From Bacilli bacterium (GTDB taxonomy: Bacteria > Bacillota_I > Bacilli_A > RF39 > UBA660): a stretch of DNA of 34,289 nucleotides. The notes under the pieces are model-generated. The model was not told where the DNA came from. It was given only the letters and a program-made list of their open reading frames with translations, and searched no databases. This document shows, one piece after another, positions 1 through 34,289 of this stretch. Position numbers and translations under genes: made by a program. Numbering within the stretch: the stretch's first letter is position 1; every line of letters begins with the position of its first letter. Location of the stretch: positions 1-34,289 of the forward strand of contig JAZRAM010000030.1 of NCBI GenBank assembly GCA_045634565.1, given 5' to 3'.

Positions 1-8034: not shown

Positions 8035-8262
8035 ACTTGAAAGAGGGAATAGGTATGGTTTACATTCATCTAAATTGGTAGTCCAAAAACTTTTAGTTGC
8101 ACATTTAAATGTAGCACAATTTGGTTTGTCTATACCATTAAGTTCTAAAACATTACCATATCCATCTTCACATTTTACACCATACGGTAATCTTGAACAT
8201 AAGTCTTTGGTTAATAAATCTTTTTCTGCTTGTGTTATATTTCTTTTATTTTTATATGAATT
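8035..8262 (-). other. stop-free, start-less in-frame extension of CDS 7822..8034 (Cys-rich coding-like sequence)
   Basis: My translation gives ...TQAEKDLLTKDLCSRLPYGVKCEDGYGNVLELNGIDKPNCATFKCATKSFWTTNLDECKPYLFPLSS-MTEEQ. There is no ATG/GTG/TTG, and the other two frames are closed. Confidence 0.6.
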
Positions 8263-8387
8263 TCATTTTCAAGATATATCCAATCTAAATTATAAAGATT
8301 TTCATCATAATCATAAATACGTATCAAACTATCTTCATTTGCTTTTTGTAACAACGATAAAAGCAATTCTTTTTCTTCTTGTGTCAT
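8235..8387 (-). CDS. hypothetical small protein (possible upstream part of a frameshifted gene)
   Basis: I prefer the ATG at 8387 (MTQEEKELL). The 16 extra codons of the track ORF lie on the promoter element. Confidence 0.5.
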   Translation of the reverse strand: MTQEEKELLLSLLQKANEDSLIRIYDYDENLYNLDWIYLENEIHIKIKEI

Positions 8388-8435
8388 AATTATTATTTTT
8401 TCTTTGTTTCTTACATATATATAACCACTATTCAC

Positions 8436-8677
8436 ACATTTATTTCACAATCTGAGAAAAATAAATCTATTTTTTTAGTGTTAAATAATTTAACATTCTT
8501 AATTAATTAGTCAATTAAGAATATCAATGTTTCACGTGAAACATAAAAAAATAAATCTATTCTAATATAACCAATTTAAAATCGTTTTTTTCACAAAAAA
8601 AATGCAATAACTTTTTGAGAGAAAGCTATTGCATTTATTAATTACATCTAATGTTGTGAGGTGGGATATTTAATTAT
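8436..8677 (-). promoter_or_regulatory. composite intergenic module: 2 promoter copies + P1/AT-hairpin/P2 + terminator
   Basis: Promoter copies at 8410-8453 (the proximal copy starts 26 nt below the module start, inside the rejected N-terminal codons 8388-8435 of the track ORF) and 8561-8596. P1 at 8479-8495. P2 at 8527-8544. Hairpin at 8601-8635. Confidence 0.75.
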
Positions 8678-9163
8678 TTAGATGTTTTTATTTCCTTCTT
8701 TATCCGAAAGAAAATAACCCATATTACTTGCATTTGTGTATTGATGTATAAACCCAATTAATTGCAGTGTAAATAAGGCTACATAACTTGCATAAAAATT
8801 ATAGTATTCAAATAATATATCATAATTAATGAATAACATACTAACGAAAAATACCATACTATAACTAAGAACAAACCATATTGATATCTTATTGAATAAT
8901 GTAAAGTTAAACCATTCGTTTTGAATTTGTTGAACACTATTCACGATACATTTATTGTCTTTCATTTCTTCATTAATACCATCAATAAGATTATTTGAAA
9001 AAATCAAAAACTTATTTGTTTTTCTTATCGACCACAATATAACCATTAAATATATAACACCTAATACGAAAGGAGGTATTGAAGAGGTTTCAAAAGTTGT
9101 GGTAGTAAAACCAATAATAATTGCAATAGCTAAATAAATAATGTTATAAAATATGTATTTCAT
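8678..9163 (-). CDS. hypothetical integral membrane protein (about 4 TM)
   Basis: 161 aa with four hydrophobic segments and no class I promoter directly upstream. Confidence 0.7.
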   Translation of the reverse strand: MKYIFYNIIYLAIAIIIGFTTTTFETSSIPPFVLGVIYLMVILWSIRKTNKFLIFSNNLIDGINEEMKDNKCIVNSVQQIQNEWFNFTLFNKISIWFVLSYSMVFFVSMLFINYDILFEYYNFYASYVALFTLQLIGFIHQYTNASNMGYFLSDKEGNKNI

Positions 9164-9209
9164 GTTATTATATTTTTTTGTTTGTTACTAGATTCTTTTT
9201 TTTCAAAAT

Positions 9210-9236
9210 CCTCTACCATATTAATAATGGTAGAGG
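9210..9236 (-). terminator. hairpin terminator after 9252..9620
   Basis: CCTCTACCAT / ATGGTAGAGG, followed by ATTTTGAAAAAAAA in gene orientation. Confidence 0.6.
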
Positions 9237-9251
9237 ACACTCTACAATTGT

Positions 9252-9620
9252 TTAATCAATATCATTAGATAAAAGTTCGTCTTTTTCTATTCTATCCAAC
9301 AATGTATCAACACATTCCCATGAACAAGCCTTTATAACGGTTTCTACCATATTGTGTTGATTAATTTCTTCAATAGAATATCCAAACGCTTTTTGAATTT
9401 TCTTTATTATGGTAGTTTTTGTTTCACATTCAAAATCATTAACAAGACTTTCATCGTCAATATCTATATTAATAACTTTATAATCAAACATTTCTTTAAT
9501 TGATGATTCTGGTATGTAGATAATTTCATTATCACTGACTTTATCTATTGGTTTATCAGTTCTATAAACCATACCATCACTTGTTTCAAATACTTTGTCT
9601 AAATATTTATCTGTATTCAT
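9252..9620 (-). CDS. hypothetical acidic protein
   Basis: 122 aa, D/E-rich, preceded by an unusual 200-nt leader. Confidence 0.7.
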   Translation of the reverse strand: MNTDKYLDKVFETSDGMVYRTDKPIDKVSDNEIIYIPESSIKEMFDYKVINIDIDDESLVNDFECETKTTIIKKIQKAFGYSIEEINQHNMVETVIKACSWECVDTLLDRIEKDELLSNDID

Positions 9621-9822
9621 AATTATTTATTTGTTTTGTTACTATTTTCCCAAATTTAGGTACATGTAAAGAAGATAATATCGAAGAACCTAATGTACCT
9701 ATCAGTAGTTACTTTCACTTAGCATTTTCGCCCGATTGATTTTCTCGTTCGGATAGTCTCTAATTGACTATTTCAACAAAGTAATAACAATAATAAATCA
9801 GCGTGTATAGGAAAAATTTTTC

Positions 9823-9866
9823 GTTACATAAGTAAAACCACTATTCACGCATTTATTTCACAATTT
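9823..9866 (-). promoter_or_regulatory. class I promoter-like element
   Basis: gttacataagtaaaaccactattcacgcatttatttcacaattt. It lies about 200 nt upstream of ATG 9620, an unusually long leader. Confidence 0.6.
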
Positions 9867-9880
9867 AGTGGTATTTTTTT

Positions 9881-10393
9881 TTATATACTCATTTGAGTAG
9901 TTGAGGCTACATTTAGTAGCCCTTTTTCTTTTAAATTCCACAATAAGTAATCTAGATATTCTGAATCAAATACGGTTTCATCATTTCCATATACATGGTT
10001 ATAATCTACCAATATTTCCATATCATAACCCTCATAAGCATGATATAAAATTTCGAGTTCATGAATTAAATCACAAATTGTACCATTAAATGATATATCT
10101 GCAGGTTTTCTCCATTCACAAAATGTTTTGATTGTGAATCGATGCATTTTTGTGAGTGCATTAATATTGGTTATAATGAAATCGGTTTCAGCCATTCCAT
10201 CTGTAGGATAAGCATAAATTGTTTCCGAGTCTTCTTCTCTATCAAAATCATTATTGATAAAATATACACTATATTCATCTTTAGCAGTTAAAGCCTGATG
10301 ATTTTTACCTCCAAAGTCTTCTAATATAGTTAGAATTTCTTTATTTCTAGTTTCATGACCGATAATTGCAAGTTTTACATCAAAATATTTCAT
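9881..10393 (-). CDS. hypothetical protein, GHxTR...GG N-terminal domain family
   Basis: 170 aa with KLAIIGHETRNKEILTILEDFGGKN...VYFIN. Confidence 0.75.
   Translation of the reverse strand: MKYFDVKLAIIGHETRNKEILTILEDFGGKNHQALTAKDEYSVYFINNDFDREEDSETIYAYPTDGMAETDFIITNINALTKMHRFTIKTFCEWRKPADISFNGTICDLIHELEILYHAYEGYDMEILVDYNHVYGNDETVFDSEYLDYLLWNLKEKGLLNVASTTQMSI
9886..9899. promoter_or_regulatory. class II palindrome TACTCATTTGAGTA
   Basis: Overlaps the last codons of 9881..10393. Confidence 0.55.
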
Positions 10394-10435
10394 ATCAATC
10401 TAATTGTATTAATTAAACCATTTCTTTTATTATTT

Positions 10436-10479
10436 CTTACATCTATATAACCACTATAGGTATATTTTTTTCACAATCT
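10436..10479 (-). promoter_or_regulatory. class I promoter-like element
   Basis: cttacatctatataacc...ttcacaatct, upstream of ATG 10393. Confidence 0.65.
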
Positions 10480-10513
10480 GAGAAAAATAAATTTACTTTT
10501 TTTATTCTAGTGT

Positions 10514-10732
10514 TTATCTATTAGACCAAAAACCACTATTAGTTTTGAATTTCACAACTAACTGACATTCACGTTGATTATAATTCACATCAAAACCATT
10601 TTGAATAAGCAGTTCTTGTAAACCTTTATGATAATCAACTAACGCAAAATCTTGATTTGATAATTGCAGTTGAATTTGAGGTAATAGTTTGTTAAGCATT
10701 ATTTGTGCTTGCATTTGTTCAGCTAAGTTCAT
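10514..10732 (-). CDS. hypothetical protein
   Basis: 72-aa ORF with a class I promoter upstream. Confidence 0.55.
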   Translation of the reverse strand: MNLAEQMQAQIMLNKLLPQIQLQLSNQDFALVDYHKGLQELLIQNGFDVNYNQRECQLVVKFKTNSGFWSNR

Positions 10733-11028
10733 ATTGCTTTATTATTTAATTTTGTTTGTTACAACTATATAACCACTATAGGTATGTTTTTTTCACAATC
10801 TGAGAAAAAATAAATCTACTTTTTCATTGTGAAAAATATAGTCTTGAATTGGTTATATAAGTAGATATAAAAATCTAAATGTTAAATAATTTAACATCAT
10901 TAATTAATTAAGGATATCAATGTTTCACGTGAAACATAAAAAAATAAATCTATTCTTATATAACCACTATTAATCTATTTATTTCACAAAAAAACCTCCA
11001 AACTTTTTATCGTTTGGAGGGAATTTTT
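10733..11028 (-). promoter_or_regulatory. composite intergenic module with an extra plus-oriented promoter copy
   Basis: Minus-oriented copies at 10758-10801 and 10954-10989. Plus-oriented copy at 10827-10866. P1 at 10880-10896. P2 at 10920-10937. Hairpin at 10995-11020. Confidence 0.75.
10827..10866 (+). promoter_or_regulatory. class I promoter-like element pointing against the gene array
   Basis: ttgtgaaaaatatagtcttgaattggttatataagtagat on the plus strand, inside a minus-strand intergenic module. Confidence 0.5.
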
Positions 11029-12147
11029 TTATGCTACTAGCAATTCCATAGCTTTTTCCATTTTCTTATTAGCACTGCCATTTAACATACTATCAAATCT
11101 TTTAGTTGCTAATGTTAGTGTATCATCTTTTTTAGCATTACCATAGCTTGCTGTATTTGATAGATAATTTGTTGTTCCATTGAACAGCCACAATTTTGTA
11201 CCTTGTGCAAAATCTTGTCCTAAATCATCACTATATAGTGTATTTTTAAAGTCAGTGATAATGTTTTTAGTTCTAGTTGAAAGGTCATCTACCAAATCTA
11301 AATTATAATTATGTAATTTAATTTGTCGTTTCAAATCTTCTTTATCAACAAAAAGATTTAATACATAGTTTTCTATATCAGTGTCATTTACTTTAGCTAG
11401 TTTAAAAGCATTCATTTGATTTATATAATCTTCACTAAATAATACAAGTTTACGCAACTTTTCTTGTATAGCTGTGATATTGGTTTGTTTAGTGAAGTCA
11501 AATCTTTGCGGTGCATAGCGTGAATGTTTGAAAGTCAATCCCAATTTTGATGTTACATTTTGCATAAATGTATTTTGACAAATAACTCGCACGGGAGAAA
11601 ATCTAATTTGAAGTCCGCTTGTACCATCATGAGAAGTATGTGCAAAAATATAGAATTTTGTTTCTGATTTATCGCCATCAATACGACCTATTGTAGGTAA
11701 TTCAGCTTGTATATATGGTTCAAAATCATGTACTAAACCTGCTGACACAATTTTTAGAGGGTCTTGATTTACTGATGAATTACACATCATATCAATTAAA
11801 TCAAAACAAGTGGTATTTTGTATTGTTCCATAAGATTCACCAACAACACCTATTGTTTTATTTTTTTCAACACATACGGTTGCTTTATGCGTATCAATAA
11901 TACAATTTGGGTCAATTGAAATTTGTTCACCTCTTAGAATTGCTTCAATTTGGTCTTGTGGAAGTCTCACAATTTTATCTTCTCGCACTTCAAAATTCGC
12001 ACCAATTTGATTAATTACTTCATTTACGCTTATATTTCCATCAAATTTATGAAAACCTAAACCTAAAGTTAGAGCATTAGTTGTGTTCTTTTCTTCTGTT
12101 GCGGTTGAATTTATAACTTTCATTGCTTGTTCTAAAATATCTGCCAT
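11029..12147 (-). CDS. DUF932 family protein (phage/plasmid-like)
   Basis: 372 aa. HTSHDGTSGLQIRFSPVRVICQNT matches the DUF932 core motif (hDGs ... vRvvCxNT). One of the few starts with an AGGAGA 8 nt upstream. Confidence 0.75.
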   Translation of the reverse strand: MADILEQAMKVINSTATEEKNTTNALTLGLGFHKFDGNISVNEVINQIGANFEVREDKIVRLPQDQIEAILRGEQISIDPNCIIDTHKATVCVEKNKTIGVVGESYGTIQNTTCFDLIDMMCNSSVNQDPLKIVSAGLVHDFEPYIQAELPTIGRIDGDKSETKFYIFAHTSHDGTSGLQIRFSPVRVICQNTFMQNVTSKLGLTFKHSRYAPQRFDFTKQTNITAIQEKLRKLVLFSEDYINQMNAFKLAKVNDTDIENYVLNLFVDKEDLKRQIKLHNYNLDLVDDLSTRTKNIITDFKNTLYSDDLGQDFAQGTKLWLFNGTTNYLSNTASYGNAKKDDTLTLATKRFDSMLNGSANKKMEKAMELLVA

Positions 12148-12194
12148 AGTTATGTCTCCTATTTTTTTTATTTTGTTATTACTATTATTTGTTT

Positions 12195-12238
12195 CTTACA
12201 TCTATATAACCAATTTTAATCTATATTTTTCACAATCT
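12195..12238 (-). promoter_or_regulatory. class I promoter-like element
   Basis: cttacatctatataaccaattttaatctatatttttcacaatct, upstream of ATG 12147. Confidence 0.65.
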
Positions 12239-12270
12239 AAGAAAAAAAATTGATTTATTTTTTTTTATTG

Positions 12271-12316
12271 CAAGCGTATATACTTGTTTTTTATTATTAC
12301 AAGCATATACACTTGT
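12271..12316. terminator. two tandem short hairpins downstream of 12331..12627
   Basis: CAAG-cgtatata-CTTG and ACAAG-catataca-CTTGT. The T-runs follow them on the plus strand, not the gene strand, so function is uncertain. Confidence 0.3.
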
Positions 12317-12330
12317 ATTTAGATATCTGT

Positions 12331-12627
12331 TTAATTTAATTCAGCATATATTGGATAATATGGAATTGAATTATGTTGTAAAACTTTATACATGTGTTTA
12401 TGGTAATAAAGTCTTGTTTCCATATTATTATTTTCTTTATTATAATACACATAGATTTGTGCACTATTTTGCAGTTTATTAAACTTTCCATCTAATAGAA
12501 TTAGATTCGATTCATTTAATTGCTTTTGGTACAATGCTAAAAATTGTTCTTTTGTACCACTATAAATGGTAATATTTTTTTTACCTTTATATTGAAATAA
12601 TGGGTCTATGATTGAATACTTTTCCAT
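12331..12627 (-). CDS. hypothetical protein
   Basis: 98-aa ORF with a class I promoter upstream. Confidence 0.65.
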   Translation of the reverse strand: MEKYSIIDPLFQYKGKKNITIYSGTKEQFLALYQKQLNESNLILLDGKFNKLQNSAQIYVYYNKENNNMETRLYYHKHMYKVLQHNSIPYYPIYAELN

Positions 12628-12832
12628 AATAATATTTTATTTTGTTTCTTACAACTATATAACCAATTTCAATTTAGATTTTTCACAATCTCACAAAAAT
12701 AAATCTACTTTTTTAATGTTAAATAATTTAACACTCAAAATAAACCTCTACTAATATAACCAATATAGGTTTATTTTTTTTCACAAAAACACCTCCAAAC
12801 TTTTTATTATTTGGAGGTGAGTTTTATGCTTT
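12628..12832 (-). promoter_or_regulatory. composite intergenic module (P1 only)
   Basis: Promoter copies at 12648-12691 and 12751-12786. P1 at 12717-12733. Hairpin at 12790-12818. Confidence 0.7.
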
Positions 12833-13348
12833 TTATCCTTTGGAGGAAATATATATTTTTTTCACTTCTTTGAAATTAGATATATGTTTGAATATATATT
12901 CTAATTCATTGTTTGGGAATGATAGAATGGACAAAATTTTTATCCAAAAACTTAAACTAATCTCCTCTAAAGAAGTCTTAGATACATTAAAATAGTCATT
13001 AATAGAGTTTAATATATTTTGTTCCAACATTTGTTGTTCGTATTTATTATATAACTCACAACTCTTATTATATAATGCCCAACATTGTTGGTATGTATCA
13101 CTAAACTTGTCTTTTGAAACTAAATTTTCATAGATATCATCATCATTTAATTTGATGCTTAAAATATCATTGTTTATAAGGAATTTTACACTAAAGTTTT
13201 TAAGAGCGTCATTATCTGTGTTAAACACAAACAATTGATTATCACCTAAATCATTGGTAAATCTTAATACACCTATAGTCCAATTTACTGTGTCTTGTGT
13301 TTTTTCTACAATTTCTAACTTTGTTTTTATTTCTTCTGTTATTGTCAT
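12833..13348 (-). CDS. hypothetical protein
   Basis: 171-aa ORF. Confidence 0.7.
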   Translation of the reverse strand: MTITEEIKTKLEIVEKTQDTVNWTIGVLRFTNDLGDNQLFVFNTDNDALKNFSVKFLINNDILSIKLNDDDIYENLVSKDKFSDTYQQCWALYNKSCELYNKYEQQMLEQNILNSINDYFNVSKTSLEEISLSFWIKILSILSFPNNELEYIFKHISNFKEVKKIYISSKG

Positions 13349-13405
13349 AGTTGTTTATTTTAATTAATTAGTTCTTTAATCTTATTATATATTTTTTTCT
13401 TGTTA

Positions 13406-13419
13406 TACTCATTTGAGTA
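13406..13419. promoter_or_regulatory. class II palindrome TACTCATTTGAGTA
   Basis: 58 nt upstream of ATG 13348. There is no class I element in this gap. Confidence 0.6.
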
Positions 13420-13424
13420 ATTAA

Positions 13425-13895
13425 TTACTCTATTTCGATTACATCTTGCCATGTTCTATCAATGTTCATATAAAATGGTAATTCTTTAGGTGTAACGTAT
13501 TTAAACATTTCTATATCTATTTCTAGCTCATCTTCATTTGGTTTATCACCAAATAAAATGTGTCGAACACCTAAATCTCCAAGTGCTGTTAAAGGATATA
13601 TATAATAATATTTATCTATTTGGAAATATTTACCCTCTTTCCATTCATTCACACCATTAATTACTAATTTATATCTTTCACTTGGAAGATTTTGTTTAAT
13701 TGCAAAGAATAATCTTCGATAATACGTTATTTTTGTTCCACTTTTCCATTGAGAAAGCGGTTGTTTACTACAAATATATCCACAATGTGTATCATATATA
13801 TCTGTTTTCTTTTCAATCCTTAATTTAGATTGATATTCAGTCTCAAACTGAATAAATTTATTATTTCTAGTATCAATAAGAACCTTTGTAGCCAT
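13425..13895 (-). CDS. hypothetical protein
   Basis: 156-aa ORF. Confidence 0.7.
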   Translation of the reverse strand: MATKVLIDTRNNKFIQFETEYQSKLRIEKKTDIYDTHCGYICSKQPLSQWKSGTKITYYRRLFFAIKQNLPSERYKLVINGVNEWKEGKYFQIDKYYYIYPLTALGDLGVRHILFGDKPNEDELEIDIEMFKYVTPKELPFYMNIDRTWQDVIEIE

Positions 13896-13914
13896 AATCT
13901 TATAATATTATTGG

Positions 13915-14163
13915 TTAGTCTTGAAATGTTTCTATTAATTCAATGTTTTTCACATAGTGAGAATTAATATATGCTTGGAAATAATATCCATTTATATCCT
14001 CCCCACAAACAAACTCATCATTTTGAGTTTGAATTGTACTATCTTCTTCGATACCATCGACAATTGAATTAAATTGTTCTTGTGCCTCTTGTTTTGTAGC
14101 AAACACCCATGTTTTGCTTTCACAATTAAATTGCGATACCACACTATAAATTATTCCTAACAT
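13915..14163 (-). CDS. hypothetical acidic protein
   Basis: 82-aa ORF, 19 nt upstream of the next gene. Confidence 0.6.
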   Translation of the reverse strand: MLGIIYSVVSQFNCESKTWVFATKQEAQEQFNSIVDGIEEDSTIQTQNDEFVCGEDINGYYFQAYINSHYVKNIELIETFQD

Positions 14164-14187
14164 AATCTTATAATATTTATTTTGTTT

Positions 14188-14231
14188 CTTACATCTATAT
14201 AACCACTATTGGTTTAGATTTTTCACAATAT
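14188..14231 (-). promoter_or_regulatory. class I promoter-like element
   Basis: Motif copy upstream of ATG 14163. Confidence 0.65.
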
Positions 14232-14276
14232 GAGAAAAAAATAAATTCATTTTTCCCATATTGGGGAATTGTATTA

Positions 14277-14711
14277 TTACTTGTTCTCTAACATTAATGA
14301 TAGGTACAACATTTTTACATCATTATCAACATTTTTGTTGTTTAAGAACAAATCTTTGTTGAGCTTATTATAATAAGACTTTACAAATGTATGTACTACC
14401 CAACATTTTTCAGATATTATGTTCCAATCTATATTATCTACTTTGGAAACAATTTCTAACATTAATTCGGGAAGTGGCGAATGATGTGCAATATATATGT
14501 TCCAATTCATATAATTTTTAAATTTCATAACATATTTCTGTGGTATTACAGTCCACTCCGCAACTAAATCCCAATTTAATTCATTTGCAAACTCAATTAA
14601 AAAACCTATAGAATGAGTTTGAGTATATAAACTTCTATCATTCCAATTTACTTGGTCTAATGATTCATATTGAGTATCTAAACACTTATTGAAAAATTCT
14701 AATCTATCCAT
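14277..14711 (-). CDS. divergent member of the 23-residue repeat family
   Basis: 144 aa with recurring F..F....W..I spacing (FLIEFANELNWDLV, VMKFKNYMNWNIYI, NIDWNIIS). Confidence 0.65.
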   Translation of the reverse strand: MDRLEFFNKCLDTQYESLDQVNWNDRSLYTQTHSIGFLIEFANELNWDLVAEWTVIPQKYVMKFKNYMNWNIYIAHHSPLPELMLEIVSKVDNIDWNIISEKCWVVHTFVKSYYNKLNKDLFLNNKNVDNDVKMLYLSLMLENK

Positions 14712-14750
14712 TTTTTTCTGTTTTTATTTTGTTATTACTTTAATTAATAG

Positions 14751-14764
14751 TACTCATTTGAGTA
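14751..14764. promoter_or_regulatory. class II palindrome TACTCATTTGAGTA
   Basis: 40 nt upstream of ATG 14711. There is no class I element in this gap. Confidence 0.6.
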
Positions 14765-14766
14765 GT

Positions 14767-15324
14767 CTATATTATTTCTACATTTGATAAACTTTGAATA
14801 CTAAAATAGTGTTCTTCAATTCCATTTTCACACCATTCTACATCTGTTTTGATAATATATGTGGCATTATCAACTATTTTACTATTTTTATTGTTATATA
14901 TCTTAGTATATTCAGTGCAATTATTTTCACTTAATCGTTCTTTAAAAAGGTTAATCAATTTTTTTTGTAATCTATGAAAGTCTTGACTACGATATAATAT
15001 CTTTTTTTCACGATATACTTCTTCTCCTTGTTCTTCTATATTAATAGTTTCAGTTAGAATATACAATCTATTAACATAGTTTTCCCAAGTTATAGGTGCA
15101 TATCCTTGCTGACTTCTATCTAATTTATCGATATCATCACATTGTATTACATTGTCTTGTCCTATATAATACACTTTATTTTCATTATGTGCTGATAAAC
15201 CGCAATTAATTCCACCATGTTTTTCTAAGGTAGAAATTATTTCGTCTCCATATTTTTCACTACCATAAAAAGCTGTTTTTTGACAAACTACACCACTTGT
15301 TGTTACAAAACTTTCTGTAAACAT
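14767..15324 (-). CDS. hypothetical protein, GHxTR...GG family (divergent)
   Basis: 185 aa with GSEKYGDEIISTLEKHGGIN...VYYIGQDNVIQ. Confidence 0.7.
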   Translation of the reverse strand: MFTESFVTTSGVVCQKTAFYGSEKYGDEIISTLEKHGGINCGLSAHNENKVYYIGQDNVIQCDDIDKLDRSQQGYAPITWENYVNRLYILTETINIEEQGEEVYREKKILYRSQDFHRLQKKLINLFKERLSENNCTEYTKIYNNKNSKIVDNATYIIKTDVEWCENGIEEHYFSIQSLSNVEII

Positions 15325-15359
15325 AATCTTATTACTTTTATTTATTATTACTATTATTT

Positions 15360-15400
15360 CTTACAACTATATAACCAATTTTAATCTATATTTTTCACAA
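15360..15400 (-). promoter_or_regulatory. class I promoter-like element
   Basis: Motif copy upstream of ATG 15324. It abuts the stop of 15402..15791. Confidence 0.65.
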
Positions 15401-15401
15401 G

Positions 15402-15791
15402 TTAATCAATTAATTTATCAATTGTGGTAAAAATATTTCCATCTTTATTTGCAAGTGGATAAATATATTTTACAATATGATTAATACAATGTGAGCCACC
15501 ATCAATATAATAATCTGACATAGTTAGCCGTAAACATTCATTTTTTACAATATCAATTTTTACATCAACATTATATTTACACGAATTTATTTCGTTAGCT
15601 AAATCAGTTATTAATGTATTACTATAATAACTATTTAAATCTGTTATCTCATTTTTTCTTTTCAAAGAAAAAATAAAACCATTATTACTATTATTTAGTC
15701 TCTTTATTATATCGTTTAATTCTAAAGCTCTTTGAATGAAATTCGGTTTTACGTTTTCTAATCTTACGGTTTGAAAAATTATCTTTGTCAT
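15402..15791 (-). CDS. hypothetical protein
   Basis: 129-aa ORF. Confidence 0.65.
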   Translation of the reverse strand: MTKIIFQTVRLENVKPNFIQRALELNDIIKRLNNSNNGFIFSLKRKNEITDLNSYYSNTLITDLANEINSCKYNVDVKIDIVKNECLRLTMSDYYIDGGSHCINHIVKYIYPLANKDGNIFTTIDKLID

Positions 15792-16044
15792 ATCTATTAT
15801 TATTTTACTTTGTTTGTTACACCTATAAAACCAATTTCAATCTATTTATTTCACAATCTAAGAAAAATAAATCTACTTTTTTCATGTTAAATAATTTAAC
15901 ATTATTAATTAATTGAGGATATCAATGTTTCACGTGAAACATAAAAAAATAAATCTATTCTAATATAACCAATATGGATTTATTTTTTTCACAAAAAAAG
16001 CTCCAAACTTTTTATCGTTTGGAGCGGTATGATTTGTTTAGATA
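15792..16044 (-). promoter_or_regulatory. composite intergenic module: 2 promoter copies + P1/AT-hairpin/P2 + terminator
   Basis: Promoter copies at 15816-15859 and 15958-15994. P1 at 15885-15901. P2 at 15925-15942. Hairpin at 16000-16025. Confidence 0.75.
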
Positions 16045-16809
16045 TTAATCAATTTCTAAATCACTCAAACTGCTTACACCCAATGCCATAGCATAAGTAT
16101 GTGTGTCGTAGTAATATGAGCAAGTTTCCCATTCGCTATCTTCAATTCTACCTGAATCTAAATTTTCTATTAAGATTTTATTTTGTTCTTGTTTATCAAA
16201 CCAAGCGAACCATTTTTCATATTTTTTTATCTTTTCATTGTAAGGATAAAAATCTATATATTCCGACAATTCAAATTTTTCATCATTTTCATTAGTCCAT
16301 TCAGCAAACTCTAAATTATGTAGAAGTTTTTTATTTTGCTCCCATACCGAAAGTGCTTTTTCTACACTTGCAAAAACTAAGTCTTCACAATATGAGCCTT
16401 TAGATAAGAAAATTTCGCCTGTAGTGCTTTCTACCTCTTTTACTTCTTCAAACAGCACTTCAAAACAATCTAAAATAGCATGGTTGATAAATTCTAATTT
16501 ATCAGATTTGTACCATACATTTTGGTAATCACTTGTTTTATCGTCTAAAAGATAACCACAACTAAAATAATCACTACTTCTGAACCATAGTTGCCACCCA
16601 TCTTTTTTATCTAAATTAAATTGATTTAATTGTGGATATTGACTTGCTATTGTTTCAAATTGTTTGAATGACTCAAATCCTTTCAACATAGGCATAATAC
16701 CAATAGGATAACCATTTCTACCCTCAGTGGTATTTACGACTTCCAAACCATTTTGTTCTGCAATAGTTTCTAAAACTTCTCTGTAATTGTCTCTATTTAT
16801 TTTTTCCAT
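16045..16809 (-). CDS. hypothetical acidic protein
   Basis: 254 aa, rich in E/D/W/Y. Confidence 0.75.
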   Translation of the reverse strand: MEKINRDNYREVLETIAEQNGLEVVNTTEGRNGYPIGIMPMLKGFESFKQFETIASQYPQLNQFNLDKKDGWQLWFRSSDYFSCGYLLDDKTSDYQNVWYKSDKLEFINHAILDCFEVLFEEVKEVESTTGEIFLSKGSYCEDLVFASVEKALSVWEQNKKLLHNLEFAEWTNENDEKFELSEYIDFYPYNEKIKKYEKWFAWFDKQEQNKILIENLDSGRIEDSEWETCSYYYDTHTYAMALGVSSLSDLEID

Positions 16810-16827
16810 TGTTATTACTATTAATTT

Positions 16828-16872
16828 GTTACATCTATATAACCAATATTAATCTAATTTTTTTCACAATCT
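16828..16872 (-). promoter_or_regulatory. class I promoter-like element
   Basis: Motif copy upstream of ATG 16809. Confidence 0.65.
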
Positions 16873-16886
16873 GAGAAAAAAAATAA

Positions 16887-17129
16887 TTAAACAATTTCAT
16901 CTTCACTTACGTAATCAAATCCATAATCTAACTCAATTATAACATCAAAATCATCGTCAAGGAAAATATCTGTTATTTCATGTTTTTTGTTTTTATAAAA
17001 AACAATATCATGTACATCATAATCTGTTTTGATAATATCACCTTCATGAATATAAGTTTCACAATCTAAACATATATCTGTAATTGGTTTAATTTTCTTC
17101 CCACAGTTAGGACAAAACATTGTACTCAT
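16887..17129 (-). CDS. hypothetical zinc-ribbon protein
   Basis: 80 aa. CPNCGKK...CLDCETY at the N-terminus and an acidic C-terminal half. Confidence 0.65.
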   Translation of the reverse strand: MSTMFCPNCGKKIKPITDICLDCETYIHEGDIIKTDYDVHDIVFYKNKKHEITDIFLDDDFDVIIELDYGFDYVSEDEIV

Positions 17130-17174
17130 AGTTATTATTTCATTTTTTTACTTGTTATTACTATTAATTAATAG

Positions 17175-17188
17175 TACTCATTTGAGTA
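17175..17188. promoter_or_regulatory. class II palindrome TACTCATTTGAGTA
   Basis: Lies between the class I element and ATG 17129. Confidence 0.6.
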
Positions 17189-17191
17189 ACT

Positions 17192-17233
17192 CACATCTAT
17201 ATAACCAATTTCAATCTATTTTTTTCACAATCT
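17192..17233 (-). promoter_or_regulatory. class I promoter-like element followed by a class II palindrome
   Basis: Motif copy upstream of ATG 17129. The palindrome at 17175-17188 lies in the predicted leader. Confidence 0.65.
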
Positions 17234-17246
17234 CACAAAAATAAAT

Positions 17247-17882
17247 CTACTTTTTTATTTTATATTCAAATTCTTCTCGAAAAGATTCTGATAGGTTTTG
17301 TACATTTAAAATACACCACCAATCGACTCTGTCTTGAAATTCTCGAATAAACCCTTCAGATAAATGTTGATTAAATGAAATATCCCACCAATCAAGTTTA
17401 TCAGCAAATTCACTGATAAATTCTTCTGACAATTTTTGATTTGCTGAAATATAATTCCAATCTACTTTATCAGAAAACTCTCTTATAAAGTCTTCTGAGA
17501 GTGTTTGACATACTGAAATATTTTCCCAATGCACTTTATCTTTAAAATCTCTGATAAGGTCTTCGGAAAGAGTTTGGCTCCCTGATATCTCAGTCCAATT
17601 TACTCTATCAGCAAATTTACGGATAAAGTCTTCCGAAAGGTTTTGAGAGTTGGAAATCCAATCCCAATCCACATCATTTAAAGATTTATAATTAGTGTTT
17701 AGTTCCTTATTAAGGAAGTTTAAGCTATCTATATCAACATTGTTCTGTGGAATTATATTATTTAATTCATCACTATTTAAGTTAGATAACAATTCTTTGA
17801 TTAAATCAATTTGTTTTTGTTTTGGTAATGAATAAACTAAATCCAAAACATCAATATTTATTTCACTTTCAAAGTTTGCCAT
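17247..17882 (-). CDS. 23-residue tandem-repeat protein (family member with about 60-aa N-terminal extension)
   Basis: 211 aa with about six NLSEDFIRKFADRVNW-type units. Confidence 0.85.
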   Translation of the reverse strand: MANFESEINIDVLDLVYSLPKQKQIDLIKELLSNLNSDELNNIIPQNNVDIDSLNFLNKELNTNYKSLNDVDWDWISNSQNLSEDFIRKFADRVNWTEISGSQTLSEDLIRDFKDKVHWENISVCQTLSEDFIREFSDKVDWNYISANQKLSEEFISEFADKLDWWDISFNQHLSEGFIREFQDRVDWWCILNVQNLSESFREEFEYKIKK

Positions 17883-17907
17883 AATCTTATAATATTATTA
17901 TTTTGTT

Positions 17908-17951
17908 CTTACATCTATATAACCAATTTCAATCTAGATTTTTCACAATCT
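17908..17951 (-). promoter_or_regulatory. class I promoter-like element
   Basis: Motif copy upstream of ATG 17882. Confidence 0.65.
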
Positions 17952-17960
17952 GTGAAAAAA

Positions 17961-17986
17961 ACTCCAAACTTTTTATCGTTTGGAGT
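17961..17986 (-). terminator. conserved terminator hairpin ACTCCAAAC/GTTTGGAGT
   Basis: 9-bp stem with a T-run in gene orientation. Identical sequence at 19381-19406 and 23149-23174. Confidence 0.75.
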
Positions 17987-17992
17987 CTATTT

Positions 17993-18772
17993 TTATTTAA
18001 ATATACTCTTTATATATGTGGTCATATCATCACTTGGAAATATACAAGATTCTAATATACGTTTTTGTACAGAGGTTATTACCATTTTTTCCAATATATC
18101 AAAATTGGTTTGAAAATAAGTTGTTTCAATAATTATATCTAACCAACAATTATTTTTAATATCAAACACTTCTAATGTTGCAGATTCATTTTCTATTTTA
18201 TCATATAGTTTTAATAGAAAACTATAATTACCATTAGATTGAAATTGAAATTGTCTATATTCATGTGTCCTTTCTAAAGTATTCGCTGAATTACATTTTT
18301 TATTCAGCAATAAATCTCTTACCATGTCAAACATCATTGTATTAGTTATGTTTGATTTTAATTTTAATTTACCCAATTTGGTATGGTAAAATTGATTTTC
18401 TTGTATGGTATTAGATTTAATTAGTTTGTTAAATACTTTAGTGAATAATTCATAGAACATACCATAATCTAATATGTTTCGACCGATAGTAGATTCTAGC
18501 ATATTTTTTGCTGTTTTATCGTCTATACCAATATAGTTATATAATTTATATATTGGTTTTAAATTAAAATCATATATTTCTTTGTTAGAATCAAAGAAAG
18601 TTGATTCACAAGTGTTATTTCCAATACAATCATTTAACAATTCAATTACTTTATCAACAGTAGTTAATAATTCGGTATCTTTACCATCAATTTTGATACT
18701 AGATAATTTATTTCTAGTTGTTAAATACTTAGTCAATTCGTCAACGTTAGTAATCAAAGTTAATACTTTCAT
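17993..18772 (-). CDS. hypothetical protein
   Basis: 259-aa ORF. Confidence 0.75.
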   Translation of the reverse strand: MKVLTLITNVDELTKYLTTRNKLSSIKIDGKDTELLTTVDKVIELLNDCIGNNTCESTFFDSNKEIYDFNLKPIYKLYNYIGIDDKTAKNMLESTIGRNILDYGMFYELFTKVFNKLIKSNTIQENQFYHTKLGKLKLKSNITNTMMFDMVRDLLLNKKCNSANTLERTHEYRQFQFQSNGNYSFLLKLYDKIENESATLEVFDIKNNCWLDIIIETTYFQTNFDILEKMVITSVQKRILESCIFPSDDMTTYIKSIFK

Positions 18773-18814
18773 ATCTCTTTATTTTTTTTTATCTGTTATT
18801 ACTTTAATTAATAG

Positions 18815-18828
18815 TACTCATTTGAGTA
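18815..18828. promoter_or_regulatory. class II palindrome TACTCATTTGAGTA
   Basis: Lies between the class I element and ATG 18772. Confidence 0.6.
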
Positions 18829-18831
18829 ACT

Positions 18832-18873
18832 CACATCTATATAACCAATTTTAATCTATATTTTTCACAATCT
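18832..18873 (-). promoter_or_regulatory. class I promoter-like element followed by a class II palindrome
   Basis: Motif copy upstream of ATG 18772. The palindrome at 18815-18828 lies in the leader. Near-identical to 17161-17233. Confidence 0.65.
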
Positions 18874-18893
18874 AAGGAACAAAAATTACTATC

Positions 18894-19301
18894 TTACTTT
18901 TTCTTTTTTTGTTCATTAGCTAATAATAGCATTGCTCGTAAATCATCAATTGATGTATCACGAATTACTTTACTTTGTTTTACATTCTCTATATGTACAT
19001 GAATAGTGTTTACACATAGATAGATATCTGATATAATACCATTCTTTATTTTAGACATTTCACAATATTGTATTTTTTGTCCTATTTCAAATCCCGACAT
19101 TTCAATCACAATATCCTTAATATCGTTAATTGATGATTTAAGATTTTCAAGTTTTTCATTATAAGACATCATACTTTCACAAGTTTGATTTTCAAATTGT
19201 GAAACTAGATTATCATATTCATTTTCTAATAATGTTTGTACATTATATAATCTGCTACATACATTATTATATCTTTCATAGTCTAATTTTATAATATCCA
19301 T
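18894..19301 (-). CDS. hypothetical protein
   Basis: 135-aa ORF, coiled-coil-like N-terminal half. Confidence 0.7.
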   Translation of the reverse strand: MDIIKLDYERYNNVCSRLYNVQTLLENEYDNLVSQFENQTCESMMSYNEKLENLKSSINDIKDIVIEMSGFEIGQKIQYCEMSKIKNGIISDIYLCVNTIHVHIENVKQSKVIRDTSIDDLRAMLLLANEQKKKK

Positions 19302-19326
19302 ATCCTTTTATTTATTTACTTTGTTA

Positions 19327-19369
19327 TTACATATATAAAACCAATTTTAATCTATATTTTTCACAATCT
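19327..19369 (-). promoter_or_regulatory. class I promoter-like element
   Basis: Motif copy upstream of ATG 19301. Confidence 0.65.
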
Positions 19370-19380
19370 GAGAAAAAAAA

Positions 19381-19406
19381 ACTCCAAACTTTTTATCGTT
19401 TGGAGT
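19381..19406 (-). terminator. conserved terminator hairpin ACTCCAAAC/GTTTGGAGT
   Basis: Same sequence and flanks as 17961-17986. Confidence 0.75.
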
Positions 19407-19415
19407 CTATTTTTA

Positions 19416-19724
19416 TTAAGCTATGAGCTTTCGTATTGTTCCTTCTTCTAAACCTTGGTTACGTTCTTTTTTGTTGTAGTTTGTAAATTGCAAACAATAT
19501 TTGCTTGTTGTTACTGAATAATCGTGTTTATCAGTTAGATATAAGCCTTTACATTTAACGGCAATTATACTTTCATAAGATTGAAATATTGTACCGTTTT
19601 CATATTTAATTATGAATTGATTAGGTACTTTACCACTTTTACCTTCCATATTGCTAACCGACACAAATTTACCTAATTCACGTTGCAAACTTTTCAATGT
19701 TCTAGCTCTCATTTTCTTAGCCAT
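19416..19724 (-). CDS. hypothetical basic protein
   Basis: 102-aa ORF. Its leader is conserved with that of 28684..28851. Confidence 0.7.
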   Translation of the reverse strand: MAKKMRARTLKSLQRELGKFVSVSNMEGKSGKVPNQFIIKYENGTIFQSYESIIAVKCKGLYLTDKHDYSVTTSKYCLQFTNYNKKERNQGLEEGTIRKLIA

Positions 19725-20147
19725 AATTAAAACCGATTCACCTTATACTATCGAGAGGTTTTTATTTGTTATTACTTTAATTTGTTTCTTTCGTCCTTAC
19801 ATCTATAAAACCACTTTCAATATCGATTTTTCACAATCTAAGAGAAAAAAATCAATTTATTTTTTCTTTTCTTTGAAAGTGGACTATCTTTTGTCCTTAC
19901 ACATACATAACCAATTTCAATCTATATTTTTCACAATCTCACAAAAATAAATCTACTTTTTTAGTGTTAAATAATTTAACATTCTTAATTAATTAGTCAA
20001 TTAAGAATATCAATGTTTCACGTGAAACATAAAAAAAATAAATCTATTCTTATATAACCATTATGGATTTATTTTTTTCACAAAAAAAGCTCCAAACTTT
20101 TTATCGTTTGGAGTTGTGTATAATGAATAACAGAGTAAAAATCTAAT
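19725..20147 (-). promoter_or_regulatory. composite intergenic module: 3 promoter copies + palindromes + terminator (paralog of 5947-6294)
   Basis: Promoter copies at 19796-19839, 19896-19939, 20048-20083. P1 at 19965-19981. P2 at 20013-20030. Hairpin at 20090-20113. Conserved leader at 19735-19763. Confidence 0.75.
19735..19763 (-). promoter_or_regulatory. conserved leader block with AGGTGA Shine-Dalgarno-like core
   Basis: gattcaccttatactatcgagaggttttt, identical to 28862-28890. AGGTGA lies 13 nt before the ATG in both genes. Confidence 0.55.
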
Positions 20148-20735
20148 CTATATATAGACAAAATCTAATTTTGTTTCGTCCCATATTAAAGTTTTATTAT
20201 TCTTATCTTTATATAGAATTTCTTGAGAATTGATATCGTCTTTTATAAATACTTGTGTTATTTGATTATTGTTATTCCCAAATTGTTTAATAGCTTTATA
20301 AATATCGTTACAAACTCTATTATTAATATATGTTTCTATATACTCTATATCCTTATTTGTTTTATATAATACAATGTAATCAGTCTTATAATAACTATTA
20401 TTATTATGTTCTAAACCTTCAACGTATATCGTATATTTAAACATTAAATTTGAATCAATATATGTACCATAATCAATAAATTGGTTTGCTAAAAATCCTT
20501 TTAATGTATCTAAATTTCCACACATTATAGTAAAAGAATCTGTAGCAGATAAATTATTACTACTTACTAAACTATAGTACGGGTTCGGATAAACAAACAC
20601 TTCGGCAACATATTTATAATCTGTTGGGTTTGTGCTACCATTTCCACTATATTTTATTTCGTGAGGTGTACAACTTGCAAATACAGAAGTGCAAAGCAAT
20701 ACAAAAAACATCAAAATAAATTTTCTTTTTTTCAT
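20148..20735 (-). CDS. putative lipoprotein
   Basis: 195 aa. MKKRKFILMFFVLLCTSVFASC is a signal peptide ending in a lipobox-like Cys. Confidence 0.7.
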   Translation of the reverse strand: MKKRKFILMFFVLLCTSVFASCTPHEIKYSGNGSTNPTDYKYVAEVFVYPNPYYSLVSSNNLSATDSFTIMCGNLDTLKGFLANQFIDYGTYIDSNLMFKYTIYVEGLEHNNNSYYKTDYIVLYKTNKDIEYIETYINNRVCNDIYKAIKQFGNNNNQITQVFIKDDINSQEILYKDKNNKTLIWDETKLDFVYI

Positions 20736-20796
20736 TTAATTTTATATTTTATAAATTAATAATTAATTTAATTACTTTCGCTTAGAAAAATCCGAC

Positions 20797-20810
20797 TACT
20801 CATTTGAGTA
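20797..20810. promoter_or_regulatory. class II palindrome, extended arms (GACTACTCA-TT-TGAGTAGTC)
   Basis: 9-bp arms, followed by ATTTTTCT in gene orientation, so here it could also terminate 20828..21310. Confidence 0.6.
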
Positions 20811-20827
20811 GTCAGATATGTTTTTTA

Positions 20828-21310
20828 TTATTTCTGAAAAGCTTCTTTTAGAGAAGTCTCCAAAATTCCATCTTTATATGGATATCCGCCTGTATAAACT
20901 TGTACTACTTCCATAATACTATTTAGATACTTGGCTAGCTTTTCCACAATATTTTTTTCATCTTTCAAATCGAATTTACGGAAGTTTACTTTACATTCTT
21001 TTCCTAAATCTTTTACACTCCGCATAGCAAAATATTTATATTCATTCGCTTTATCGTATGGACTTAAATTAAAATGTGGAAACCATGATAAATCCATTTT
21101 GTCAGTTACATTATCGAATTTAAATGATATAGCATTCAATAATTGATTATGTGGATAATCACAATCTTTATTATAATTAACTTCAATAAAAAGATTATTT
21201 CTAAAGATTAAACTTGTACCATATAACACTTTTATATATTCAGGTTTAATATTTAATTTGTTATATAGTTCATTTTTTATTAGTTCAGTATTAAATCTAG
21301 TTTGTTCCAT
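20828..21310 (-). CDS. hypothetical protein
   Basis: 160-aa ORF. Confidence 0.7.
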   Translation of the reverse strand: MEQTRFNTELIKNELYNKLNIKPEYIKVLYGTSLIFRNNLFIEVNYNKDCDYPHNQLLNAISFKFDNVTDKMDLSWFPHFNLSPYDKANEYKYFAMRSVKDLGKECKVNFRKFDLKDEKNIVEKLAKYLNSIMEVVQVYTGGYPYKDGILETSLKEAFQK

Positions 21311-21344
21311 ATCTTTTTATATTTTTACGTTGTTATTATTGTTT

Positions 21345-21385
21345 CTTACATATATATAACCACTTTCAACATCGATTTTTCACAA
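21345..21385 (-). promoter_or_regulatory. class I promoter-like element (terminator-fused)
   Basis: Motif copy upstream of ATG 21310. It abuts the hairpin at 21390-21406. Confidence 0.65.
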
Positions 21386-21389
21386 AAAA

Positions 21390-21406
21390 CCTCTAAAGTT
21401 TAGAGG
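21390..21406 (-). terminator. hairpin terminator CCTCTAA-AGT-TTAGAGG
   Basis: 7-bp stem flanked by A-run/T-run. Confidence 0.6.
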
Positions 21407-21429
21407 TTTTTTTTACTTATTTGAGTATG

Positions 21430-22014
21430 TTATATAGGTTCACCCATGCAATAACTAGGTTTAGAATAAATCTCTAGATAACAATATTCTTTTTTGATAA
21501 TATCAATGATTTTATTACAAAGTGGTATTTCATTTTCTACTATCTTTGCATCGATATCGTCCATGAGACTTTCATAAAAAGTTTGGAAATCATCATCATC
21601 GGTTTCAGCTGTTATGTTCATTAATTCCATACGTTTTTTAAGTATGGTTTCAACTTCTTGAGTTGAAATATTATAACGACTACTAATATCATTAATTATT
21701 TCATTGATGTTATTGTAATTATAAGTACAACTCCACCCTGTATAATCTATTGCAGATTTATCGGTATCTCTTACAAAATCGATACAATAATTTTCATAGT
21801 AGCCACTTGTCAAAACTATATTATGTAGTTTTATAGGCTTTATAGTTTGTAAAAAACTCCTTACTCCATTTATTTTGTCATATTCAATATACCTACTTGG
21901 ATAACTCGTACTATTATTTGCATACTCGCCTAAAGCAGGAATGTTTTCAAATTCGTAATCGTCGTCAGTAACGACTACACATCTATTTATAAATGAATAA
22001 TTAAATGCTCCCAT
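21430..22014 (-). CDS. hypothetical acidic protein
   Basis: 194-aa ORF. Confidence 0.7.
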   Translation of the reverse strand: MGAFNYSFINRCVVVTDDDYEFENIPALGEYANNSTSYPSRYIEYDKINGVRSFLQTIKPIKLHNIVLTSGYYENYCIDFVRDTDKSAIDYTGWSCTYNYNNINEIINDISSRYNISTQEVETILKKRMELMNITAETDDDDFQTFYESLMDDIDAKIVENEIPLCNKIIDIIKKEYCYLEIYSKPSYCMGEPI

Positions 22015-22269
22015 AGTTCTTTAGTTTTTATTTGTTCTTACATATATAAAACCACTATTCACACATTTATTTCACAATCTCACAAAAATAAATCTACTTT
22101 TTTCATGTTAAATAATTTAACACTTTTCAATATATACACTTTATAATGTTTCACGTGAAACATAAAAAAATAAATCTATTCTAATATAACCAATATAGAT
22201 TCAGATTTTTCACAATCTGAGAAAAAAAAGTGCTGAAATATTTTTAATTTCAGCACCTTATATTTTCAA
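22015..22269 (-). promoter_or_regulatory. composite intergenic module: 2 promoter copies + P1/P2 + terminator
   Basis: Promoter copies at 22037-22080 and 22181-22218. P1 at 22106-22122. P2 at 22146-22163. Hairpin at 22230-22256. Confidence 0.75.
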
Positions 22270-23061
22270 TTAAAAATCATCATCATCGTCATAATCATTA
22301 TATTCTCTTTCTATATCCCAAATAGCAGTCGTTATTGATACACTCAATAAATCGTCATTATTATAACGATATCCATCGGCTTGTCTTCGATAGTCTTCGC
22401 AATAATCAATCAAATCCATACCTGCAAAATTTCCAAATGGAAATATTGTTAAATAAAGTTGGCAATTTTCATTTTCATTAATGAAACAATTTTTAACATA
22501 TTGGTATATATTATAGATTGCTTCCAATTCGCTATCATCACCATGATTTACATTTAATGGTTTTTGATTTATATAATAATAACAGCATTCTAAAGAACTA
22601 CCCTCATTACACATTAATAATTCATTTGCTTTAGATGTTAATCTAAAAAAGTCGGATAAATCATAATAATGATATTCATACTCAATTTTTCTAATGTATG
22701 TTGATAAAATTTCTTTATCCGTTTTTATACCAAAACCAAATAAATTAATTTCGTCATATATATTTTCATCAACTTCCTTATCTAAGACATCAGATAAAGC
22801 CTTATACCATTCACTTTCAGAAAATAAATCTGTTGCATTGGTATTATCTAAACTCCAATTCATGCAGATATTAGAACCAACACTAATTGGTTTTTCTGTT
22901 TTAAAAACCTTTGTATAGGTTTTATTATTATTAGTATTTAATAATAATATCTTACATATTTCTGCTTGTTGATTCCAACGAGGCAAACAATTGAACTCTA
23001 AATCAATTATTATATTTACTTTTTCATTTTGTTCAAAAACTTGTTCACTATAATTAGCCAT
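22270..23061 (-). CDS. hypothetical protein, possible DEDD-type 3'-5' exonuclease fold, poly-Asp C-terminus
   Basis: 263 aa. IIIDLEF (ExoI-like), FGFGIKTDKEIL (ExoII-like), NHGDDSELEA (ExoIII-like). The match is weak. Ends DYDDDDDF. Confidence 0.6.
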   Translation of the reverse strand: MANYSEQVFEQNEKVNIIIDLEFNCLPRWNQQAEICKILLLNTNNNKTYTKVFKTEKPISVGSNICMNWSLDNTNATDLFSESEWYKALSDVLDKEVDENIYDEINLFGFGIKTDKEILSTYIRKIEYEYHYYDLSDFFRLTSKANELLMCNEGSSLECCYYYINQKPLNVNHGDDSELEAIYNIYQYVKNCFINENENCQLYLTIFPFGNFAGMDLIDYCEDYRRQADGYRYNNDDLLSVSITTAIWDIEREYNDYDDDDDF

Positions 23062-23094
23062 ATCTCTTATATTTTTACTTTGTTATTATTGTTT

Positions 23095-23138
23095 CTTACA
23101 TCTATAAAACCAATTTAAATCTAGATTTTTCACACTCT
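23095..23138 (-). promoter_or_regulatory. class I promoter-like element
   Basis: Motif copy (cacactct variant) upstream of ATG 23061. Confidence 0.6.
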
Positions 23139-23148
23139 GAGAAAAAAA

Positions 23149-23174
23149 ACTCCAAACTTTTTATCGTTTGGAGT
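23149..23174 (-). terminator. conserved terminator hairpin ACTCCAAAC/GTTTGGAGT
   Basis: Same sequence as 17961-17986, fused to the promoter copy at 23095-23138. Confidence 0.75.
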
Positions 23175-23194
23175 ATTAGTAATATTGATTATGA

Positions 23195-23908
23195 TTAATA
23201 GTTTTTTACTTTCTCACGATATTCGGCTAATCGTTTTTCAGTTTTCTTTAAATCTGCTTTTGCATTATTTAATCGCAAAATAGTGCTTTTATGTTCTTGT
23301 TGGTTTAGAACATAATCTAAATGTTTTTGATTTAAATAAACTACATAGGTGTGTTCGTCAGTATCAATATTAAATTCGTTAGCATATATTTGTTGAACGA
23401 ATTTATTATATATATCTAATATTTCACATTCAAAACAAGCCGTGAAATCAATTTTATTTGTTGTCATAAATGAAGTTACAACTGCTTTATAAACTTCATT
23501 ACTATAATATACTAAAATATTATCACCAATGTTTAGATTATTAAAATCGTCCAAACTAATTTCCACTTTTTCCAAGTGGTTGAAATTGTCTAGTTTAGAT
23601 TGTATATTATTAACAATTTCAATGTGTTGCGGTAATAGTTTTTCTAAATATTCTAGATAGTATATATCGGCTTGCTTGTTAATTTCATTTTCATCTAATG
23701 AAGCTACAAAGTCTTTTTCGTCCACTATAAATTGCCACCTTGTATTAATTGCAGTAAATTTCAAAGTTTTTTTATCAACTTTATATGTAGCGTCATATGC
23801 TAACATATCAACATCAATAACATGATAATCAGTTTCAGTTTCAGACTGAATTAGATATTTATATCTAACACATTCTCTATTTGTACCGTATATAAATCGT
23901 CTTGCCAT
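23195..23908 (-). CDS. hypothetical protein
   Basis: 237-aa ORF, basic coiled-coil C-terminus. Confidence 0.75.
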   Translation of the reverse strand: MARRFIYGTNRECVRYKYLIQSETETDYHVIDVDMLAYDATYKVDKKTLKFTAINTRWQFIVDEKDFVASLDENEINKQADIYYLEYLEKLLPQHIEIVNNIQSKLDNFNHLEKVEISLDDFNNLNIGDNILVYYSNEVYKAVVTSFMTTNKIDFTACFECEILDIYNKFVQQIYANEFNIDTDEHTYVVYLNQKHLDYVLNQQEHKSTILRLNNAKADLKKTEKRLAEYREKVKNY

Positions 23909-23929
23909 ATCTCTTTATATTTTTAGTTT

Positions 23930-23973
23930 GTTACATCTATATAACCACTATTAATTTATTTATTTCACAATCT
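23930..23973 (-). promoter_or_regulatory. class I promoter-like element
   Basis: Motif copy upstream of ATG 23908. Confidence 0.65.
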
Positions 23974-24027
23974 AATACAGAAAAAAAGGTTTGGGATATT
24001 AATTTCCCTAACCTTTTATATTTTTAA

Positions 24028-24627
24028 TTATGACAATTCTTTGATACGTTCAATCACTTGTTTTAATTCATTTTCAAACTTTGTACGATATTCAACAACA
24101 CTTGGAAACTCACTATTTAATAGGTAATCCATTAATTCTTTAATTCCGTCTAACCAATCTGGCTGAATATCATCAGGAATATTCATTATATCAGAATATT
24201 CACATAACGGATATAAAAAACATTCTGATTTTAAACCATCTAAAGAAATAATTGGTTCTATTTCAAATAAACTTTGATTTACCAATTTTTCTGCATTGAT
24301 AATTGTTTTAACGTCTTGGGCATATCTTTTCAAATCATATTGTAAAGACTCTTTAACTACTTTTTCTCCTTTATTCAACACTCCAATATAGAAAAACATT
24401 CTATCAGTAGTTAAATCTATTCGGTTCTCATTGTTAAATAAATTATCTATTGCATCTTCAATAGATATTATATTTAGATTTTTATTATATTTTTCAATAA
24501 GTTCACCATTTTCCCAATCGTAACCATTACCATTAGTTAAAAATAAATGGTCATATACTTGTAATTTATTTTCACTAATTGAGGGATATTCCCTCATGCT
24601 ATTTATAACTTTATCTTTTAAATTCAT
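24028..24627 (-). CDS. hypothetical protein
   Basis: 199-aa ORF. Confidence 0.7.
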   Translation of the reverse strand: MNLKDKVINSMREYPSISENKLQVYDHLFLTNGNGYDWENGELIEKYNKNLNIISIEDAIDNLFNNENRIDLTTDRMFFYIGVLNKGEKVVKESLQYDLKRYAQDVKTIINAEKLVNQSLFEIEPIISLDGLKSECFLYPLCEYSDIMNIPDDIQPDWLDGIKELMDYLLNSEFPSVVEYRTKFENELKQVIERIKELS

Positions 24628-24641
24628 ATTTGCTTTATTTT

Positions 24642-24686
24642 CTTTACATACATATAACCAATATTAATCTAGATTTTTCACAATCC
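24642..24686 (-). promoter_or_regulatory. class I promoter-like element
   Basis: Motif copy upstream of ATG 24627. Confidence 0.65.
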
Positions 24687-24700
24687 ATGAATAAAAAAAT

Positions 24701-24726
24701 GGTGCTAAGAAATTAATCTTAGCACC
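24701..24726 (-). terminator. hairpin terminator after the DUF262-HNH gene
   Basis: GGTGCTAAGA / TCTTAGCACC followed by a T-run in gene orientation. Confidence 0.7.
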
Positions 24727-24768
24727 TTGTAAGTAACAATTAAATTTAAGATATGAAAAACAAATTTA

Positions 24769-25884
24769 CTATATTTTTCCGCTTTTACGCTTATTAGCTG
24801 TCTTACTAATCATTTGTAAATTATCTAAAGTTGTGTAACCACCTGACCACCAAGGAATTATATGGTCTGCTTCCATTTCTTCAATTGGAAAATATTGGTT
24901 AGTAATTGGGCAAATTCCTTTTTGTCTCTCGTATGCAGTTCTTTTGTCGGCATTACTAAAGATTCTTTTAGATAGTTTACAAGCTAAATTTTCATCTAGT
25001 CCGCTTAATATATATTCGTAAACTCCTTTTTTCTCTGTAACTTCTTCATTTGCCATTAGTTCATTAACTAACTTTTCTATTTCGTTACTATCATAGATAT
25101 TAGTATGGTACTTATTATAAAGTTTTCCCCATTCTAAACCTTGCATTTCTTTTCGATAGTTGTTTTCTCCAAAGGTTGCTTTCACCCATTCAATTACACT
25201 ATTGAAATACAACCACAACTCATTTGAGTTTACATCGTGTTGATGTTTAGACATATATCCTACTATATCACCGTTGCTTATCCAATCTAATACAGTTTCC
25301 AAATATTCTTGTCTTATCGGACTACCTTTTACATATTTTTGTCCTAATTTGTAAGCGACACAATTGGGTTTGCTAAATTTTCTTTTTGCATCATCTAACC
25401 AAGTACCAACAAAATTGGCATTCAAAAGTTCTTGGTCTGTTAATTTTTCACCTGCTATGTTAATAGTTCTAAACCAATCCAAACGTTCCGAATTATCACC
25501 CTCACAGATGTATATCATTAATTCATAGTTCAAAATCTTTTCTTGTACATCACTAGGTAAGTTATGAAAAAACATTTCAACACCATTGAAATTTATTGCA
25601 AAATCACCATTGATAAATTGACAAATACTAATTGTTCTTTGTTGTCCGTCTAAAACTTCATAGTTTTCATTTCCATTATCTACCCAATATAAAGTATTCA
25701 ATGGAAAACCTTTTATAATGGTATCTATTACAGCACGTCTTTGCTTCTCACCATAGACAAACTCACGTTGATATGGTGGACGAATGTTTAATTTTCCATT
25801 CATACCAAAAACACCTTCAACTTGGTTATCTTTATATCCTAGTGCTATAATTCCGACTTTTATGCTTTGCAATGTTATTTTCAT
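24769..25884 (-). CDS. DUF262 (ParB-like) - HNH nuclease fusion, GmrSD-like architecture
   Basis: 371 aa. The N-terminus has PPYQREFVYG ... LDGQQRTISICQF (DUF262 signature). The C-terminus has ADHIIPWWSGGYTTLDNLQMISKTANKRK (HNH/His-Me finger). Confidence 0.85.
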   Translation of the reverse strand: MKITLQSIKVGIIALGYKDNQVEGVFGMNGKLNIRPPYQREFVYGEKQRRAVIDTIIKGFPLNTLYWVDNGNENYEVLDGQQRTISICQFINGDFAINFNGVEMFFHNLPSDVQEKILNYELMIYICEGDNSERLDWFRTINIAGEKLTDQELLNANFVGTWLDDAKRKFSKPNCVAYKLGQKYVKGSPIRQEYLETVLDWISNGDIVGYMSKHQHDVNSNELWLYFNSVIEWVKATFGENNYRKEMQGLEWGKLYNKYHTNIYDSNEIEKLVNELMANEEVTEKKGVYEYILSGLDENLACKLSKRIFSNADKRTAYERQKGICPITNQYFPIEEMEADHIIPWWSGGYTTLDNLQMISKTANKRKSGKI

Positions 25885-25922
25885 ATACCTTATTAATTTA
25901 ATTTGTTTGTTACTTTAGTTTT

Positions 25923-25962
25923 TATATATGTAAGGTTTGTTTCTCTCGACCTTACATATATA
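25923..25962. repeat. perfect 14-bp inverted repeat TATATATGTAAGGT / ACCTTACATATATA (12-nt loop)
   Basis: Left arm 25923-25936, right arm 25949-25962, checked base by base. Confidence 0.85.
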
Positions 25963-25994
25963 AAACCAATTTCAAACTATTTTTTTCACAATCC
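25951..25994 (-). promoter_or_regulatory. class I promoter-like element of the DUF262-HNH gene
   Basis: Motif copy upstream of ATG 25884. Its start-site end is the right arm of a 14-bp inverted repeat. Confidence 0.65.
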
Positions 25995-26012
25995 TATCGA
26001 AAAATTTTCATT

Positions 26013-26975
26013 TTATCTTTTGTGGCGGATAAGAATACGTGCATAAACTCCTTTACCGTTTAAAGTAAATTTCGGACTATTATCATTTCCATTTACAAAA
26101 CATTCTCCTTTTGCACCACTCATTATACCTAAAATTTCAAATTGATTTGGGCAATATTTATCTAGAAATGTAATAGGCACACCCATAACACCATCATAGT
26201 CCATTGGTATATCACAAGTTTTTGAAACCTCAATAGCATCATAGTTATCATATTTTTTATAATACTCATTTGAGTATTTCATATATAAATCTAAAGTTTG
26301 TTTACGTCTATCATGTTCCATATTGGTAAACCAACGAACACCTTTTACTTTTATATATCGTTTACCATTTTCGTCTATCCCACAACCTGCTGCTTCTAAT
26401 GAATAACTTTCAGGAACATAAAATTTTCTATCACCACTTGATATACTTGGACCAAACCAAAGTTTATTTTCTTTAATTAGTGGAAATATTTCTTTATATG
26501 TGATAGCATTCATATTTCCCAATATAAGGAATTGTTTTCCATATTCAACTAATTGACCAACATATTCTCTAAATAAGCTGAAAGGTGGGTTTGTTACAAC
26601 TATATCAGCTTCTTTTAGCAATTCAATACATTCAGCACTTCTAAAATCGCCATTACCTTCTAATTCTGTTACTTCTATTTCGTCAAAATCGGGCATACAA
26701 TTTCCGTTTTTGTCTCCCGTGTAAACAAGTTTTACACCTTTTCCGTTTTCTTTATATCCTGTGGATATAAGTTTTTTAAGTCCTAGAAATTCAAAGTTCA
26801 ATGAAAAGAACTTGAAAAAGTTTGATTCTCTAGCATCATCACAATTGCAGTACACTACTTTATTTTTAAAGTGAGGACGATAATATTTCAATTCGTTCTC
26901 AATATCACACAATTGTGTGTAAAATTCGTCTGCTTTTGCTTTTTTTGCTGTATGTAAATTATTATTCTTAGCCAT
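26013..26975 (-). CDS. N6-adenine DNA methyltransferase, EcoRI-methylase-like family
   Basis: 320 aa. ADEFYTQLCDIENEL ... VVYCNCDD ... VVTNPPFSLF (motif IV NPPF). This matches my recollection of the EcoRI_methylase family. Confidence 0.8.
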   Translation of the reverse strand: MAKNNNLHTAKKAKADEFYTQLCDIENELKYYRPHFKNKVVYCNCDDARESNFFKFFSLNFEFLGLKKLISTGYKENGKGVKLVYTGDKNGNCMPDFDEIEVTELEGNGDFRSAECIELLKEADIVVTNPPFSLFREYVGQLVEYGKQFLILGNMNAITYKEIFPLIKENKLWFGPSISSGDRKFYVPESYSLEAAGCGIDENGKRYIKVKGVRWFTNMEHDRRKQTLDLYMKYSNEYYKKYDNYDAIEVSKTCDIPMDYDGVMGVPITFLDKYCPNQFEILGIMSGAKGECFVNGNDNSPKFTLNGKGVYARILIRHKR

Positions 26976-27207
26976 ATCTTTTATATTTTTACGTTGTTAT
27001 TATTGTTTCTTACATATATAAAACCATTATTCACACATTTATTTCACAATCTGAGAAAAATAAATCTACTTTTTTTAGTGTTAATTAATTTAACATTAAA
27101 AAATTAATCTCTACTAATATAACCAATATAGGTTTATTTTTTTCACAAAAAAACCTCCAAACTTTTTATCATTTGGAGGTGTAAGAAAATAAAAATCAAT
27201 TGTAAAA
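26976..27207 (-). promoter_or_regulatory. composite intergenic module (P1 variant only), upstream of the methyltransferase gene
   Basis: Promoter copies at 27009-27052 and 27111-27148. P1 variant TGTTAATTAATTTAACA at 27079-27095. Hairpin at 27153-27180. Confidence 0.7.
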
Positions 27208-27651
27208 CTATAAAGCTATATGTTCAAAATACATATCGTCGTTTTGTATATCCACCAAATTCACGGGAGAATGATGGTAGTAATATTGTTGATTACGATA
27301 TTGACAACCATTATATGATAATGGATAGATATAATTTATATCATAAGTAATTACGTCTTCTACAGCGTCTATTTCTCTTACTTGTACTTTGATATAATCT
27401 TTTGTTTTTAAAATTTGTACTTTACTAAAGCCGTATAAAGATTCTATTATAGGAATAAATATATCTTTATAAAATAAACAGCTATTACTTGTGAAATTAC
27501 CTCTTTTTTCTCTAGTTAAAATAACTCCATTAATTTGTTGATTAATAGATTGTAATTCATTAGATTGTTCCAATATATCCAAAACTTCATTTTCTAATTC
27601 GGGAGTTGAAAATGAGTTTTGTATTTCAAATTCTAATATCAATGTTTCCAT
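27208..27651 (-). CDS. hypothetical protein
   Basis: 147-aa ORF. Confidence 0.7.
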   Translation of the reverse strand: METLILEFEIQNSFSTPELENEVLDILEQSNELQSINQQINGVILTREKRGNFTSNSCLFYKDIFIPIIESLYGFSKVQILKTKDYIKVQVREIDAVEDVITYDINYIYPLSYNGCQYRNQQYYYHHSPVNLVDIQNDDMYFEHIAL

Positions 27652-27671
27652 ATCTCTTTATTATTTTAATT

Positions 27672-27712
27672 GTTACATACATATAACCATTATGGATTTA
27701 TTTTTTTCACAA
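27672..27712 (-). promoter_or_regulatory. class I promoter-like element (terminator-fused)
   Basis: Motif copy upstream of ATG 27651. It abuts the hairpin at 27718-27743. Confidence 0.65.
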
Positions 27713-27717
27713 AAAAA

Positions 27718-27743
27718 CCTCCAAATTTTTTATCGTTTGGAGG
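27718..27743 (-). terminator. conserved terminator hairpin CCTCCAAA/TTTGGAGG
   Basis: 8-bp stem with a T-run, fused to a promoter copy. Confidence 0.7.
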
Positions 27744-27781
27744 TTTAACACACTAATATATATTATAAATGAAATTTGAAT

Positions 27782-28291
27782 TTAATCTAAATATCCATGT
27801 AATGTTTTTCTTTTTACAATCATTTCGATAAATGGTTGGAAAACATCCATATGTTTCATATAAAATTTCATTGGTATTTGATATTGAAAATAGGCAATTG
27901 ACCACCATATATTACCACCTTGAGGGCATTTACAATTTGCAAATAAATCCCAATTATTTTCAATGAACTCACCTGTAAGGTTTTGATAATAATTTGTTAC
28001 CTCATACCAATCTAATTTGTCTTTATATTCCAATAATAAATCTAATGGAATTATATTTCGATGTGAACGCAATATTTCTTTTAGATAATCAATATTATAT
28101 CTAGCTAGAACTTTTATTGTTTCTAAAGATAGAAATTGATTCTTACTATCTAAGTCTTTCCATAAGTCGCATGGTGTAGGAAGTGAAACATAATCACTGT
28201 TTAATTCACTATTCAATAAACAAACTATTTTATATCCTATAGGATATTGTTGTTTATACATCTCTCTTAAATTCATTCTGATTTGTTCCAT
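27782..28291 (-). CDS. hypothetical protein, weak similarity to the 23-residue repeat family
   Basis: 169 aa. LLLEYKDKLDWYEVTNYYQNLTGEFIENNW resembles one to two repeat units. Confidence 0.65.
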   Translation of the reverse strand: MEQIRMNLREMYKQQYPIGYKIVCLLNSELNSDYVSLPTPCDLWKDLDSKNQFLSLETIKVLARYNIDYLKEILRSHRNIIPLDLLLEYKDKLDWYEVTNYYQNLTGEFIENNWDLFANCKCPQGGNIWWSIAYFQYQIPMKFYMKHMDVFQPFIEMIVKRKTLHGYLD

Positions 28292-28683
28292 ATCTCTTTA
28301 TATTTTATCTTTCATTTGTTCTTACATACATATAACCAATTTTAATCTAGATTTTTCACAATCTGAGAAAAAAAAATCTACTTTTTTTACTGTGAAATTT
28401 ATTCTTATAAAGTGGTTATATAAGTAGATAAAATAATTAATTTATTAAATAATTTAACATTCTTAATTATCCCCTAAAATCTTTGATTTAAGCAACGTTC
28501 TCTTTAATCTTAATATATTTATCCATTAATAAATAAAAACGTCTCTAATCGATTATTTTAATGTTTAATTTATATATTATATATTATTACTTATATAACC
28601 AATATTATTTCTTTTTTTTCACAAAAAAAACTCCAATCTGAAAAAAAATAGATTGGAGTTGTAAATAACTAATAATTAAACAT
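28292..28683 (-). promoter_or_regulatory. degenerate composite module with a plus-oriented promoter copy
   Basis: Minus-oriented copies at 28321-28364 and 28590-28624. Plus-oriented copy at 28390-28429. Decayed P1 near 28445. Hairpin at 28631-28658. Confidence 0.6.
28390..28429 (+). promoter_or_regulatory. class I promoter-like element pointing against the gene array
   Basis: ctgtgaaatttattcttataaagtggttatataagtagat on the plus strand. Confidence 0.5.
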
Positions 28684-28851
28684 CTATCGTTTCTATGCCG
28701 CTAATACCAAGTCGGTAACTCTGCGTGCGTCTGAATGATTTCCAAGTCTCTTATAACAAAATTGGTAAAGTTCGCTTTCAGATAGAAAATAGTTTCTATT
28801 TTTCTTACATACTGCTTGGTTGAATACTTTTGTTATGTTTGTCTTGTACAT
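28684..28851 (-). CDS. small hypothetical protein (55 aa, below the ORF-track cutoff)
   Basis: My translation is MYKTNITKVFNQAVCKKNRNYFLSESELYQFCYKRLGNHSDARRVTDLVLAA*. It is preceded by the same promoter+leader as 19416..19724 and followed by the hairpin at 28631-28658. Confidence 0.5.
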
Positions 28852-28861
28852 TGTCTTGCAC

Positions 28862-28890
28862 GATTCACCTTATACTATCGAGAGGTTTTT
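28862..28890 (-). promoter_or_regulatory. conserved leader block with AGGTGA Shine-Dalgarno-like core
   Basis: Identical 29-mer to 19735-19763, upstream of the 55-aa ORF. Confidence 0.55.
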
Positions 28891-28936
28891 ATTGTTATTA
28901 CTTTAATTTATCTCTGTAAGGTTTGTTTCTTTCGTC

Positions 28937-28980
28937 CTTACATCTATAAAACCACTATTCACACATTTATTTCACAAATC
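28937..28980 (-). promoter_or_regulatory. class I promoter-like element
   Basis: Motif copy upstream of the 55-aa ORF (ATG 28851). Confidence 0.6.
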
Positions 28981-28992
28981 CGAGAAAAAAAA

Positions 28993-29445
28993 TCAATCTA
29001 TTTCCAACAATTGCAACAAATTTTCTATTTGTTGTTGAGTTATTGTTATTTGTTCATATCGTCCTAAAAGTTTTCTTTTAGGATAATAACGACACCAATC
29101 AACTTCAATATATTTTCGTTGTGTGTTGCATATTCTTTGATGTAATGATTTTATAAAAGATATTTGTTCCAATGGCGTGCGTTTTTTACATACACAACTC
29201 AGACCATTATCTTCAACAATTTTATATTGTAAATAATTTATTAATGATTCTTTGTTATCGTCTATTTTCCAAGTTTTTAAGTCTTTATATCTTACAACTC
29301 GTAAAAATTTACAACCTTTATATGGTTTACTTGGGATAGTTTCTTGTAAATCTTTATAGGCTGATTCTATTTTTTTACTTATTTCTGATTCATTTTTACG
29401 TATTTGTTGTAATAATTCATCTCTTTGTTGTAAAAGTGTTTTCAT
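28993..29445 (-). CDS. hypothetical protein
   Basis: 150-aa ORF. Confidence 0.7.
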   Translation of the reverse strand: MKTLLQQRDELLQQIRKNESEISKKIESAYKDLQETIPSKPYKGCKFLRVVRYKDLKTWKIDDNKESLINYLQYKIVEDNGLSCVCKKRTPLEQISFIKSLHQRICNTQRKYIEVDWCRYYPKRKLLGRYEQITITQQQIENLLQLLEID

Positions 29446-29472
29446 AGCTTCATGTATTTATTTGTTGTAGTT

Positions 29473-29784
29473 CTAATGTCCAAAATCTTCAAACCAACCT
29501 CCAATACCATAACAAGTTTCTCTAAATTGTTGTTTTGATTCAGTACTTTTGCAATCACATTTGCCAACCTCTTTACCACTACCACATGAACATAAATCTA
29601 GTCCATAATGGTTTACACAATGGTCGCATGAGTAAAAATCTGTTTTTACTTGGCGTTTGATTTTTCGTAAATCAATCCCAAACTTTTTTAGATTTTTTTG
29701 TTTGACGCTGTTTATAGTACCATCATCAAAATATAAGGTAATCGCACCACATTGACACTTATTGTAACTTATATTATTATTCAT
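29473..29784 (-). CDS. Cys-rich protein with SEC-C-like metal-binding motif
   Basis: 103 aa. CQCG, CDHC and CSCGSGKEVGKCDC (resembles SEC-C CxCGSGKKxKxC). Confidence 0.65.
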   Translation of the reverse strand: MNNNISYNKCQCGAITLYFDDGTINSVKQKNLKKFGIDLRKIKRQVKTDFYSCDHCVNHYGLDLCSCGSGKEVGKCDCKSTESKQQFRETCYGIGGWFEDFGH

Positions 29785-30014
29785 AACTCTTTAATTTATT
29801 TATTTTCTTACTTACATATATAAAACCATTATTAATACATTTATTTCACAATCTGAGAAAAATAAATCTACTTTTTTAGTGTTAAATAATTTAACATTAA
29901 AAAATAAATCTATACTAATATAACCAATATAACTTCTCTTTTTTCACAATCTTACATATAAAAAAACCTCTAAACTGAAAAAGTTCAGAGGCAAAACAAA
30001 TATTAAAGTTATGA
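29785..30014 (-). promoter_or_regulatory. composite intergenic module (P1 only)
   Basis: Promoter copies at 29811-29854 and 29915-29952. P1 at 29880-29896. Hairpin at 29967-29991. Confidence 0.7.
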
Positions 30015-30197
30015 CTAATCTCTATTAAATAATAAGCATAAAGGTAGGTTCAAAAACATCATTCCAACTATCACACCCAAAAATACTGGAATACTTGAAA
30101 CTTCCATAACCCAATCTATTAAACCGCCAAATATTAAATCAATAAATATTATACCTATTATATATACTTTCATTATCTTTGCTACTATATTTTCCAT
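30015..30197 (-). CDS. small membrane protein (2 TM)
   Basis: 60 aa with two hydrophobic helices. Has its own class I promoter and a terminator at 29967-29991. Confidence 0.55.
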   Translation of the reverse strand: MENIVAKIMKVYIIGIIFIDLIFGGLIDWVMEVSSIPVFLGVIVGMMFLNLPLCLLFNRD

Positions 30198-30231
30198 ATC
30201 TCTTTAATTTATTTATTTGTTTATTTTCTTA

Positions 30232-30272
30232 CTTACATACATAAAACCATTATCAATAAAAATAATTCACAA
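30232..30272 (-). promoter_or_regulatory. class I promoter-like element (last minus-oriented copy)
   Basis: cttacatacataaaaccattatcaataaaaataattcacaa, upstream of ATG 30197. Confidence 0.55.
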
Positions 30273-30323
30273 AATATCAATTTATTTTTTATATTGAAAA
30301 TGTAAATTTTTTTTTGTTCAAAT

Positions 30324-30363
30324 CGTGAAATAAATAAATTTAAATTGGTTCTATAGTTGTAAG
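30324..30363 (+). promoter_or_regulatory. class I promoter-like element, plus orientation
   Basis: cgtgaaataaataaatttaaattggttctatagttgtaag, 30 nt upstream of ATG 30393. Confidence 0.6.
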
Positions 30364-30392
30364 AATAAAACAAATATAAAAGATATAAAGAT

Positions 30393-30953
30393 ATGAAACA
30401 AAAAGATTTTAAGGCTGTAGCTAAATGCGTTTGTCATGATAAATCCCATAAAATAATGAATCATGATATTACAAAAGTATGGTGTAATAAAAATCACCTT
30501 TATGCAACTAATTGTTTTGTAATGGTCGGAATCAAAACCGACTATCCAAAAGAGTGGGAAAATTGCGTTGTTAGTACAGACCAAAAAAATATATCAAACC
30601 CAACTTGGAAAACTTGGAATAAATGGACTAAATATCTATTATCTAAACCAAAAGAAAAATGTATTAATACATTCAAATTAGATAAAGAACTAATCGAAAA
30701 AGGTTTAGAATTATGTAAACAAAAAAACGATATAAAATACATTAGAATTAATGATGCGTTCTTTGAAAAAAGAAACTTGAAAATAATTTTGGATTTAATG
30801 AAACATTATGGTATATACAAATTCCAATTATATAATTATGAAACACAAAATATACGTTTATTCATTAAAAACGAAAATATTATATGCACTGCTTTAGCAA
30901 CATTTTTCTCAATAGAAAAAATAGATAAAGTCAATTGTAGTAAATGGCTGTAA
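30393..30953 (+). CDS. hypothetical protein
   Basis: 186-aa ORF with a plus-oriented class I promoter at 30324-30363. The overlapping minus ORFs are shadows. Confidence 0.7.
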   Translation: MKQKDFKAVAKCVCHDKSHKIMNHDITKVWCNKNHLYATNCFVMVGIKTDYPKEWENCVVSTDQKNISNPTWKTWNKWTKYLLSKPKEKCINTFKLDKELIEKGLELCKQKNDIKYIRINDAFFEKRNLKIILDLMKHYGIYKFQLYNYETQNIRLFIKNENIICTALATFFSIEKIDKVNCSKWL

Positions 30954-30967
30954 AATTTGAAAGGTTT

Positions 30968-31008
30968 CTGTGAATAAAATAAATTTAAATTGGTTATATA
31001 GATGTAAG
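30968..31008 (+). promoter_or_regulatory. class I promoter-like element, plus orientation
   Basis: ctgtgaataaaataaatttaaattggttatatagatgtaag, upstream of ATG 31035. The leader ends ataagagatATG. Confidence 0.65.
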
Positions 31009-31034
31009 ATAACTAAACTAAAAATATAAGAGAT

Positions 31035-31298
31035 ATGGAATATATTGTAGAAAAACCACTAAGACATTTCCAATTTTGGGACGGTGCTAAAGACACAGTT
31101 AGCCATTTAAGTGAAGAAGACTTAGATACCATAGAACAACATTTAGAAGAATGTTATCCCGATGGTGATATAACAGATACTAAAATCAATAGCATATTTT
31201 GGGTGGAAACAGACTTTATAGCTCAATGCTTGGGATTCGAAAATTGGACAGAATTTTTGGAAAGTAAAACAGAAACCGAAATAGAGGGGAACGAGTAA
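31035..31298 (+). CDS. hypothetical small acidic protein
   Basis: 87 aa, very D/E-rich, with a plus-oriented class I promoter at 30968-31008. The stop codon is embedded in a GC hairpin. Confidence 0.65.
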   Translation: MEYIVEKPLRHFQFWDGAKDTVSHLSEEDLDTIEQHLEECYPDGDITDTKINSIFWVETDFIAQCLGFENWTEFLESKTETEIEGNE

Positions 31299-31420
31299 TC
31301 CCCTCCCCACATAGGGGTGTATAGAGGGGTGCCCACATACCCCTCCCCATATACCCCACCCACGTATCCCCTCCCTTTTAACACTTTTTAACAGGTGTTT
31401 GTGGGGGGGCACGGTTCTCC
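31284..31420. other. GC-rich island with C/G tracts and GC hairpins
   Basis: CCCCTCCC(C) at 31300-31308, 31340-31348 and 31368-31375. Hairpins at 31284-31305 and 31324-31345. G7 at 31403-31409. Confidence 0.8.
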
Positions 31421-31434
31421 ATCCATCTTTTCTC

Positions 31435-31458
31435 AAAAAATTTTACAAAAAATTTTAG
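31435..31458. repeat. phased A6T4 tract, 12-nt unit x2 (AAAAAATTTTAN)
   Basis: aaaaaattttac aaaaaattttag, read directly. Confidence 0.8.
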
Positions 31459-31570
31459 TATTCTTAGAGAGTGACTCCTTAGATAATAATTTTTTCAAGG
31501 GTAAAAACCTCCTCCTTCTTATTTTATTACAAATATAAGAGGGGGGGGTTGTTTTTTTTATAAAGGTGTT

Positions 31571-34289: not shown

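What the first reader, a model, noticed from the sequence alone, without database searches (positions are those of the whole stretch)
24769..26975. Phage-borne methyltransferase plus DUF262-HNH nuclease pair (R-M-like or GmrSD-like module), each with its own promoter
Seen in the sequence: 26013..26975 carries NPPF (motif IV) and the DEFYTQ/VVYCNCDD N-terminal pattern of EcoRI-methylase-like N6-adenine methyltransferases. The next gene, 24769..25884, joins a DUF262 ParB-like domain (YQREF...DGQQRT) to a C-terminal HNH motif (DHIIPWW...NLQ...N..K). Established knowledge: DUF262 fused to a His-Me finger nuclease is the architecture of GmrSD-type modification-dependent (type IV) restriction enzymes and of several newer defence nucleases. 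Orphan phage methylases protect phage DNA. Inference: the pair may let the phage mark its own DNA while the nuclease attacks host or competitor-phage DNA, or it may act as an addiction-like module. Unlike a classic operon, the genes are separated by a terminator-less gap with a separate promoter. That promoter is embedded in a 14-bp inverted repeat (see next finding).
Basis: partly seen in the sequence, partly recalled or inferred. Interest (0 to 1): 0.65.

Follow-up and report, generated by a model that had tools for sequence, protein, structure and literature searches.

The report
Phage-borne BanLI-type restriction-modification cassette
A gut phage-like genome carries an intact methylase-plus-nuclease restriction-modification pair of the widespread BanLI family, rewired onto the phage's own promoters; only the methylase carries swappable recognition modules, which suggests the nuclease takes its target choice from the methylase.

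Summary
26013..26975(-) encodes a full-length EcoRI-family N6-adenine methylase. 24769..25884(-) encodes a DUF262(ParB-like)+HNH nuclease with intact catalytic residues. Each gene has its own copy of a phage-specific promoter-like motif, and a 17-bp inverted repeat overlaps the nuclease's copy.

This is not a GmrSD-type modification-dependent enzyme sitting next to an orphan methylase. It is a member of a conserved M->R cassette found in hundreds of bacterial and archaeal genomes and on plasmids (80 of 82 loci; median M-R gap 0 bp). PADLOC models it as a Type II system. Its characterised prototype is BanLI of Bifidobacterium (52%/46% identity), whose methylase marks one strand of the asymmetric site RTCAGG.

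What is new here:
- The phage lineage split the operon with a 128-nt spacer that carries its own promoter and a structure-conserved hairpin.
- Family-wide, near-identical nucleases (92-99%) pair with methylases whose two variable segments are unrelated (10-20%). Some phages carry two methylases, and methylase-HNH fusions exist.

I infer that specificity lies in the methylase alone and that the nuclease depends on it, as in Type III systems. This is not shown experimentally. Both genes are under purifying selection. The recognition site is unknown, and phage identity is probable but not proven.

The parts
26013..26975 (-). M gene: EcoRI-family (gamma-like) N6-adenine DNA methyltransferase, 320 aa
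   Evidence: ORF. Pfam PF13651 455 bits full length. PADLOC MTase_II 420 bits. 46% identical to the M.BanLI locus. dN/dS of the N-half is 0.06-0.13 within the clade.
26580..26591 (-). Motif IV NPPF (catalytic), inside the invariant TNPPFSLF
   Evidence: Sequence. Invariant in 75 and 33 homologs.
26334..26455 (-). Hypervariable module V1 of the methylase (about residues 174-214), presumed target-recognition element
   Evidence: Entropy 1.3-2.1 bits against <1 elsewhere. Replaced wholesale in clade relatives. A co-occurring variant contig swaps exactly these 122 nt for 113 others.
26047..26122 (-). Hypervariable module V2 of the methylase (about residues 285-310), presumed target-recognition element
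   Evidence: Entropy 2.0-2.6 bits. Reassorts independently of V1. A variant contig swaps these 76 nt for 82 others.
24769..25884 (-). R gene: DUF262(ParB/Srx-like NTPase fold) - helical middle - HNH nuclease, 371 aa
   Evidence: ORF. PADLOC REase_II PDLC03418 428 bits over 1-372/372. 52% identical to R.BanLI over full length, E 8e-130. dN/dS 0.07-0.19. AF2 pLDDT 80.9; top fold hit is BrxU.
25411..25788 (-). DUF262/GmrSD_N domain (residues 33-158) with invariant DGQQR (79-83)
   Evidence: Pfam PF03235 E 1.6e-22. Conservation. Foldseek hits to ParB CTPase N-domains and BrxU.
24781..24924 (-). HNH nuclease domain (residues 321-368): D340-H341, N355, N364
   Evidence: Pfam PF01844. PDB 4h9d Gme HNH E 5.8e-4. 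Catalytic residues conserved.
27010..27050 (-). Promoter-like motif proximal to M (spacer subclass TAAATGTGTGAATA)
27109..27149 (-). Second, distal promoter-like motif upstream of M (3' element subclass ATATTAGTAGAG). M therefore has a tandem pair.
25952..25992 (-). Promoter-like motif in the M-R spacer, driving R (spacer subclass AAAATAGTTTGAAAT)
   Evidence: The motif occurs only in this phage clade among 88 loci.
25920..25965 (-). Stem-loop: 17-bp perfect inverted repeat with a 12-nt loop. Its upstream arm (on the gene strand) is the 3' element of the R promoter motif.
   Evidence: Fold -26 kcal/mol, z -4.4. Two compensatory pair changes in L081. Unrelated but equally stable hairpins sit at the same place in L091 and L093. 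It is the only promoter copy in the window with such a repeat.
27153..27180 (-). Terminator-like hairpin plus T-run upstream of the cassette (end of the preceding gene)
24701..24726 (-). Terminator-like hairpin plus T-run just after the R gene

Best explanation
This is an intact, functional restriction-modification cassette of the BanLI family: an EcoRI-family N6-adenine methylase followed by a DUF262-HNH nuclease. A lineage of AT-rich phage-like elements from bovine and pig gut acquired it and built it into their own transcription programme.

Shown:
- Homology, intact catalytic motifs and purifying selection for both genes.
- A family-wide M->R operon.
- In this lineage only, a 128-nt spacer that gives R its own phage promoter motif, overlapped by a structure-conserved hairpin. 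M has two promoter motifs, and terminators flank the unit.

From the literature on the prototype: M.BanLI alone methylates one strand of an asymmetric site (RTC(m6A)GG), and the M+R clone restricts phage P1 about 10-fold.

Inferred:
(1) M methylates phage DNA at a short, probably asymmetric site set by its two variable segments V1 and V2.
(2) R cuts DNA that lacks this mark, such as host or co-infecting phage DNA.
(3) R has no recognition module of its own and depends on M or on M's mark for target choice. This is the logic of Type III or Type I systems, not classical Type II. The ParB-like NTPase-fold domain would act as the switch or communicator and HNH as the blade.
(4) The split promoters and the hairpin let M be made earlier or in greater amount than R.
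(5) Swapping of V1/V2, and sometimes a second M gene, changes specificity without touching R. That would give near-identical phages different self-marks.
For: - Domains and catalytic residues.
- Cassette conservation: M lies directly upstream on the same strand in 80/82 loci. Median gap is 0 bp and 72/82 gaps are <=25 bp, many with -4 or -11 overlaps. 44 full-length pairs on plasmids. More than 565 genomic relatives.
- Prototype: BanLI papers PMC3990576 and PMC13091528. The published primers map exactly on L182, whose R is 52% and M 46% identical to the window's.
- Phage rewiring: motif counts. The motif is absent from other loci. Gaps of 128-129 nt occur only in the closest clade members, L081/L082.
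- Hairpin: covariation and three independent hairpin versions.
- M-only variability: clade comparison; entropy scans; exact cassette swaps in co-occurring variants. Cellular pairs have R 92-99% identical but M variable segments only 10-20% identical, and Spearman R-versus-Mvar is 0.05 over 2415 pairs.
- M-HNH fusion proteins lacking DUF262. Two tandem M genes in L095/L096/L098.
- The Kangiella family member: the predicted GAATTC methylation was not observed, and an orphan one-strand motif CYGATG is 100% methylated.
- Purifying selection.
- A metatranscriptome contig covers most of the R gene.
Against: - No experiment on this phage. The methylated site is unknown.
- That V1/V2 are the recognition elements is inferred from variability and from the lack of any other variable region. 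The AF2 model of the C-terminal half is poor (pLDDT <50), so they could not be placed at a DNA cleft.
- R dependence on M is inferred from comparative patterns only. PADLOC/REBASE file the family as Type II.
- BanLI restriction was weak (EOP 0.1).
- The promoter motif is not a canonical sigma-70 promoter. No transcription start sites are known, so 'own promoter' and 'M before R' rest on sequence logic.
- The window has no recognisable virion genes, so the carrier might be another kind of mobile element.
- GAATTC is absent from the window (0 against 11 expected). This fits neither reading cleanly.
Confidence: 0.6

Rival explanations
1. Classical Type II system. R recognises a fixed DNA sequence by itself and M protects that same sequence. 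V1 and V2 are tolerant surface loops, or change only flanking preference, so all variants share one core specificity.
For: PADLOC files both proteins under Type II models. REBASE and the BanLI authors treat the prototype as Type II/IIS. R and M are separate polypeptides. In this phage they are separately transcribed, which an independent R would tolerate. GAATTC is absent from the window.
Against: V1 and V2 are replaced wholesale, with indels, while the rest of M stays 90-100% identical. No other part of M varies enough to explain the different specificities already documented in the family: RTCAGG for BanLI, and not GAATTC in Kangiella. R shows no matching variable region. M-HNH fusions exist without the rest of R. 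The prototype methylates one strand of an asymmetric site, which an independent Type IIP-like R could not use safely after replication.
Confidence: 0.2
2. A GmrSD-like Type IV enzyme. The nuclease attacks modified DNA (for example the hypermodified cytosines of rival phages), and the methylase is an unrelated anti-restriction orphan that happens to be adjacent.
For: DUF262 N-domain with DGQQR. Best fold match is BrxU, a GmrSD-family enzyme. Weak PADLOC hits of the N-domain to other defence nucleases.
Against: The C-terminal nuclease is Pfam HNH, not DUF1524. 371 aa against about 580 for BrxU, with TM-score only 0.23. Strict linkage and frequent translational overlap with the methylase in 80/82 loci. 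End-to-end match to a REase_II model. The homologous BanLI M+R clone restricts ordinary, non-hypermodified P1.
Confidence: 0.05
3. A selfish passenger. The cassette persists in the phage as an addiction-like or mobile module (post-segregational killing, spread by recombination) and gives the phage no benefit in infection. Methylase diversity reflects repeated recombination with cellular copies.
For: The family is highly mobile across phyla, plasmids and a few viral contigs. BanLI lies next to an integrase. L036 lies next to IS200. The clade is mosaic around the cassette.
Against: The phage invested in its own promoters for both genes and in a conserved hairpin. The cassette sits at the same position in all clade members, with dS up to about 1.2 and dN/dS about 0.1. 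This argues for long-term retention under selection within the lineage. This reading does not exclude the biochemical mechanism of the best explanation.
Confidence: 0.15

Closest known systems
BanLI restriction-modification system of Bifidobacterium animalis subsp. lactis (REBASE; PMC3990576, PMC13091528)
   Same: Same two protein families in the same order. The window's R is 52% identical over its full length and its M is 46% identical. Sizes match (about 42 and 43.5 kDa). The catalytic motifs are the same.
   Different: In BanLI, as in most family members, the M stop overlaps the R start. Here the genes are 128 nt apart, each has a phage promoter motif, and a hairpin sits in the spacer. V1/V2 of the window's M differ from M.BanLI's, so the site is probably not RTCAGG. 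The carrier is a phage-like element rather than a chromosome island with an integrase.
GmrSD / BrxU / SspE (DUF262-DUF1524 nucleases; Type IV restriction and phosphorothioate-sensing defence)
   Same: N-terminal DUF262 ParB/Srx-like NTPase fold with DGQQR, joined to a C-terminal His-Me finger nuclease. BrxU is the best fold match. SspE (my knowledge, and review PMC12707154) also works with a separate DNA-marking system.
   Different: Canonical HNH (PF01844) instead of DUF1524. About 200 residues shorter. Obligately paired with an m6A methylase. Presumably blocked by modification rather than dependent on it.
Type III R-M systems (EcoP1I, EcoP15I)
   Same: Works like: in the prototype, one methylase marks one strand of an asymmetric site. 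Specificity modules lie only in the methylase, and the nuclease subunit is conserved and carries an NTPase-fold domain. EcoP1I is also phage-borne (P1; my knowledge).
   Different: Not a member. M is EcoRI-family, not a beta-class Mod. R has no SF2 helicase motor and no PD-(D/E)XK nuclease. No M-R complex has been shown.
EcoRI R-M system
   Same: The methylase belongs to the same Pfam family (PF13651) and has the NPPF catalytic motif.
   Different: The partner nuclease is unrelated: R.EcoRI is a PD-(D/E)XK enzyme (my knowledge). The GAATTC specificity predicted by homology was not observed for the Kangiella family member.
Virus-encoded R-M systems (chlorovirus CviAI/CviAII and others; phage P1)
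   Same: A virus carries both M and R, presumably to mark its own DNA and degrade unmarked DNA (my knowledge; chlorovirus methylomes in PMC7248222).
   Different: Different enzyme families. Here the cassette was visibly adapted to a gene-by-gene promoter system and shows methylase module shuffling among close relatives.

Membership tests
BanLI-type R-M (EcoRI-family MTase + DUF262-HNH REase) | Methylase of Pfam PF13651 with an intact NPPF motif | tested here: met
   455 bits, full-length. TNPPFSLF is invariant.
BanLI-type R-M (EcoRI-family MTase + DUF262-HNH REase) | Nuclease with an N-terminal DUF262 (DGQQR) and a C-terminal HNH (DH...N...N), about 360-380 aa | tested here: met
   PADLOC REase_II model matched 1-372/372.
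BanLI-type R-M (EcoRI-family MTase + DUF262-HNH REase) | Full-length homology of both proteins to the BanLI locus itself | tested here: met
   L182 was identified by exact matches to the published primers. R 52% identical (E 8e-130), M 46% (E 3e-93).
BanLI-type R-M (EcoRI-family MTase + DUF262-HNH REase) | M immediately upstream of R on the same strand | tested here: met
   Same order and strand. The gap is 128 nt here against a family median of 0.
BanLI-type R-M (EcoRI-family MTase + DUF262-HNH REase) | m6A on one strand of a short asymmetric site; restriction of unmethylated DNA | not testable with these tools
   Shown only for BanLI. Needs a methylome and plaque or transformation assays.
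GmrSD-family Type IV restriction enzymes | DUF262 N-terminal domain | tested here: met
   PF03235 E 1.6e-22.
GmrSD-family Type IV restriction enzymes | DUF1524 C-terminal nuclease domain | tested here: not met
   Pfam reports HNH PF01844/PF14279 and no DUF1524.
GmrSD-family Type IV restriction enzymes | Stand-alone and modification-dependent, with no cognate protective methylase | tested here: not met
   Methylase adjacent in 80/82 loci, often overlapping. Dependence on modification itself is not testable here.
GmrSD-family Type IV restriction enzymes | Overall fold like BrxU | tested here: inconclusive
   BrxU is the top Foldseek hit (E 9e-5), but TM is 0.23 and the lengths are 371 against 580 aa.
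Classical Type IIP R-M (independent R and M of matched specificity) | R carries its own recognition determinants, which change together with M's | tested here: not met
   R 92-99% identical while M variable segments are 10-20% identical in 5+ locus pairs. Correlation 0.05. No variable module in R.
Type III R-M | Specificity set by the methylase alone; one-strand methylation of an asymmetric site | tested here: inconclusive
   The comparative pattern fits and the prototype's methylation fits. Nothing has been shown for this phage.
Type III R-M | Res subunit with an SF2 helicase ATPase and a PD-(D/E)XK nuclease; beta-class Mod | tested here: not met
   R is DUF262 + HNH and M is PF13651.

The most novel reading that the evidence does not exclude
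The BanLI family, now filed as Type II, may be an unrecognised class of methylase-guided restriction systems. In this reading a ParB-like NTP switch domain replaces the helicase motor of Type III enzymes. Specificity would be changed simply by swapping two small cassettes in the methylase. Phages would exploit this (split promoters, a hairpin-controlled nuclease, one or two methylases) to give each strain a private self-mark and to destroy the host's or a sibling phage's DNA.
Probability: 0.3. Interest if true: 0.8.

Novelty: new variant of a known kind. Interest (0 to 1): 0.62.

Why it matters
If the comparative inference holds, there are four consequences.

1. A common R-M family (hundreds of genomes, many plasmids) is mis-typed. 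It would work by methylase-directed targeting with a ParB-like NTPase-fold nuclease. That would add a new solution to the problem Type III enzymes solve: one-strand marks on asymmetric sites.

2. It would explain why homology-based site predictions (GAATTC) fail for these methylases. It also points to V1 and V2 as the elements to read or engineer for new specificities.

3. It would show a virulent-type phage lineage domesticating a cellular R-M operon into its own promoter grammar and diversifying the self-mark among near-identical genomes. That is a testable case of phage-versus-phage or phage-versus-host DNA warfare in the gut.

4. The BanLI authors read the single methylase as a decayed Type IIS system. 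The data here (single M in 80/82 loci, under purifying selection) indicate that the single methylase is the native state.

Tried and rejected
- **DNA similarity to deposited phages:** megablast of the cassette region found nothing. tblastn of the 695-aa protein found nothing.
- **Promoter-motif scans** of IMG/VR and GTDB genomes found no match. The single metagenome scan returned only one further relative, L090.
- **PDB by sequence:** nothing for the methylase, either as a single sequence or as a profile.
- **AF2 model of the methylase:** the C-terminal half is below pLDDT 50 and Foldseek returns only generic Rossmann methyltransferases. V1 and V2 therefore could not be placed relative to a DNA cleft.
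- **NCBIfam:** no informative hit.
- **Literature searches** for PF13651/PF03235 and for 'methyltransferase EcoRI' + DUF262 found no description of the pairing. A search to verify my recollection of an M.EcoRI DNA cross-link at Tyr204 found nothing, so I do not use it.
- **Retrieving BanLI through an actinobacterial homolog** failed; Bifidobacterium was not in the top 80. The published primers then worked.
- **Palindrome statistics** did not reveal the cassette's own site. They revealed GATC and GAATTC avoidance instead.
- **Rejected: L001 (72% nuclease identity, 146-nt gap) as a clade member.** It lacks the promoter motif.
- **Rejected: the M-R hairpin as an ordinary terminator.** No T-run follows it on either strand.
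Full report
**1. The observation**

Both ORFs lie on the minus strand at exactly the stated coordinates.

The 320-aa product of 26013..26975 matches Pfam EcoRI_methylase (PF13651) from end to end (E 2.5e-136). It also matches a PADLOC Type II methylase model at 420 bits. NPPF is at residues 129-132 and lies within TNPPFSLF, which is invariant in 75 homologs.

The 371-aa product of 24769..25884 has a DUF262/GmrSD_N domain (residues 33-158, E 1.6e-22) and a C-terminal HNH (E 5.7e-5). Its nearest solved sequence relative is the Gme HNH nickase 4h9d. DGQQR (79-83), D340-H341, N355 and N364 are invariant or nearly so across 82 and 32 homologs. The nuclease also matches one PADLOC 'REase_II' model over its whole length (1-372/372, 428 bits). 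This was the first sign that the pair is a catalogued R-M system and not a new fusion.

**2. The pair is a conserved cassette**

A scan of one genome per prokaryotic species found 242 relatives of the nuclease in many bacterial and archaeal phyla. A second scan with an actinobacterial member found more than 565.

In 80 of 82 loci held at that point, an EcoRI-family methylase lies directly upstream on the same strand. The median distance between the genes is 0 bp. It is <=25 bp in 72 of 82 loci, and many overlap by 4 or 11 bases, which is the signature of a co-translated operon. Forty-four plasmids carry the full pair, annotated 'DUF262 domain-containing protein | adenine-specific methyltransferase EcoRI family protein'. 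A few viral contigs and deposited phages carry it too, with the compact arrangement.

The exceptions:
- L071: the contig ends at the nuclease.
- L041: the methylase is on the other side.
- L036: a Bro-N protein takes the methylase's place.

**3. The characterised prototype**

A 2026 paper states that the REBASE enzyme Ban8145ORF124P (site RTCAGG) of Bifidobacterium animalis subsp. lactis is the gene annotated 'DUF262 domain-containing protein' (PMC13091528).

The original study (PMC3990576) reports the following:
- M.BanLI aligns with M.EcoRI.
- Cloned alone in E. coli, M.BanLI makes m6A on one strand of the asymmetric site 5'-RTC(m6A)GG-3'.
- R.BanLI is 43.5 kDa.
- The cloned system lowers P1vir plating about 10-fold.

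I confirmed membership by sequence. The four published primers map exactly onto a Bifidobacterium locus, L182 (integrase, M, R, with the M stop overlapping the R start). The window's nuclease is 52% identical to its R over the full length (E 8e-130), and the window's methylase is 46% identical to its M. This is the same range as every other cellular relative.

The BanLI authors read the single methylase as a decayed Type IIS system. The single-methylase arrangement in 80 of 82 loci argues that it is the native state.

**4. What this phage lineage did to the cassette**

The window is a whole 34,289-bp contig. It has 25% G+C and comes from bovine and pig gut metagenomes. Its genes are almost all unknown. 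The recognisable ones are an endolysin-like glucosaminidase, DUF932, and several paralogs that hit phrog_3532 at 1e-51 to 1e-64. No virion genes were recognised, so 'phage' is probable but not proven.

A roughly 41-nt motif, (A/T)TTGTGAAA-N15-16-TGGTT-N12, occurs 27 times in its strict form (0.01 expected) and about 46 times with one mismatch allowed. Nearly all copies are on the minus strand, one in front of almost every gene. Among the 88 loci held when it was searched, it is found only in the closest relatives.
- M has two copies (27109-27149 and 27010-27050).
- R has one copy of a different spacer subclass (25952-25992).
- Terminator-like hairpins with T-runs lie before the M promoters and after R. 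None lies between M and R.

The 128-nt M-R spacer is therefore an insertion into what is elsewhere a tight operon. The closest clade relatives (L081, L082) have a gap of the same size (129 nt).

**5. The hairpin**

The 3' element of the R promoter motif is one arm of a perfect 17-bp inverted repeat (25920-25936 / 25949-25965, 12-nt loop). Folded as RNA it gives -26 kcal/mol, z = -4.4. No other promoter copy in the window has such a repeat.
- In L081 two base pairs are changed on both sides (TATATATG/CATATATA becomes TATCTCTG/CAGAGATA).
- In the L095 group the stem has two mismatches.
- In L091 and L093 the spacer sequence is different, yet it again holds a 16-bp or a 10-bp stem next to or over the same promoter element.

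Structure is conserved and sequence is not. That favours a nucleic-acid structure over a protein operator. No T-run follows the stem, so it is not a standard terminator.

I infer that it limits read-through from M into R, and/or limits use of the R promoter, so that R lags behind M. This is not shown.

**6. The methylase varies and the nuclease does not**

Against L081:
- The nuclease gene is 94-100% identical per 100 nt.
- The first half of the methylase gene is about 90% identical.
- The second half of the methylase gene falls to 57-79%.

Aligning the clade's methylases shows two replaced segments: V1 (about residues 174-214) and V2 (about residues 285-310). They lie between blocks that stay 90-100% identical, and the two segments reassort independently. 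A co-occurring variant contig replaces exactly 26334-26455 and 26047-26122 with unrelated sequence.

L095, L096 and L098 carry two tandem methylase genes with different modules in front of one nuclease. L095, L097 and L098 encode identical nucleases, although the methylase next to the nuclease differs in V1.

Among the 116 closest methylase homologs, only these two regions are hypervariable (entropy 1.2-2.6 bits, against less than about 1 elsewhere). Among 120 nuclease homologs, no region exceeds 1.3 bits.

The pattern also holds outside the phages:

| Locus pair | R identity | M core identity | M V1+V2 identity |
|---|---|---|---|
| L004 / L003 | 99% | 79% | 12% |
| L020 / L021 | 96% | 84% | 10% |
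| L074 / L042 | 94% | 80% | 10% |
| L065 / L056 | 97% | 66% | 20% |
| L005 / L009 | 92% | 80% | 13% |

Over 2,415 pairs, nuclease identity correlates with the methylase core (rho 0.36) but not with V1+V2 (rho 0.05).

Both genes are under purifying selection in the clade: dN/dS is 0.07-0.19 for R and 0.06-0.13 for the M core, with dS up to about 1.2.

**7. Interpretation**

A methylase must hold its recognition determinants somewhere. Family members have different sites:
- RTCAGG for BanLI.
- Not GAATTC in Kangiella aquimarina. REBASE predicts GAATTC there, but two methylome studies did not see it. A one-strand motif, CYGATG, is 100% methylated in that strain and has 'no obvious candidate'.

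V1 and V2 are the only regions that differ enough to account for this. If they set the site, then a nuclease that stays 99% identical while V1 and V2 are replaced cannot carry a matching specificity of its own. It must take its target choice from the methylase or from the mark.

Two further observations fit this reading:
- Natural proteins exist in which a full methylase is fused directly to the HNH domain, without DUF262. Two sequence variants are known.
- The prototype methylates one strand of an asymmetric site. Type III enzymes make this kind of mark safe by communication between sites, powered by an NTPase.

Here the candidate switch is the ParB/Srx-like DUF262 domain. Its best structural matches are BrxU and the ParB CTPase domains.

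This mechanism is an inference. No complex, NTP dependence or cleavage pattern is known for any family member.

**8. Role in the phage**

Module shuffling among near-identical genomes is what competition between sibling phages, or changing host restriction, would favour.

I could not test this. A metatranscriptome holds a 989-nt contig across the nuclease gene. That is compatible with expression, but DNA carry-over cannot be excluded.

**9. What it is not**

It is not a GmrSD-type enzyme:
- It has no DUF1524 domain.
- It is about 200 residues shorter than BrxU.
- It is obligately linked to a methylase.
- Its prototype restricts ordinary DNA.

It is not a relative of R.EcoRI. Only the methylase is EcoRI-like.

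**10. Verdict**

The finding is real and the R-M reading is right. The family is known (BanLI, REBASE, PADLOC), so the finding is not categorically new.

What is new:
- The phage-adapted, split and hairpin-controlled arrangement.
- The comparative evidence that specificity sits in two swappable methylase cassettes while the nuclease is generic.

The recognition site, the M-R dependence and the phage identity remain open.

Noticed in passing
window 5984-30362, mostly minus strand: About 46 copies of a 41-nt promoter-like motif, (A/T)TTGTGAAA-N15-16-TGGTT-N12, one before nearly every gene. There are at least two spacer subclasses and two 3'-element subclasses, and 8-9 genes have tandem pairs. 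It does not fit the sigma-70 consensus and may be read by a phage-encoded or phage-modified polymerase. It is absent from IMG/VR and from GTDB genomes.
   Followed up: partly
whole window; L081, L090, L091-L100: GATC is completely absent (0 against 71-76 expected, z about -8.5), and is nearly absent in all clade relatives. GAATTC is absent from the window (0 against 11 expected), but relatives with other methylase modules have 1-3 copies. CCAG/CTGG is depleted (14 against 60). CCGG, GCGC and CGCG are absent. This suggests strong pressure from host restriction systems.
   Followed up: partly
window 4390-4464 (-): ARAGORN calls a tRNA-like gene with an undetermined identity and a four-base anticodon 'atat'.
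   Followed up: no
window 3220-3771, 3783-4331, 17247-17882 (and weakly 27782-28291), minus strand: A family of paralogous repeat proteins that hit phrog_3532 (unknown function) at E 1e-51 to 1e-64. This is the strongest viral signal in the window.
   Followed up: no
L095 943-2871; L096 840-2765; L098 1-1605: Some clade members carry two tandem EcoRI-family methylase genes with different V1/V2 modules upstream of a single nuclease. The two copies are not recent duplicates (dS about 0.3 in the conserved half).
   Followed up: partly
L089 4001-5158 (proteins P0173, P0180): A 385-aa protein that fuses a full methylase (with V1 like the window's) to an intact HNH domain with its zinc cysteines. 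It has no DUF262 domain and sits in a phage-like run of small genes. P0133 is a 466-aa methylase with an internal duplication.
   Followed up: partly
L036 4144-6083: The one clear exception to M-R pairing. A Bro-N domain protein overlaps the nuclease start by 4 bp in place of the methylase, next to an IS200-type transposase.
   Followed up: partly
L055 (Kangiella aquimarina DSM 16071, gene B158DRAFT_0961 = M.Kaq16071ORFDP): REBASE predicts GAATTC for this family member, but two methylome studies did not detect it. The strain has an unassigned one-strand motif CYGATG (100% m6A) and AGTACT (56%). CYGATG is a plausible product of this methylase.
   Followed up: partly
L182 1981-5598 (Bifidobacterium ruminantium DSM 6489): The published forward primer for the 'RM.BanLI' clone maps to the start of the integrase gene upstream of M. 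The 2014 construct therefore carried integrase+M+R. This may bear on the weak restriction reported.
   Followed up: no
window 24028-24627 (-) compared with L081 11270-11985 and L095 4154-4618: The gene directly downstream of the nuclease differs between clade members: a 199-aa unknown here, two small ORFs in L081, and a 154-aa protein with a weak DUF2726 hit in the L095 group. The cassette sits at a mosaic junction.
   Followed up: no
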